This document shows positions 1 through 64,000 of a DNA stretch of 64,000 nt, piece after piece. Position 1 is the first letter of the stretch; the number at the start of each line of letters is the position of its first letter. The translations under genes were made by a program, and so were the position numbers. This DNA is from Candidatus Latescibacterota bacterium (GTDB lineage: Bacteria > Latescibacterota > UBA2968 > UBA8231): the NCBI GenBank assembly GCA_965206595.1, contig OZ242214.1, positions 5,056,001-5,120,000 of the forward strand. Direction: 5' to 3'. Under the pieces are notes generated by a model. That model was not told where the DNA came from, did no database searches, and worked only from the letters and a program-made list of their open reading frames with translations.

Positions 1-805
1 TTTCGGCGGCGCGCCGAGTGACGAGGACGCTGAGGCTACCGGCGACGAAACCGAGGAACATAGCCCCGCTGTCCCCCATGAACACGGTGGCCCGGGGAAA
101 GTTGAAAACCAGAAACCCACACGCCGCTCCGATGACGAGCAGTCCCAGGAGCGCCGCGGGAATGTGGCCACACGTCAGAGACAGGTTGACCAACCCGGAC
201 AGGGCTATCGCTGCGACTCCCGCCGACAGCCCTTCCATGTTGTCAAGCATGTTGAAAGCGTTGGTAATGGAAACGATCCAGACAGCGCTGACGGCTGCCG
301 ACAAAAGCGGCTCGGAGCCGGCAATCGGCAGGCTGAAACCGGGAATCCACCCTGCGAGCAAGGAGGCAATCGTCAGCTGCGCGGCCAGGCGAAACAGCGG
401 CGACAGCCCGCGATAGTCATCGATCATGCCGATCAGCCAGACCGCCGAGGCGCAGACGAACAAGGAGACGGCCTGGCTCATTTCTATGACCGTTATCGGA
501 AAATGGCCGAACGGAATCATCCAGTACGGTGCCCAGGGGCTTATCCAGCCTGAGCCGTCCCGGAGCAGGCCGGACGTCTCGTGCAGAAGCGCGCCCAGCG
601 CCCCGGCCGCGGGAAGCAGGCAGGCGGCATACATGGCGACTCCGCCTCCGTACGGGATGACTTTGTGGTGGGATTTGTATGATGCGCTGCCTGGGTCGTC
701 CACCAGACCAACCCGCAGGGCAAGACGGCGGGCGAGGGGAACGCCCAACAGCGTGGCGAGCATCGACGCCGCAGCGACAGCGACGAGGTGCCAGGGTGCG
801 TTCAC
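1..805 (-). CDS. MraY/WecA-family (glycosyltransferase family 4) polyprenyl-phosphate GlcNAc-1-P transferase, runs off window edge
   Basis: Manual reverse translation from GTG at 805 (AGGAG RBS upstream) gives IPYGGG, LIGMIDD, ITNAFNMLDNMEGLSAG and FNFPRATVFMGDSGAMFLG motifs; not in the ORF track because the stop lies outside the window. Confidence 0.9.
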   Translation of the reverse strand, partial: MNAPWHLVAVAAASMLATLLGVPLARRLALRVGLVDDPGSASYKSHHKVIPYGGGVAMYAACLLPAAGALGALLHETSGLLRDGSGWISPWAPYWMIPFGHFPITVIEMSQAVSLFVCASAVWLIGMIDDYRGLSPLFRLAAQLTIASLLAGWIPGFSLPIAGSEPLLSAAVSAVWIVSITNAFNMLDNMEGLSAGVAAIALSGLVNLSLTCGHIPAALLGLLVIGAACGFLVFNFPRATVFMGDSGAMFLGFVAGSLSVLVTRRAAE

Positions 806-980
806 TCGGGGGCGACTCCTAGACTGGCGTTTCTGCGCCCTGGCGTTCCCGAATAGGTGGAGCCCCCGAGGGCAGAACCCGTGCCGTGGAAATTTCCGAG
901 CTCGGAAACAACCTGCCTACAGGGAAAATTGCCAGCCCCCGGGAAGCGCTTGCAGGTGCACCGCGCACCCCTGGAATTGA

Positions 981-1009
981 TTGACATCGAAAAACCGTCC
1001 GGTTACTTT
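981..1009 (+). promoter_or_regulatory. sigma70-type promoter for the WD40-Omp85 gene
   Basis: TTGACA-N17-TACTTT about 45 bp upstream of the start codon. Confidence 0.55.
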
Positions 1010-1052
1010 CGAATCGTGATTGGTATATAGAAATTAGAAAGGTAGACCACAT

Positions 1053-4000
1053 TTGCGAATTCTGGAAACCGCCGGAAAAACAGCGTTTTACGCGCTGATT
1101 TTTGCCCTGATCCTGGCGCCGGCGCCTCCCACCGAAGCCCAGCTGACCAGCTTTCAGACCGATCACTACGTCATCAGCTACTTTCCCGGCGCGGAGGGCA
1201 CGGCGCGGCGGGTCGCAGAGGTCGCCGAAGAGGTGTTCGCCCCGCTGGCGGCTGCGTACGGGTATTACGACGACTACTCCCCGATTCACATCGTCGTTCT
1301 CGACAACAGCGACTTCGGCAATGGCGCCGCGGACAACTACAGTAACACCGTCTACATCTGGGCCTCGGCCCTCGACTGGGAGATCCGCGGTGACCACCCC
1401 TGGATCAAGAACGTCCTCACACACGAGATCTCCCACGTCATGACCCTGGACAAGGCGCGCAAAAGGTGGCCCTTCCGGGTCGCCTTGTTTTCGGTTTCCC
1501 GGTTCGACTCCAACCCCGACATCAGCTTCAACTTCCCGCTTTACTACCTGAACACCCCTGCGTGGTGGGTGGAGGGAATCGCCCAGTTCGCTCCCACGCA
1601 GTTCGGTTGGGACACCTGGGACTCCCACCGCGACATGCTGCTGCGGATGGCGGTGCTCGAAGACGACCTGTCGACCCTGAACGAAATGGGCGGCCTGAGT
1701 CATCGCGGCGGCGGCTACCGCGCCGAGCAGGTCTACAACCAGGGCTTCGGCCTCTTGATGTACACGGCGGCGACGTACGGCGCCGAAAAGGTTCAGGAGC
1801 TGCAGGACAATGTCGGCTCGTTGAGCTTCGATCCGGCGATTCGCAAGGTTCTCGGCATCACGGCAGACCAGCTGTACGACGACTGGGTCCGCTTCATGGA
1901 GGACCAGTACGGCCAGCAGGTCGAAGAAATCGTCGCGGAGGGGTTCTTCGAGGGAAACGAACTCGGTGATGTCAACGAAGGCGTAATCGACTATCACCCT
2001 TCGTATTCTCCGAACGGCAGGAAACTTGCCTACATCACCAGCCAGAACCGTGACTACCGCATCCCGTACGTCGCCATCTACGACTTCGTGACGCGAAAAA
2101 AGAAAGTCCTCAAGGAATTCGTCGACACGCGGATATCCTGGTTTCCCGACTCCGACAAAATCCTGTTTCTGCGCAACAAGAGCGGCTACAACGACCTCTT
2201 CGTCTACGACATCGAAGAAGATGAGGAGCGCCGCATCAGCGCCGGCCTGCGCGCCAGGGACCCGAATGTCTCTCCTGACGGGGAGCGCATCGCTTTCGTG
2301 CGCCTCCGCGACGGCAATCACAACCTGTGTCTGCTCGATGCCGACGGAACCGACCTCGTCCAACTAACCAACCACAACGACCGCACCCAGATCTACGCAC
2401 CGCGGTGGTCCCCCGACGGCGAGTGGATCCTGTTCAGCATTTTCAGCGGCGAAGACCGCGACATCGCCATGATGCGGGCGGACAGTCCACCCCTGCCCAA
2501 GAAAACAGGCCTGCGTCCGCCCAAGGATGACACGCCGGACTCGCTCAAGGTTTTTCCCGACAGTCTCGCCTTTCCAGCCGCGGACACGTCTGGTTTCACC
2601 CCGCTGCTGGCGTCGTCCGCTGACGAGCGCGATCCGTACTGGCTGCCCGACGGCAGCGGCTTCGTCTTCGCCTGCGACCGCACCGGGATCTTCAACATCT
2701 ACCAATACACACTGGAGGCCGGAGAGGTGAGGCAACTCACCAACGTGCTTGGCGGGGCTTTCTCGCCCACCGTATCGAGCGACGGGCGCGTGACCTATTC
2801 AAGCTACCACGCCAACAATTTCGACCTCTACGAGTTCGATCTCGACAGGGCAGGGGAACGAACCGTCCACTGGGACCCCCTTGCCGACCGCGATTATCAG
2901 ACCGCAGTGCGCGGACCGAAACTTTCGGAAGAGTACAGCGTTTTCCGCTACCGGGGCCGGCGCGTGCTCGACATCATTCCCATTTTTCAGGTCGGACCGA
3001 CCTTCATCGGCAATACCTTCGGGCTCAATCAGATCAGCGGCGGCGCCCAGGTTTCCGTCGGTGAAACCCTCGGCGGCGACGTCTTCACTTTCTGGGGAGT
3101 CCTCGGCAAGAACTTTCGCGAGAGCACCGATCTCAACACCAATTTCGGGATCTACGCCGAGCGAAGGCTGCTTCCTGCCGTCGGCAACAACCGCACCTTC
3201 AACCCCACTCTGTGGGCGGGATGGCAGCGCCGGGAGGTCGACTGGGTAATCCGCGGGAGCCAGGTGAACGTCCGCATCGACACGGTGGCAAATACGATCT
3301 ACCCGGTGCCAGTGGACACCGCCAACCTGCTGATCCCGAACGCCATCCGCTACCGCTACGAGGGAGAAGCGAGGAAGGACCTTTTCAAGGATGTTTTTCA
3401 GCTGTGGTCCGTCGGGGTAGATCTGCCGGTCAGCAGGCGGCAACAGCTCACGGCGTTGTACACCAACCGCAACTACGACGAGAACTGGTCGCTGCATCGG
3501 TATCGCCAGCGCCTCGAGACATACATAGTCCAGGACAGCGTCGACATTACCGGGATCCTGCCTCGCTCCCTTACCAGTCGCGACACCACGACGGTGACTC
3601 CGGACGACCAGTTTTCATTCTATGACGATCTGGGTTTCTTCACCTCGAACGATCTGACCCTGGCGTGGAATTACCGCAGGATCAAACCGACCGCCGATCG
3701 CATGATCAATGCGACGGGGCGCTCGATGGCCCTCATCTACCGCTACATGAAGTCCAACCTCGCCGATTCGCTCGCCTTTACGGTGGATGACGGCATGCCG
3801 CACGACCTGCTGATTCCCGCGCGGCGTCCGCTGACTATCAACGAGTACGTAGGGGCCTACACCGAGAGGGTCGGGCTGCCGTTTCGCAACACCCTGACCT
3901 GGGAGATCGTCGCAGCCTACCGCAACCTGCGCGTGAAGCCACCTTTCAACCCTGAGGGGGGATTCTTCGAAGGCCGCTACTACTGGCCTCTCCGCTATTA

Positions 4001-4406
4001 CCTGGGGGGACGGAACTTTTTGAGTGGATACCCGTATTTCGTACGGTCCGGATCGAAACTGCTGTACGGCCGCTTTGCCTACGGGTTTCCCCTGTTTCGC
4101 CGTCTCAACATGGGATTCCTGAACTTCAACTTCACCAAGGTCTACGCGGAGCTTTTTGCCGAGACCGGGGCGGTCGGCAACTTCCGCACCCTGAAGCTCG
4201 ATGACTTCGATACCGACTCGTTCCTGTCGGACGTCGGCGGCGAGGTGCGCATGGAGCTGTACACCTTCTACCGCATTCCAATGCGGGCATTCTTCCAGGT
4301 TTCCCATCCCCTCAATCGCGATCGCGTCGAACTCGACCCGGACGAGCCGGAACTCGACAAATGGCGCTATTACTTCGGCCTCGGACTGCTGGGGCGGGGG
4401 TTGTAG
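1053..4406 (+). CDS. Outer-membrane protein: gluzincin-like domain + PD40/TolB-like beta-propeller + C-terminal Omp85-like barrel
   Basis: Signal peptide; HEISH...EGIAQ zinc motif; repeated P.(W/Y)SPDG PD40 units; C-terminal LSGY and aromatic-rich beta strands. Confidence 0.75.
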   Translation: MRILETAGKTAFYALIFALILAPAPPTEAQLTSFQTDHYVISYFPGAEGTARRVAEVAEEVFAPLAAAYGYYDDYSPIHIVVLDNSDFGNGAADNYSNTVYIWASALDWEIRGDHPWIKNVLTHEISHVMTLDKARKRWPFRVALFSVSRFDSNPDISFNFPLYYLNTPAWWVEGIAQFAPTQFGWDTWDSHRDMLLRMAVLEDDLSTLNEMGGLSHRGGGYRAEQVYNQGFGLLMYTAATYGAEKVQELQDNVGSLSFDPAIRKVLGITADQLYDDWVRFMEDQYGQQVEEIVAEGFFEGNELGDVNEGVIDYHPSYSPNGRKLAYITSQNRDYRIPYVAIYDFVTRKKKVLKEFVDTRISWFPDSDKILFLRNKSGYNDLFVYDIEEDEERRISAGLRARDPNVSPDGERIAFVRLRDGNHNLCLLDADGTDLVQLTNHNDRTQIYAPRWSPDGEWILFSIFSGEDRDIAMMRADSPPLPKKTGLRPPKDDTPDSLKVFPDSLAFPAADTSGFTPLLASSADERDPYWLPDGSGFVFACDRTGIFNIYQYTLEAGEVRQLTNVLGGAFSPTVSSDGRVTYSSYHANNFDLYEFDLDRAGERTVHWDPLADRDYQTAVRGPKLSEEYSVFRYRGRRVLDIIPIFQVGPTFIGNTFGLNQISGGAQVSVGETLGGDVFTFWGVLGKNFRESTDLNTNFGIYAERRLLPAVGNNRTFNPTLWAGWQRREVDWVIRGSQVNVRIDTVANTIYPVPVDTANLLIPNAIRYRYEGEARKDLFKDVFQLWSVGVDLPVSRRQQLTALYTNRNYDENWSLHRYRQRLETYIVQDSVDITGILPRSLTSRDTTTVTPDDQFSFYDDLGFFTSNDLTLAWNYRRIKPTADRMINATGRSMALIYRYMKSNLADSLAFTVDDGMPHDLLIPARRPLTINEYVGAYTERVGLPFRNTLTWEIVAAYRNLRVKPPFNPEGGFFEGRYYWPLRYYLGGRNFLSGYPYFVRSGSKLLYGRFAYGFPLFRRLNMGFLNFNFTKVYAELFAETGAVGNFRTLKLDDFDTDSFLSDVGGEVRMELYTFYRIPMRAFFQVSHPLNRDRVELDPDEPELDKWRYYFGLGLLGRGL

Positions 4407-4415
4407 AAGCGGCGC

Positions 4416-4544
4416 GTGGTCCGGGTCGACCTGCGCAAACTGGCACTGCGGCTCAAAGTCGTAGAGATGCTCAAGATCCATGCCGAGCGCAGACGGATGC
4501 GCGAGGCGCAGGCCCTGTGGCGCCGCCTGATCCGCCCGAACTAG
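4416..4544 (+). CDS. small basic hypothetical protein (42 aa)
   Basis: GTG..TAG frame MVRVDLRKLALRLKVVEMLKIHAERRRMREAQALWRRLIRPN with host-like G/C third positions, 9 bp after the upstream stop. Confidence 0.45.
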   Translation: MVRVDLRKLALRLKVVEMLKIHAERRRMREAQALWRRLIRPN

Positions 4545-4783
4545 TGTCGAGTCCCATCATTTTCTATGCCATCCGTCCGCCGACTCATCTTGAGGGAAAA
4601 ATTGCGGTTCAATTGAACCTCATCTGTGCGACTATTCCCTCAATTCCGCATCGGCGGATGAATTTTTGCAATCCATTTCTTGGACAGGGCATCGGCATCC
4701 CCGCTCGCCGCCTGGAGATTCCGTGAAGCGCGACATCCCTTTCATGTGCGGTTAGGCGCCATGCCTCGCGGACTTTCCGGAAG

Positions 4784-5527
4784 ATGAGCCGGAAGCCGGT
4801 GAAAATTCGGCGAATCAAAGCCGGTCTGTTGCTCGCCGCGGCCATCCCGGCCTGCGATGAGGGACCGCCTCCAGATCCAGCGCATGCCCGCATGCGGATG
4901 AAGACGGAAGCCCTTCGCGAGCAGATCTCCGCCGCCCCTGACTCGCAGCGTCTCCACTACCGCCTGGGAATGGTGTTCGCCGAATTCGGTTACCTCGACT
5001 CGGCCAGTACCGCTCTCGAACGCTGCCTTCTCATCGAACCCGCCCTTCCCGAGGTCCACTTCGAGCTCGGGGACTTGTACCTGCAGCAGAACAGACTCGA
5101 CGCCGCGGCTGCGGCGTACGAGCAGGCAGTCAGGTGCAAGCCGGACTGGGTCGACGCCTTCAACAACCTCGGATTCGTCTACAAGAAAGCCGGCCGACTC
5201 GACCTCGCCGAGTCGGCGTACGTGCGCGCCCTGCAACTCGACTCGAGCTTCGTGCAGGCGTACAACAACCTCGGTCAAGTGTACAAGCAGAGGGGGGAGT
5301 GGAGCGAAGCGATCCGCCTGTACCAAAAGGCTATTTCAGCCCGGCCGATGTTCCAGGAAGCCTACCTGAACTTGGTCATGGCGTACAAGCGCAGCGGTGA
5401 CCACGGCAAGGAAATCGAGGTTCTGCGAGATATCGTCGAGCTCTTCGGCGCCGCTGACAAGTGGGGAGCCTACGCCGAAAGCCGCCTTTTGGAGCTGCAG
5501 GAATTCGGCGGTAGCTCCACCTTATAG
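4784..5527 (+). CDS. TPR-repeat protein, possible lipoprotein
   Basis: Repeated A(Y/F)NNLG.VY TPR motifs; LAAAIPAC lipobox-like N-terminus. Confidence 0.8.
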   Translation: MSRKPVKIRRIKAGLLLAAAIPACDEGPPPDPAHARMRMKTEALREQISAAPDSQRLHYRLGMVFAEFGYLDSASTALERCLLIEPALPEVHFELGDLYLQQNRLDAAAAAYEQAVRCKPDWVDAFNNLGFVYKKAGRLDLAESAYVRALQLDSSFVQAYNNLGQVYKQRGEWSEAIRLYQKAISARPMFQEAYLNLVMAYKRSGDHGKEIEVLRDIVELFGAADKWGAYAESRLLELQEFGGSSTL

Positions 5528-5914
5528 GGCTGCTCCGCCTGGCCCCTGCGTTCTGCGTTCGAAGAGCTGCAGGTTGAGGTCGTTCGGCCCTTCGAAGAAG
5601 GCCAGGTGAATACCACCCGCTCCCGCGTCTAAAGGCTCCTTCGTTATCGTCACCCCCTTTTCCCGCAGCTCCTCGGTTACCGCCTCGATCTCCTCTACCG
5701 CGAAGGATACGTGGTGAAAGCCCACGGGGTGCCCCGTAGACTTCGCGGGCATCAGCTCGAGAATGATGTCGCCGGCCTTCATGAAAACGTAGTCGTCGTC
5801 ATCCTCGTTGGGGAAGCGCTCGCTGACTTCGAGCCCAAGGGTTTTTGTGAAAAAGCCCACCGCGCTTTCCACGTCATCCGTAACGAAGGCGATTTTGTGA
5901 ATCCTATTGACCAT
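5522..5914 (-). CDS. VOC/glyoxalase family protein
   Basis: HKIAFVTDD..A..FF...LG, GFHHVSFAV and LAFFEGP motifs. Confidence 0.85.
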   Translation of the reverse strand: MVNRIHKIAFVTDDVESAVGFFTKTLGLEVSERFPNEDDDDYVFMKAGDIILELMPAKSTGHPVGFHHVSFAVEEIEAVTEELREKGVTITKEPLDAGAGGIHLAFFEGPNDLNLQLFERRTQGPGGAAL

Positions 5915-6491
5915 CGGTCGATTCCTGAGAATTTGGATGGGATTGCAGTCGTAGAACTCGGCGAATGTAATCGAGGCTCGACGCCAACAGCAGGGTTGTC
6001 GCTACAGCGACAGCCGCCTGTGCGAGCCCTCGCGGAGCGGCAAAGACGTACCCGGCAAGGGCGAGAACCATGGTAGCCGTGGCCGCCTTGCCCAGCGGGG
6101 AGGCCAGAAGGACGAGTCCACGAGTTCGAAACAGATATACGCTGACCGAAACGATGGCGGCATCCCTGACGAGCTGCAAAGCCATCAGCCACACCGGAAA
6201 GTCGAACCACACCACCAGCGCCAAACCGAGCCCACCGACCGCTACCTTGTCGGCCAGGGGATCGAGAATCTTCCCGGTCCGGGAAACAAGCCCGAACCTG
6301 CGAGCACAATAGCCGTCGAAGAAATCGGTCGCAGCGGCCCCGATCAGCAGGACTCCCGAAAACCACGAAGCCCCGGTGCCATCGCCGGTTTCGGCATCGC
6401 GGCGCAAGCTCAACAGCAACGCGGGAACAAGAGCGACGCGAAGAGCGCTGAGCGCATTCGGAAGCGCGGAAAGGATACCGCCGGCGATCAC
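5904..6491 (-). CDS. pgsA: CDP-alcohol phosphatidyltransferase (PgsA-like)
   Basis: PNALSALR and TDFFDGYCARR...GKILDPLADK signature. Confidence 0.85.
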   Translation of the reverse strand: MIAGGILSALPNALSALRVALVPALLLSLRRDAETGDGTGASWFSGVLLIGAAATDFFDGYCARRFGLVSRTGKILDPLADKVAVGGLGLALVVWFDFPVWLMALQLVRDAAIVSVSVYLFRTRGLVLLASPLGKAATATMVLALAGYVFAAPRGLAQAAVAVATTLLLASSLDYIRRVLRLQSHPNSQESTDGQ

Positions 6492-8200
6492 CTCAGCAGC
6501 TCTTCGGCGTGCTGTCGCGCTGTTTCCGATACCGATTCCCCGGCCAGAAGACGAGCTACTTCCTCTCGGCGTTCTGCCCCATCGGACAGGGGATGGACCT
6601 CGGTCACGGTGCGCCCGCAGCGCTGGATCTTGCGCACCGAAAAATGACAGTCTGCGAGGCTCGCGATCTGCGGCAGGTGAGTGATCGCAATCGCTTGGTG
6701 GGAGTGGGCAAGGTTCTTGAGCCGCTGCCCGACAGCGCTGGCAGTGCGACCGGAAATACCGGCGTCGACCTCGTCGAAAACGAGGGTCGACACCACGTCC
6801 CGCTCGGCGATGATCCCCTTGAGAACTAGCATGATGCGCGAGATCTCGCCACCCGAGGCAACTTGGGCGAGGGGGCGAGGCGGCTCCCCGGGGTTTGCGG
6901 AAATGAAAAAAACCACTTTCTCAACCCCGGTGGCGTCGGCCCGGTAGGGGACCCCGTCGATTTCTACGAGGCCGTTCGGATCTCGCTCCCGAGTGCACCT
7001 CGCCTCGAAGCAGGCGCCGGGTATGCCCAAGGCCCGGAGTCCTTTCTCAACCTCTCCTGAAAGGATCGACGCAGCTCGCTTGCGACGCCCTGACAGAACA
7101 AGACAGTCCCGGGCAAATCTTTCCGCGATCTCGGCGAAACGACTGCCCGCCGCGGCGATCACACGCTCCATTTCCTCCAGGCGATCCCCTGCGACCTCCA
7201 GTTCCCGGGCGGTCCTGACCACGTCGGCAAACGTGCCGCCGTACTTACGAGTAAGGCGATGCAGCTCGAACAGACGCTCCCGCGCCTGCTCGAGCCGCTC
7301 GGGATCTGGCTCCAGGCGATCGAGATACTCCTGGAAACTGGCGGCCACGTCCTCGGCGCGAAACAGCAGTTGCTCCACCGCCTCGACGAGCTGCCGGAGA
7401 CGCGGGTCGATCTCGACAAGCCGATCCAGCTGGCGCCGGCAGCCACCGAGGGTCTCCACAGTGGCTCCGTCGTTCCGGTACAGTTGATCGAAGACCGAAC
7501 CCACTTCGGACGAGAGTTCGGCCTGGTTGGCCAGCACTCTCACCTCTGTTTCCAGGAGATCGTCTTCTCCCTCCGCGGGGCCGATGTGCCGAATTTCCTC
7601 CAGCTGGAAAACACGAAGCTCTTCCTCTTTTAGCAACTCGGCACGTTCCCGTTCGAGGGTCGCCAGCTCATCTGCGCAGCCTTCGACCTCGTTGAAGGAC
7701 ACCCGGACTGCAGTGACGAATCTTCCCAGTTGTGCGCAGTCGTCGAGAAAACGGGCGTGCTGGTCTTCGTCGAGAAGAGACTGATGCTCGTGCTGGCCGT
7801 GAAGGTCGATTAGTGCTCCGCCAATCTCCTGCTGCTTTTTCAGGGGCACGATACGGCCATCGACAAAGGCGCGGGAACGGGCGCTTTCCCTGATTTCGCG
7901 CCGAAGCACGAGCTGTTGGCCGGCGACCTCGACCCCCATCCGCCCCAGCCTCTCCAATGCTGCACTACTTGGGACCTCGGTCTCATCGAACTCGAACAAC
8001 CCCTCGACCACACAGCGGTCGCAGCCGGCGCGAATCAGATCGGTTCGCGCCGGCCCACCGAGAATGCAGTTCAGGGCCCCGAGAAGGATCGACTTTCCGG
8101 CGCCCGTTTCACCGGTAATGATGTTGAGCCCCCGGCCGAACTCGATCTCGGCGCGCTCGATCAGTGCGAAATTTTCTATGAGGAGCCGGGTCAGCATCAC
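6488..8200 (-). CDS. recN: DNA repair protein RecN
   Basis: TGETGAGKS Walker A, HGQHEHQSL, ASGGEISR, FDEVDAGISG, ITHLPQIA. Confidence 0.97.
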   Translation of the reverse strand: MMLTRLLIENFALIERAEIEFGRGLNIITGETGAGKSILLGALNCILGGPARTDLIRAGCDRCVVEGLFEFDETEVPSSAALERLGRMGVEVAGQQLVLRREIRESARSRAFVDGRIVPLKKQQEIGGALIDLHGQHEHQSLLDEDQHARFLDDCAQLGRFVTAVRVSFNEVEGCADELATLERERAELLKEEELRVFQLEEIRHIGPAEGEDDLLETEVRVLANQAELSSEVGSVFDQLYRNDGATVETLGGCRRQLDRLVEIDPRLRQLVEAVEQLLFRAEDVAASFQEYLDRLEPDPERLEQARERLFELHRLTRKYGGTFADVVRTARELEVAGDRLEEMERVIAAAGSRFAEIAERFARDCLVLSGRRKRAASILSGEVEKGLRALGIPGACFEARCTRERDPNGLVEIDGVPYRADATGVEKVVFFISANPGEPPRPLAQVASGGEISRIMLVLKGIIAERDVVSTLVFDEVDAGISGRTASAVGQRLKNLAHSHQAIAITHLPQIASLADCHFSVRKIQRCGRTVTEVHPLSDGAERREEVARLLAGESVSETARQHAEELLR

Positions 8201-8208
8201 CGCCTGCC

Positions 8209-8475
8209 TCAGTCGCCAGTGTCGGAGTCCTGGTCGGGTGCCTCTTCGAGAAACTCGAGCTCGAACTCTCCACCAACTTTCTCGATCAGCACTTGGACCC
8301 GCTTGCGCGTCTGATCCAGCATCCTTCCGCAGACACGCGAGGCAGCAACTCCCCGCTCGAAGACCAGAAGGGACTCCTCCAGCGTCAGGGGCCCGGATTC
8401 CAGGCGCTCCACGCTTTCTTCCAGCAGCGCCATCGCCTCCTCGAAACTTTGCTGTGCGGTCGAATCTTCAGTCAT
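8209..8475 (-). CDS. xseB: Exodeoxyribonuclease VII small subunit
   Basis: SFEEAMALLE..V..LESG.LTLEESL..FERG; start at MTEDST overlapping the xseA end. Confidence 0.93.
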   Translation of the reverse strand: MTEDSTAQQSFEEAMALLEESVERLESGPLTLEESLLVFERGVAASRVCGRMLDQTRKRVQVLIEKVGGEFELEFLEEAPDQDSDTGD

Positions 8476-9718
8476 TGCCTTTCGTCCCAGTTGCCGGCCG
8501 GATGGTGAACCGCCTGCTCGGTAAAACCTCTTCGACGAGACAGCCCGCCTCACCCTCTGCGAAACGCAGCCGCAGGCGGTCCCCGGGAATCAGGTCGCCG
8601 CCGCGGCTCACGGGCAGTCCGCTTCCGGCACGTGAACAGTAGGCATATCCACGCGACAACCCGACGAGGGGATCGGTCGATTTCAGCCGCAGAACGGAGG
8701 TCCGGAACCGGGCCCCCGTTTTTATCAAGTGTCGGTCCAGGGCCTCGGCGAGCCGGCCGCGCATCTCATCCAGGCCCTGTTCCGACTGCCCAAAGCGCCC
8801 GCGCAGGGCATCCAGCAAGCGCTCGGGGCCGCGGTCTTCCAGGCGCCGCCGGGATCCGGCGAGACCTTCGCGCATTACCCGCAACAGATCCTTGGTACGA
8901 GCGGCAACTTGCCGCCGCAGCTCCATCTGGTCGGGGGTTGCCAGCTCCGCGGCTGCGGAAGGGGTTGGTGCGCGGATATCCGCAACGTAATCGGCGATCG
9001 TGTAGTCGATCTCGTGGCCGACCGCAGACACCACCGGAACCTTGGAGTCATGGATCGCGCGAGCCACAACTTCCTCGTTGAATGGCCAGAGGTCCTCCGG
9101 CGATCCTCCGCCGCGACCGACGATCAATACATCCGCTTCGGAATGGGCGTTCAGATCGGCGATGCCATTTGCGATTGCCTGGGCGGCTCCGGGGCCCTGT
9201 ACCCGTGACGGGCGCAGCACGATCTGCACTCCCGGTGAGCGCCGCTGCACGATCTGAAGAATATCCCTTATCGCGGCTCCGCGGGCAGAGGTTACAACGC
9301 CTACACACCGCGGGAAGCGGGGAAGGGGTTTCTTCCGTTCCTCCGCAAACAGGCCCTCGGCTTCGAGGCGGGCGCGCAGGCGCTCGAAAGCGACCGCCAT
9401 TTCCCCGACCCCGACCGGCTGCACCCAGTACACCTGCAACTGGTAGCGCCCTCCGCGCTCGTAGACCGAGACGTTTCCGTAGACAAGCAGCTGCACACCG
9501 GGCTCGGGAATAAAGCTCAGCTCGCGGGCGTAAAATCGAAACATCACGCAACTGACCTGACTCGACTCGTCTCGCAGCGTCCAGTAGCAATGCCCCGACG
9601 AGGCACGCGAAAAATCGGATACCTCCCCGATGACCCACCCTATCTCCAGCGACTCTTCAAGGACGCTTTTTACCCGCGCCGTGATCTCCGAGACCGTCAG
9701 GGCCCGGTTCGCCATCAC
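8468..9718 (-). CDS. xseA: Exodeoxyribonuclease VII large subunit
   Basis: SGHCYWTLRD, GRGGGSPEDLWPFNEE, VGHEIDYTIAD, APTPSAAAE. Confidence 0.97.
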   Translation of the reverse strand: MMANRALTVSEITARVKSVLEESLEIGWVIGEVSDFSRASSGHCYWTLRDESSQVSCVMFRFYARELSFIPEPGVQLLVYGNVSVYERGGRYQLQVYWVQPVGVGEMAVAFERLRARLEAEGLFAEERKKPLPRFPRCVGVVTSARGAAIRDILQIVQRRSPGVQIVLRPSRVQGPGAAQAIANGIADLNAHSEADVLIVGRGGGSPEDLWPFNEEVVARAIHDSKVPVVSAVGHEIDYTIADYVADIRAPTPSAAAELATPDQMELRRQVAARTKDLLRVMREGLAGSRRRLEDRGPERLLDALRGRFGQSEQGLDEMRGRLAEALDRHLIKTGARFRTSVLRLKSTDPLVGLSRGYAYCSRAGSGLPVSRGGDLIPGDRLRLRFAEGEAGCLVEEVLPSRRFTIRPATGTKGND

Positions 9719-10533
9719 TCTCCCTCGTCGTCCGGAGGCCCGGGGGCTTTTTGGCTCTCCGCAATCTGCAGGCGCTCGATGCCGCAGGCGCGGCCGTCGG
9801 CCTCATCGATGTCGATTACGGCGCCGCAGAAGACCGCCCTGCCTTCTGCTGGCTTGAAGCGTGTCGGCACCTGCTCGACGAAGCGTTTGACGGCGATTTC
9901 GGGTCGTGTACCGATCACCGAATCCTGGACCCCTGTCATCCCCGCGTCCGTGATGTAGGCTGTTCCTCCAGAGAGCACTCGTTCGTCTGCCGTCTGAACA
10001 TGAGTGTGGGTGCCGATTACAGCCGAGGCGATTCCGTCGAAATAGTGGCCGAGAGCGACCTTTTCCGCTGTCGCTTCGGCGTGAAAGTCGACGAACACTA
10101 CGGGGGTCTCTCTTTTCAACCGCTCGACTTCCGCCCGCCCGAGCACGAAGGGGCAGTTAATGGTGGGCATGAATGTCCGCCCCTGCAGATTGACGACGGC
10201 CACGGGCGTTCCGGACTTCGCGGTGACGATTGTCGACCCGGACCCCGGAGCCTCCCTGGGATAATTGAACGGCCTGAGCACCCTGTCCGACGTGGACAGA
10301 AAACGGGAAAATTCGGAACGGTTCCAGATGTGATTACCCGAGGTTATGACATCCACCCCGTAACTGTGCAGCTTGCGGGTGATGGTTTCGGTCATTCCGA
10401 ACCCGCCGGCGGCATTCTCGCCGTTGGCAATGCACAGATCGATTTCGCGCTCGCGCACAAGCCGGGGGATGACATCAGCCGCCACTCGTCTCCCGGGCAT
10501 GGCGTAGATGTCGGCTGCGAAAAGGATTCTCAA
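9715..10533 (-). CDS. ymdB: YmdB-family metallophosphoesterase
   Basis: NGENAAGGFG, TSGNH, DFHAEATAEK, GTHTHVQTAD; usual position downstream of rny. Confidence 0.93.
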   Translation of the reverse strand: MRILFAADIYAMPGRRVAADVIPRLVREREIDLCIANGENAAGGFGMTETITRKLHSYGVDVITSGNHIWNRSEFSRFLSTSDRVLRPFNYPREAPGSGSTIVTAKSGTPVAVVNLQGRTFMPTINCPFVLGRAEVERLKRETPVVFVDFHAEATAEKVALGHYFDGIASAVIGTHTHVQTADERVLSGGTAYITDAGMTGVQDSVIGTRPEIAVKRFVEQVPTRFKPAEGRAVFCGAVIDIDEADGRACGIERLQIAESQKAPGPPDDEGE

Positions 10534-10549
10534 TGCGGGGACGGCGGAG

Positions 10550-12112
10550 TCAGCGGGCGAAATGAACCGCGCGCACCTCTCGTATCAGGCAGACTTTGAT
10601 CTGGCCCGGCTGTCCGAGTTCTTCCTCGAGGGTCTCGGTGATCTCGTCGACCAACTGGTCGGCATAAGTATCGTCGACTGCGGCGCTGTCGACCAGAACC
10701 CGAACTTCTCTTCCGTTTTGAAGGGCATAGGCGGTTCTGACGCCGGGATTGGCGCTGGCGATCTCCTCGATCTCCCGCAGGCGTCGCACGTAATCCTCCG
10801 CCTTGTCCTTGCGGGCACCTGGCCGGCTGGTCGAAATCTCATCCGCTGCCTTGACGATTATAGCAATCGCAGAACGGGTAGGTATCTCGAGATCGTGAGT
10901 CTCGATTACCTCGACAACTTCCGGGCTTTCCCCGCACTTGCGTGCCAGGGCGCCGTTCGACTGGGCGCTGTCGGCGCCGACCTGGGAATCCAGCGCCTTG
11001 CCGATGTCGTGCAGAAGTCCGGCACGGCGCGCCAGGCTGGCGTCGATTTCGAGGCGCTCCGCCATGGTGCCTGCGAGCATGCCGACTTCCTGGCAATGAA
11101 CCAGTAGGTTCTGGCCGTAGCTGGAAAGGAATCTCAACTTGCCGAGAAGTTCGAGCAGCGGTTCGGCCATGTCGTGGATGCCGAGATCGAAGGCCGCTTT
11201 GGATCCCGACTCGCGAATCATCTCCTCTACGTCCTCGCGAGCTTTCTCGTACGCCTCCTCGATGCGCCCGGGGTGAATGCGGCCATCGAGGATGAGCTTT
11301 CCCAGAGTGTTCCTCGCCACCTCGCGGCGCAGCGGATCAAAACTGGAGAGCATAACGATTCCTGGCGTATCGTCGACGATGACCTCGACACCAGTGATCA
11401 TGTCGAAAGAGCGAATGTTTCGGCCGTCGCGACCGATGATGCGCCCCTTCATCTCTTCCGAGGGAAGGTTGACAACGGAGACCGTGCTCTCCCGCGCCAA
11501 CTCTCCCGCATAGCGCTGAATGGACCGAGAAATGATCTCCTTGGCTTCGCGATTCGCCATCGCCACGGCCTCGTCCTTGATCTCGCGAACCTTGCGCGCG
11601 GCGAACTGGCGCGCGCTGTCTTCCTCCTGCTCGATGAGCATGGTCCTGACTTCGGCTTGGCTCAGGCCCGCCAATTCTTCAAGAAGACGCCCCTGCTCGC
11701 TGACGCGTTCGTTTACTCTTTCTTCTTTCGCCTCGATATTTTCCTCGCGCCGCGACAGCTCCTTCTCTGTCTTCAGAAGACTCCGCTCCTTGCTTTCCAG
11801 CACGTCGACCTTGCGATCCAGCTGGCGTTCCCGCTCCAACAGGCCGGTCTCCAGTTCCCGCAGCGATCGTTTGGAGTTTTCGATTTCGCGCTCCATGGGC
11901 TCGCGCTCCCGCCGCCATTCGTCTTTGGCTTCGAGCGCTGCGGTTTTCTTCATCGACTCGACCTCTGCTCTCGCTTCCTCGACGATGCCCTGATCTCTTT
12001 CCTGGGCATCGGCGGCCCTTCCACGCCGCAGGCGACCATTTACAATCCACCCGATCACGGCACCGACCACCACCAATCCAAGAGCCGACACTATGGCGCC
12101 TGCCATAACCAT
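10550..12112 (-). CDS. rny: Ribonuclease Y
   Basis: N-terminal TM helix, coiled coil, KH domain (MKGRIIGRDGRNIR), HD domain (LLHDIGKA), SRPGAR; start chosen at MVMAG. Confidence 0.95.
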   Translation of the reverse strand: MVMAGAIVSALGLVVVGAVIGWIVNGRLRRGRAADAQERDQGIVEEARAEVESMKKTAALEAKDEWRREREPMEREIENSKRSLRELETGLLERERQLDRKVDVLESKERSLLKTEKELSRREENIEAKEERVNERVSEQGRLLEELAGLSQAEVRTMLIEQEEDSARQFAARKVREIKDEAVAMANREAKEIISRSIQRYAGELARESTVSVVNLPSEEMKGRIIGRDGRNIRSFDMITGVEVIVDDTPGIVMLSSFDPLRREVARNTLGKLILDGRIHPGRIEEAYEKAREDVEEMIRESGSKAAFDLGIHDMAEPLLELLGKLRFLSSYGQNLLVHCQEVGMLAGTMAERLEIDASLARRAGLLHDIGKALDSQVGADSAQSNGALARKCGESPEVVEVIETHDLEIPTRSAIAIIVKAADEISTSRPGARKDKAEDYVRRLREIEEIASANPGVRTAYALQNGREVRVLVDSAAVDDTYADQLVDEITETLEEELGQPGQIKVCLIREVRAVHFAR

Positions 12113-12123
12113 GTTCAAGGGAT

Positions 12124-12534
12124 CTATGAGTCTTCCCGGGCGGGATCCGCCTCGGCAGCGGGAGCATGCTGCCGGTCCCATCCAGCATCTGCTTGCCGTT
12201 CAACCACTGTATCGGAGGGCCAGCGAGGACCGACATCCTGCAACAGCTTGCCGAGACTCGAGGTCAGGCGAGAGGTGCGCATGGCTATATCGGCCTCCGT
12301 CGACTGGTAGCGCTGGCGGAGACCGAAAAGCTCGTCGATCAGCTCGAGGGAGGCGATAATCGCCGTATGCCAGGGGGTGCGGGAACCCTGGGCCGATTGC
12401 ACGCGCCGCAATCTCTCGTCGACCAGGGCAGCTATTTCCGCGATCTGCCGGGACGTCATGTCGTCGCTGCCGGCAAAGGTATACTTCCGGTCCAGAATGT
12501 CGACAACCACCCCGCCGCTGTGATCGCTATCCAT
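12124..12534 (-). CDS. zapA: Cell division protein ZapA
   Basis: V.ILDRKY...IAALVDERLR...TAIIASL.L.DEL pattern; pheT-zapB-zapA-rny synteny. Confidence 0.85.
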   Translation of the reverse strand: MDSDHSGGVVVDILDRKYTFAGSDDMTSRQIAEIAALVDERLRRVQSAQGSRTPWHTAIIASLELIDELFGLRQRYQSTEADIAMRTSRLTSSLGKLLQDVGPRWPSDTVVERQADAGWDRQHAPAAEADPAREDS

Positions 12535-12584
12535 CGATACTCCTCGGGGAAGGGGGCGTCACCTATTCCCAGAGAAAATTGGAT

Positions 12585-12863
12585 CTATTCCGCTGCCTCT
12601 GGATGCTCAACTGCAACCTGCTCGAGACGGGCAAGGATTTCCTGGATTTTCTCCCTTACCTGCTCGCGATCCACCGTCGCCTGGTGGTTCTCTTCATCGG
12701 ACTTCGCGAGCCGGGCCTTCAACTCTTCGATCTCGACCTTGAGCAATTCACCGGCTTCCACCTGCGCCCGAAGCGTCTCGTTTTCCTGCCGGAACTGCTC
12801 CAACACCCCGAGGAGGCGATCCACCTCACTTTCAAGGCGCCTGAAATTGCCATCTACTCCCAT
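12585..12863 (-). CDS. zapB: ZapB-like coiled-coil protein
   Basis: 92-aa heptad coiled coil ending REKIQEILARLE, upstream of zapA. Confidence 0.7.
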   Translation of the reverse strand: MGVDGNFRRLESEVDRLLGVLEQFRQENETLRAQVEAGELLKVEIEELKARLAKSDEENHQATVDREQVREKIQEILARLEQVAVEHPEAAE

Positions 12864-15265
12864 CCCGTTCGTTTCTCCTGTCTTGAACGCAACCTGACAC
12901 CGAAGGCTCCCCCCAACTGCACCAGCACCCGCGCGATGACCTCGTCCGCCTCTCGATCCTGCATGGTCCGCTCCGGGGAGCGTAAAAGCAGGTTGAAGGC
13001 AAGACTCTTTTCACCTGACGCTACCTGGTCGCCGGTGTAGACATCGAACAACTCGACGGATTCGATCAACTTCGGATCGACCTGCCGGACAGCCGCGATG
13101 ACATCCCCTGCCGGAACCGAGGCATCCAACACGATCGCCAGATCGCGTTCGATCGGGGGAAACTTCGGAGGCGGCTGAAAGGCAGCTTCGCGCGCCCTGC
13201 AAGCCGTCGCCAATACCTCGAAATCCAGTTCAAAAATATACACTGGTTCGGGCAGATCAAATGCTTCTCGAAGGTCGCGGCTGCACTCTCCGAAATTTCC
13301 CGCCGGCTCCCCGCCTATGGTCACTTCAGCACAATGTCCGACCCGCATCAGGGGATGCGCTCCGCTGTGAACCCCCGGGTCCAAATCCTCCGTTGCCGAC
13401 TCGATCAAACCTTTGAGGTCGAGAAAATCCACCTGCCGACGCTCACCCCGCCAAGAGGAACGCGTTCCAAGGCCGAACCACAGTCCCCCTAATCGCAGCC
13501 TTTCTGCATGCCGGGAACCGGCGTGATTATCGCCTTCCAAAAAACATTTTCCTAGCTCGAACATGCAAACAGTGTGAGCGCGATGGTTGAAATTGCGGCG
13601 CGCGACATCCGCGAGGCTGGGTATCAGGGAAGAACGCAACAGGTCGCTGGCGGTCGCCGGATTTGCCAGTACCGGTGCAGATGGCAACCGATCCCATGAG
13701 ATCCAACCGCCGTCAACGATGGTGCTGGTAACTACCTCGTCGGCCCCTGCCGCGGCCATTCGCTGACGGAACTCCTTTTGCATCTCGAAGTGGCTCATGA
13801 CCCCGCTTTCGAGCGGACCCTGAAGAGTACTGCTCGCTTCGATGCGGTCGTACCCGTAAATACGGCCTACCTCTTCAACCAGATCGACCTCGCGCTGCAG
13901 ATCGGGGCGAAAACCAGGGACCGTGACCTGCAAGGAGTCACCCTCAAGGTCGACGTCGCACCCCAGCAGTTCAAGAATTCGCCTGCATTCCCGCGCCTGC
14001 AATCGGGTGGACAACAGGGCATTCGCCCGCTTAGTGCGTAGCGGAATCCTTTGCCGCTGCAGGGGAAAGGGGTAGGCATCGATACGACCTGGAGCGACGC
14101 GGCCCCCCGTCAACTCGGCGAGCAAACCCGCAGCCCGGTCGCTTGCCACAGGCGGCAACTCCCAGTCGGTTCCGCGCTCGAAGCGTGCAGATGCCTCCGT
14201 GCTCAGGCCCAGCCGACGTGCGCCTGCTCGCACCTTTTCCGGCGAAAAATAGGCCGCCTCCAGAAGGATGTCGGTTGTCCGGCCGGTCACCTCCGTCGCC
14301 GCACCTCCCATGATGCCGGCGAGGGCGATCGGCCGCTGGCGGTCGGCAATAACCAACACGCTGCCATCGAGGTCGCCGTCGCTGCCGTCCAGCAACCACA
14401 GCCGCTCTCCGATGCACGCCCGGCGAACCACCACGGCCCCGGCGGGTATCGTCGCAAGGTCGAAAGCGTGAAGGGGTTGTCCAAGTTCGAGCATCGCGAA
14501 GTTGGTCACGTCAACGACGTTGTTGACAGGACGCATTCCCACCGCGTTCAGGCGGCGCTGCATCCACTCGGGAGAGGGGCCGATTTCAACACCGCGCACG
14601 ACCCGGCAAACGTAGCGCGGGCAGCCTTCCGCATCTTCGATCACGACGCTGGCCGAAGCTGTAATTGGATCTCCCGATTCGGTAGGAGCCTTTCCGGGCA
14701 ACCTGAGTTCGGCTCCGCTGAGAGCTCGTATCTCCCTTGCGATCCCGACGACGGAGAGGCAGTCGGGCCGGTTTGGGGTAACCTCGAATTCTACGACCAC
14801 ATCATCGAGTCCGACCGCCTCGGCGAACGGGGCTCCTATCCGGCAAACGTCCGAAAGCACGAGGATACCGTCGGCCTCGGTCCCGAGATCGAGCTCAACC
14901 TCCGAACAGATCATTCCCTCCGACTCCACTCCCCTGATGCGGGTTCGCTCTATAACAGTGCCGTCCGGAAGGGTGTGTCCCGCAAGGATCACCGCGACTT
15001 TCTGTCCAGGGGCGACGTTGGGAGCACCGCAGACTATGGTCGCTCGGGTGGCCTCGCCGATGTCAACCTGGCAGACGCTCAGCATGTCGGCCCGGGGGTG
15101 TCGAGAGCGGGAAGTTACATGTCCGACGACAACACCGGAGTAGCGCTCGCCGAGGTCTTCCAGGGATTCGGATTCCAGACCGGACATGGTGAGGCGCTTT
15201 TCGAGCTCGGCCGCGTCCCAGTCGAAGTCGATGTACTCCCGGAGCCAATTGAGGGTGACTTTCAA
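12854..15265 (-). CDS. pheT: Phenylalanine-tRNA ligase beta subunit
   Basis: IVCGAPNV, TPNRPDCLS, DLQREVDLVEEVGRIYGYD, KFPPIERDLA anticodon-binding domain. Confidence 0.97.
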   Translation of the reverse strand: MKVTLNWLREYIDFDWDAAELEKRLTMSGLESESLEDLGERYSGVVVGHVTSRSRHPRADMLSVCQVDIGEATRATIVCGAPNVAPGQKVAVILAGHTLPDGTVIERTRIRGVESEGMICSEVELDLGTEADGILVLSDVCRIGAPFAEAVGLDDVVVEFEVTPNRPDCLSVVGIAREIRALSGAELRLPGKAPTESGDPITASASVVIEDAEGCPRYVCRVVRGVEIGPSPEWMQRRLNAVGMRPVNNVVDVTNFAMLELGQPLHAFDLATIPAGAVVVRRACIGERLWLLDGSDGDLDGSVLVIADRQRPIALAGIMGGAATEVTGRTTDILLEAAYFSPEKVRAGARRLGLSTEASARFERGTDWELPPVASDRAAGLLAELTGGRVAPGRIDAYPFPLQRQRIPLRTKRANALLSTRLQARECRRILELLGCDVDLEGDSLQVTVPGFRPDLQREVDLVEEVGRIYGYDRIEASSTLQGPLESGVMSHFEMQKEFRQRMAAAGADEVVTSTIVDGGWISWDRLPSAPVLANPATASDLLRSSLIPSLADVARRNFNHRAHTVCMFELGKCFLEGDNHAGSRHAERLRLGGLWFGLGTRSSWRGERRQVDFLDLKGLIESATEDLDPGVHSGAHPLMRVGHCAEVTIGGEPAGNFGECSRDLREAFDLPEPVYIFELDFEVLATACRAREAAFQPPPKFPPIERDLAIVLDASVPAGDVIAAVRQVDPKLIESVELFDVYTGDQVASGEKSLAFNLLLRSPERTMQDREADEVIARVLVQLGGAFGVRLRSRQEKRTGWE

Positions 15266-15317
15266 AACTCAGCTCGCAGTCGCAGTCGCGCATGGCGACC
15301 GCCGGAAACAAAACCTT

Positions 15318-16331
15318 TCAGGACTGGCGCGTGAACCGCAGGTCGTTTTCGAGAAACAGGCGGATATCCCCGATGCCGCGGCGAATCATCTCGATGCGCT
15401 CGAAACCGAGCCCAAAAGCGAACCCGGTGTATACCTCAGGGTCATATCCAACAGCCTCGAACACGTTTGGATCGACCATGCCGGCTCCGCCGATTTCGAT
15501 CCAGCCGGTACCTTTGCAAACGCGGCAGGTGCGCTGCTCCCCCCCGCACAAACTGCAGGAGAAATCGCACTCGACGCTAGGTTCGGTAAAGGGGAAGAAG
15601 TGGGGCCTCAGCCTGGTCTGGATGCCCTCTCCCAAAATGCCGCGACCGATCGCCGTCAAGGTGCCCTTCAAGTCGGCCATTGAGACCCCCTTGTCGACGT
15701 ATAGCCCCTCGATCTGGTGGAACACCATGTGGTGGGTGGCGTCGATGCTGTCGCGCCGGTAGCAGCGGCCCGGACAGACGATTCGGACCGGGGGACTCAT
15801 CTGCTCCATGACCCGTATCTGCACGGTCGAGGTCTGTGTTCTGAGCAGATCGCCGTTCTTGAGGTAGATAGTAGCATGAAGGTCCCGGGCGGGGTGATTC
15901 GCCGGGGTGTTGAGGGCGTCGAAGTTGTGGTACTCATCCTCGATTTCGGGACCTTCGGCGATGGCGAATCCCATATCCCGAAGAATGCCGATTACCTCGT
16001 CGGCGACGCGGGTCAGCGGATGCAGTTTGCCGGTTGCCGGCCGCCTGCCTGGGAGCGTAACATCGACGCCTTCAGCCGCGTCGCTTTCCTCTTCGAGCTG
16101 GCGCTGCCGCGATTCCAAGGCTTGTTCGATCGCGGACCGAAGCTCACCGCTGGCCTGTCCGACGGCGGGTCGTTGATCTGCAGGCAGGGATCCGATGCTG
16201 CTCATGATCTCGCGCATTCGGCTCCTGCGGCCCGTGAGCTGAACCCGGACCTCCTCAAGGGCATTGACGTCCCTCGCCGAGGCGATCACCTCTTCAGCAT
16301 GCGCTTTCAGTATCTCGATCTCATTCAGCAT
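15318..16331 (-). CDS. pheS: Phenylalanine-tRNA ligase alpha subunit
   Basis: NFDALNTPANHPARD, LLRTQTS, FPFTEPS, GFAFGLG; ATG at 16331 with GGAG RBS. Confidence 0.97.
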   Translation of the reverse strand: MLNEIEILKAHAEEVIASARDVNALEEVRVQLTGRRSRMREIMSSIGSLPADQRPAVGQASGELRSAIEQALESRQRQLEEESDAAEGVDVTLPGRRPATGKLHPLTRVADEVIGILRDMGFAIAEGPEIEDEYHNFDALNTPANHPARDLHATIYLKNGDLLRTQTSTVQIRVMEQMSPPVRIVCPGRCYRRDSIDATHHMVFHQIEGLYVDKGVSMADLKGTLTAIGRGILGEGIQTRLRPHFFPFTEPSVECDFSCSLCGGEQRTCRVCKGTGWIEIGGAGMVDPNVFEAVGYDPEVYTGFAFGLGFERIEMIRRGIGDIRLFLENDLRFTRQS

Positions 16332-16462
16332 TGCCTGACTCCACCGCGGCGCACCAGCGGCTACATCACCGGAAACACCATCGGCTCGGTCGGAATGATT
16401 GTAATCCGCGGAACGTCGCGAGTCGCTAGGGGCTCGGAGTCGACGCCCCACAGGATCGCGAC

Positions 16463-16816
16463 CTACAGGTGTGACTTGGCCTCTTCGACGATCGACGCAA
16501 ATGCGCCAGGATCGCGAACGGCCAGATCAGCGAGGATTTTGCGGTTTACGGCGATGTCGGCCCGGGAAAGGCCGTTCATCAATTGACTGTAAGAAAGTCC
16601 ATGAAGACGCGCAGCGGCATTGATACGGGTTATCCAAAGACGGCGGAAATCGCGCTTGCGATTGCGCCGATCGCGGTAGGCGTATGCCTGGGCGCGATTC
16701 ACCGCCTCTCTGGCAGTTCTGAACAGACGTCCGCGGGCTCCGAAGTACCCCCTGGCCAGTTTCAGGACCTTTTTCCGGCGCCGTCTCGAAGCGACGCTGT
16801 TCTTAGCGCGGGGCAT
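16463..16816 (-). CDS. rplT: 50S ribosomal protein L20
   Basis: [23 protein letters not shown]. Confidence 0.98.
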
Positions 16817-16819
16817 AAG

Positions 16820-17017
16820 CTACTTCATCCCCAAGGAACGCCTGACGTTGACGCTGTCGGCAGCGGAGACTGGGAAGTTCTGTCGCAATTCCCGTTTTCG
16901 CTTCGTGGATCGCTTGCGCAGCATATGGGTGCCATATGCCTTCTGTCGCTTCAGATTGGAACCACCGCGCCTTTTGAAGCGCTTGGCGGAAGATCTGTGT
17001 GTCTTGAGCTTGGGCAT
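16820..17017 (-). CDS. rpmI: 50S ribosomal protein L35
   Basis: MPKLKTHRSSAKRFK. Confidence 0.97.
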   Translation of the reverse strand: MPKLKTHRSSAKRFKRRGGSNLKRQKAYGTHMLRKRSTKRKRELRQNFPVSAADSVNVRRSLGMK

Positions 17018-17050
17018 TTTCCAGAGTTCGTCGCTATAGGGGAATTTCCA

Positions 17051-17079
17051 AATATAGACGGCCTGCTCCCACCCGGCAA
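17051..17079 (-). promoter_or_regulatory. sigma70-type promoter for rpmI-rplT-pheST
   Basis: Minus strand TTGCCG-N17-TATATT, 33 bp upstream of the rpmI ATG. Confidence 0.6.
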
Positions 17080-17090
17080 GAACGCCGGGG

Positions 17091-20000
17091 CTACTTCAGC
17101 AGCGTGACCTTGTGCATTCGGTCAAAGCCGGCGATCTGGACCCGGATCACGTACACACCTGAAGCTACCTCCAAACCCGATTCGTCTCTGCCGTCCCACC
17201 TCCACTGGTGGAATCCCCGGGACAGCTGCTGCTCGTAAACCCGAACGACGCGGCCCAGAAGGTCGATTACCCGCACCTGCACCCGCTCGCTTTCGGGAAG
17301 GAAGAAGGAAATCGCCGTATCCGGATTGAACGGATTCGGATACGGTGCATCGAGGACGATTTCGGTAGGAAGCGGGGACACTGCCACGGGCGCCGCCGGG
17401 GCAGTCGCAATCACGTGGCGGATCTCATTACCGACGTAGGATAACACCGAGCCAACACGAATCTCACTCTCCTGGGAAAGCAGCCGCCGGAACAGTAACG
17501 CCCCCGCGTCGGCGTTTGCGAACGGAGAGTGTCTCCCGCTGAGAGCAACCGCCACTGTGGTTGCTCCATTGCCGCCGGGCTGCATCCAGACCAGGGGTCC
17601 TGCCTGGTCCGGGGGAACGTACTCGGCGAACTGGAGAACCAGGGGGTCGTATTCCAGCCAGGCCACGAAGCCGCGAAGATGATCCTCGCCAGTCCAGCGC
17701 AGAGCGAGTTCGACAACTTCGGAATCGCGGGGCCGCGGCTCTAAGCTCGCCTGCAGACCAAGCGCATCGGCTTGCGATACATCAGCGACCGGTTTGGCCG
17801 ATGCTCCAAAGTGATCGGCAAACACGAAGAAGTCGTCCAACCCGATCCCCCCATCTCCGTTGAGATCGAAACCGGAATCGAAATCGGGTTCCCCTTCGCG
17901 GCTCCCGAAATGATCGGCAAACAGGAAAAAATCGTTGAAGTCGGTGTCCCCATCGCGATCGAAGTCACCGGCCAGAACTGCGCCGATGTCCACCTGCACG
18001 ATCAGAGCCGGTGCCAGGATGTCGTTGGCGGTCTGTCCTTCAGTCATCAGTTCGACCTCCCGCAGCTCCACAGCCGTATCGAGCCCTGGTGCGATAGTGG
18101 ACCTTACGGAGAAAATGGCGCGTCCGAGAAATCCATCTCCGCCAGCAGGCCGCACCAGAGGATCGGCGGCCACCTGAATCAGGACCTGGCCGGGGGATGG
18201 CGCCGATGCTGCAGGCAGGACGGAGTTGCCCGCGGCGGCGAGCAGACTCGCCCCGGATACGTCGAACCCGACGAACTCCAGGACTTCGGGGTCGAATACC
18301 AGAAGCAGCGAATAGGATATCACCCTCACCGCCTCGAAAGCATACATCTCGAGCGCCAACCGGTCTCCCGCTTTCAGCGAGACAGCATCGACGCCCTGGT
18401 TCCCTGCTGAACTGTCGGCGTCGACGGCGACAGTCGTCGGCACGATTCCGGTACCGGAAACCGCAACTGAGACTTCGGCCTGGTCGCTGTCGCTGGTAGC
18501 GAAGGCGATGGTGCTCCCCGCGGCCCCACGCATCGCGGGGATAAACCGCAATTCGAGGGTCGTCGAGTCATCGACAGCGACTCTGCTCGATCCGAAAACT
18601 GCGGAGAACGCGAGATCGCCCACATGCAGTTGACTGATTTCAAGGTCGGCGTGGCCCTTGTTGACGATGTCGATAACCACCGATCCGGTATCGCCGATTG
18701 CCACCCTGCCGAAATCGACGGCTTCGGCGATGGATCGCAGGCGCGCCATTCGACGCCCATCGACCAGCCAGACGCTCGTCGTCGTATCCTGCAGATCGGC
18801 GACCAGCACGGCGACCGTATCGACGCTCGCCACGTCAGGGATGTAGGAGAAGGCGGAGTCGGCTTCCCCAGCCTGCTCAGTACTGTCGATATACCAAGTG
18901 AAACTGATTGTATCTCCCTCTTCGTCCGACGCTCTGACCATCAGAGTCACTTCGGTTTCCGGCTCGAAGAATACCGTACTGTCGGCGGGAATACGCACGA
19001 TTGCGGGCGCATCGTTGACGGCTTCCACTTCGAGAGTAAAGCTCTGCACCGCCGTTTGACCTGCGGGGTCGGAGGCATTGAGAGTTATCGGCACCTCTCC
19101 GGTATCAGCTGCCGCCGGCGTCCACTCTACGAGGCCGGTGGGGCTTATCGACATCTGCTCCGGACCTGTGGCAACCTCATAGGACAGCTTTTCCCCCTCT
19201 TCGTCGACGGCTAGCAGTTCGTACCTGTACAGAGTGTCCTCGAGTGCGGTCGTCTCCGGAGTTCCGGAGATCACCGGCGGATCGTCGACTTCGACCACCG
19301 TAATCTCGAATCGCGACTTGTCGGCTGCCCCCGCCAAGTCCACTACCTGGACCGCCACGGGATTGACACCGACATCCTCCTGCAAAGGTGTCCACGACAG
19401 GATGCCGAGGGTGTCGACCGCTGCCATGTCGGGTGCGGTCGTGAGGGCATAGCTGAGGGAATCGGCCGGATCGACATCGGACCCGAAGCCGACGAGCGCC
19501 AGCCGGAACTCCACATCCTCGAAAATCGAGGTGTCCGGCAGGGCGGAAAGCACCGGCGGGTCGTTGGTGTTCATCACACGCAGCGTGAAAGGATGAGGAC
19601 TGCTGGCGCCTTCGCTGTCGGTAACCCTTACTTCGACCGCTGCCGTGCCGACGTTTTCCTGGGCCGGCGTCCATTGCAAAACGCCGAGCTCGTCGAGCAC
19701 CATTCCGGAAGGCCCACTGACAAGTGTGAAAGTGATGACATCTCCATCCTGATCTTCCGCTTCAATCCTGTAGGACAGCAGTGAATCCTCGAACACCTGC
19801 GTCGGCGGAGTACTGACAACGAACGGCGGCTCGTTGTCGGATTTTACCCGCAGCGGAAAGATGTGGAACCCGTGGCCGGTATGGCTGTATACCTGTGCTT
19901 CGACGAGATACTTTCCGGTGTCCGCTGCGACAGGTGTCCAGGAGTGGGGAGGCAAGCCGGATATCTTCGTCAATTCCGCCGGTCCCCGGTGAAAATCGAC

Positions 20001-21575
20001 GTGTATTATCTCCTGCTTGGGCTCGAATACAGGGTCATAGATGAACTCCTGACCGACTACAACGACGCTGTCCGGCAGGGTAGCGATCAGCAGCTCGGTG
20101 TGCTTTCCGGGGGCGGGAGTTCCCCCCGTCCTAGGGCCTCCGAACCTGCCGATGTCGTTGCGCGGTCCGGTCCCCGACCTGTCATGGTCGTTCATTGCCG
20201 CAATCGGGTTCCCGGCATCCCGGGCCGGTGAGGTCTGCTTCAACTCGAAGCGGAGAACGTCGAGGTTGAAGAACTCCGGATCGTCCACGAGGTTGCCGCC
20301 GACATGCTCCTCGTCCACCGCCCAGCCCGGGACTAGAGCGTTCAGAGCCGCCACCGTTCCGATCGTATCGGGCACCATGCTGACCTCCACCTGCGGACCT
20401 GTGTCCGTCAAGTCGGGAAAGTCTTCGGCCGTGAACACCTCGATGCGGTACTTGAGGAACTCGTTCGCCCCTCCCCCGGGCGGAAAAATCTCCACGAGAA
20501 CCTCGTGGGATCCGACATCGTCCATGGTTGGCGTAAACCGAATGGCGCGCTCCTCCTCGATCAGGGATGCGGAGGCGTCCAGCGGAGTCGTGCGGGCTTT
20601 GAAGATATAGAAGTCGACGTCTCCTTCGACCCCGATGACGTACTCGTACTCAACCCCTACCTGGGCGACAGTGTCGGGCTCGTTGGTGAAAAAGCTGGGG
20701 ACCGAAACTCCCTGCTCTTCAAGTGTCAACGTATCCCGCACGGTCTTCAATATCTTGATGCTGTCGGCACTGTCCGAAACGAAGAGGAGGTCCCAGTTCC
20801 AGAACAGGTTGTAGCGCACCAAGGGGGTGTCCAGCATCGATGGATTCGCGATCGCCGGGTCAGCTCCTGTCGAGAAGATGTTGCTGCTAATGTCGACGCG
20901 ACCGCCCGACGTGGTGATGGCCGGCGAGTTGTTGTTGTGGAAGGTATTGTTGCGGATTTCATCCGCCTTGAAAGTGTCGGCCACCATGTTGTGGATCTCG
21001 ACCAGGCCTCTGCCGACTCCGGTCTCGCCGTTATCGCGCACGATATTGTTGTAAAAGCTCAGCTGTCCGCCGCGCATGTAGATCAAATCGCCTCCGATCT
21101 CGGCGACGTTTCGCACGAACAAGTTCTCCGCAACCCGCAGGGTGCAGGCCTGGCAGGAGACTACCCCTCCGGTTTCCGCGTTCCCATTGACGAAGGTGAA
21201 ATTGCGCAGGACGAACTCCACGCCTTCCTCCGTTATATCGAAAAACCTCTCCCTGCCCTCGGCGTCGAGGTTGGCGCCGTTCGTATGAACGAAAATGTCT
21301 CTTTCGGAAATCTGGATCGGAAACGATTCCGCGGTGGTGCTCGGCGAATAGGTGCCCGAGGCGATGTCGATCACGTGCGGTTTCCCGTGAGGGAAAAGGT
21401 GGGCTACCTGGATCGCATGTGAGATGGAGCGGAACGGTGTCGTGTCGCTTTGGGCGCTCTGGATGCTCCTCCGGTCATCGCCTGTTTCTGCGTTGACGAA
21501 AAGCCGCACCCCGTGGGCGGGACCAACTGACCAATAGCCGAAAAACAGCAGCAGCGCCGCGGTGCTGAACCGCAT
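17091..21575 (-). CDS. Large secreted multidomain protein: DUF1565/beta-helix, tandem Ig/cadherin-like repeats, cohesin-like, dockerin-like EF-hand pair, FlgD-Ig/T9SS-like C-terminus
   Basis: Signal peptide; PFRSISHA..GTYS...ESFPI; (N/D).PP...ED...WTP repeats; GDFDRDGDTDFNDFFLFADHFG and DLNGDGGIGLDDFFVFADHFG; PYPNPFNP...WDGRD.SG..VASGVY. Confidence 0.8.
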   Translation of the reverse strand: MRFSTAALLLFFGYWSVGPAHGVRLFVNAETGDDRRSIQSAQSDTTPFRSISHAIQVAHLFPHGKPHVIDIASGTYSPSTTAESFPIQISERDIFVHTNGANLDAEGRERFFDITEEGVEFVLRNFTFVNGNAETGGVVSCQACTLRVAENLFVRNVAEIGGDLIYMRGGQLSFYNNIVRDNGETGVGRGLVEIHNMVADTFKADEIRNNTFHNNNSPAITTSGGRVDISSNIFSTGADPAIANPSMLDTPLVRYNLFWNWDLLFVSDSADSIKILKTVRDTLTLEEQGVSVPSFFTNEPDTVAQVGVEYEYVIGVEGDVDFYIFKARTTPLDASASLIEEERAIRFTPTMDDVGSHEVLVEIFPPGGGANEFLKYRIEVFTAEDFPDLTDTGPQVEVSMVPDTIGTVAALNALVPGWAVDEEHVGGNLVDDPEFFNLDVLRFELKQTSPARDAGNPIAAMNDHDRSGTGPRNDIGRFGGPRTGGTPAPGKHTELLIATLPDSVVVVGQEFIYDPVFEPKQEIIHVDFHRGPAELTKISGLPPHSWTPVAADTGKYLVEAQVYSHTGHGFHIFPLRVKSDNEPPFVVSTPPTQVFEDSLLSYRIEAEDQDGDVITFTLVSGPSGMVLDELGVLQWTPAQENVGTAAVEVRVTDSEGASSPHPFTLRVMNTNDPPVLSALPDTSIFEDVEFRLALVGFGSDVDPADSLSYALTTAPDMAAVDTLGILSWTPLQEDVGVNPVAVQVVDLAGAADKSRFEITVVEVDDPPVISGTPETTALEDTLYRYELLAVDEEGEKLSYEVATGPEQMSISPTGLVEWTPAAADTGEVPITLNASDPAGQTAVQSFTLEVEAVNDAPAIVRIPADSTVFFEPETEVTLMVRASDEEGDTISFTWYIDSTEQAGEADSAFSYIPDVASVDTVAVLVADLQDTTTSVWLVDGRRMARLRSIAEAVDFGRVAIGDTGSVVIDIVNKGHADLEISQLHVGDLAFSAVFGSSRVAVDDSTTLELRFIPAMRGAAGSTIAFATSDSDQAEVSVAVSGTGIVPTTVAVDADSSAGNQGVDAVSLKAGDRLALEMYAFEAVRVISYSLLLVFDPEVLEFVGFDVSGASLLAAAGNSVLPAASAPSPGQVLIQVAADPLVRPAGGDGFLGRAIFSVRSTIAPGLDTAVELREVELMTEGQTANDILAPALIVQVDIGAVLAGDFDRDGDTDFNDFFLFADHFGSREGEPDFDSGFDLNGDGGIGLDDFFVFADHFGASAKPVADVSQADALGLQASLEPRPRDSEVVELALRWTGEDHLRGFVAWLEYDPLVLQFAEYVPPDQAGPLVWMQPGGNGATTVAVALSGRHSPFANADAGALLFRRLLSQESEIRVGSVLSYVGNEIRHVIATAPAAPVAVSPLPTEIVLDAPYPNPFNPDTAISFFLPESERVQVRVIDLLGRVVRVYEQQLSRGFHQWRWDGRDESGLEVASGVYVIRVQIAGFDRMHKVTLLK

Positions 21576-21886
21576 TATCCAGAAAATTTCCCGTTTTCAG
21601 AGGGCCGTCGGATCGAGGCTTTTTGGGAGAATCCGACTTCCCGGGCTTCGAGAAGTTCCCGCACCTGAGGTCGCACGAAAACCGTCTCCAGCGGTAGAAG
21701 GACAATCTCGTCGAGCATCAGCCGAATTCGTTCTGCCAGGGACAGGCTGGAGTCGACCAGCAAAAATCGCTTCCCGCCGAACCTGCACATCCCCCCCCTG
21801 CTGCCCTCCAGATCAGCGATGCGGATCTCGACTCCAAGTTGCTCGGTAACAGCCTCGAGTTCCCTGTGAATGGCAGCATTATCCAT
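21575..21886 (-). CDS. hypothetical protein
   Basis: 103-aa ORF (LGVEIR...GGMCR.GGK...LETVFVRPQVRELL) abutting the downstream start. Confidence 0.7.
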   Translation of the reverse strand: MDNAAIHRELEAVTEQLGVEIRIADLEGSRGGMCRFGGKRFLLVDSSLSLAERIRLMLDEIVLLPLETVFVRPQVRELLEAREVGFSQKASIRRPSENGKFSG

Positions 21887-22074
21887 GCTGCACCCATGTT
21901 TGTAAAACGACCTTAACCCAAAGCCTACACATCATTTACATAAGATAATCAAATCACCGGTTGGTGAACAGCTGATTTGTTGATAGTATATTTCCCGCGG
22001 GCATGGGAACCGGTCAATCCGACCGAGTTTCGCAGACGACCACGGGGTTGGTAGCAAAGCTCAAATGGTGACCG

Positions 22075-22914
22075 ATGACGGCTGCAGGTGAGATTTCCTG
22101 GGTGTTTTTGACCAATGACGACGGCTGCGATTCGCCTGCATTGGTCCCGTTGATGCGCGAATTGCTGACCCGGGCAGAGGTGGGCGCCCTGGTTCCCGAA
22201 AGGGAATACAGCTGGTCTTCGAAGGCCATGAGCCGCTTCGGCGAGCTGGAAATGAGCGCCTGCGAACGCGACGGAATTCCGTTCTTCGCCGCCAACGGCT
22301 CCCCGGCGGACTGCGCAAATTTGGGAATACACAAACTCAAACCGAGCAAACCCGCGCTGCTGGTTTCCGGCATCAATATCGGCGCTAACGCCGGTCTGGG
22401 GTACCTGCTCAGCTCCGGCACCATCGGCGCAGCTATCGAGGGCATGCTAAGCGGCATTCCCGCGGTGGCGCTTTCGCTGCAGCTGCACCGCGACGACTAC
22501 CGGGACTGGAGGACTAACCGCAACCCAGATCGCCTCGCCGGCACCTTTTGCAGGGCCGCGGCAGTAGCAGCTGATATCGTCGGCGATGTAATAGGCGGGG
22601 GCCTGCCTTCGGAAGCTTCGATTCTTTCGGTAAACATGCCGCCTGACGTAACCCGGGACAGCCCCAGGCGGTTCGCCGGAGTAACCGATTCGCGCTACGG
22701 ATCTTTCTTCAGCGAGACCGAGGAAGGCAGGTACGTTTACGGATTCGACAAATTGGATTTCTTCGCCAATCCCACTGTGCCGTCCAACCGCCCTGGGGAC
22801 CTCGAAGCCCTTTCCGACGGCGCCGTGGCGATGACCCCGCTCCGTTTCGATCTCAACGTGGAAGCGAGTTCCCAAGACCGCTGCCGATTCGAACGGGGAG
22901 CCACAAAGAGCTAA
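22075..22914 (+). CDS. surE: 5'/3'-nucleotidase SurE
   Basis: LTNDDG, GSPADC, VSGINIGAN, SGTIGAAIEG. Confidence 0.92.
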   Translation: MTAAGEISWVFLTNDDGCDSPALVPLMRELLTRAEVGALVPEREYSWSSKAMSRFGELEMSACERDGIPFFAANGSPADCANLGIHKLKPSKPALLVSGINIGANAGLGYLLSSGTIGAAIEGMLSGIPAVALSLQLHRDDYRDWRTNRNPDRLAGTFCRAAAVAADIVGDVIGGGLPSEASILSVNMPPDVTRDSPRRFAGVTDSRYGSFFSETEEGRYVYGFDKLDFFANPTVPSNRPGDLEALSDGAVAMTPLRFDLNVEASSQDRCRFERGATKS

Positions 22915-23022
22915 GGCCTTGCCACGAATTAACTGGACTACTGTCGTGGCTCTATCCAGTCTGTAACGCCCCAGCTTATGACTCATTTATTTCGCGACAG
23001 ATCCTAAGTCCACGAAGAACGA

Positions 23023-24363
23023 GTGAAACCTCCCCAACGCACACCCCTGCCCGCATGCCCTCGGCAGGCAGGGGTGGCGACGGCCATTCTCGTTTCTGCG
23101 GCTTGCTGGATCGCGGTCCGTGCGCTCTTGCCGTCCGCCGCGGTTGCCGGTGACGATTCCACCAACGCCCACACCGCTGTTGTTTCCGACTCGACAAAAT
23201 CGATACCCGGCAAACTGGAAGCGGTTCGGTGGATGGCAAAGAGGCGCCAGTTCTCCCTTGGCGGCGTCGACTACGGGTTCACCGGGCTCCCTATTCTGTA
23301 TTTCAGTCCATCCACCGGATGGAACTACGGAACGCGATTGCAGCTAGCCGACTACAGCCGCAGACCCTACCGCTTCAAGCTGACCTTCTTCTCCAAAAAT
23401 TCCACTGCAGGGCGCATCAACTATTTCCTGAAGCTCAGAGTGCCCCGCATTTCCGGCACCGGTTTCGGGGTACGACTGCTGGCCAGTGTCAAGCGGGATA
23501 TTCGGGTACGCTATTACGGGCTGGGAAACGACAGCGAATACAACAAGGGCTTCGTCGACAGGGAGCACTCGGAGTTTATCGACGAAGACTATTACCACTA
23601 TATACTCCACTCTCCCCGGCTGCTGATGAGCCTCCTGAGGGAGATCTATGGTCCCATGCTCCTCTCGGTCGGCTTCGGAATGGAACGCACCGACGTCGAC
23701 CGGCGCGGCGACACGGCGTTCTACGTCGTCTACGACACCCCGGACGGCGTCAAGGACGGAATTACCGGGTTCGCAAGTATCACTGTGCGTTGGGACACCC
23801 GCGACGACCCGGTCATCCCCAGAACGGGGACCTTTCACGAGTGGTCGTACGAATCGTCGCGCAATTCGTTGTTGGGTCTGCTGTTCGAGCGGATCGACTT
23901 CCAGCGTTTGACGTTCACAGACAGCCGCTATTTGCCGCTGTCGACTCGTCTGAATCTCGCCCACCGCACCGTTCTCGATGTCCTGAAGGGCACGGTGCCA
24001 CTGTATGCCTATGGAGAGATCGGAGGCAGCCGCCGCATGAAGGGACTCGGCGGCCCGGACTCCCTGCGCGGCTTCGACCGACAACGTTTCACCGACAACG
24101 TGCGCCTTATCACGAATACCGAACTCCGCTGTCACGTGCGTTCGGACCGCCTTTTCAAGCAATACCTCGAGTGGCACACCGTGCTGTTCATCGATTCGGG
24201 CCAAGCGCAGCCGGGACTCAAGAGACTGGATGCCTTCGAATTGCACTGGACCGCAGGGGTCGCACAGCGGCTCTACTGGAACTCTGATTTCGTGATCCGC
24301 CTGGAAATCGGGTTCTCCAGGGAGCAGACCTACACCGGTCTCAAATACCGCAACATATTCTGA
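23023..24363 (+). CDS. POTRA-less Omp85/BamA-TamA family outer-membrane protein
   Basis: WDTRDD...P.TG, GG.DSLRGF..RF lid-lock motif, terminal F. Confidence 0.8.
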   Translation: MKPPQRTPLPACPRQAGVATAILVSAACWIAVRALLPSAAVAGDDSTNAHTAVVSDSTKSIPGKLEAVRWMAKRRQFSLGGVDYGFTGLPILYFSPSTGWNYGTRLQLADYSRRPYRFKLTFFSKNSTAGRINYFLKLRVPRISGTGFGVRLLASVKRDIRVRYYGLGNDSEYNKGFVDREHSEFIDEDYYHYILHSPRLLMSLLREIYGPMLLSVGFGMERTDVDRRGDTAFYVVYDTPDGVKDGITGFASITVRWDTRDDPVIPRTGTFHEWSYESSRNSLLGLLFERIDFQRLTFTDSRYLPLSTRLNLAHRTVLDVLKGTVPLYAYGEIGGSRRMKGLGGPDSLRGFDRQRFTDNVRLITNTELRCHVRSDRLFKQYLEWHTVLFIDSGQAQPGLKRLDAFELHWTAGVAQRLYWNSDFVIRLEIGFSREQTYTGLKYRNIF

Positions 24364-24400
24364 TCGCCTGTCCAGCGAGTGGTGCCGAGGGGAAGGCTGT

Positions 24401-25267
24401 TCAGCCTGCAACGGCGGCTGCAGACTCGGGAGCGAGCAGGCCCATAAGCCGAGACAGAGTGGGGGCAAGTTCATTCCGGCGCACCACGCGATCGACGAAA
24501 CCATGCCGCAGCACGTTCTCCGCTATCTGAAACCCATCCGGAAGTTCCTCGACTCCGAGGAACTGCTTGATGACGGAGGGTCCGGCGAATCCGACGCGGG
24601 CCCCCGGCTCGGCGAGTATGATGTCCCCGAGCATTGCGAAGCTGGCCGTCACTCCCCCGTACGTCGGATCTGTCAATACCGATACGTAGAGCAGGCCGCA
24701 ATCGGAAAAGCGCCTCAGTCGGGCGCTTATCTTGGCCATCTGCATCAGCGAATATGTGCTTTCCTGCATCCGGGCCCCGCCCGACTGGCAGACGATAACC
24801 AGTGTACGCCGATCGGCGATGGCGCGATCTATCAAGCGCGCGATTTTCTCTCCCGTGGCGCCTCCCATGCTTCCGAGGATGTAGCGGGTATCCATTATAC
24901 CGAGAGCAACCAGGTGGCTGTCGAGCACGCCGGCGCCGGTCCAAACCGCTTCGTTGAGTTTGCTGGCCTTTCGTCCGTCGCGGATTCGGTCGGTGTAACG
25001 GCGATGGTCGCGAAAGCGCAGGGGATCGGCGGTTGCGATGTCGGCGTTCAACTCCTCGACTGTCCCAGGGTCGAGGAGCAGGTCGACGTATTTTTCGAAG
25101 CCGATGTGAAAGTGATTTTCGCAGCGAGGGCAAATCCACCCATTGCGCTCGAGGGCATTGTGATACGTGGTTTCGCCGCATTGATTGCACTTTGACCAGA
25201 TACCCTCCGGTATCTCGCGACGGATGCGGGTCAGAATCCCGCTTTTCATTTTTTCGAACCAGCTCAC
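24401..25267 (-). CDS. accD: Acetyl-CoA carboxylase carboxyltransferase beta subunit
   Basis: PEGIWSKC..C zinc ribbon, GSMG, SGGARMQES, PTYGGVTASFAMLGD, GFAGP. Confidence 0.96.
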   Translation of the reverse strand: MSWFEKMKSGILTRIRREIPEGIWSKCNQCGETTYHNALERNGWICPRCENHFHIGFEKYVDLLLDPGTVEELNADIATADPLRFRDHRRYTDRIRDGRKASKLNEAVWTGAGVLDSHLVALGIMDTRYILGSMGGATGEKIARLIDRAIADRRTLVIVCQSGGARMQESTYSLMQMAKISARLRRFSDCGLLYVSVLTDPTYGGVTASFAMLGDIILAEPGARVGFAGPSVIKQFLGVEELPDGFQIAENVLRHGFVDRVVRRNELAPTLSRLMGLLAPESAAAVAG

Positions 25268-25297
25268 TTTTTTCTCCCGTGGAACAGCGATTTCCGA

Positions 25298-25669
25298 CTA
25301 CACCAATCCCCGGCGCCGCAGGCCGACCAGCGCCACCCCCGCTGTTACCAGCAGACCGACCGACAGGATAGTGGCCGATTTCCATTGCCGCCGCCTGGTG
25401 CCTCGCTCCCCGACCGGGTGGGACCCGCCTTCAACGCCAACCCGTTCCCACACATGCTCGGGGACTTCCCGCGAAGGCACCTCCTCGGGGATCACGGAGC
25501 GGTCGACCAGGCCTTTGACGCGGCGAAACAGGTCGAGTAACTCCCGCGCCTGTGGTTCGAACACAACCCGTTCTCCGATTTCGGCCAGCTCCCCGCTGTC
25601 GAACTCACCATCGACGTATGCCGACAGCGGTTTCTCCAGTTTCTTCTTACTCCACGCCAATATCGACAT
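25298..25669 (-). CDS. putative membrane anti-sigma factor
   Basis: LSAYVDGE motif, C-terminal TM helix, directly downstream of the ECF sigma gene. Confidence 0.7.
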   Translation of the reverse strand: MSILAWSKKKLEKPLSAYVDGEFDSGELAEIGERVVFEPQARELLDLFRRVKGLVDRSVIPEEVPSREVPEHVWERVGVEGGSHPVGERGTRRRQWKSATILSVGLLVTAGVALVGLRRRGLV

Positions 25670-25711
25670 TCCTTGTCTCTTTTTGAGGGCAGATGTTGCA
25701 GGCTTACGCGC

Positions 25712-26362
25712 TTAGACGAGCCCGTGCCGGCGCAGTTTCGGCAGCAGCCTGCGGCGCGCGCTGTAAATTCTGGAACTGACGGTTCCGATCGGCACCCCCA
25801 GCACCCGGGCAATCTCTTCGTACGACAGTTCTTCCATGCTGTTGAGCAACAGGGTTTCGCGTAGTCCCTCGGGCAGTTCGTCCACCAACCTGAGTACCAC
25901 GCGACGGGTTTCGGCAGATATACACTCCGCTTCCGGATTGGCGGAGAATGCCCGAGGGTCCGGGGGGTTGAACAGATCATCGCTTCCGTGGTGCAATCCC
26001 AGACGGTACCAGTTGCTGCGGGAGCGGTCGCGGCGACGATTGAGACTGAGGCGCAGGACGATGCGCAGAATCCAGGTTTTCAGCGAGGAATTGCCGCGAA
26101 AGCTGACCAGCGCGGCGTGAATTTTCACGAATGCGTCCTGAACGACTTCCTCGGCGTCTTCAGGATCCAGCAGCACCCGGTAGGCCAACCCGTACGCCAG
26201 GGAGTGAAATTCCCGGACGAGTTCGGCGAAGGCCGAGCCGTCTCCGGCCACTATGCGGCCAATGCGCTCCTCTTCGCCCGTGCCGACTTCGGGCCTCGCG
26301 TTTTCGACGAGCTTCAACGCTGCTCTTCTGCCAAGCGAAGATCTTTCTGCAGGTGACTCCAT
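25712..26362 (-). CDS. ECF-family RNA polymerase sigma factor
   Basis: DAEEVVQDAF, KTWILRI, SYEEIA..LGVPIGTVSSRI; start at MESPAE assumed. Confidence 0.92.
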   Translation of the reverse strand: MESPAERSSLGRRAALKLVENARPEVGTGEEERIGRIVAGDGSAFAELVREFHSLAYGLAYRVLLDPEDAEEVVQDAFVKIHAALVSFRGNSSLKTWILRIVLRLSLNRRRDRSRSNWYRLGLHHGSDDLFNPPDPRAFSANPEAECISAETRRVVLRLVDELPEGLRETLLLNSMEELSYEEIARVLGVPIGTVSSRIYSARRRLLPKLRRHGLV

Positions 26363-26460
26363 GATAGATACCCCAACCGACACCGATGCCTGTATGCCTG
26401 TTCGGCGAAAGCGAGCCCCGACGACAGGCATATTGACATAGCTATTTGTAAAATAAGAAG

Positions 26461-28335
26461 ATGGGTCTTCTCACCGGGCGTTGTCAATTGCTCGCCAAGG
26501 CAACCATTGTTTCCCTGTTTGCCGGTTGCGGGGCAGTATCGGCGGAAATGCCGGACGAGGGCCTGGAAGCGAGACTGAAGGACCGTATCGAGCAGCTGGC
26601 GGCCATGGGCTCGAGGGTTACCGGATATCCCGGTGCCTCCGCAGCCGCGCGATACCTGACGGACTACCTGGAAAAACTGGGTCTGCCCGAAATCCACCAG
26701 CGGCGGTTTCACACTCCCGTCCCCCTCGACCATGGGGCCGTCCTGCGCCTCGCAGTGGAACCGGATACGAGCACGTACGAGCTCTTCCACATGTGGCCCA
26801 ACCTCGTGCGCACCTCCACTGTCCCCCTACCCGGAATCGCCGGTCCCCTGTTCTTTGCCGGAAGCGGTGAACCTTTCGAGATGGAGGGTTCCGGAATCAA
26901 GGGAGCCGTCGCCGTCTTCGAATACGACTGCGACCGCCGCTGGGTCCGTGCGTTCGACCTCGGCGCGGAAGCCGTCATCTTCCTGGCGCCCTCCGACCCC
27001 GGAGGCAGCCATCGTTGGGAAAGCTCGCAGAAGTATCTGACGACGCCGGCCGACTTGCCGCGATTCTTCGCTCCCGAAGGGGGGAGCAGGGCGCTGCGGA
27101 CCGTGCTGTCGGACACCTCGAGACTGGCGCAGTCCCCCCGCGCGGTCATCTCCGGAAGCATGGTCTGGCACAACGCTCCGGCCCAAACCGTGGTCGCCGT
27201 GATTCCTGGCACTGACCCCGCCCTTGCACAAGAGGCGGTAGTTGTAGGCTCGTACTAGATGCCATCTCCGCAGTACCGTCCCTTGCTCCCGGGGCCGACC
27301 AGGCGAGCGGTGTCGCTGCCTGGATGGAGCTGGCTGCCACCCTGGCAGTCAGCCCGCCCCGGCGCACCGCCGTTCTCGTGGCGACGGCAGGCCACTTTCA
27401 GGCACTGGCAGGAATGCGCGATTTCATCGCTTTCCTGCGCTCCCTCGACATGGAGGGAAAAGGGAAACCTCGAGGGTCGCCAGGCAACCTCACTGGATCA
27501 GCCGTTGAGGGCCCTTCTTTCCGATCTGGAGATGGAATGCTACATCGGCCTCGACCTGAGTTCTCGCAGCCGGCAGCTGGCACTCGTACAGGGCGGCCCG
27601 CCGTACCGAGTGCGCCGAATCCCACCTTCGATTTTCTACCCGATCACCTCGTTTACCGAGACGTACGAGGAGCGTCACCTTCAGGGTGAGATGATTCTCG
27701 GCGGAGCGTTGGAGCCCTTGCGCCGGCGCCGGCTAATCGGTGCCCTGCCCGAGCGGATTCCGGTCTCCGGGTCGGTGGCTGCGCTGTCCGGTATGCTGGG
27801 GATAACCCTGGTTTCGGCAGGGGACGAGCGCTCCGGCTTCGATTCACCGGGCGACTTTCCCGGGTTGTTGGAGTACGGCGATCTGGCGGCGCAGACCCGC
27901 TTCGCCGTGGCCCTGATCCAACACCTGATCGACGCCGATATCGACCTGTCTCCGGAGGGCCGGAGCGACTCTTTCGGCAGGCTTGACGGGCGCGTTGTGA
28001 GTTGGGGTCCACAAAGTTACCAGCCAGACCAACCGGTCGCCGGAGCTCTCGTTCGCGTGCGCACTTTCGGCAAGACGACCGTGGGGGTGCGCGCGGATCC
28101 GCTGGCGATGACCGGCGACGACGGCCGCTTCACGGTGACCGGTCTCGAGGCCCGGACGCTCTATCTCAAACCGGCGCTTCTCGAAGCCTACGTGGTCGAT
28201 CCGGCGTCAGGCAAGGTAGTCGCCGCTCTCGATCGCGGCCCGCTGGGAATCGGCAAGTACCCCGCCGAAGTCACCATGGACGATCTCGAAAAGGAGTGCA
28301 CCCTGGTGACTTTGCGTTCCTTCTCACCCCCCTGA
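26461..28335 (+). pseudogene. 5' part of a large M28-peptidase-like/FtsX-permease-type exported protein, frameshifted and truncated
   Basis: GSRVTGYPG, WPNLVRT, GSY(Y)DAISAVPSLAPGADQASG, TAGHFQALAG; frame changes at about 27256 and about 27460; ends abruptly at about 28315. Confidence 0.7.
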
Positions 28336-29039
28336 TTTCCTACATCAATGCCCGCATGATCGGCCTGACCGGACAGACCGCCGGGATTCCCCTGGTGCGC
28401 GAGGGGGCCTTCCTGCTCAGCGGCTATCGCGGCGTCGACATCTGGTTCGCGCCCATTCCCTTCAGCGATCACGGGCGACGCGCCCAGCTGTTCCGCGAGG
28501 TGGAACTGACTGGGACCCGATTCACCAGCATCCTCAAGGCGGAACTGCTGATTCTGCCGGTGGCGTTGGGGTGCGGCTTTCTTTTCTGGGCTCTGATCTG
28601 GAAACTGCAGCCGATTCCGTCGCTGGCCTTTCCGTTTGCCCAGAAGTACTGGCACCTGTTCGCCATGCGGCAGTTTTTGTGGTTCTCCTTTACGACCGAG
28701 GGTGGTCTCGATCTGCCGGATGTGGTGCATTCCAGCTGGGTCGCAGGCGCCTTCTCTCTCGCCGGCGTCGCTCTCGCCGCCGCCAGCGTGTGGGGATTCC
28801 CGCTGGGCCTGGTTTACGGATTTATCCGCGGCCTGCAATCAATGCCGCACCTGCTCATACCCGAAATGCTGGGCGCATGCCTCGGCCGCTACTACTTCGA
28901 GCGCCGCTTCGGACGCGAGCGCTGGCGCCGCTGGGCGCCGGTTTTGATGGCCGGCTTCGCTTGCGGCAATGGCCTGATCGGCATGGCCGCCGTCGCCATC
29001 GTCCTGATCGCCCGCTCCGTCGCTCAGCTTCCTTACTGA
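28316..29039 (+). pseudogene. 3' part of an OPT-like 'peptide transporter' membrane protein
   Basis: TPLISYINARMIGLTGQ...SGYRGVDIWFAPIP...ELTGTRFTSILKAE...APVLMAGFACG.GLIGM..LPY; no start or RBS, fused to the upstream remnant. Confidence 0.7.
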
Positions 29040-29491
29040 GAACTCGATGCCGATGACAACCCCGCGTTCCGTAGCTTTGGCTGTCGTCGCCATTTTCCTC
29101 GGCTCCTGGTCTATTCAGCGAGTGGATCTAGTTTACGCGGGACCCTCTCTGACTTACGGCCCGCTTCCCGCACTGCCGATCGCCCTATTGCTTCTCCTGG
29201 TCCTCCTGCGCCGCCTAGGGGCCGGCTGGCTCCAGTTCAAAGAGGGGGAACTGCTAGGGTGTTACCTGATGACTGCGGTCGGCCTGCCCTTGGCGGCCGG
29301 GGGGTACACCCACTACCTGCTGCCCGGGCTGGTCACCGGATTTTTCCAGTTCAGCGATCCTGCCGGACGGTACTACCCCTTTCTCAAACTGATCCCCGAC
29401 TGGATGATGCCTGGCCGCGAAGGCAGCCTCGCCGTAGACGGGTTCTTTCAGGGTCGAGTCGACGTTCCCTGGACAGCCTGGGCGCTGCCGC

Positions 29492-29553
29492 TGATGGCAT
29501 GGGCGGCGCTCGCCATCGCCTTTGATGGCATGGGCGGCGCTCGCCATCGCCTT
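29492..29553 (+). repeat. perfect 31-bp tandem duplication
   Basis: TGATGGCATGGGCGGCGCTCGCCATCGCCTT at 29492-29522 and 29523-29553; shifts the reading frame. Confidence 0.95.
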
Positions 29554-30229
29554 CTGCGCCGCCATGGGGGGATGCATGACGCTGCTACGGAAGCGCTGGC
29601 TTCAGGAGGAACGTCTGCGCCTCCCACTCTCCGAACTGCCCCTGACTCTCGCGCTCAACGGTTGGGAACTGGTTCGCAGCAAGTCATTCGCGGTCGGCGC
29701 CGTGGTGCCGGTCCTGATCTACGGGCTGAACGGACTCCACCACTACCACGTTTTCCCGGCGGAAATCCCGCTGTCCTTCCACTTCGCGGAAGTGCTGACA
29801 GAACAGCCGTGGGCAGCCCTTGCTCCTTTCACCTCGCGGTTCGAATTCACCGTTTCCCCATTCCTGGTCGGGATCGCCTACCTGCTGTCAGTCGAAGTCG
29901 CCTTCAGCACCTGGTTCTTCTTCCTCCTGACCCGGGGGCAACTCCTCTTCGCCGAACTTTTCGGGCGAAGGGGCGACCAGGGTGTCTTCATCGGGCTCGG
30001 GGGACAGTGGCGGGAATGGCCCAATTTCACGCCCCACCTGCATGCACAGGCCCGCGGCGGCCTGCTCTGTCTTGCAGTGCTGAGCCTTTGGGCTGCGCGC
30101 AAGGCACTTGCCGATGCCTGGCGGCTAGAGCTCCGCAACCGGGGCAAGGAGCGCCTGGGCTTTCTTTGCTTGACGGCTGGCAGTGCCGGCCTCCTTGCCT
30201 GGGGGCACGCGGCCGGCCTCTCGTTCTTC

Positions 30230-30835
30230 CTAGTGTCCTGTCGTGTAATTAACTGTACAAACAATTGAAGGTGCCGTAGGTTTCTCTTATCCCCCTTCTG
30301 AAAGGAGAGACCTATGGTGACGGGGCGTCCATTAACGCCGTTAGAGCTGAGTCCGTCGGACCGGGAACGATTGGAATCGATGGCCAAATCCCGGAGCCTT
30401 TCCCACGGGTTGGTGCGGCGAGCCGAGATTATTCTGCTGGCCGCAGAAGGCTGGCCCAATGAAGCCGTCGCCGCCGCCGTGGGTGTGACGCGTGCTACGG
30501 TCGGCAAGTGGCGCCGGCGCTTTCTCGAAAACGGGCTCCAGGGCTTGCATGATGAGCTGCGCTCAGGGGCGCCACGATCGAGTACGGATGAACAGGTAGC
30601 CGAGGTGGTATACAAGACCCTGAAGACCAAGCCCAAAGACGAAACACAGTGGTCGGTGCGCTCCATGGGCGAAGAAACCGGCTTGACCAAGGACGCGGTT
30701 CATCGCATTTGGCGCACGTATGGTTTGCAGCCCCATCGACACAAGCACTTCAAGCTTTCCACCGATCCTTTCTTTGTCGACAAAGTACGGGATATCGTCG
30801 GCTTGTACCTGAATCCACCCGAGCACGCCCTGGTG
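30230..30835 (+). mobile_element. IS630-family element, left end plus truncated transposase (30314-about 30835)
   Basis: Starts at CTAG; HTH...FKLSTDPFFVDKVRDIVGLYLNPPEHALV, breaks just before the expected CVDEK catalytic motif. Confidence 0.9.
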
Positions 30836-32078
30836 CCGAAGGCGGTGTCGGCGACCAGCTCGTCGGGTCGCTGCCCGCGCTCTTCGAGGGCCTCCAGCAC
30901 CGGCATCGTCGCGTGCTCGTCACTGGCGCAGGCAGCGGTCACCGCTACGTGGGTGATCCTGTTCACGGTGTCGGTCTTGCCGTCGTCGGCCTCGACGCAG
31001 GTCTCGGCGATCTGCACCTCATACCCTTTGCCCTTGCGGGCGTTGTAGGTGGCCTCGGCATCATGAGGGCTTTGCAGCGAGTCGCTGCCGACGTGCTCCG
31101 GCGCCTTCAGCGCCACCGGCACGCCGCCTTCGCCGGCGTCGTCGTCCTCGGTCGAGGGGCGCTGCTTGTCCGCGATCACCTCACACTGCTCCCACAGCAG
31201 GCGCTGCAGCAGCGCGTAGGATGCCAGGCCCTCGGCCGCGGTGCCCGCACACAGCTGATGGAGACGGTAGAGGTCGCGGGCGCACACCGGCAGCCGCCTC
31301 TTGCCCGTGCCGGAGGGCGCGTCCTGGTAGGCCGTGGCGCTGCCGTCCTCCTTCAGGTAGCGCTCGCGCAGGCGCTCAGGCGCTTCGGCACCCGCCCGTA
31401 CAGGCGCGGATGCTCCGCGGCCAGGGTCTTCAGAAAGTGACGGAGGGTCTCACACAACAGCCCCAGACGCGACAACACCGCGATGTTGCTGAGCACATGG
31501 GTGGAGTCCAGACGTTGCCGGGTGACCTTCGTACCCAGCGCTTGGAGAATGCCATCCGTAGTCGCCTCGAAGGCCTGCCGGCCGCGGTCATGGGCCAGCA
31601 AGCCAGCGCGGAAGTTGTGCAGCGTCAGGACGTTGTTAGTCCTCGTCTTCTGTGCCAGGTGGGCCTCGTCCGGGGTCAGCTCCAGGGCGTGCTGCCACAA
31701 CAGGCTGAACTCCAGCTGCTCCAGCGCCTCGACGTCGGTCAGAGCGAACATCTCCTTGAGCAGAAGCACGCCCAAGACCGTCGCCACCGGCTGGTTGGGA
31801 CGACCGTTGTCGTCGCAATACAAGGACGCAAACTGCGCTTCATCGATCAGCGGCAAGGCACGCGTGCGAAAGGTCTCCGCCCAGCTCGCCTGCAGGCGCC
31901 GCCGCTTGGCCGCAGGCACCAGGTTGCGGCTCTCGAACAGGGTGCGTTGCGAATCCTTCTTACGAAACATCAGCCCCATCCAGTAAAGAGGAAGTGTGTG
32001 ACGGATTGGTATACACAAATATACCAAGAATCCCTGATTATCGGGGCTGTGAGAGGGGGGTTTTTATGAAGGAGTCAA
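30835..32078 (-). mobile_element. IS1182/IS5-like (DUF772+DDE) element, transposase pseudogene 31970->30835
   Basis: NGRPNQPV, QRLDSTHVLSN, LQSPHDAEATY..RKGKGYEVQIAET, LVADTAFG; frameshift at about 31370; 3' end missing. Confidence 0.8.
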
Positions 32079-32580
32079 ACCTTCTCTTCTTTGCCCGGGG
32101 AACCGGGCCGGGTGTTTTCAGCCCCTCCGAATACGTCGCCCTTGCGTTTCTCAACCTCCTGAGCTATTCCGGAATCGCCGCGGTGACGATGCTGCACGTC
32201 GAAGGCTGGAAGATGGCCGGAGCGCTGCGCACTGGCGCCGCTCACATCGGGGCCGCCGTGGCGGTGGGCTTACTCGCGGGCCTGGCCTGTGGTTTCTGGT
32301 CGATGCTTGAACTGGTGTACGATCCGGGGATCTTTACCCTTGATCGCCACGGCGGTGCCCGTTCGGCAGCCCGCCTGGGCCGCTACTACCACTATTTGTA
32401 CTCCGAGGCGGGAACCCGACCGGCTGGTCCCGACCTAATCAGAATGGGCGCCGTGGCAGCGGGATTCGCCGTCACTGCAGCTCTCTCCTTTCTGCGCACC
32501 CTGTTCACCCAACTGCCGTTTCACCCCGCCGGATTCGTCTACGGAACCGGTATCGGCAACCTGATCTGGGGGTCGGCGCT

Positions 32581-34008
32581 GGCATTGTCCCGATCTTAGT
32601 TGAAACAGCACAGGCTCCTCTCGCTACCTTGGTACGGGAAGTTTTTTCCGGAAAACCTCGTATCAGGTAACAGAAAGGAGCCTGCCATGAGCAAGCTATC
32701 AGGACCCCGGAAGCAGGTCAAACGCAGCCTGGAAATCGGCCCCGTGAATGCGGAGGCCGCCGCCCTTACCGGCGATCTGGATACGCGCATCGAGGGGATC
32801 CAATGCCTGATTCCTTTGGGTCTGCAAGCCGTCGCCGAGGAACTGCAACGGGCGGTCGAGGAGTTGGCCGGGCCGCGCTATCAGCGCAAGGGGGCCGAGC
32901 AGCCGGTGCGCCGCTGGGGATCTCAGTCCGGATCGGTGTATCTGGGCGATCAGAAACTGAGGGTCGAAGTGCCGCGGGTGCGCAATGTGGCCAGCCGGAC
33001 CGAGGTGCCGCTGGCGGCCTACCCGGCCCTGCAGAGGCCCCGGAACCAGGACGAGGGTCTGTTGCTGCGCGTGTTGAAAGGGATCGCCACGCGCGACTAC
33101 GAGGCCTGCGCCGAGGCCGTCCCGGCCGCCTTCGGCCGGTCCGGTTCCTCGGTGTCGCGCCGCTACGTGAAAGGCACGGCGCGAAAGCTGGCCGAATTCC
33201 AGGAGCGATCCCTGGAAGGATACGATCTGGTGGCGCTGTTTCTCGACGGCAAGAGCTTCGCCGACGAAGAAATCCTCATCGCCTTGGGCGTCACCCTGGA
33301 CGGACACAAGATTCCGCTGGGCTTCGTGCAGGCGGCCACCGAGAACGAGCGCGTCTGCCGGCGCTTCCTGTCCGATCTGGTCGAACGGGGCTTGCAGTAT
33401 GAAGCCGGACTGCTGGTCGTCCTCGACGGCGGCAAGGGACTGTACAAGGCGGTGCGGTCGGTGCTGAAAGGGCATGCCTGCGTGCAGCGCTGCCAGTATC
33501 ACAAGCGCCAGAACGTCGTCTCGTATCTGCCCAAGAGCGAGCAGGCCCGGATCCGTCACAAAATGGAAGCGGCCTACGGGCAAGCGACGTACGAGGAGGC
33601 CAAGGCTGCCCTGGAGGCGCTCAAACCGGGCTTGGAGCTGACGAACCAGTCCGCCCTGCACAGCCTCGAGGAAGGCCTGGAAGAGACCCTCACCCTGCAC
33701 CGCTTGGGAGTGATGCCGATGTTGAAGAATTCCTTCCGTACCACCAACTGCATCGAGAACGTCAACGGTCTCCTGGGGCAGTTGACGCACAACGTCCGGC
33801 GCTGGAGCAACTCATCGCAGCGTCACCGCTGGGTAGCCACGGCGCTGTTGGACATCGAACCGCGTCTGCGCCGGGTCAAGGGCTACCGTCACTCACCGAC
33901 GATGCGGCACGCCCTGCAGGCCGAGCTCGGTATCAAACAGCTCGCTATGACGGGCTGATCTATTCAACCGAGCCTGTGCTTTGTTTCAACTGAAAATGGG
34001 ACTTGCCC
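32581..34008 (+). mobile_element. IS256-family element, complete
   Basis: Imperfect terminal IRs (GGCATTGTCCCGATCTTAGTTGAAACA / GGGCAAGTCCCATTTTCAGTTGAAACA); 8-bp TSD TCGGCGCT at 32573-32580 and 34009-34016. Confidence 0.95.
32687..33958 (+). CDS. IS256-family (mutator) transposase
   Basis: LFLDG, VVLDG, QRCQYHK, TTNCIE DDE motifs; AAGGAG RBS. Confidence 0.92.
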   Translation: MSKLSGPRKQVKRSLEIGPVNAEAAALTGDLDTRIEGIQCLIPLGLQAVAEELQRAVEELAGPRYQRKGAEQPVRRWGSQSGSVYLGDQKLRVEVPRVRNVASRTEVPLAAYPALQRPRNQDEGLLLRVLKGIATRDYEACAEAVPAAFGRSGSSVSRRYVKGTARKLAEFQERSLEGYDLVALFLDGKSFADEEILIALGVTLDGHKIPLGFVQAATENERVCRRFLSDLVERGLQYEAGLLVVLDGGKGLYKAVRSVLKGHACVQRCQYHKRQNVVSYLPKSEQARIRHKMEAAYGQATYEEAKAALEALKPGLELTNQSALHSLEEGLEETLTLHRLGVMPMLKNSFRTTNCIENVNGLLGQLTHNVRRWSNSSQRHRWVATALLDIEPRLRRVKGYRHSPTMRHALQAELGIKQLAMTG

Positions 34009-34251
34009 TCGGCGCTTATCGGATGGGCGGTCAAGGTTCTCGTAGTCCGTTACGGAGGAGCTGTGCAGTATCGCCGCCTGCGCCCCTTCTTCATGGGGCT
34101 GATCCTGGGAGACCTTTGGATGCGCCTGATGTGGGCGGCGGTTTCCCTGCTCGGTGAGCCCGGAGGCGGCTACCGCATTTGACAACCGAAGTCGTTCAAG
34201 GGTAACATTACATTTTTACTGCTCCAAAGGGCGGCGTATATTCCTCCTCTA

Positions 34252-35472
34252 ATGAATTTGAATTCGCCGGTACGCAAAGCTCGCGCAGAAATATTGCGGA
34301 GGCTTCCACGGTTTACCCCGTCCGTGTCAGGGGGGATCGTCCTCGCCCTGTTCGCCTTGGGGCTGTCCCTGCCCGATGCATGGGCCGAGACCAGCGAACC
34401 CGTAGCCTCAGACAGCCTTCGCAAATACCGGTTTCTCGCAAAAACCGCGCGCGAAAAGAATCAGACTGAAGACGCCCTGCGATACTACGGGCAGGTAGTC
34501 CACTACAAGCCCGACGATCTCAAAGCCCATTTTTTCAGCGGCAGCCTGCTCGCAAACAAGGGAGACACGGCGGCAGCTAAACGGCACTTGCTCATCTGTG
34601 TCGCCCTCGACTCCCTGCACGTCAACACCAACGTGCTGTTGACGCAACTCTACCTGCGCCAGGAAGATCCCGATTCGGCCTGGGTGTTCTTGGAGCCCGT
34701 TCTCGACATCAAGCCCGCAGTCTCGAAGTACCGCAGGTTCAGGCGCCAAATCGCGGATCTCCATCGCATCCAGGGAAACCACAAAGCCGCTATTTCTCAC
34801 TACGAAGCGCTGGCCGCCAACAGCGAAGTCGACGCGCGTCAGATTTTCGAGCTGCTCTCCCAGTTGCACGAAGCCAGTGGCGACACAGAGCAGGCCCTTG
34901 CCTGGAGTTCGCGCGCCTTGTCCTCCCCGGCCTCCGAAACGAGTCCGTCCACTATTGAAATACTCAGCCGCGTGCTGGAGCTGCAGGCCAGCAGCGGTGA
35001 TCGTTCAGGTGCCTACGAAACGCTCAGACAGTTGGTGCGCCTCGACTCGCTGAGCAGGTATTCCTACTTCGACCGCATGGCTGCGATCGCTACCGATGCC
35101 GGCGATCTTTCGCAGCAGATGGAAGGGCTCGAGGGCATGGTCGAAGCCCAACCACATGACCTGGGCCCATTGGCTACATTGGTCGAACTCCACCTGAAGG
35201 GCAGCGATTTCAACGCTGCTTCGACTTGGCTGCGTACGGGCCTCGAGGTCGACAAAAAGGACGGCCACTTGCTGCTGCTTCAGGGTGAGCTGTTGATACT
35301 GCAAGGAGACGAAGACGCGGCAATTGACGCTTTCGAACGGTCGCGACAGGATCCCGAGTGGGAAAAAGTCGCGCAACAGCGCATCTTGCAGCTACGACCC
35401 CCGGAAACTGAAGAAGAGAAGCTGAAACGGTCATTCTTCGGAGCAAGTGACGAAGACCAAACCGGTGGCTGA
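34252..35472 (+). CDS. Exported TPR-repeat protein
   Basis: Signal-like hydrophobic stretch followed by helical TPR-like repeats; first gene of the exb/tonB cluster. Confidence 0.7.
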   Translation: MNLNSPVRKARAEILRRLPRFTPSVSGGIVLALFALGLSLPDAWAETSEPVASDSLRKYRFLAKTAREKNQTEDALRYYGQVVHYKPDDLKAHFFSGSLLANKGDTAAAKRHLLICVALDSLHVNTNVLLTQLYLRQEDPDSAWVFLEPVLDIKPAVSKYRRFRRQIADLHRIQGNHKAAISHYEALAANSEVDARQIFELLSQLHEASGDTEQALAWSSRALSSPASETSPSTIEILSRVLELQASSGDRSGAYETLRQLVRLDSLSRYSYFDRMAAIATDAGDLSQQMEGLEGMVEAQPHDLGPLATLVELHLKGSDFNAASTWLRTGLEVDKKDGHLLLLQGELLILQGDEDAAIDAFERSRQDPEWEKVAQQRILQLRPPETEEEKLKRSFFGASDEDQTGG

Positions 35473-35518
35473 ACAGTCGCCAAACGGGCCAACGCAGGCC
35501 TCGAGCTGAGGAGAAATT

Positions 35519-36145
35519 ATGCTGTGGGAACTGTTTCAGGATGGCGGATGGGCGATGTATCCTCTGGTAGTGCTGCTGGTGCTCGGAATCGCCATTGCCA
35601 TCGAAAGACTGGTCAACCTGAGCCGAGCAGGGATCGACGCAAACGCCTTTTTCCAGAACCTTGAGGAGGCCCTGAGGTCTGGCGGGCCCGACGAGGCCGC
35701 ACGGATCTGTTCGGAAACGCGAGGTCCCGTAGCCTCGGTCATCCACGCCGGTTTGTTGCGAATGCACCGCGGCATCGATCACGTGGAAAAAGCGATCGAC
35801 AATGCCGGAGCAGTGGAGATGGCTTTCCTCGAACGAGGTATGGTCTGGCTGTCCACGGTCGCCAACCTCGCTCCCATGATCGGCTTCCTCGGGACAGTGA
35901 GCGGGATGATCGGCGCTTTCCAAGCGATCGAAAGGGCCGGCGATGTTGAACCGTCCATGGTTGCTGGGGGAATTTCCGAGGCGCTAATCACTACGGCATC
36001 CGGTCTCATCGTAGGTATCATCATTCAATTTCTTCACAACTTTTTCGCTTCCAGGATCGACCGCATCATCGCCGACATGCAAGAGCACACTGCCGGTTTC
36101 GTCGACCTGCTGGCGGAGACGGGTCAGGCTGACGCCGCGCAATAA
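35519..36145 (+). CDS. exbB: MotA/TolQ/ExbB proton channel protein
   Basis: APMIGFLGTVSGMI, GGISEALITTA.GL. Confidence 0.9.
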   Translation: MLWELFQDGGWAMYPLVVLLVLGIAIAIERLVNLSRAGIDANAFFQNLEEALRSGGPDEAARICSETRGPVASVIHAGLLRMHRGIDHVEKAIDNAGAVEMAFLERGMVWLSTVANLAPMIGFLGTVSGMIGAFQAIERAGDVEPSMVAGGISEALITTASGLIVGIIIQFLHNFFASRIDRIIADMQEHTAGFVDLLAETGQADAAQ

Positions 36146-36185
36146 AAGCGCGGCAGAGCCAACCCACTGACAGCGCCGGAATCGG

Positions 36186-36599
36186 ATGAACTGGAAACGA
36201 GGGCACAGAGTCCCACCGGAGATACCTACCGCCTCGATGGCGGATATCGCCTTTCTTCTGATTGTTTTCTTCCTTGTGACGACGACGATGAATCAGGACA
36301 AGGGCCTGTCTTTGCACCTGCCGCCGTTTGGTGAAAGCAAAGAGATCAAGCAGAAAAACATCTCCAACGTCTGGATCAACGAGCGGGACGAAATCGCCTT
36401 CTTCGAAAACGAAAATCTGACCTTGGTTTCTTTCGGTGATCTCCGAGGCCAGATACAAAGCCGACTCGCGGCCAACGACAAACTTATCATTTCGCTGAAG
36501 GCGGAACGCGGAGCCACGTATCGGATGTTTGTCGACGTACTCGACGAACTCAAACTCGCGGGTGCGACCCGCATCTCGATCGCGGAGCCTGAACAGTGA
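36186..36599 (+). CDS. exbD: ExbD/TolR family protein
   Basis: SMADIAFLLIVFFLVTT; VDVLDELK. Confidence 0.9.
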   Translation: MNWKRGHRVPPEIPTASMADIAFLLIVFFLVTTTMNQDKGLSLHLPPFGESKEIKQKNISNVWINERDEIAFFENENLTLVSFGDLRGQIQSRLAANDKLIISLKAERGATYRMFVDVLDELKLAGATRISIAEPEQ

Positions 36600-37015
36600 A
36601 GTTTAACCGCAAAGCAAAGGTCGCCAGTGTGATCCCGACAGCTTCCATGGCGGACATCTCTTTTCTGCTGCTGGTTTTTTTCATGGTGTCGACCGTGTTT
36701 GTCCGCTTCCGCGGCATTCCGGTAGAATTGCCCGACGCCAAAAGCGTCGAAAAGCTCGAGATGAGAAGGCATGTGACCAGCGTCTGGGTCAGCAGGGCCG
36801 GGTCCGTCAATATTGACGATCAGACGGTCCTGCTCGAACAGGTTGGGCAGCTCATCTACTCCAAATTGAGGATGAATCCCCGGCTGATCATCTCCATCAA
36901 GGGAGACGGCGAGGCCGAGTTCGGCGTCATCTCGGATGTTCTGCAGGAATTGCGCAAAGTTGAGGCATTGCGCGTCAATTTCGCCACCGACCGGGAGAAG
37001 CAGCCACAACCATGA
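36596..37015 (+). CDS. exbD: ExbD/TolR family protein (second copy)
   Basis: SMADISFLLLVFFMVST; IKGD. Confidence 0.9.
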   Translation: MKFNRKAKVASVIPTASMADISFLLLVFFMVSTVFVRFRGIPVELPDAKSVEKLEMRRHVTSVWVSRAGSVNIDDQTVLLEQVGQLIYSKLRMNPRLIISIKGDGEAEFGVISDVLQELRKVEALRVNFATDREKQPQP

Positions 37016-37698
37016 CCAGCGCCGGTATCCCGCAGCGGCCTTGGAAAATGCCGCGACGAAAAGCGCCTGAAGCGGATCTCCGGCAGACCTACCGCAAGGC
37101 CTTCTGGCTCTCCGTTGCCGCCTCCACCGCAGCCAATGCCCTGCTATTTTTCATTTTTCCATCGTTCGAAGTCGAAGCCTTCGAAAAGTCGCAAGCCCCG
37201 GTCATTATCGAGCTGGAGCAGATACCTGAAACCCGCCAGGAACGACGACCGCCGCCGCCACCACGACCCGTCGTCCCGATTCCCACCGACAGCGAAGACA
37301 TTCCTGACGACGTTACCATCGAAACGACCGAACTCGACCTGTTCGACGATCTGGCACCTCCGCCCGAATTCGAGGAGCTTCCCAGCATGGAGGTCGAAGA
37401 AGAGGAAGAGGAGATTGTCGACCTCTGGAAGGTCGAGAAGAAACCGGTGCGCAAGAAGCAGGTTGACCCCGTATATCCGGTGATCGCCCAAAAGGCCGGT
37501 ATCGAGGGCTCGGTAACAGTCACCGTCTTGGTCGGCAAGGACGGCAAGGTCGAGGCGATCGGCCAGGTAGTCGGCAACGAAATCTTTCACGAAGCCGCCA
37601 AGACGGCCGCCCTGAAGACGGAGTTTACACCCGCGCTCCAGAACGACAAGGCCGTCAAAGTCTGGGTCAGTCTCCCATTCAAATTTCGCCTTAATTGA
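37012..37698 (+). CDS. tonB: TonB family energy transducer
   Basis: TM anchor, Pro-rich linker, YP..A.KAGIEG.V, FTPALQ...VWVSLPFKF. Confidence 0.9.
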   Translation: MTSAGIPQRPWKMPRRKAPEADLRQTYRKAFWLSVAASTAANALLFFIFPSFEVEAFEKSQAPVIIELEQIPETRQERRPPPPPRPVVPIPTDSEDIPDDVTIETTELDLFDDLAPPPEFEELPSMEVEEEEEEIVDLWKVEKKPVRKKQVDPVYPVIAQKAGIEGSVTVTVLVGKDGKVEAIGQVVGNEIFHEAAKTAALKTEFTPALQNDKAVKVWVSLPFKFRLN

Positions 37699-37884
37699 GC
37701 CTTTGACAGCGTGATCCACGCGGTCATGGTGGCCATTTAGTATTTTATATCTCGGAGGTGCCCATGATGCATCGATTTTGGAAGCCACCGGGACCCCTCC
37801 AAGCATCTCCCCGCCGGTAGGGACACACACATCCCCGAATGACACCACCTCGCGCACTGCAACGAGGTGGTCGGGAGGTCGCAC

Positions 37885-38340
37885 ATGCGTTGCCCATTTT
37901 GCGATCATCAGGACGACCGCGTTGTCGACTCGAGGTCGTGCCGTCATGGCCAAGCCATCCGCAGACGCCGGGAATGCGTCAACTGCAATCAGCGATTCAC
38001 CACCTACGAATACATCGAACACGCGCCGCTGACCATCATCAAGCGTGACGGCAGTCGGGAGCCTTTCGACCGCGGCAAACTCCTCGAAAAGATTCGGCTC
38101 GCCTGCTACAAGACACCCGTCTCCAGCGATCAAATCGAAGAACTCGTCGACCAGATCGAAAGCGAATTGGGCAACCTCACCGAAAAGGAAATCCCGAGCA
38201 TTCAGGTTGGTGAGCTAGTCATGGATGCGTTGCGCAGTTTGAACGAAGTCGCCTATGTCCGATTTGCGTCGGTATATCGACAATTCAGGGACAAGAGCGA
38301 TTTCGTCCGCGAGTTGGAGCAGCTCTCGCCGGCCCCTTAA
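37885..38340 (+). CDS. nrdR: Transcriptional repressor NrdR
   Basis: MRCPFC...IRRRREC..C..RFTTYE, ATP cone, VAYVRFASVYRQF; GGGAGG RBS. Confidence 0.97.
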   Translation: MRCPFCDHQDDRVVDSRSCRHGQAIRRRRECVNCNQRFTTYEYIEHAPLTIIKRDGSREPFDRGKLLEKIRLACYKTPVSSDQIEELVDQIESELGNLTEKEIPSIQVGELVMDALRSLNEVAYVRFASVYRQFRDKSDFVRELEQLSPAP

Positions 38341-38508
38341 GACCTTGGCGGCCCTCCTCCCCATTTCTCGAGGCGCCGCACTATACCCCTGCTCGGCCTG
38401 CAAGGGCAAGTTTTCCGCCTCCGTCAGGCATCCTCCACCGTAAAAATCGACGTTGTTGTAGCTCCCTCAGCCCCGCCCGGAGATCAATCCCGGTCTTTTT
38501 GAAATTCC

Positions 38509-38595
38509 TTGACACGCTCGAATCAAGGGCTGTATATTCGAGACGTTTCCACAAGATCTTGTGTTCCGCTCGGTAGACAGCAGGAGATAATGTGG
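38509..38595 (+). promoter_or_regulatory. nrdJ promoter with tandem NrdR boxes
   Basis: TTGACA-N18-TATATT (38509-38538); palindrome CACAAGATCTTGTG (38550-38563) and a weaker copy starting 31 bp downstream (GCAGGAGATAATGTGG, 38580-38595). Confidence 0.8.
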
Positions 38596-38744
38596 TTCCG
38601 GCGGAACTGATGTCTTCTAGAATTCTCCCCGCATAACCTCCTGTATATACTGAATCTTGGGACCTTTTGGGGCTGGCTGCTTTGGAGCTTGGCCCCAAAG
38701 GCGGAGCCCGTATTTTGCGCGCGATGCGCACAAGTGAGGGAAAA

Positions 38745-41141
38745 ATGTCGTCCAATATCTACGAATCAGGGGCCTCCGAAACCGCAGACGATACCGCGGC
38801 AAGGAAAGGCCATCGCCTCGAGGACTTACTGGCTCAGGTGGAAGGTCGCGGCTATAGGCGCAACGGCCACGACGACATTCTGAAAACAGCCGCAGACGCA
38901 GAGACCTACTATGCCGGTAATGATCTGGCGATCGATGTTCTGCGCAACAAGTACTTGGCTCCGGGAGAGACCGGGCCCCTGCAAATGTGGGACCGCATCG
39001 CCCGGGCGATGGCCTCAGTCGAAGAGGAGGAGGCGCACTGGTACAACCGCTTCTTCACCCTTCTTCTCGACTTCAAATTCATCCCCGGGGGTCGAGTTAT
39101 GCACGGGGCAGGCCGTGACGAGACCCGCCGAAAGCCTACGCTCTCCAACTGCTACGTCATTCCCATAGAACAGGACAGCCTCGAGGGCATTTACCGCTGC
39201 TTGAGTGAATCGGCGATGGTGTACCGGACCGGCGGCGGGGTCGGTACTGACCTGTCGTCGCTGCGGCCCAAGGGTGCACCGGTCAACGCGACCGTCGACC
39301 GGTCTCCGGGGTGCACCGCTTTCATGAACCTTTTGAGCGAGAGCACCAACGCGGTGTCGCAGGCGGGCAGGCGAGGTGCGCTGATGCTGACTCTACGGGT
39401 CGATCATCCCGACATCGAGGACTTCATTACAATCAAGAATGACGTTAACCGAACCAAGGTTCAGTACGCCAACATCAGCGTTCTGATTACCCACGAGTTC
39501 ATGGAAGCCGTCCTAGGCGACACGGACTTCGACCTCAGGTGGGGAGGGAAGGTGTATCGCACCGTACGCGCGCAGGATCTGTGGAACACCATCATCGCCA
39601 ATGCCCATTCCAGCGCTGAGCCCGGAATCATCTTCTGGGACACGATGAAGGAGTACCACAACGTCGAATACGCCAATCCGCTGACCAGCACCAACCCCTG
39701 CGGCGAACAGCCCTTGGCTTCGTACACTGCGTGCAACCTAGGCAATCTCAATCTGGTGAAGTTCGTCCGAGAAGACGGCACATTCGATTTCGAGGATCTG
39801 GCCGAAAGCACCCGGGTCGCGACCCGTTTTCTCGACAACGTCATCGATTACAACATGGATAATCACGCTCTTCCAAAGATCAGGGAGGCGGTGGAATCGG
39901 ACCGTCGCGTCGGGCTGGGTATCACAGGCTTGGCGGACGCCCTGGTACTCATGAAGCTGAGGTACGACTCGGACGAGGCGCTCGACACGGTCGAGAAGGT
40001 GATGCAAACGATCTGTTACTGCTCCTACGAGACTTCCATCGACCTTGCGAGCGAAAAAGAACCCTTCACGCTGTTCGACTGGAACGGCATTTCGCAAAGC
40101 AAGTTCATACAGAGTCTGCCGATGAGCATTCAGGACCGCGCAAAGAAATATGGCTTGCGCAACGCGACCCTGATCACGGTTCCTCCGGTAGGGACCGGGT
40201 CCATCGTCGCCCAGACGACTTCGGGCATCGAGCCTATCTTCTGCACCAGCTACAAGCGACGGGTCAAACAGGCAGACGGAGAATCTTTCCGCGAGTACAA
40301 AGTGTATCACCCGCTGATTCAGCGCCTCTTCGGCGACGACGAGAACCTGCCCGAATACGTCATAAGTTCACACGAAATCGATCCGTATTTTCGTGTAAGG
40401 ATGCAGGGGATCATCCAGAAGTACACCGACAGCAGCATCTCTTCGACGATCAATCTGGCGGAGGAAACAAGTGCGGAGACGGTGGCGGACATCTACATCA
40501 CCGCCTATAGGGAGGGCTTAAAGGGCGTAACGGTCTACAGGGAGGGAAGCCGCCAGGGAATCCTGCAGACCGAAGACAGTCAGGAGGAGAATCAGCCACC
40601 GCAGAAAGAGGACCCTCCTGCAGCCGAAGCCCCGGCGGCTTCCGGACGTAGCGAGCGCGGCTACCACCCGCGCCGCCGGCCGGCGGTCACTACCGGTGTG
40701 ACCGAACGCATCCGCACCGGGGAGGGCAACATTTACGTCACCATCAACGAAGACGATCAGGGACTGTGCGAGGTTTTCAGCACCATCGGCAAGGCGGGGG
40801 GCAACGCCGCCGCGCAATCCGAGGCGATCAGCCGCCTTATCTCACTGGCTTTGCGCTCCGGCATCGATCCGCAGGAAATCGTGAAGTCTCTGAAGGGAAT
40901 ATCCGGACCCACCCCGGTCTGGGAAGATGGCGAACTGATCCTGTCTGCACCGGACGCCATCGGCCGTGCTATCGAGCGGTATCTGCATCGTGGAGCGGAA
41001 CCTCGTGCCGAGTCCGCAGGCTCGGTTCCCGATGATACCAGGGAAACCAAATCGAGCGCCACCTGCCCGGAGTGTGGCTCGACAGTCGTGCACGAGAGCA
41101 ACTGCCTAAATTGCAAGCATTGCGGCTGGTCCAAGTGCTGA
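38745..41141 (+). CDS. nrdJ: Adenosylcobalamin-dependent (class II) ribonucleotide reductase
   Basis: TLSNCY, RRGALM, TNPCGEQPL, ACNLG, PVGT, KGVTVYR, C-terminal TSCPD-like domain and CPEC..C..CGWSKC. Confidence 0.93.
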   Translation: MSSNIYESGASETADDTAARKGHRLEDLLAQVEGRGYRRNGHDDILKTAADAETYYAGNDLAIDVLRNKYLAPGETGPLQMWDRIARAMASVEEEEAHWYNRFFTLLLDFKFIPGGRVMHGAGRDETRRKPTLSNCYVIPIEQDSLEGIYRCLSESAMVYRTGGGVGTDLSSLRPKGAPVNATVDRSPGCTAFMNLLSESTNAVSQAGRRGALMLTLRVDHPDIEDFITIKNDVNRTKVQYANISVLITHEFMEAVLGDTDFDLRWGGKVYRTVRAQDLWNTIIANAHSSAEPGIIFWDTMKEYHNVEYANPLTSTNPCGEQPLASYTACNLGNLNLVKFVREDGTFDFEDLAESTRVATRFLDNVIDYNMDNHALPKIREAVESDRRVGLGITGLADALVLMKLRYDSDEALDTVEKVMQTICYCSYETSIDLASEKEPFTLFDWNGISQSKFIQSLPMSIQDRAKKYGLRNATLITVPPVGTGSIVAQTTSGIEPIFCTSYKRRVKQADGESFREYKVYHPLIQRLFGDDENLPEYVISSHEIDPYFRVRMQGIIQKYTDSSISSTINLAEETSAETVADIYITAYREGLKGVTVYREGSRQGILQTEDSQEENQPPQKEDPPAAEAPAASGRSERGYHPRRRPAVTTGVTERIRTGEGNIYVTINEDDQGLCEVFSTIGKAGGNAAAQSEAISRLISLALRSGIDPQEIVKSLKGISGPTPVWEDGELILSAPDAIGRAIERYLHRGAEPRAESAGSVPDDTRETKSSATCPECGSTVVHESNCLNCKHCGWSKC

Positions 41142-41182
41142 AAAAAAAGGGCCTTGCCCTGACAACGCGGTCCTATAAATAA

Positions 41183-42628
41183 GGCTCGTCAGTAGAATTC
41201 GTGGGTGAATTGTGGCTCGGGTAAATCGCCAAGCTGATGGAATGAAGCGATTTGGAGTGCCTTGAAGGTGCGGCATCCGAATGCTTTTCTCCCTGTCAGA
41301 TTCCATTTCAGGTTCAAGCCCTCGACCATGCCGTTGTTGAACTGCTTCCTGGCCCTGAACCAATTGAGGATGAGCTCTTGGTGACGCCGCAGCATTCCGG
41401 CGATGTCTTTCATCGGTTCGATGTTGCTTCTCATCGTACGGAAACACCCGCGCTGGAGGAACTTCTCAGCCCACGCGGAGTAGGTGTAGTCCCAGAAGCG
41501 CTGGAAGTCCTCCTTGAGCAGGTAGGCTCTGACCGTCCGCAGGTTCATCTTCAATAGCTCCGACAGCTTCAAGCCTTGTGGGGGAGTCGCTGAGGTTCTC
41601 CTTGCGCTTCAGGAAGCACCAGCGGCTCTTGCTCAGGACCGGATCCTGGCCCTGTTCTTTGAGTCTGCGGGCCTCTTCGGCACGGACTTTGTCGAGGGCC
41701 TTGCTGAAGTGCTGCATGAGGTGAAAACGGTCGAGAATAGGTACCGCGGTGGGGAGCCGCTTGCTGATAACGTCGAGGTAGGCTTTCCAGATATCAGAGC
41801 AGATGACGGTAATCTGGTCGAGGAAACGGGTCGGCTCCTGCTCGCCGCCGGCTTCCTGCTTGCGCCGGTGCTCCTGCTCCCGTTCGGTAAAGCCGTCGTT
41901 CAAGGCCTTCTTCGTCCGCTTCTCGCCCATCCACAACAGGCGGCGGCGGTGGGGGTCGATCTGGTACAGCAACGTCAGATAATGAGGCCCCTTACGATAC
42001 TGGATTTCATCCACGCCGAGGGCCGTGACCTGGTCGAGGCAGCGATGAGCGAGCCCATAGTCCACGACGTACTGGACGGAGTGGTAGACCTTGTCCCAAC
42101 GGGTCCGGAAGGAACGCGCCACCTCGATCCACGACAGTTTTTTGGCCCCCTGGGCCAGGAAGCAGCGGTAGAGGTCGGTCAGGTGGTGCTTGCCCGTGCT
42201 CCAGGGGACCTTCTCGACGACCACCCGGCCGCAGGCTTTGCAGGCAACCCGGCGCATGCGATACACCAGAAAGACCGGAAACCCCCAGAGGGGAACAAAC
42301 TCGAACAGCCGGGCCTCGGGGGCCGTGTCATAGGTGGGGGCCAAGTGACCGCAGCCGCTGCACGCGCCCCGGGAGTTTTTCCGTGGCCTTATCCTCACCA
42401 TTATCCTTCCGTGCCGGTCAAAATGACTGCCCTCAAACACAAACCGCTTGAAGGTCGTGCACCGGTTTAGTACCGTGATCAGGCGCATCATTCCCTCCAC
42501 AGGTAGTTGGGTTCCGTCTTGGTGGACTGTCCCAACATACCGGGGGATGATGCGCCTGGGCTACCTGGCCTCCTCTATTCCCATCGCCGCAGCCTCCCCT
42601 CCTCACCCACAGATTCTCCAGAGGAGCC
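41183..42628 (-). mobile_element. ISL3-family element
   Basis: IRs GGCTCGTCAGTAGAATTCGTGGGTGA / GGCTCCTCTGGAGAATCTGTGGGTGA; 8-bp AT-rich TSD ATAAATAA at 41175-41182 and 42629-42636. Confidence 0.95.
41189..42500 (-). pseudogene. ISL3 transposase, frameshifted at about 41580
   Basis: zf-ISL3 Cys pairs, LGVDE, ICSDIW, LDRFH, VEGLN split over ORFs 41466-42500 and 41189-41572. Confidence 0.88.
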
Positions 42629-42634
42629 ATAAAT

Positions 42635-42675
42635 AAAAAAGGGACGTGATCCGACTTGATCGCGTCCCTTTTTTT
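42635..42675. terminator. bidirectional rho-independent terminator
   Basis: AAAAAAGGGACGTGATC-loop-GATCGCGTCCCTTTTTTT between convergent nrdJ and phnP-like genes. Confidence 0.85.
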
Positions 42676-42685
42676 CTCTCCGATT

Positions 42686-43444
42686 TCAATTCACATCGAG
42701 AACGAGTCCATCGTACGCCAACTCAACATTGTCGGGCAGGAAGACATTTGTTGCTTCGTGATCCAGCTCGTGCGCGATGTGCGTGAAGAAAGTCCGTCTC
42801 GGCTTCAGTTCGCCGACGACATCGAGCGCCTCTTCTATGTTGAAGTGGGTCGGGTGTTCGGTGTGTCGCAAGGCGTCGAGCACGAGCACGTCTAGATCGC
42901 GCAGTTGGGTCATGGATTCAGGCGGGATCCGATTGCAGTCAGTCACGTAGGCGAACTGCCCGATGCGGAACGCCAGCACCGGCAATCTTCCGTGATACAC
43001 GGTGATGGGATGGATCTGCAGGCCGAACAGCGTGATCGTACCGTTTATCACGTGCAGGTCCAGCCGTGGAAACGAGAGAGGATAAGGTGAATCGAAAGCA
43101 TAATCGAACACCCGGTTGATGCGCTCCAGGGTGTGGTTATCGGCAAAACAGGGCAGTGGTTCGTCGCGGCCAAAGCAGTAGCAACGCAGGTCGTCGAGTC
43201 CATGCAGGTGGTCGGCGTGACCATGCGTAAACAGGACGGCATCGAGGCGGCGAACTTCGTAACGAAGAGCCTGAGTGCGCAGATCAGGCGTAGTGTCGAC
43301 AAGAAGTACACGATCTCCAAACTCGATCACTATGGAACAGCGGAGCCGCTTGTTTCGGGGATTTTCCGACAGACAAACCGGGCAGTCGCAGCCGATGCGG
43401 GGAACCCCGACCGAGGTCCCGGTCCCCAACAGGGTTACCTTCAC
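42686..43444 (-). CDS. MBL-fold metallo-hydrolase (PhnP-like)
   Basis: GTGTSVGVP.IGCDC.VC, THGHADHLHGLDD, THIAH. Confidence 0.9.
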   Translation of the reverse strand: MKVTLLGTGTSVGVPRIGCDCPVCLSENPRNKRLRCSIVIEFGDRVLLVDTTPDLRTQALRYEVRRLDAVLFTHGHADHLHGLDDLRCYCFGRDEPLPCFADNHTLERINRVFDYAFDSPYPLSFPRLDLHVINGTITLFGLQIHPITVYHGRLPVLAFRIGQFAYVTDCNRIPPESMTQLRDLDVLVLDALRHTEHPTHFNIEEALDVVGELKPRRTFFTHIAHELDHEATNVFLPDNVELAYDGLVLDVN

Positions 43445-44211
43445 TGCGGGCTCCGAGAATCTGCGCTCGGCAAAGTCAGCACATCGGGACCATCTTCGGT
43501 GACTGCAACGGTGTGCTCGAAGTGGGCGACAGTGGTCCCATCCCGCGTCGAAGTTGTCCAGCCGTCTTCGGCGACGACTACGTCTGGTTTACCCATACTG
43601 AGAATCGGTTCTATGGCGACGACGAAGCCCGGCTGCAACTTCGGTCCCCGCCCCGGGGAGCCATAGTTTGGAATGTGGGGAGCTTCGTGCAAGGCCCGCC
43701 CGATTCCATGGCCTCCGAACTCACGGACGACCGACATGCCGTTGGCCTCCGCCCGAGACTGGATGGCATGAGAAATATCCGATAAACGTCCGCGCGACCG
43801 GGCTTTGTTGATACCGTCATGAAGGGCGGCGCGAGTCGTGTCCAGAAGATGTTGCTGGGCACTCGTAATGGAGCCCACCCCGAGCGTAAAAGCCCCATCC
43901 CCGAAATAACCATCCAGCTTGACGCCGACGTCAACGCTTAGGATATCTCCCGTGTAAAGCGCTTCGGGCCGCGGGAATCCGTGCACCGCTTCGTCGTTTA
44001 CGGAGGCACATATGCTGGCGGGAAAGCCGTGATACCCTTTGAATGCGGGGTAGGCACCATGGTCTCGGATCGTTTCTTCGGCCAAACGGTCAAGTTCGAG
44101 GGTTGAAACACCGGGCCGTGCGGCTGCTACCAGCGCCTGCTGAACCAAAAACACGATACGGCAACTGGCACGGATCTTCTCGATCTCCTCCGGAGTTCTT
44201 ATCGCGACCAT
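43441..44211 (-). CDS. map: Methionine aminopeptidase type I
   Basis: CASVND.AVHG.P, GHGIG..LHE.P, AIEP, AHFEHTV. Confidence 0.97.
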   Translation of the reverse strand: MVAIRTPEEIEKIRASCRIVFLVQQALVAAARPGVSTLELDRLAEETIRDHGAYPAFKGYHGFPASICASVNDEAVHGFPRPEALYTGDILSVDVGVKLDGYFGDGAFTLGVGSITSAQQHLLDTTRAALHDGINKARSRGRLSDISHAIQSRAEANGMSVVREFGGHGIGRALHEAPHIPNYGSPGRGPKLQPGFVVAIEPILSMGKPDVVVAEDGWTTSTRDGTTVAHFEHTVAVTEDGPDVLTLPSADSRSPQ

Positions 44212-44489
44212 GGCGTCAAAGGTCCGGCCAGCCGATTGACGGCACCCGGGTATAATTCAACCGGAAATCCATTTGTGGTTGTTTTTAAGAAGGTTGTGGA
44301 ATTTTTGCAATTACGGAAAATGTGTGCGGACCGAAATTGCACCGAGGTTGCCGGAGGTTTGCTATGCTCTGAAGCGCTCTATATATTGAGAAAAATGTGG
44401 CAGCATTGGCAAAATTGAGGTGTCCGACTCAATATGCAGATTTTAGATCTTGATGGTTTAATGCCTATCAACAACTACGGCACAAGGTA

Positions 44490-46748
44490 ATGGCAAAATC
44501 ACTCGTTGTAGTAGAATCACCTGCAAAGGCGACCACAATCAACAAGATTCTCGGCAAGGACTACCTGGTCAAGTCCTGCATGGGACATGTGCGCGACCTG
44601 CCTCCAAAGGAGTTGGGCGTCGACGTCGACAACGATTTCAATCCCCGCTACGTCACCATCAGGGGCAAGGGAAAGATTCTGGCGGACTTGCGCAGGGCCG
44701 CCCGGACAGCGGACGAGATCTATCTCGCAACCGACCCGGACCGCGAAGGCGAGGCGATAGCCTGGCACGTTGCCCATGCAATCGGCAACAAGGATGACCT
44801 TCCGGTCAAACGCATCCTGTTCAACGAAATCACCCCGAAGGCAGTGCGCGAGTCGATCGCCAAGTCGGGAAAGCTCGACCTCAGAAAGGTCAACGCCCAA
44901 CAGGCACGCCGCGTGCTCGACCGCCTGGTAGGATACGAAATCAGCCCGTTGTTGTGGAAGGTTATACACGCAGGCCTGTCGGCCGGGCGGGTGCAATCGG
45001 TCGCTCTTCGTATGATCTGCGAGCGAGATGCTGAAATCAACGCCTTCGAGCCGCAGGAATACTGGACAATCGATGCCTTTCTCAAGCAGAGAAGTGATTC
45101 TGCCAAGCCTTCTGCCGACGACGAACATCCTGCCTTCACTGCGCGATTGCTGCAGCACCGCAACGAGAAGCTCGTCATATCGAACCAGGAACAGGCCGAC
45201 GCCATCGTTGCCGACCTGCGAAAGGCGGATTTCGCCGTCAAGCAGGTAAAGCGGAAAGAACAGCGGCGGCGGCCTTCGGCCCCCTTTATCACCAGCACCT
45301 TGCAGCAGGATGCAGCTCGGCGACTGCGCTTTTCCGTCAAACGCACCATGGCTGTGGCACAACAACTCTACGAAGGGATCGAGGTTCAGGGGGAAACTCG
45401 CGGTTTGATCACCTACATGCGAACCGACTCGGTGCGAGTCTCCGATGACGCCATTACCGAGGTCCGCGAGCATATCGGCAAGACTTACGGAGAGAATTAC
45501 CTTCCCTCGAAACCGAATGTTTACAAGACCCGACGAGGTGCGCAGGACGCTCACGAGGCGATCCGGCCCACCTACCTTGACCTGCTTCCCGGTGAGCTGA
45601 AAAACAGGTTGAAGGCGGACCAGGCCAAGCTTTACGACCTCATCTGGAAACGCTTCGTCGCCTCGCAGATGGGACCCCAGGTTCTCGATATCACCAGTAT
45701 CGACATTTCCGCCGCCGACTATCTACTGCGAACCACCGGGTCGCGTACGAAGTTTCCTGGGTTCTCCGTGCTCTACACGGAAAGCAGAGAAGATGAAGGG
45801 GACAGCGAGAAGGCCCAGTTGCCTCCCGGTATCGTAGCCGGACAGGAACTCGACGCCCTGAACCTGAAGCCGGAACAGCATTTCACCAAGCCTCCCCCTA
45901 GGTACTCCGAAGCATCTCTCGTAAAAGAGCTCGAGGCGAAAGGTATCGGCAGACCCAGCACTTACGCGCAGATCATAAGCACCCTGCAGAATCGGGAGTA
46001 CGTGGAAAACCTGGACCGCTACTTCGTGGCCACGGAGCGCGGACAAACGGTCAGCAAGCTTCTTATCGAGACCTTTCCCAACATCTTCGACGTCCGCTTT
46101 ACCGCAAAAATGGAAGACGAGCTCGACCGCATTGAGGACGGCAAGGAGAACTGGGTGGAGACGGTGCGCCAGTTTTATGGATCCTGGAGCGATTCCTTGA
46201 AGGATGCGAATTCGCGACGTCGCGAGCTCAAGCAGTCCCTGCAGGAAGAGACCGACATTGTCTGCGAGGACTGCCATCGCAAAATGGTTGTGAAGTGGGG
46301 CCGAAACGGCCGTTTCCTCGCATGCCCGGGCTACCCGAATTGCAAGAATACCAAACCTCTCGAACAGGATCAGGAGCAGGTCCGGACCGACGAAAAGTGC
46401 GAGCTCTGCAGCTCTCCAATGGTCGTCAAGACCGGGCTCTACGGACGCTTTCTCGCCTGCAGCGGATACCCCGATTGTCGCAACGTCAAACCGTACTCTC
46501 TCGGGATATCCTGCCCGGAGCAGGACTGTGGTGGCGAAGTGGTGGAGAAGCAATCCCGAAAGGGGAAGGTGTTCTACAGCTGCAATCAGTACCCGAATTG
46601 CAAGTTCGCCAGCTGGGACAAACCGGTGGAAGGGCCCTGTCCTCACTGCGAAGCGCCGCTCCTGTACGAAAAGAACAGCCGGAACGGGGCGCCGATGCTG
46701 CTCTGCCGCGTGTGCGAAAACCGGTTCGAAAACACTCCTGCCGCTTGA
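44490..46748 (+). CDS. topA: DNA topoisomerase I
   Basis: VVESPAK, ATDPDREGE, SAGRVQS, ITYMRTDS, C-terminal C4 zinc ribbons. Confidence 0.98.
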   Translation: MAKSLVVVESPAKATTINKILGKDYLVKSCMGHVRDLPPKELGVDVDNDFNPRYVTIRGKGKILADLRRAARTADEIYLATDPDREGEAIAWHVAHAIGNKDDLPVKRILFNEITPKAVRESIAKSGKLDLRKVNAQQARRVLDRLVGYEISPLLWKVIHAGLSAGRVQSVALRMICERDAEINAFEPQEYWTIDAFLKQRSDSAKPSADDEHPAFTARLLQHRNEKLVISNQEQADAIVADLRKADFAVKQVKRKEQRRRPSAPFITSTLQQDAARRLRFSVKRTMAVAQQLYEGIEVQGETRGLITYMRTDSVRVSDDAITEVREHIGKTYGENYLPSKPNVYKTRRGAQDAHEAIRPTYLDLLPGELKNRLKADQAKLYDLIWKRFVASQMGPQVLDITSIDISAADYLLRTTGSRTKFPGFSVLYTESREDEGDSEKAQLPPGIVAGQELDALNLKPEQHFTKPPPRYSEASLVKELEAKGIGRPSTYAQIISTLQNREYVENLDRYFVATERGQTVSKLLIETFPNIFDVRFTAKMEDELDRIEDGKENWVETVRQFYGSWSDSLKDANSRRRELKQSLQEETDIVCEDCHRKMVVKWGRNGRFLACPGYPNCKNTKPLEQDQEQVRTDEKCELCSSPMVVKTGLYGRFLACSGYPDCRNVKPYSLGISCPEQDCGGEVVEKQSRKGKVFYSCNQYPNCKFASWDKPVEGPCPHCEAPLLYEKNSRNGAPMLLCRVCENRFENTPAA

Positions 46749-47734
46749 GCAGTGCCGGCCGAGGCCGCGCACCCTTGGAAAGCGAACCTCTACCCGATTC
46801 TACAGCGCGATCCGAAGACGCTCCGAACCCCTCTGCGCCCCTTGAAGACGGCATCGCCCACTTTCTCGATCACCTGCAGAAGAGCGGCCGCCCCGCTTCG
46901 ACCATTGGCGCATACCGCTCCGACCTGAATCAGTTCGCCCTCTTCGTGCATCCGCGCACGGCAGACGCGTCGATCGGTTCCATCGACAGCGGACTGGTAG
47001 GCAAGTTCCTGTGCGAACAAAAACGGCAAAACAAACCTACAACCGCCCAGCGAAAACTTTCCGCGGTGAAATCGCTGTTTCGCTTTTTACAGCGCTCCGG
47101 CGTCCGCGATGACGACCCCGCAGCCGGACTGAGGGTTAGGACCAGACCGCAACCCGCAGAGCCCTGCCTCGAAAAGGAGGCCCTTGCCGAGGTGATCAAA
47201 AAAACGCCGGCCGACAGCTTCGCCGCGGTCCGCAACCGTGCTATCATCGAAATCCTGTACGGAGGTGGGTTGCGGCTCGGGGAACTGGTCGCGCTGAATC
47301 TGACCTCGCTGGAACTCGGATCGGGAATGTTGAAACTCGGCCCGCCGGACGCACCGAGGCTCGTGCCGATCGGTTCGCGTGCCGCGGTCACGATTAGCGC
47401 ATACCTGCTGTGCCGGGCGGACCTCCTGGTCGACAAGGAGATTGCCGATATCGACGCAGGCGCCCTCTTCCTCAACACCTCGGGAAAACGCCTTCACCGC
47501 AGGACAGTGCAACGCATCGTCGAACGCCTGCTGACGTTGGTGAACGGGGGCCGCCCGCGAACATTGCGGCGCGCCTGCGCCGACCACATGCTCGGAGCCG
47601 GTGCCGACGCCGTCGCCGTCGCCAAAATGCTGGGACGGAGAACCCCCGCTTCCGCCAACGTCTCCACTGACGATGAAAAGGTGCTGCTGGGCCTGCGCAC
47701 CACCTACGCAGGCAGCCACCCTCGATACCACTGA
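46745..47734 (+). CDS. xerC: XerC-like tyrosine recombinase with degenerate active site
   Basis: AYRSDL, RKLSAVKSLFRFL, RNRAIIEILYGGGLRLGEL, C-terminal Y...HPR; follows topA (TTG start overlapping TGA assumed). Confidence 0.8.
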   Translation: MSSAGRGRAPLESEPLPDSTARSEDAPNPSAPLEDGIAHFLDHLQKSGRPASTIGAYRSDLNQFALFVHPRTADASIGSIDSGLVGKFLCEQKRQNKPTTAQRKLSAVKSLFRFLQRSGVRDDDPAAGLRVRTRPQPAEPCLEKEALAEVIKKTPADSFAAVRNRAIIEILYGGGLRLGELVALNLTSLELGSGMLKLGPPDAPRLVPIGSRAAVTISAYLLCRADLLVDKEIADIDAGALFLNTSGKRLHRRTVQRIVERLLTLVNGGRPRTLRRACADHMLGAGADAVAVAKMLGRRTPASANVSTDDEKVLLGLRTTYAGSHPRYH

Positions 47735-47776
47735 CCGGGACATCCTCGAAGACGAGTACCTCAGCCGCTACGTCCT

Positions 47777-49483
47777 GTGATTCCTCGATCCTGTCCGCCG
47801 GCCCGAGAACTGTCTTCCCCCGCCGGCGAGCCTCCCCGTATGCCCCCCTGCATCCCGGATCCGGGACCACCTCGGCACTGGCTTCCCCTGCTCCTGGTCG
47901 CCGTCGCCTTCTCCGGAGTTCACTGTGCCAAGGTCGGCAGGCCACCTGGCGGGGAGGTCGACAGGACGGCCCCGGAAATCGTCGGCCATACCCCGGCGGC
48001 CGACGAAACGGAGGTGGCGGTGGAGAGCGCCATCGTTCTCCGTTTCAGCGAAGCAATGGATCGCAGGCGAACCGAGGAGGCCATCTTTATCGCTCCGCGA
48101 GTCGAGCTGCGCTTCCGTTGGAATGGTCGCACGCTTGAAGCATCCCCTGGCCGCCTTCTCGAGAAGCAGACCTACGTGATCACCGTCGGGACCGACACCA
48201 GGGACCGGCGCGGCAACTCGCTGCCGGAACCGTACACCTTCGCCTTCGCCACCGGGGCGGAATTGGATCAGAGGCGGCTCCACGGCCGCGTCTACGAGGA
48301 AGCGAGGCCTGCGGCCGGGGCCCGGGTATGGGCCTACGATGTCCGCCACTTCGAGGGACGCGTAGGCAGCGATCTCCCCGACTACCAGACGCAAGCCTCG
48401 CAGGACGGCTCGTACGAATTCAAACGCCTTTCCCCGGGGCGCTTCCTCGTGATCGCCTTTGGCGACAAAAACCGCAATTCGCGCCGGGACGCCGGCGAAT
48501 CCCTTGCCCTGCCCGCCCGCATTCACGACCTCTCGCAGAGCCAAGCTGTCCATGCAGGAGATCTGTTGATGGTCCCGGGACACCTGACCGCCCCCCGGCT
48601 GAAGCGGGCACAGCCCCTCGACGAGAACCGACTCCTCCTGGCCTTCGACCGCGAGGTGAACCCTCTGGACTCCGTAGTTGAAATCGATGGGATCGAGGTG
48701 CAGGCAGTCTATTCCAAGGCCCACGACCGAACCAGGCTGTACGTCCTCACCAGTCCCCAACAGGCAGGGGCAAAATACCGTTTCGCCAAGATCGTCGTCG
48801 AGAAACAGCAGATTTCGTGGGACCAGCCGTGGCGCGCCAGCACCCGAAAGGACAAGAAGGCTCCTTCCGTGGTCTCGGCAACCCCCTCGGAAATGGGAGC
48901 TGCCGGCGATTCACTGGTGATCGAGTTCGACGAAGGGATGTCCCCAGATACCCCCGCCGACGATTTCTGGATCGAGACCGACTCGACCACGTCAGTAGAC
49001 GGTACCTGGAGGTGGGAAACTCCGACGCGGTTGGTGCTGGTTCCGCACGAGTCCCTGAAACCGGGATCCTATTCCCTGCGCGGCCGGCTCGGACATCTGA
49101 GTGACAGCGGCGGCCTCGCCCCGTCCGACAGCCTCGTCGAGCTCCATTTCGAGGTGCTCCCCGCATCCGAATTGCCGTCTCTCTCAGGGACGGTCAGTGG
49201 GGAATCCCACCTCGATCTGAGCAAAGTGATGGTGATCGCCAGGCGTGTACCGGGTGAGGGCACCTACACCGCCGATTCCGACAGCAATGGAGCCTTCTCC
49301 CTCAAGGAGGTGCTCCCCGGAGAGTATTCGGTGATGGCATTTGCCGACCGCAACCGCAATCGCGTACCGGATGCCGGCACCCCGCATCCCTTCACGCCGG
49401 CTGAGGCCGTCTCGATCTCCGCGGACAAGGTGGTGGTTCGCAGGGGGCAATTGGCCGCAGGAATCGACCTCGAACTCAGGTGA
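47777..49483 (+). CDS. Ig-like (Big_5) domain lipoprotein
   Basis: CA...PPGG..D.TAP, FSEAMD, FAFATG, AFGDKNRN; start uncertain. Confidence 0.75.
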   Translation: MIPRSCPPARELSSPAGEPPRMPPCIPDPGPPRHWLPLLLVAVAFSGVHCAKVGRPPGGEVDRTAPEIVGHTPAADETEVAVESAIVLRFSEAMDRRRTEEAIFIAPRVELRFRWNGRTLEASPGRLLEKQTYVITVGTDTRDRRGNSLPEPYTFAFATGAELDQRRLHGRVYEEARPAAGARVWAYDVRHFEGRVGSDLPDYQTQASQDGSYEFKRLSPGRFLVIAFGDKNRNSRRDAGESLALPARIHDLSQSQAVHAGDLLMVPGHLTAPRLKRAQPLDENRLLLAFDREVNPLDSVVEIDGIEVQAVYSKAHDRTRLYVLTSPQQAGAKYRFAKIVVEKQQISWDQPWRASTRKDKKAPSVVSATPSEMGAAGDSLVIEFDEGMSPDTPADDFWIETDSTTSVDGTWRWETPTRLVLVPHESLKPGSYSLRGRLGHLSDSGGLAPSDSLVELHFEVLPASELPSLSGTVSGESHLDLSKVMVIARRVPGEGTYTADSDSNGAFSLKEVLPGEYSVMAFADRNRNRVPDAGTPHPFTPAEAVSISADKVVVRRGQLAAGIDLELR

Positions 49484-49492
49484 TGCGGCGAA

Positions 49493-49843
49493 ATGCGCTA
49501 TCTCCAGGTCCTCGGGGCCTTTTTTGTTCTCGGCGTAATCGGGATCATCCAGTTCTCACGGCTTAAGCCGGAAGAAACCGGCGAGATCGAGTTGACGGCC
49601 CGATTGGAGGCGTTTTACCTGATGCAGGCAGAATACCGCAGGGAGCACCAGGTGTTTTTCAACCCGCAGGCGGAACCGTACCGCAGCCAGTTGTCCTGGC
49701 TGCAGGAATGCGACTGCGAGGTGCGCTGGAGCCGCGAGGCGTTTTCCGTCGTCGCCCGCGCCGACTTCGACGGCGACGGAATCAGCGGGGTCTGGTGCAT
49801 CGGCCACGGGAGCCCCGAGGTCGAGAAGCTGGGCGAGGACTAG
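49493..49843 (+). CDS. small membrane-anchored pilin-like hypothetical protein
   Basis: N-terminal TM, L...Y..Q..Y helix and FSVVARADFDGDG...VW.I tail. Confidence 0.5.
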   Translation: MRYLQVLGAFFVLGVIGIIQFSRLKPEETGEIELTARLEAFYLMQAEYRREHQVFFNPQAEPYRSQLSWLQECDCEVRWSREAFSVVARADFDGDGISGVWCIGHGSPEVEKLGED

Positions 49844-49868
49844 CGCCAACTTTCACGACGGCATGCCG

Positions 49869-50765
49869 CTACCGGTCCACCGGGTGCAGGTGTGGCTGCA
49901 CCCGCCCTCCTTTCGGGTAGGACCCGATAACCGCGACGCTCGCGGCGATTCCCTCTGCCTCGGCAAGCGCCTGATCGACCGGCTCTTCACCGACAGCCCC
50001 CGAAAAGTCGACGTACACGTCGTAGAGGTACGGCTCGCCGAGTCGTTTGCGCGACTCAACTCTGTGCAGTCGGAGCTGTCTCGATGTCAGGCAGGTCAGA
50101 ATCTCACCCAGATCCCGGGCAGAATCCGCAAGGCTGATCACGGCGCTGGTCTTCATGTCGTCACTGCAGCTTTTCTCTGGGGCTGCGGCGACCACGAGAA
50201 AGCGGGTGTAGTTGTCCCGGCGCGATTCGATGGCCGAGGCGAGGACCTTCATCCCCTGATCCGCGGCTGCCTGCGCCGGTGCGATGGCGGCATCCTCGAG
50301 CTGCCCGGCCTCCTTGATCATGGCTACGGCGCCGGCGGTATCGTACACATCGTACAGCTCGACACCGTCGAGGGTGGACAGGAACTCCTCACACTGGGAC
50401 AGCGCCTGTGGATGAGAAGAGATGCGGCGAATCCGCGACAGATCGCTGGCGGGGTTGCCGATAAGGCAGTGACCGATGCGCAACGCCAGCTCGCCGACCA
50501 CAGGCAGGGGACTGCGAAGGAACAGGTCCCAGACCTCGTGGATACTGCCGGCCAGGGAGTTGTCGACCGGCGCCATACCGAAAGCTGCACTGCCTCCCCG
50601 CACCGCCTCGAACAGCTTTTCGAACGAAAAGCAGGCCACGAGGTCGCAATTCGGGCCGAAGTATTCAAGAGCCGCCAGCTCGCTGTTGCTGCCTCTTTCT
50701 CCCTGTATGGCGACGCTCGTAAGCGGTGCGGAGGAGGGCACGGCTCGGGAAGAGGTCCGGGGCAT
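49869..50765 (-). CDS. pheA: Prephenate dehydratase
   Basis: QGERGSNSE, PVDNSLAGSI, SHPQALSQC, NYTRF, ACT domain with ESR. Confidence 0.92.
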   Translation of the reverse strand: MPRTSSRAVPSSAPLTSVAIQGERGSNSELAALEYFGPNCDLVACFSFEKLFEAVRGGSAAFGMAPVDNSLAGSIHEVWDLFLRSPLPVVGELALRIGHCLIGNPASDLSRIRRISSHPQALSQCEEFLSTLDGVELYDVYDTAGAVAMIKEAGQLEDAAIAPAQAAADQGMKVLASAIESRRDNYTRFLVVAAAPEKSCSDDMKTSAVISLADSARDLGEILTCLTSRQLRLHRVESRKRLGEPYLYDVYVDFSGAVGEEPVDQALAEAEGIAASVAVIGSYPKGGRVQPHLHPVDR

Positions 50766-50767
50766 CG

Positions 50768-51562
50768 TTAAACGGCGATGGCCATCGGAATGGGAGGGTG
50801 CGGGCGGTACTTGACCAGCCTGAAGTCTTCGAGGCGAAAAGAGAAGATGTCCTGGTTGCGGTCCTCTATCACCATCTGCGGCAGTCGGCGTGGGTCGCGG
50901 CGCAGTTGTTCACGCAGCGACTCCACGTGGTTGTTGTAGATGTGAATGTCTCCGCCGGTCCACACGAAATCGCCGGGAACGAATCCGCACACTTGGGAGA
51001 GCATCAGCGTCAACAGGCTGTAGCTGGCGATGTTGAACGGCACTCCGAGCCCGACGTCGCAGCTGCGCTGGTAGAGTTGGCAACTGAGCTTGTTGCCTGC
51101 CACGAAGAACTGGAACAGACAGTGGCAGGGGGGCAGCGCCATGAGGTCGAGCTCTCCGGCGTTCCAGGCCGATACCACGAGCCGGCGACTGTGTGGGTTG
51201 GTGCGCAGCATCGCCACGAGCTGCCCGATCTGATCCACGGTCCGCCCGTCCGGGGTCGCCCACGAGCGCCATTGTTTCCCGTAGATGGGACCGAGGTCCC
51301 CGGAAGCGTCTGCCCATTCGTCCCAGATTCCGACACCGTTTTCGCGCAGGTAGGCGATGTTCGTGTCGCCCTGGAGGAACCACAACAGCTCGTGGATGAT
51401 GGCGCGAAGGTTCAGCTTCTTGGTGGTCAGGCATGGAAACCCCTCGCCGAGGTCGAAACGCATCTGGTGACCGAAGACAGCCAGGGTGCCGGTTCCGGTA
51501 CGGTCCGGTTTTTCGACTCCTTGGTCGAGAATGCGCTCGACCAACTGCAGGTATTGTTTCAC
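50768..51562 (-). CDS. thyA: Thymidylate synthase
   Basis: [30 protein letters not shown]. Confidence 0.98.
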
Positions 51563-51677
51563 AGGTTATTATGCCAGAAAATTGCCATTGAGAGTCGTCC
51601 ACAATATAGGAAAGCGAGGTCGACACGTCCGACACGGGGTCGCGTTCCGACCTCACAATCTGCCGCAAGTTCAAGTG

Positions 51678-51705
51678 TTGACAGCACTTCTAGAGCCAGT
51701 ATACT
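51678..51705 (+). promoter_or_regulatory. sigma70 promoter of the tRNA pair
   Basis: TTGACA-N16-TATACT 11 bp before tRNA-Cys. Confidence 0.7.
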
Positions 51706-51716
51706 TGCTTTTCCGA

Positions 51717-51790
51717 GGCGGCGTAGCCAAGTGGTAAGGCCGAGGCCTGCAAAGCCTTTATCCCCGGTTCGATTCCGGGCGCCGCCTCCA
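51717..51790 (+). tRNA. tRNA-Cys(GCA)
   Basis: GGCGGCG/CGCCGCC acceptor stem, CTGCAAA anticodon loop, GGTTCGATTCC, encoded CCA. Confidence 0.97.
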
Positions 51791-51832
51791 TTTTTCCTTC
51801 CATACCGCGCACAGCCCTCGTGCGCACCCGGG

Positions 51833-51921
51833 GCCGGGATGGCGAAATTGGTATACGCGATGGACTTAAAATCCATTGGCCGTTTGCGGCCGTGCCGGTT
51901 CGAATCCGGCTCCCGGCACCA
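51833..51921 (+). tRNA. tRNA-Leu(TAA)
   Basis: GCCGGGA/TCCCGGC stem, CTTAAAA loop, long variable arm, GGTTCGAATCC, encoded CCA. Confidence 0.97.
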
Positions 51922-52071
51922 GAAAAAACCACTGCTCGCGAGCTTCGAAAACCTCTGAAAACGAGGCTCCGCTCCCCTTGCCGCCTGCCCTCGGCCAATC
52001 CGGCTTGGCGGCCGCCCAACCGTGAAACAGCTGCACTCACCCCTGCAACGGTAGAAAGCCGAGGCTTTGTC

Positions 52072-52541
52072 GTGGACAACCGGGTAGGGTTCTTCCTCAA
52101 CCTCGATCAGGGGGGCATGAGTGACGAGGAAGTCGTAGAGATGCTTGCCGAGACCGGGTATCGGTGCATCGAGTACGGACTGCAGCACCTCAACCCCCGA
52201 ACCAGGAGCCCGTCGCAGCTGCGGCAACTGGTGGCAATGACGGAAGCCGGAGGGCTGACGGTGCCGGAATGGGTGATTCAGCGCGAATTCGTACATCGCG
52301 ACGATGCGGTCCGCAGGGACGAGATCGAGCTGACGAGCGAGTGCATCCGCGCCGGCGGCGACCTGGGGATCGAGGTGGTCAACTGCTTTTCATCGCCATG
52401 AAGCAGATCGGCTACCAAGGCTGCCTCAGTGTGGAGTTCGAGGCGTTCGACTACTTCGACGTAATCCTGAAGAAAGACCTCACTCGCGCCGCGCAGCTGT
52501 TCTACCGCGATTTCCAGAGACTGAACGAACAGTTCGGGTAA
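52072..52541 (+). pseudogene. sugar-phosphate isomerase/epimerase TIM-barrel, internally deleted
   Basis: N-part (LAETGYRCIE...LGIEVVNCF) joins out of frame at about 52390 to the C-part (MKQIGYQGCLSVEFE); the middle of the barrel is absent. Confidence 0.7.
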
Positions 52542-52671
52542 AACGGGCCACCAGCTGACCGGACCGCGTGGCTGGAGATAGTGCCTGCCTGTTCCCGCAA
52601 GTACCGGATCCACGAACGAACCAGCATCCGGATCCCGGTGGCTGCTTCCACCTTGAACGCTCTCCGAAGGG

Positions 52672-53259
52672 CTACGGCTTTCTCGCCAGCAGCTGCACGA
52701 CCGCCTCCCGCCTTCCGTTTTCAACCTCGTTCTCCACTTCGGCGAAATGCAGCAGCTCCCAGCCGGCAAACGCACGCCACAATGCCTCCGGATCGACCAA
52801 GTGGCCGGGATTGCTCGGGCCCCAGCCGAATTTCGCCTGGGCCTTCGCATAGGTCTGAAACAGGTAATGGCCACCGCTCTTGAGCGCCGTCCTGACAGAA
52901 GGAAAAAGCGCCGGTTCGTGGAAGTAGAGGTTCGTCGCGAGATCCCATCTCTCCACACCGGCGTCGAAGGACAGCAGATCGGCTGCAATCGTCTCGACTT
53001 CGACGCCTCGTTCGCCTGCGAGTCGGCGGCACCACGCCAATCCCGCCGGGGAGATGTCGACGGCGGTCACCGCGAACCCCTGTTCCGCCAAGTAGACGGC
53101 GTTCCTGCCGGCCCCCGCCGCCAGGCACAGGGCGCGCCCCGGCTTCAGTTCCCCGACCGACCGCACGAGAAACGGCACCGGCTCCCGGTTGGGCTCGAAC
53201 CCCTCCGTTTTGTACCGGGATTCCCATTTCTCCTTGGGAGATGGTGACGGCAGTGCCAT
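52672..53259 (-). CDS. class I SAM-dependent methyltransferase (TehB-like)
   Basis: RALCLAAGAGRNAVYLAEQGFAVTAVDIS, LKSGG. Confidence 0.88.
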   Translation of the reverse strand: MALPSPSPKEKWESRYKTEGFEPNREPVPFLVRSVGELKPGRALCLAAGAGRNAVYLAEQGFAVTAVDISPAGLAWCRRLAGERGVEVETIAADLLSFDAGVERWDLATNLYFHEPALFPSVRTALKSGGHYLFQTYAKAQAKFGWGPSNPGHLVDPEALWRAFAGWELLHFAEVENEVENGRREAVVQLLARKP

Positions 53260-53300
53260 ATTGTAGCAATCCTCAAACCGCTGCTTCAGGAGATAATCCC

Positions 53301-54557
53301 TTGGCCGCCAACCAGGCAACCATTTACTCCCGCGCCTTCTACGGCGACGAGGAAATCACCCTGACCTTTCCCGAGGGATGGGAGGTCACCGTGCTCGCTC
53401 CCGATGCGGCCCCCGCCCTCGGAGAATCCCAGCGCCGCGCGGCATTCGACCAGCCGATCGGGACGCCGCGGATCGCCGACATGGCGCGCGGAAAAAAGAG
53501 CGCCGCCATCGTCGTCGACGATCTCAGCCGGCCGACGCCGGCCAGCGAGCTGATCCCCTCGATACTGCGCGAACTTTCCGAAGCCGGCGTTCCCGCCGGT
53601 GAGATCAGCTTCGTCGTCGGATGCGGTTCGCACCGACCCCTGACCAGGGAAGAGATAGCCCTGAAGGTCGGGGCCGACATCGTCCGCGATTTTCCTGTCA
53701 CCTGTCACAATTTCATGAGCGGAAAGCTGCGCGGCATGGGGAACCTCGAAGATGGGACGCCCGTTTTCATCGATCCGGTCGTCGCCGCCGCCGACTTCAA
53801 AATCTGTCTCGGCGGCGTCTATCCGCACGGTGCGGTCGGGTTCGGCGGCGGTTCCAAGCTGATCCTCCCCGGCGTGTCGGGGTTCGCGACGATGTTCTGC
53901 TTTCACACCTACTACCCCGGCCGCGGCCAGGGTATCATCGAAAACCAGGGCGATCAGCGCGACGGGAGAGACGTCTCCGAAGATGTCGCCCGCCGTATCG
54001 GACTCGACGCCGTCGTAAATACCGTGCTCAATCACAGGCGGCAAGTGGCCGGACTGTTCGTGGGTGATTTTGTCGCCGCTCACCGCCAGGCAGCAGCGTT
54101 CGCCGGGAAAACGTACGGGACCGCCATCCCGGAGCAGGTACGGCGCCAGACCGATCTTCTCGTAGTCAACTGTTACCCTCTCGACTCCGACCCGATCCAG
54201 ACGGGCAAGGCGCTGTGGCCGCGGCGGTATTTCGACCGCACCTACACGGTCGCCATCAATCCCGCCTGCGACGGAATCTCCTACCACGGCCTGTACGACC
54301 GCCTGAACTACGAGCGCTTCCTGGAGAAAGAAAAGTCCCGGCCTTCGGCTGAATTCCCGCCGCCCCGAATCGGCAAACCGGACCAGACACTGGTCTGGTC
54401 CGAGCATTTTCCCGCTGCGGACTTCTACGAAAGACATCCTCAGGACATCCTCTTCCACGATTGGGAAAACCTGTTGTCCCAGCTGGCGGGCAGGCTGCCG
54501 GGCAAGGCGCGCGTCGCCCTGTTCCCATTCGCCAGCATCCAGCTCCTCGCCGACTGA
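53301..54557 (+). CDS. LarA-family (lactate racemase/DUF2088) nickel-pincer enzyme homolog
   Basis: PIGTP, VDDLSRPTP, GSHR, PHGAVGFGGGSKLILPG, Q..KAL; TTG start after AGGAG. Confidence 0.85.
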   Translation: MAANQATIYSRAFYGDEEITLTFPEGWEVTVLAPDAAPALGESQRRAAFDQPIGTPRIADMARGKKSAAIVVDDLSRPTPASELIPSILRELSEAGVPAGEISFVVGCGSHRPLTREEIALKVGADIVRDFPVTCHNFMSGKLRGMGNLEDGTPVFIDPVVAAADFKICLGGVYPHGAVGFGGGSKLILPGVSGFATMFCFHTYYPGRGQGIIENQGDQRDGRDVSEDVARRIGLDAVVNTVLNHRRQVAGLFVGDFVAAHRQAAAFAGKTYGTAIPEQVRRQTDLLVVNCYPLDSDPIQTGKALWPRRYFDRTYTVAINPACDGISYHGLYDRLNYERFLEKEKSRPSAEFPPPRIGKPDQTLVWSEHFPAADFYERHPQDILFHDWENLLSQLAGRLPGKARVALFPFASIQLLAD

Positions 54558-54648
54558 GCGAAGCCTGCACGGCAATTCGGCCCAACCAACCGCAAAAAAC
54601 CATCGGGGGATCCAGGCAAGGCAGGGCGCCAAACCGTAGCAGCGGACG

Positions 54649-55595
54649 CTACTTCCGGTCTCCTGTGCCGTAGCCCCCGTCGAAGAACGTCTTGAGGCCG
54701 GGGTGCTCCTGGATGTAGCTCTTGAGCTCGAGCACGATGTTCTCCTGCAGCTGAATGCTGAGCCCGCCGTCGACAGGCAGGACCACGCCGGTGATGAAAG
54801 CGGCCTCCTCCGAGCAGAGAAAGGAGACCGCGTTGCCGATGTCCTCCGGCACCCCGGTGCGCCGCACCGGATACTGCAGCTCGTGCAGTCTGAATCCGGC
54901 TTCGTTTGCAACCTCCGACCACAGCTTCTCCAGGCCCTCGGTTACAATGTGTCCCGGGGCAATGGCGTTGACGGTGATTCCGAGCGGCCCGAAGTCGATC
55001 GCCATCTGGCGCGTGAGCCCGATTACCGCGGCCTTTCCGGTTCGTACACCATGGTCCCTGCCGCCTGCAGCAGACCGTGCACGGAGGAGATGTTGACGAT
55101 GCGGCCGACCTCCATGGGCGGGGGAGAGCCGTGGCGTAGCCCGCCGCCCGCCCACGGCCCCGGATCGAACCCGGACGGCGGACCCGAATCCGTCATCGCC
55201 GGCACCCCGTACTTGGCGCCGAGGAAATGGGCCATCACCAGCAGGTCCATTCCCTTCCGCCAGGAATCGACGTCCACCTCGAGAGCGCTGCCGTCGGAAA
55301 ATCCGATCACTCCGTAGGCGTTCTGAACGAGAATGTCGAGGCGTCCGTACTCGTCGACGGCGCGCTCCACCATGCTCCGGGCGACCTCTTCCTTCGATAC
55401 GTCGCCGCGCATGGAGGACGCCGCACCTCCCGCCTCCCGGACCCGCCCGGCGCTGGCATCAGCTCCGGCCTCGTCGATGTCCACGATGAGGACCTTCGAC
55501 CCGTCGGCAGCCAGTTTGCGGGCGATGCCGGCGCCTATTCCGGTAGCCCCACCGGTAACGATGGCTGCCTTGCCCTGGTGTTTCATCTTGTTCAT
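54649..55595 (-). pseudogene. SDR-family oxidoreductase with a single frameshift
   Basis: TGGATGIG, IVNISSVHG, YE(T)GKAAV broken at about 55040, NAIAPG, VDGG. Confidence 0.8.
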
Positions 55596-55781
55596 GGTCC
55601 TTCCCTCCTTTTGGGGTCAAACTGTCCCGCTTCTCCTTGCAGCGGTCAAGCTCTTCGTGGCAACTCCGCCATAGTTTGGTTAGCCTGAAGGTCCCGTTGA
55701 ACCCATCCTGTCTGTGGCCTCCGCCGGAGAACTGGCCGCATCAACGGGCTTACTCCATCGCTTTCAGCCCGCCACGAATCG

Positions 55782-56683
55782 TTGAACGCTTCCAATCGCT
55801 TCGCGCCGGTTCTGGCTGCATCGAGCGCCTGCATCCTGGGCGGCACGATGGCCGTCGCCATGCGCTATCTGGTATCCTCCATCGAGCCGGTCACCCTCGC
55901 CATTTTCGCACCGGCGCAGGTGTCCTCTGTCTGTTGCCGGCGGCCTTGCTGACCCCGGGTCCCCGGTTCGCGCGGGGCGACCTGCTGCCGATTGCCCTCC
56001 TTGGAGTGATGTTCTTCGCGCTGTTCGGTCCCGGGTTCGCAACCGCCCTGAAGTACACCACCGCAACGCGTGCCGCCACCGAGATGGCCTTGGCGCCGAT
56101 CGTCACCCTGCTGGCTGCCGCGGCGATCGGACGCGAGTCGCTTACGCGCAACAAGCTGCTCGGGGCCCTGCTCTCCATCGCCGGAGTCGTCGTCGTCGTT
56201 AGTGAGCCGGCTTCTTCGAGCGCTGCCCAGGAAAGCCTGCGGGGAGACGCGATCGTCCTCGGGCTGGTCTGCCTGATCGCCCTTTTCAACACCTTGAGCC
56301 GTCCGTTCCTGCAGCGCTACCCACCGGTTCGCGTCACGACCTGCTTCATGGCTTGCGGATGGCTGGCGATGTTCTTGGTAGCACTGGCCGCGGACTGGAT
56401 CGAGCCGTTCCCGGAGCTTTCGGCCCTTCAATGGCTCGTTCTTCTCTACCTGGGCACCGTCGTCAGTGCCGTTCCCTCCTTCCTCTACCACTGGGCCCTG
56501 GGCAGAATCGAGGCAGGGCAGGTGACGGTGACTCTGGGGTTGAACCCGATTTCAGCGGCGTTTTTCGGAGTGCTGCTGCTCTCGGAGCCGCTCGCCTGGC
56601 AGCTTCTGGCCGGGCTCGTGCTGGTTCTGGCGGGGATATATCTTTCCGCCCGCCCGCTGGAGAAGAAACCCTCCCGACCTTAG
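55782..56683 (+). pseudogene. EamA/DMT transporter with frameshift near the N-terminus
   Basis: First TMs (..IEPVTLAI) in one frame, remainder (FRTG...LNPISAAFFGVLLLSE) in another; shift at about 55905. Confidence 0.75.
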
Positions 56684-56688
56684 CGACC

Positions 56689-57918
56689 GTGCCGGCCAGA
56701 CCAATCTGCTGTTCATCATCGCCGACCAGCTGCGCCACGACTTTCCAGGCTGTTACGGCGCCCCCTTCATCGCTAGCCCGAACATTGACCGCATCGCGGG
56801 CGAAGGGGTGCTTTACGAGCAGGCGTACAGCCCCCACCCCGTCTGCGTGTCAGCCCGCGTTGTCCTGCTGACCGGCTTGGACGCCGTCAAGACAGGGGTC
56901 ACCAACAACGGCCAGTTCCTGCGCCCGGATCACGCCGAAGCAGGTCTGCCTGCGTGGCCTCAGATGTTGCCTGCTGGACGGGTATTTCACCAGCGCCATA
57001 GGCAAGATGCATTTCTATCCCTGGGATGCGGCGTTCGGCTTCGCCCACCGCGTCATCTGCGAAGACAAGCGCTGGCAGCTTATCCAGGACGACTACTTCC
57101 ACTTTCTCGCCCGCCACGGCCACCGCAAGTACCACGGCAACGAGCACGAGGGGTATTTCGAGAACCGCGGGGCAATCGTCAGCCTGCTGCCCTGGGAGTG
57201 CTACTGGGACGGCTTCGTCGGCCGCGAAGCGGCCGCCTTTCTTCGCACCTGCGACAGCAGGGCCGTTCGCGGGGATGGTGAGCTTTCCGGGGCCTCACTG
57301 CCCGTACGACCCGACCCCGGAATACCTCGCCCGGTTCGACGAGGCGGACATGCCGGTCGCGGTTCCAGAAGTGGAGGGAGATCACCCCGAACCCCGTCCC
57401 TCAACGTCGAGGGCAACAAGCTGCCCTGGAACGGCGTCGATTACAGCGAGTTCACCGAGGCCCACAAGCGCAGGATCCGCGCCCATTACGCGGCGATGGT
57501 AAAGCAGATCGACGACCAGGCCGGTGAGATTCTGGCGGTCCTGGAAGAGAAGGGAACTCTCGATGACACGCTGGTTCTGTTCACCTCCGACCACGGGGAC
57601 AGCCTCGGCGACCACAACCTCAATGGAAAGGGAACCTTCTTCGAGGGCAGCTGCCACATTCCGCTCGTCGTAAAGCCGTCTCGAAGCGGAGACGCCCATC
57701 GTCTACCGCCTTCAAGCCGCTGCAGCGACTTGGTTTCCCTGACCGACGTCACCGCCACCCTGCTCCCTTTCGCCGGCGTCGACCTGCCGGAGTACATGGA
57801 CTCGCTGCCGCTGCCCGGCCTCGGCCTGCCCACGCGGCAACGCGACGCGCAGGGCCGGCTACGCCGGCTGATTTGCGCTGCCGGCACCGACCGTGAGAGT
57901 TTGGCGGGCGCCTCGTAG
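56689..57918 (+). pseudogene. sulfatase, multiply frameshifted
   Basis: NLLFIIADQLR, CVSAR..LLTG, IGKMHF, PHCPYD, FTSDHGD; frame changes at about 56702, 56975, 57260 and 57395; short C-terminus. Confidence 0.85.
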
Positions 57919-57949
57919 AATACCTTCTTACGCAACCGGCGGGGAGCCC

Positions 57950-59143
57950 ATGGACTTTTCCATCGACAGGAAACACGACGAGCTGCGCCATCGGGCACGC
58001 GAGTTCTGCGAGCGCGAGATAGTCCCCCATATCCGTGCATGGGACCGCGCCGGAAGTTTCCCGGAGGGCATTGTCGCAAAGCTTGGGCAAGAGGGATTTC
58101 TCGGGCTATGCATCCCCGAGTCCGAGGGGGGCAGGGGGCAGGATTACCTCGCACTCGGGCTGTTGTGCGAGGAGCTGGAGCGCGCCGACTCCGCCTTCCG
58201 GGTACTGCTCTCCGTTCACCTCGGGCTCAACACGCTGGCGCTCCTGCAATGGGGCACCGAGGAACAGAAACGGCGCTTCTTGCGGCCACAGGCGCAGGGC
58301 GAGAAACTCGCGGCCTTCGGGCTGACGGAACCGGAAGCCGGCAGCGACGTCGCCGCCCTCAGGTGCAGCGCCAGGCGTGAAGGAGATGCCTACGTCCTCA
58401 ACGGGGACAAGAGCTGGATCGGCTTCGCCGACGCCGCCGATCACTTGCTGATATTCGCCAGGACAGGTCCCGGGGTCGGAAGCAGCGGCCTCTCTGCATT
58501 CATAGTGGAGCGGGGCGCGCCGGGTCTGCGTACGTCGAGCATTGAGCACAAGCTCGGCGGACGCGCCGGCAACACCGGCCGCGTTTCGCTGCGCGACGTA
58601 GCAGTCTCCTTGGAGAACCGACTGGGAGGCGAAGGAGAGGGCTTCAAGATCGCGATGAGCGCCCTCGACAACGGGCGCTACACGGCGGCTGCCGGTGCCG
58701 TCGGGTTGATCGATGCCTGCCTCGAGGCAAGCGCAAGTTTCGCCCGCGGCCGGGCGGCTTTCGGACAGGCGATCGGCAGGCAGCAGCTCGTGCAGCGGAA
58801 AATCGCGAAAATGGTGGCCGGCAGGGACATCGGGCGCCTGCTCTGGCAAAAGGTCGGCTGGCTGAAAAACCAGGGCTGGCGCTGCACCCGCGAGGTCTCC
58901 CTCGCCAAGTGGATCAACTGCCGCAACGCCTTCGCTGCGGCCGATGACGCGGTGCAGATTCACGGGGCGCGCGGGTACAGCGACGAGTTCCCGGTGGAGC
59001 GTTACCTGCGCAACGCCCGCGGCTCCCGCATCTACGAAGGGACCGAAGAGATTCATCAGATCCTGCAGGCGGAATACGCCCTCGGCTACCGCGGGGACAA
59101 ACCCTTGGAACGGGAGCTTCCCGGGTTCGGCGGACCCGGCTGA
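57950..59143 (+). CDS. acyl-CoA dehydrogenase
   Basis: FGLTEPEAGSD, LNGDKSWI, QIHGARGY, IYEGT.EI. Confidence 0.93.
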   Translation: MDFSIDRKHDELRHRAREFCEREIVPHIRAWDRAGSFPEGIVAKLGQEGFLGLCIPESEGGRGQDYLALGLLCEELERADSAFRVLLSVHLGLNTLALLQWGTEEQKRRFLRPQAQGEKLAAFGLTEPEAGSDVAALRCSARREGDAYVLNGDKSWIGFADAADHLLIFARTGPGVGSSGLSAFIVERGAPGLRTSSIEHKLGGRAGNTGRVSLRDVAVSLENRLGGEGEGFKIAMSALDNGRYTAAAGAVGLIDACLEASASFARGRAAFGQAIGRQQLVQRKIAKMVAGRDIGRLLWQKVGWLKNQGWRCTREVSLAKWINCRNAFAAADDAVQIHGARGYSDEFPVERYLRNARGSRIYEGTEEIHQILQAEYALGYRGDKPLERELPGFGGPG

Positions 59144-59160
59144 AACCCGGAAAGCACACC

Positions 59161-60789
59161 ATGTACGAAAGAGATCTGGAGCGACGACCCGCCAACTACG
59201 CGCCACTGACGCCCCTCAGCTTTCTGGCGCGGGCTGCCCAGGTATACCCCGCCAGGAAAGCGGTCATCTACGGCGAGCAGTGGCGGGACTTCGGCACTTT
59301 GTACGGCCGCTGCCGCCAACTGGCCTCGGCGTTGCGTAAAACCGGGATCGGGAGGGGGGACACGGTGTCGGTGCTGGCGCCGAACGTTCCCGCCATGGTG
59401 GAAGCCCATTTTGCCGTGCCGATGACCGGGGCCGTTCTCAACACGATCAACACCCGACTCGATGCCGCCACCGTGGCCTTCATCCTCACCCACGGGGAAG
59501 CCAAGGTGCTGCTCGTCGACAGCGAGCTGGCCTGTCTCGCCGCCGAGGCACTCTCCCGCATGCAGGGGAAACCGCCCCTCGTCGTCGCCATCGATGACGA
59601 GCTCGCCGGTGCGGATGGTGAGGGCGGGGCTGCCGGCGAGATCGAATACGAAGGGTTCCTCGCCCGCGGCTGCAGCGACTTCGCCTGGGAACCGCCCGAA
59701 GACGAATGGCAGGCGATCTCCCTCAACTACACCTCCGGAACCACCGGCAACCCCAAGGGAGTCGTCTACCACCACCGCGGCGCCTACCTGAACGCGCTCG
59801 GCAACGTCATGGCCCTGCAGATGAGTCCGCGCACGGTATACCTGTGGACGTTGCCGATGTTCCACTGCAACGGCTGGTGCCATCCGTGGGCCCTGGCCGC
59901 GGCAGGCGCCACCCAGGTCTGCCTGCGCAGGACGGAGCCGGCGGCGATCTTTGCCGCAATCGCCCGCTATGGAGTCACTCACATGTGCGGGGCCCCGGTG
60001 GTGCTCAGCATGCTCATCCACGCCCAGGACGAGGCGAAACAGCGCTTCGACCACGAGGTGCAGGTCGCCTCCGGGGGTGCCTCCCCCCCGAGTGCGGTCA
60101 TCGCCAGCATGGCCGGGATGGGGTTCCGGGTGCACCACCTGTACGGACTGACCGAGACCTACGGCCCGGCGACGTTGTGCGCCTGGCAGCAGGATTGGGA
60201 CGATCTCGACGAGAAGTCGCAGGCCGAACGGATCGCCCGTCAGGGAGTGGCGTTGCCGACCCTCGAAGAGGTGAGCGTGTGCGATCCCGAAAGCTTCGAG
60301 GAGGTCCCTGCGGACGGGGCGACAATCGGGGAGATCATGGTGCGGGGCAACACTGTGATGAAGGGGTACCTCAAGAACGGCGAGGCCTCGCGGGCGGCCT
60401 TTGCCGGAGGATGGTTCCACACCGGCGACCTCGGCGTCGTCCACGAGGACGGATACGTCGAGGTAAAGGACCGCTCCAAGGACATAATCATCTCGGGCGG
60501 GGAGAACATCTCGACCCTCGAGGTCGAGGAGGTCCTCTACCGCCACCCCGCGGTGATGGAAGCCGCGGTGGTTGCCCGCCCCGACGACAAGTGGGGGGAA
60601 ACCCCCTGCGCCTTCGTCGCCCTGGCGCCGTCAGCTGAACCGGTCACCGCCGACGAGCTCCTCAGGTACTGCCGCGACCACCTCGCTCACTTCAAGGCGC
60701 CCAGGACAGTAGTGTTCGGTGAGCTCCCAAAAACTTCGACAGGAAAGATCCAGAAATTCCTGCTGCGCGAGCGGGCGGCTGCCCTGTGA
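59161..60789 (+). CDS. acyl-CoA synthetase (AMP-binding)
   Basis: YTSGTTGNPKGV, YGLTET, WFHTGD, IISGGENIS, PKTSTGKIQK. Confidence 0.95.
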   Translation: MYERDLERRPANYAPLTPLSFLARAAQVYPARKAVIYGEQWRDFGTLYGRCRQLASALRKTGIGRGDTVSVLAPNVPAMVEAHFAVPMTGAVLNTINTRLDAATVAFILTHGEAKVLLVDSELACLAAEALSRMQGKPPLVVAIDDELAGADGEGGAAGEIEYEGFLARGCSDFAWEPPEDEWQAISLNYTSGTTGNPKGVVYHHRGAYLNALGNVMALQMSPRTVYLWTLPMFHCNGWCHPWALAAAGATQVCLRRTEPAAIFAAIARYGVTHMCGAPVVLSMLIHAQDEAKQRFDHEVQVASGGASPPSAVIASMAGMGFRVHHLYGLTETYGPATLCAWQQDWDDLDEKSQAERIARQGVALPTLEEVSVCDPESFEEVPADGATIGEIMVRGNTVMKGYLKNGEASRAAFAGGWFHTGDLGVVHEDGYVEVKDRSKDIIISGGENISTLEVEEVLYRHPAVMEAAVVARPDDKWGETPCAFVALAPSAEPVTADELLRYCRDHLAHFKAPRTVVFGELPKTSTGKIQKFLLRERAAAL

Positions 60790-60866
60790 GCCGGAAGCCC
60801 TTCGAGCCTGCCAGCTCTGCCGCGATGGGCTTCCCCGAACCGCAGCATCCCCCGAGAAAGGGGTGC

Positions 60867-61091
60867 TCAACCGGACAGCTCGGCGAGAACTTCCTCCATC
60901 GACCAAAGGCGCTCGGCATTTTCGATCAGTGCATCTATGATGAATGGATGCGCCTTGACCGTGCGGTTGTCGATGAACTCGAAGCCGGGGGACCAGTTGC
61001 CCTTGGTATCCCTCGTGTACATGCTGCTGTCCTCTATGACGGTAATCTCGCCGTCTCGGCCTTCTGCGCCTTTGTACCTGTACTGGGCCAC
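60867..61091 (-). CDS. small hypothetical protein (74 aa)
   Basis: GGGAGG RBS 6 nt before GTG; coding-like codon use only in this 3' part of ORF 60867-61568. Confidence 0.6.
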   Translation of the reverse strand: MAQYRYKGAEGRDGEITVIEDSSMYTRDTKGNWSPGFEFIDNRTVKAHPFIIDALIENAERLWSMEEVLAELSG

Positions 61092-61643
61092 GATCTTCCT
61101 CCCGTGATCAGCTCCTGTGCACTGCTGGATAACAAGCAAATCGCGTGCCAATAACACACCGAAAACTGTCTGATTCGCCCAACTCATTGTTGCACATGGT
61201 AGTTGGGGAAACACTCCGGGTGGCGACAATTCTCCTGCAGGATCCGAGAACCGAGGGTTGCACTCAGGAATCTGGTACGGGGTCATGCTTTTTCTATATA
61301 AGGAAGGGTTGCCGCATGCACCCGGTGATGGACCCATGCACTGGGGGACAGAGACCATGGAACCGGTCCCGGTGCCGGTATGCATAGCACGGCACACACC
61401 CCGTTTCCGGCAGGTTACAACCGGGGGCATCACGTTTCCCCGACGCACTTGCCCGCTCGATAGGCCGAGTGGCCGGAATGTGAACGGCGCCCGTGCTCGA
61501 TGTGAAATCCTTTTCCAACGGAAGCGCAAATTCTGTTTACGGTTCATGCCACAGAGTCTCCACCTCATGGTTTACCGCGTTCTCCTCCCGGCGCACATGG
61601 TGACTTTGAGCACCGGGCCCGCAACACTTTCTTTCCGGGTAAA

Positions 61644-61922
61644 ATGCCGAAAGTCGAAATATACTTGAGCCCGTTCTGCGGGTACTGCTGGAAGGTGCGC
61701 CTGATGCTTTGGCGAAAGGGGATTCGATATACCAAGATCCCCATTCGCTTCTACTTCGGCTTCAAGCTGCCGACCGCCAACTTCAAGGAAATGCTGCGTC
61801 GCAGCGATGGGGATCGCACAATCCCTCAGATCTTCGTCGACGGGAAGTACCTGGGAACCGAGGAGACCCTCGACGAGCTCGCCCGCCGCGGTGAGCTGGA
61901 AAAACGCCTGAGAGACGCCTGA
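61644..61922 (+). CDS. glutaredoxin
   Basis: CGYC active site, RTIPQIFVDG. Confidence 0.9.
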   Translation: MPKVEIYLSPFCGYCWKVRLMLWRKGIRYTKIPIRFYFGFKLPTANFKEMLRRSDGDRTIPQIFVDGKYLGTEETLDELARRGELEKRLRDA

Positions 61923-61928
61923 GCGACG

Positions 61929-62700
61929 ATGGAGATTCTCGACTACAAGGCGGAAATGCTGGGTGAGGTCGCCAGTCTCTTCAATCGGGGCGTCGCCAAC
62001 GTGCCCAACTGCTGGGCGGTGGACGATGCTGATTTCGCCAAGGCGATCTCCGCGGCCTCAGGGGACGAATGCGACGATGGACCTCCCGTCGAAAACCAGG
62101 CTCTGTCCGTGGCAGCGGAAAGGAGGTTCGCGGCGCGTTCCCTCACCGAAGTCTGCGCCTTCGACTCGAGCTACCGCGACCGCTTCTACTGCTTTCCCCA
62201 CGCCTACCTCTCCGATCACCTCGACCACGTCAGCGCCCTGCTGCAGTTCTTCGGCTACCGGCTCACGGGGGGAGAGGTCTTTCTCAACGGACTCGACTAC
62301 GAAGCCGCCGAGCTGCCGCAGGTCGACCTCGACTTCGACCTCGCTGTAACCTGGCCCCGTGAAAGAGGCCGGCGCCCCGGCTCCCACGTTTTGGCGCACC
62401 GGGACGGGGAAACCATTGGTGAATGCAAGATCACCTGCGACGGGGACTACTCGCGCCACCCCGATGCCCAGGATTTCGGCTTCGTCGACCGGCTGGGGGT
62501 GGAGGAGCCGTATCAGCACCGGGGCCTGGGAAAGCTGTTGTTGTTTCATTGGCCGCAACGAGATGCTGGCAGTCGGATACCGCCACACCGCCATCAGCAC
62601 CGCCCGCCACAACAACCGCGCCTTTCTTTTCTACAGCAATCACGGATACCGCGTCGTCGACTGGACCTACCAGTTGAGCAAATCGCTCGACCCGGGATGA
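61929..62700 (+). pseudogene. GNAT acetyltransferase, frameshifted
   Basis: LGVEEPYQHRGLGKLL then shift at about 62545 to N.RAFLFYSNHGY. Confidence 0.7.
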
Positions 62701-62782
62701 GCCGGGCGACAGCGCCCCCGGCCGCTCCGGGGGAGGTCCGGGCTCATACGGGCCCCCGGCGGGTCTGAGTTGCGGTCAGCCG

Positions 62783-64000
62783 ATGGGCACCGGCGCTCAC
62801 GATCCGTACGCCGCCTTCCGGGTTGCGAACTTCCGTCGCTACCTGTACGGCCGCGTCGGCCTGGCGGTCGGCACCCACGTTCAGGGAATCGCCGTCGGCT
62901 GGGAGATGTACCAGCGCACCGGAGAGGCCCTAGCCCTCGGGATGGTCGGCCTCGTGCAGGCAGTGCCCTGGATGGTACTGGCCCTGCCCGCCGGGTACCT
63001 GGCGGATCGCTTCGACCGGCGGCGCGTGGCTCTGCTCAGCCTTACCGGCGCCAACCCTCACTTCGCTGGGACTGGCGGCCCTGTCGATTGCCGAGGGGCC
63101 GGTAAAGGCGATGTACGCCTTGTTGCTGCTCGATGCGGTTTCCAACGTGCTCGGAAGCCCGGCGCGCACCGCCCTGCTGCCCCAAATCGTGCCGCGTCCG
63201 GTCTTTCACAACGCCGTCACCTGGAACAGCAGCATGTGGCAACTGACCTCGGTGCTGGGCCCGGCTGCCGGCGGTCTGGTGATCGTCTGGTCTGTTCCCG
63301 CGGCCTATCTCTGTGCCGCCGCCGGCTCCCTCGTCTTCATCTTCATGTTCGGCCGCATCCGCCTGCAGCAGGACGACCGCGTGGCGGCCCCGACCTCCGC
63401 TGCCATGATTCTCGGGGGTGTCCGTTACATCTGGCGCTCGCGGCTGGTCCTCGCCGCGGTCAGCCTCGACATGTTCGCGGTGCTGTTCGGGGGCGCCGTC
63501 TACCTGCTTCCCATCTTCGCCAAGGACATCCTGGAAGTGGGAGCCGGCGGCCTCGGCTGGCTTCGCGCCGCCCCGGCGGCCGGGGCTTTCTGCATGGCTA
63601 TCCTGCTTGCCCACCTGCCGCCGATGCGGAAGAGCGGCCGCAATCTCCTGTGGTGCGTCGCCGGATTCGGGATGGCAACCATCATTTTCGGCCTGTCGAC
63701 GTCGTTCTGGCTGTCGCTCGCCATGCTGTTTCTCACCGGCGCCTTCGACCAAGTCAGCATGGTGATCCGCCACACCCTCGTTCAACTGCTGACTCCGGAC
63801 GAGATGCGAGGCCGTGTCGCCGCGGTCAACAGCGTTTCCATCTCCGCATCAAACAACCTCGGCGGCATGGAATCAGGTCTCGTCGCGCATTGGTTCGGCC
63901 CGGTTTTCTCGGTGGTCAGCGGCGGCATCGGTTCGCTCCTGGTGGTCGCCTTCACCGCAGCCGCCTCGCCCCGGCTGCGACGGTTCGGATCGCTGCGCGA
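62783..64000 (+). pseudogene. MFS transporter (EntS/MFS_3-like), frameshift at about 63055, runs to window edge
   Basis: Manual translation: AVGWEMYQRTG.ALALG, GYLADRFDRRR, LDMFAVLFGGA, TPDEMRGRV; absent from the ORF track. Confidence 0.8.

Follow-up and report, generated by a model that had tools for sequence, protein, structure and literature searches.

A XerC orthologue beside topA in a Latescibacterota bacterium is a putative pseudo-enzyme that lacks four of six catalytic residues

The usual view of Xer recombination is of a nearly universal reaction that needs two enzymes, each of which cuts. The locus described here raises the question of what keeps a XerC orthologue, referred to as XerC*, from which most of the active site is gone. 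Its gene lies in a 64,000-nt stretch of DNA, hereafter the window, from Candidatus Latescibacterota bacterium (assembly GCA_965206595.1, contig OZ242214.1, positions 5,056,001-5,120,000 of the forward strand), and occupies window positions 46745..47734 as an open frame of 329 codons and a stop. This and all other window features given below are on the + strand. The upstream neighbour topA (44490..46748) encodes a DNA topoisomerase I of 752 aa, in which Pfam recognizes Toprim, Topoisom_bac and three Zn ribbons, and its TGA stop (46746-46748) is overlapped by the TTG start of xerC* at 46745 in the arrangement TTGA. The called protein, P0004 (319 aa), begins at an alternative TTG at 46775; the upstream start is used in most of the calls for relatives. 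For the topA-xerC* pair, promoter-like sites were found upstream of topA only, and no terminator-like site was found on the + strand between the two genes. Contigs that are 93-98% alike from one metatranscriptome-labelled run span window positions 46369-46964, including the topA/xerC* junction, although the origin of contigs in an RNA library is no proof of transcription. The downstream neighbour (47777..49483) encodes a 568-aa protein that has Big_5 Ig-like and CarboxypepD_reg domains, and is syntenic within the genus; a functional link between it and xerC* is not evident.

Domain architecture and active site of XerC*

The architecture of XerC* was examined with Pfam and NCBIfam models and with an AlphaFold prediction. 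Pfam placed Phage_int_SAM_1 (PF02899) at residues 37-118 (E 8e-13), which form the SAM-like core-binding domain encoded at 46853..47098, and Phage_integrase (PF00589) at residues 154-303 (E 2e-17). The NCBIfam scores were 161 bits for XerD (TIGR02225, cut-off 329.6 bits) and 157.5 bits for XerC (TIGR02224, cut-off 335 bits), which puts XerC* below the curated equivalog cut-off at about half its value. The predicted model had a mean pLDDT of 83, and its best fold matches in the PDB were XerA 5hxy and XerD 1a0p. Low confidence was limited to residues 301-307 and the termini. The N-terminal extension (approximately residues 1-33; 46745..46843) is predicted to be disordered, with pLDDT below 50 at residues 1-21, and is absent or gapped in most orthologues. 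In the core-binding domain, Y57, D60, L61, R103 and K104 are invariant across dead and live orthologues. XerC* is thus predicted to fold as a two-domain tyrosine recombinase, and it retains the catalytic Arg pair together with the partner-docking tail. A complex prediction for XerC* (residues 34-329) with XerD gave scores of 0.28 and 0.24, the mark being 0.32.

Tyrosine recombinases use the catalytic set R-K-H-R-H/W-Y, with the Tyr as the nucleophile. Both Arg residues grip the scissile phosphate, the loop Lys is the general acid and the C-terminal tail docks onto the partner subunit. We mapped these residues by aligning XerC* to E. coli XerD (PDB 1a0p; E 7e-27), using XerD residue numbers that fit an offset of +2 to the 1a0p chain positions. 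Four of the six residues, namely the loop Lys, both His and the Tyr, are gone in XerC*, and both Arg are retained. Arg I is kept as R177 (47273..47275), where GLRVSEL of XerD reads GLRLGEL, and it is likewise retained in 13 of 15 Tyr-less orthologues. The Lys loop, GKGxKER, reads LGPPDAPR (47336..47359; IGKGNKERLVP to LGPPDAPRLVP) and holds no Lys; XerD K172 pairs with P200, or with P201 if the alignment is shifted by one residue. The HxxRH box reads RTLRR (47558..47572; PHVLRH to PRTLRR), with R272 at His I, R276 at the next His and Arg II kept as R275, which is invariant in all 31 aligned orthologues. The alignment and the orthologue columns together place R298 (47636..47638) at His II of LGH (LLGH to MLGR) and S307 (47663..47665) at the Tyr nucleophile (TTQIY to SANVS). 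The L..Y...HPR tail of XerD is retained as L317...Y321...H325-P326-R327 (47693..47725), of which H325 and P326 never vary, and Y321 and R327 hardly ever, whether the orthologue is dead or live. A group-wise comparison of alignment columns found that the loop Glu of KER, H276, L289, K293, H298, L301, T304 and Y307 are lost in the dead group only, while R103, K104, R163, Arg I, Arg II, Y321 and H325-P326-R327 are kept in it.

The 1a0p alignment agrees at every motif with the preliminary description, which had read an open frame with Arg I and the Y...HPR helix kept and the loop Lys, both His and the Tyr lost. That description had also considered that the C-terminal Tyr might prove to be the active-site Tyr, which was not upheld. 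Y321 is equally conserved in catalytically complete orthologues (94%) and is therefore a structural residue rather than a substitute nucleophile. Given the loss of the loop Lys, both His and the Tyr, XerC* would be unable to cleave DNA. It is hardly credible that XerC* is instead an active recombinase with an unconventional site, for example one that uses Ser307 as the nucleophile and Arg in place of His. A Ser does stand at the Tyr position here, both Arg are retained and a change from His to Arg preserves a basic side chain. However, this position varies, being S, P or C among members of the genus and R, G, P, A, H, F or a gap in dead orthologues of other genera, the loop is without any Lys, and of the whole protein it is the surrounding helix that varies most and is modelled with the least confidence.

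Orthology, age of the loss and selection

We sampled 24 genomes of the family in addition to this genome (G000), along with 16 genomes outside the family for comparison. The gene topA lies immediately 5' of xerC on the same strand at all 20 family loci, and topA-xerC synteny also holds at all four loci from families f3 and f4, where XerC is canonical. In a quick search for the XerC/XerD tree, xerC* fell inside the XerC clade and separate from XerD. Judged by its sequence and neighbours, xerC* is the syntenic orthologue of the canonical XerC of sister families. The XerC catalytic set RKHRHY is present in 16/16 genomes outside the family, and the Tyr has been lost in 15 of the 23 genomes within it. 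The selective catalytic loss recurs in 12 further genus-level protein clusters (74-99% identity) and in a further 14 family genomes, so the pattern is not due to chance. In a library clustered at 50% identity, the Tyr was missing in 12 of the best 14 clusters. The same quick tree grouped 13 Tyr-less rows from 10 genera into one clade (SH-aLRT 95), with G004 and G020 as a separate Tyr-less pair. The loss of the Tyr is ancient and represents at least two events.

The dN/dS of XerC* is 0.27-0.30, with a bootstrap 95% range of 0.21-0.42, and none of the 200 replicates reached 1. For comparison, topA, thyA and map have values of 0.08-0.18, and the 568-aa downstream gene has 0.25-0.35. The ORFs are intact in all 15 Tyr-less lineages, down to 30-48% identity. 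The open ORFs and a dN/dS of about 0.3 indicate that selection is keeping XerC* as a pseudo-enzyme and that the gene is not decaying. A pseudo-enzyme was what the preliminary description had proposed, and the proposal is strengthened by the topA synteny at 20 of 20 loci, by losses that are confined to catalytic positions and by purifying selection. Its question of whether the orthologues beside topA have the substitutions in common under such selection can be answered in the affirmative, with dN/dS well below 1, and simple decay was not borne out. It is very improbable that xerC* is in slow decay as a pseudogene in the making, its function already gone. Such decay would fit a dN/dS about three times that of topA, NCBIfam scores at half of the cut-off and the finding that all three differences inside xerC* relative to a near-identical contig alter the protein. 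Against it are the intact ORFs of diverged Tyr-less lineages, the failure of any bootstrap replicate to reach an omega of 1, the invariance of core and DNA-binding residues, and a fold that modelling predicts with confidence.

XerD, a third recombinase and a dif-like site at the terminus

The search for xerD, dif and ftsK suggested by the preliminary description found a XerD-like protein (P0002), a dif-like site at the terminus and an FtsK with the gamma domain (FtsK_gamma 101 bits), all in this genome, which also has two GyrA/ParC paralogues. P0002 scored 281.7 bits to TIGR02225, under the cut-off of 329.6 bits, and in it the loop Lys K172 is replaced by G and His I H244 by A. Counting this genome, 24 of the 25 family genomes have a XerD-type gene and 23 have a XerC-type gene. 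All six catalytic residues are found in only 5 of 25 XerD sequences in the family versus 14 of 14 outside; degenerate XerC and XerD active sites are confined to this family among the sampled genomes. The Tyr of XerD is kept in 38 of 39 sequences and Arg I in 36 of 39, and Arg II and His II are also kept.

A third recombinase of the family, for which we coined the name XerX, occurs once per genome in 17 of the 24 family genomes and is absent from all 16 outside, and its catalytic set RKHRHY is complete in 17/17. In the same 13 genomes, the mean pairwise identity is 0.67 for XerX, 0.52 for XerD and 0.44 for XerC. A dif-like site lies at most 300 nt 3' of the XerX stop at 13 of 16 loci, the control giving 7 sites per 83 kb. 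In the genus of xerC*, the XerX slot is occupied by a Cre-like recombinase, P0003; the locus leuS-(recombinase and site)-geneZ is orthologous to the locus of this genome that holds P0003. P0003 and an adjacent site are found in G000, G002 and G019. The module of recombinase and site lies at 0.46-0.50 of the chromosome from dnaA in all five single-contig genomes and, in this genome, less than 14 kb from the cumulative GC-skew maximum. The 28-bp dif-like site here (G000 C1:1835978-1836006) is unique, lies at the replication terminus and retains a canonical XerD-type arm. The sister genome G001 has lost half of its dif-like site by deletion, and no second copy was found there.

The P0003-type gene has a dN/dS of 0.10-0.12. 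Its distribution is patchy, and we rejected it as a family-wide Xer replacement since it occurs in 5 of 24 family genomes, in multiple copies and with fragments. P0003-like genes (31-54% identity) are also present in 8 of the 16 genomes outside the family, all with a canonical XerC, and in G019 the P0003-type gene is flanked by three dif-like sites and resembles an element inserted into dif. Two other candidates for dif were set aside. A "conserved dif" common to G012 and G040 was dropped as the site is inside rpoB, and the loose pattern ACATAA-N6-TTATGT with one mismatch, searched in 41 genomes, was no commoner than its reversed control in many of them and is too noisy to define dif alone.

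All 15 genomes with a Tyr-less XerC carry either XerX (10) or a P0003-type match (5, one of them merely a fragment), and in the three family genomes with neither, XerC has its Tyr. Since a Tyr-bearing XerC and XerX occur together in five genomes (G006, G010, G012, G015 and G023), the presence of XerX is insufficient for the death of XerC. The sampled genomes are also kin, and the association between XerC and the third recombinase therefore rests on few independent events.

The preliminary description had offered, as an example, dif resolution in which only XerD cuts. This proposal is only partly supported; sole cutting by XerD finds no support as worded, because XerD in this genome lacks K172 and H244 and a catalytically complete third recombinase adjoins the dif-like site at the terminus. 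Set out in full, the alternative treats XerC* as a non-cleaving, structural partner within a classical XerC-XerD/dif complex in which XerD alone cleaves, replication or a junction resolvase finishes the Holliday junction, and the recombinase adjacent to dif is an unrelated or mobile passenger. We consider it quite unlikely, even if it is consistent with the retention of the Tyr, both Arg and His II in XerD, with the conserved XerD-type arm of the dif-like site, with the partner-docking tail of XerC* and with the apparent mobility of the P0003 family. It is also consistent with the presence of the FtsK gamma domain, which in E. coli activates XerD, according to the available part of that report (PMC3130261). 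However, few XerD proteins of the family have all six residues, and XerX, with its conserved leuS synteny, is inherited vertically in one copy and is better conserved than either XerC or XerD, which is unlike a passenger.

Candidate roles for a non-cutting XerC

Our best explanation, which we regard as evenly poised between right and wrong, is that XerC* is the true XerC of this organism turned into a non-cutting pseudo-enzyme, that the recombinase adjacent to dif took over strand exchange and that XerC* was kept as a DNA-binding or partner protein. XerX, or P0003 in this genus, would perform strand exchange for chromosome-dimer resolution, in the way that XerS, XerH and XerL act singly in other lineages, and its takeover would have relaxed the catalytic constraint on XerC and to some extent on XerD. 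XerC* would be retained for a task that needs no catalysis, binding DNA or serving as an architectural subunit at dif or close to it, and would probably still pair with XerD. Several observations count against this explanation: XerD may still cleave, as its Tyr and the XerD-type arm are kept; the dN/dS of XerC* exceeds that of core housekeeping genes; XerX coexists with live XerC; P0003-like genes occur outside the family; G001 has a half-site; and P0003 is multi-copy.

A doubtful alternative is that XerC* has abandoned dif and binds specific DNA sequences elsewhere; it might, for instance, regulate transcription or be a factor tied to topA and supercoiling. Its translational coupling to topA through the TTGA overlap may be taken in this direction, as may the positions conserved specifically in the dead group, which are E34, P98, R113, F159, N185, a D-A-G-A-L-F block, R249, R253 and R257. 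However, the linkage to topA is ancestral and common to catalytically complete XerC, and it therefore carries no information on any new role. Live members of the family also show several of the "dead-specific" positions, which are features of the family, and the tail for docking a partner is kept.

Returning to a role at or near dif, E. coli and B. subtilis provide precedents by analogy for candidate jobs of XerC*, which may be to scaffold Topo IV at dif, to stop or engage FtsK, or to handle SMC at the terminus. Unloading of SMC by XerD of B. subtilis reportedly does not need catalysis. In E. coli, the cleavage-dead XerC variants K172A and K172Q still target Topo IV to dif, as stated in the accessible sections of El Sayyed et al. 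(2016, PMC4865107), which indicates that XerC can have a catalysis-independent function. Those variants are laboratory point mutants, whereas the loss in XerC* is natural, multiple and maintained in about 10 genera; the presence of the two GyrA/ParC paralogues is all that bears on a possible Topo IV link here. XerD of B. subtilis is described as an SMC unloader at XDS sites of the terminus (Karaboja et al. 2021, as cited in excerpts of PMC12322038 and PMC11840125). Both cases would concern a terminus function of Xer proteins beyond dimer resolution, but XerD-arm half-sites are not enriched near the terminus of this genome (4 observed versus 5 expected; 5 versus 7).

Compared with XerC of the classical XerCD/dif system (E. 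coli XerC; B. subtilis CodV; TIGR02224), XerC* is alike in its two domains, its C-terminal tail, its position 3' of topA and the presence of a XerD paralogue and FtsK gamma in the genome. It differs in the four missing catalytic residues, in the score at half of the cut-off and in the third recombinase at dif. Replacement of XerCD has been described in streptococci, where a XerS/difSL module has its recombinase gene linked to its own site (PMC1914069, in the portion available), and single-recombinase systems are also represented by XerH/difH (PMC5241119, PMC3325230) and, in the passages accessible from PMC9765430, by XerL/dif of Legionellales. Like the XerS gene, the XerX and P0003 genes adjoin a terminus site. 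Those lineages are without XerC and XerD, whereas the present family keeps a dead XerC and an altered XerD, and its site still resembles a canonical dif with XerC and XerD arms. Our literature searches found no natural catalytically dead XerC, and the available parts of a 2017 Xer review hold no matching passage.

We tentatively consider it possible that the family has been caught part-way in swapping XerCD for a module linked to dif, with XerC, and increasingly XerD, surviving solely for catalysis-independent functions at the terminus, for example as docking platforms for Topo IV, FtsK or SMC or as markers of dif. In that case the family would be a natural separation-of-function mutant in which what XerC does without catalysis matters enough to persist through the whole history of about 10 genera, and it would offer a rare intermediate stage between classical and single-recombinase systems. 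The conservation of a long-dead XerC orthologue across many genera suggests a selectable function of XerC besides DNA cutting, which had previously been suggested by engineered E. coli mutants only. A third recombinase linked to dif would add a route for rewiring chromosome-dimer resolution. Annotation pipelines will label xerC* "tyrosine recombinase XerC" despite its apparent inability to recombine.

The xerC* gene and its product

The reading frame of xerC* at 46745-47734 (+) is open over 329 codons and encodes a SAM-like core-binding domain and a Phage_integrase catalytic domain by Pfam. Its best NCBIfam models were XerD (161 bits) and XerC (157.5 bits), both at about half their curated cut-offs. 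Residues were mapped by aligning xerC* to E. coli XerD (1a0p, E 7e-27), and the alignment bore out the residue changes listed in the preliminary description. Arg I is retained (GLRVSEL to GLRLGEL), as is the C-terminal L..Y...HPR segment. The loop Lys is gone (IGKGNKERLVP to LGPPDAPRLVP), the HxLRH box is altered such that His I and the His after the retained Arg II are both Arg (PHVLRH to PRTLRR), LLGH reads MLGR, and the Tyr nucleophile is replaced by Ser (TTQIY to SANVS). An AlphaFold2 model built on an alignment of 31 orthologues had a mean pLDDT of 83 and XerA and XerD as its closest PDB folds. Residues 1-21 were disordered, and pLDDT fell below 50 exactly at residues 304-307, the expected start of the Tyr-bearing helix. 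Chain 14 of PDB 9i5v (401 residues, named 'Ribosome-associated translation inhibitor RaiA') also aligned with XerC* and XerD over about 270-290 residues (E 2e-21 and 5e-33), which would reflect either a misassigned name or a Xer-like protein in that entry.

The first codon, TTG at 46745, overlaps the topA stop TGA at 46746-46748 (a TTGA overlap). The called protein P0004 (319 aa) starts at the next in-frame TTG at 46775, and the upstream start is preferred in most gene calls of relatives. Since promoter-like sites of the topA/xerC* pair were found only upstream of topA and no terminator-like site was found on the + strand between the two genes, they are likely co-transcribed. RNA-library contigs of a relative covered only the 5' 220 nt of xerC* and do not prove its expression. 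The window, 5.056-5.120 Mb, lies within a single 7.05-Mb contig. A near-identical 9.2-kb contig from another run differed from it across 44400-49500 by five single bases and one 1-nt gap; three of the base differences are in xerC* (47504, 47624 and 47654), each of them altering the protein sequence (T254S, K294E and A304T, numbered as in P0004).

Loss of catalytic residues and selection on XerC

XerC-type and XerD-type genes were extracted from 40 relatives, 24 from the family of the window's genome (f1) and 16 from outside it. In 20 of 20 f1 loci the gene immediately upstream, on the same strand, is topA, and this is also the case for canonical XerC in all 4 loci from f3 and f4, two other families; xerC* is for this reason the positional orthologue of ordinary XerC. 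In genus g19 of family f2, a topA-like match was seen 0.75-2.7 kb upstream of XerC in 6 of 12 loci, and topA was not found within 3 kb of the XerC gene in two f1 genomes (G007 and G021).

All 16 genomes outside f1 have XerC with the set R-K-H-R-H-Y. A XerC-type match was present in 23 f1 genomes; two members of genus g10 (G011 and G024; 90% and 86% complete) yielded no XerC-type gene with the query P0001 and do contain an XerD-type gene. Among the 23, the catalytic set is complete in four (G005, G015, G017 and a partial G006 fragment), Lys is replaced by Arg in two (G012 and G014), two have R-T-Q-R-H-Y (G010 and G023) and 15 lack Tyr. The Tyr-less sequences retain Arg II in 15 of 15 cases and Arg I in 13. 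In a quick maximum-likelihood search, 13 of them, from 10 genera, formed one clade (SH-aLRT 95). Because the remaining two (G004 and G020) were placed outside it, Tyr would have been lost from f1 XerC at least twice, and long ago.

We compared alignment columns between these 15 dead (Tyr-less) sequences and 16 live (Tyr-bearing) ones, counting a column as conserved when at least 90% of the live group agreed. The columns that the dead sequences have lost are concentrated at the active site (the loop Glu, H276, L289, K293, H298, L301, T304 and Y307), and those that stay are R103, K104, R163, Y220, R224, both Arg I and Arg II, Y321 and H325-P326-R327. The same dead site was found in 12 further genus-level metagenome clusters (74-99% identity). 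Within the genus, the surroundings of the former Tyr are the most variable stretch. When a dead-sequence profile was run against 1.84 billion representatives, 12 of the 14 best clusters were Tyr-less; beyond those 14 came ordinary XerC/D, with Tyr in 132 of 151 aligned rows (150 matches listed plus P0001). Given this ranking, the dead form appears to be an invention of one lineage. Many library proteins of 600-870 aa (P0125, P0134, P0139-P0153 and others) matched the Xer profile in at least two stretches and appear to be fused double recombinases.

The preliminary description had proposed a pseudo-enzyme, which agrees with what was found: f1 relatives share the losses next to topA, and dN/dS is well below 1. 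By NG86 over three genomes of the genus, dN/dS was 0.27-0.30 for xerC* (0.23-0.38 for its two domains), 0.20-0.31 for the XerD-like gene and 0.25-0.35 for the 568-aa gene downstream of xerC*; it was 0.08-0.16 for topA, 0.08-0.17 for thyA and 0.09-0.18 for map. Constraint on xerC*, judged by these ratios, is looser than on core genes. Codon bootstraps for G000-G002, G000 being the window's genome, gave 0.21-0.42, and none of 200 replicates reached 1. Since the bootstraps stay below 1 and the frames are open in all 15 dead lineages, simple decay is excluded, and xerC* is shown by its sequence to be a dead but maintained XerC orthologue.

XerD and the recombinases next to dif-like sites

The XerD-type protein of G000 (P0002; L002/L035, C1:6814161-6815075) retains Arg I, Arg II, His II (H270) and Tyr (Y279). 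K172 is Gly in a loop without any Lys, and H244 is Ala. This counts against the earlier suggestion that only XerD cuts, as the G000 XerD itself lacks K172 and H244. Of 39 XerD-type sequences across the relatives, every one has Arg II and His II, and 38 have Tyr; the full set of six is present in 14 of 14 outside f1 versus 5 of 25 inside. The active site of f1 XerD is thus, by its residues, loosened. Because the XerC and XerD sets are complete in all non-f1 sequences, such loosening of the two proteins is seen in f1 only.

G000 has 13 Phage_integrase matches genome-wide and a single good fit to the dif pattern (two inverted 11-bp arms ending CATAA / TTATG around 6 bp), at C1:1835978-1836006. 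Its arms are similar to the dif seeds published for E. coli and B. subtilis (PMC3025954); 10 of 11 positions agree with the XerD arm of B. subtilis. dnaA is at 5.203 Mb, and cumulative GC skew from dnaA is lowest at 5.20 Mb and highest at 1.85 Mb; being near this maximum, and separated from dnaA by 0.48 of the chromosome, the site is placed at the replication terminus. The gene of P0003, a Cre-like recombinase with R-K-H-R-W-Y by eye, precedes the site, which is 92 nt 3' of it (L008, L123; gene and site at C1:1834961-1836006).

The P0003-type gene has a dN/dS of 0.10-0.12. The pair recurs in G002 (L125) with another spacer; in G001 (L124), a 43-nt deletion takes the spacer and distal arm, and no other copy of the site was found there at up to 3 mismatches. 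The P0003 family is patchy; within the genus it is multi-copy and includes fragments. Between G000 and G001 the dS of the P0003-type gene is 0.59, far above the 0.13 that topA and xerC* give for these two genomes, which hints at replacement among paralogues. In G019 (L126, C1:1056358-1060236), a P0003-type gene located between leuS and geneZ is flanked by two dif-like sites on its upstream side and a third on its downstream side, and looks like a small element inserted in dif. P0003-like genes with 31-54% identity occur in 8 of 16 non-f1 genomes, where XerC is canonical.

A dif-like site of G004 led to a third recombinase, XerX (L163-L179, e.g. L119:1545-2486 (-) in G004, 314 aa; about 300-325 aa across loci). 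It scores 126 bits against NCBIfam XerC, far below cut-off. XerX is single-copy with 61-82% identity in 17 of the 24 f1 genomes; at E 1e-25 or better there was none in the 16 non-f1 genomes or the window's genus. R-K-H-R-H-Y is complete in 17 of 17, and mean pairwise identity over the same 13 genomes was 0.67 for XerX, 0.52 for XerD and 0.44 for XerC. Among the 16 loci that have downstream sequence, 13 have a dif-like site within 300 nt 3' of the XerX stop, usually followed by a convergent leuS; elsewhere in the loci the pattern occurred 7 times in 83 kb. The order is leuS-[site+XerX]-geneZ; in G000, P0003 and its site stand between these same two genes. With genome sizes rounded, the distance of the module from dnaA is 0.46-0.50 of the chromosome in G000 and in four other single-contig genomes (G004, G010, G019 and G020). 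These comparisons identify a well-conserved and, by its motifs, catalytically complete recombinase gene linked to a dif-like site at the terminus. A dif-like 18-mer with conserved flanks, shared by two families (L114 of G012 and L096 of G040), lies inside rpoB and was discarded as a false positive.

All 15 genomes with Tyr-less XerC have one or the other gene: XerX in 10 and a P0003-type match in five (G000, G001, G002 and G019, plus G013 with a 60-residue fragment only). XerX is also present in the two genomes with no XerC match. The f1 genomes with neither (G005, G014 and G017; 81, 97 and 94% complete) have Tyr-bearing XerC, and five genomes combine XerX with Tyr-bearing XerC. Because the genomes are kin, the association amounts to few independent events.

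Possible roles of XerC* and its partners

We propose that the dif-linked enzyme may perform strand exchange, by likeness to the XerS/difSL module (PMC1914069) and XerL (PMC9765430). XerC* may then be retained for a non-catalytic role. Full-text literature, including a term search of a 2017 Xer review, returned no natural catalytically dead XerC. A non-catalytic role does exist in E. coli, where XerC K172A/K172Q still targets Topo IV to dif (PMC4865107). At the B. subtilis terminus XerD unloads SMC, as cited in PMC12322038 and PMC11840125. The XerC arm may be occupied by XerC*, by XerX/P0003, or by the two at separate times. SMC unloading by B. subtilis XerD is reportedly independent of catalysis. 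G000 encodes two GyrA/ParC paralogues and an FtsK that carries a gamma domain.
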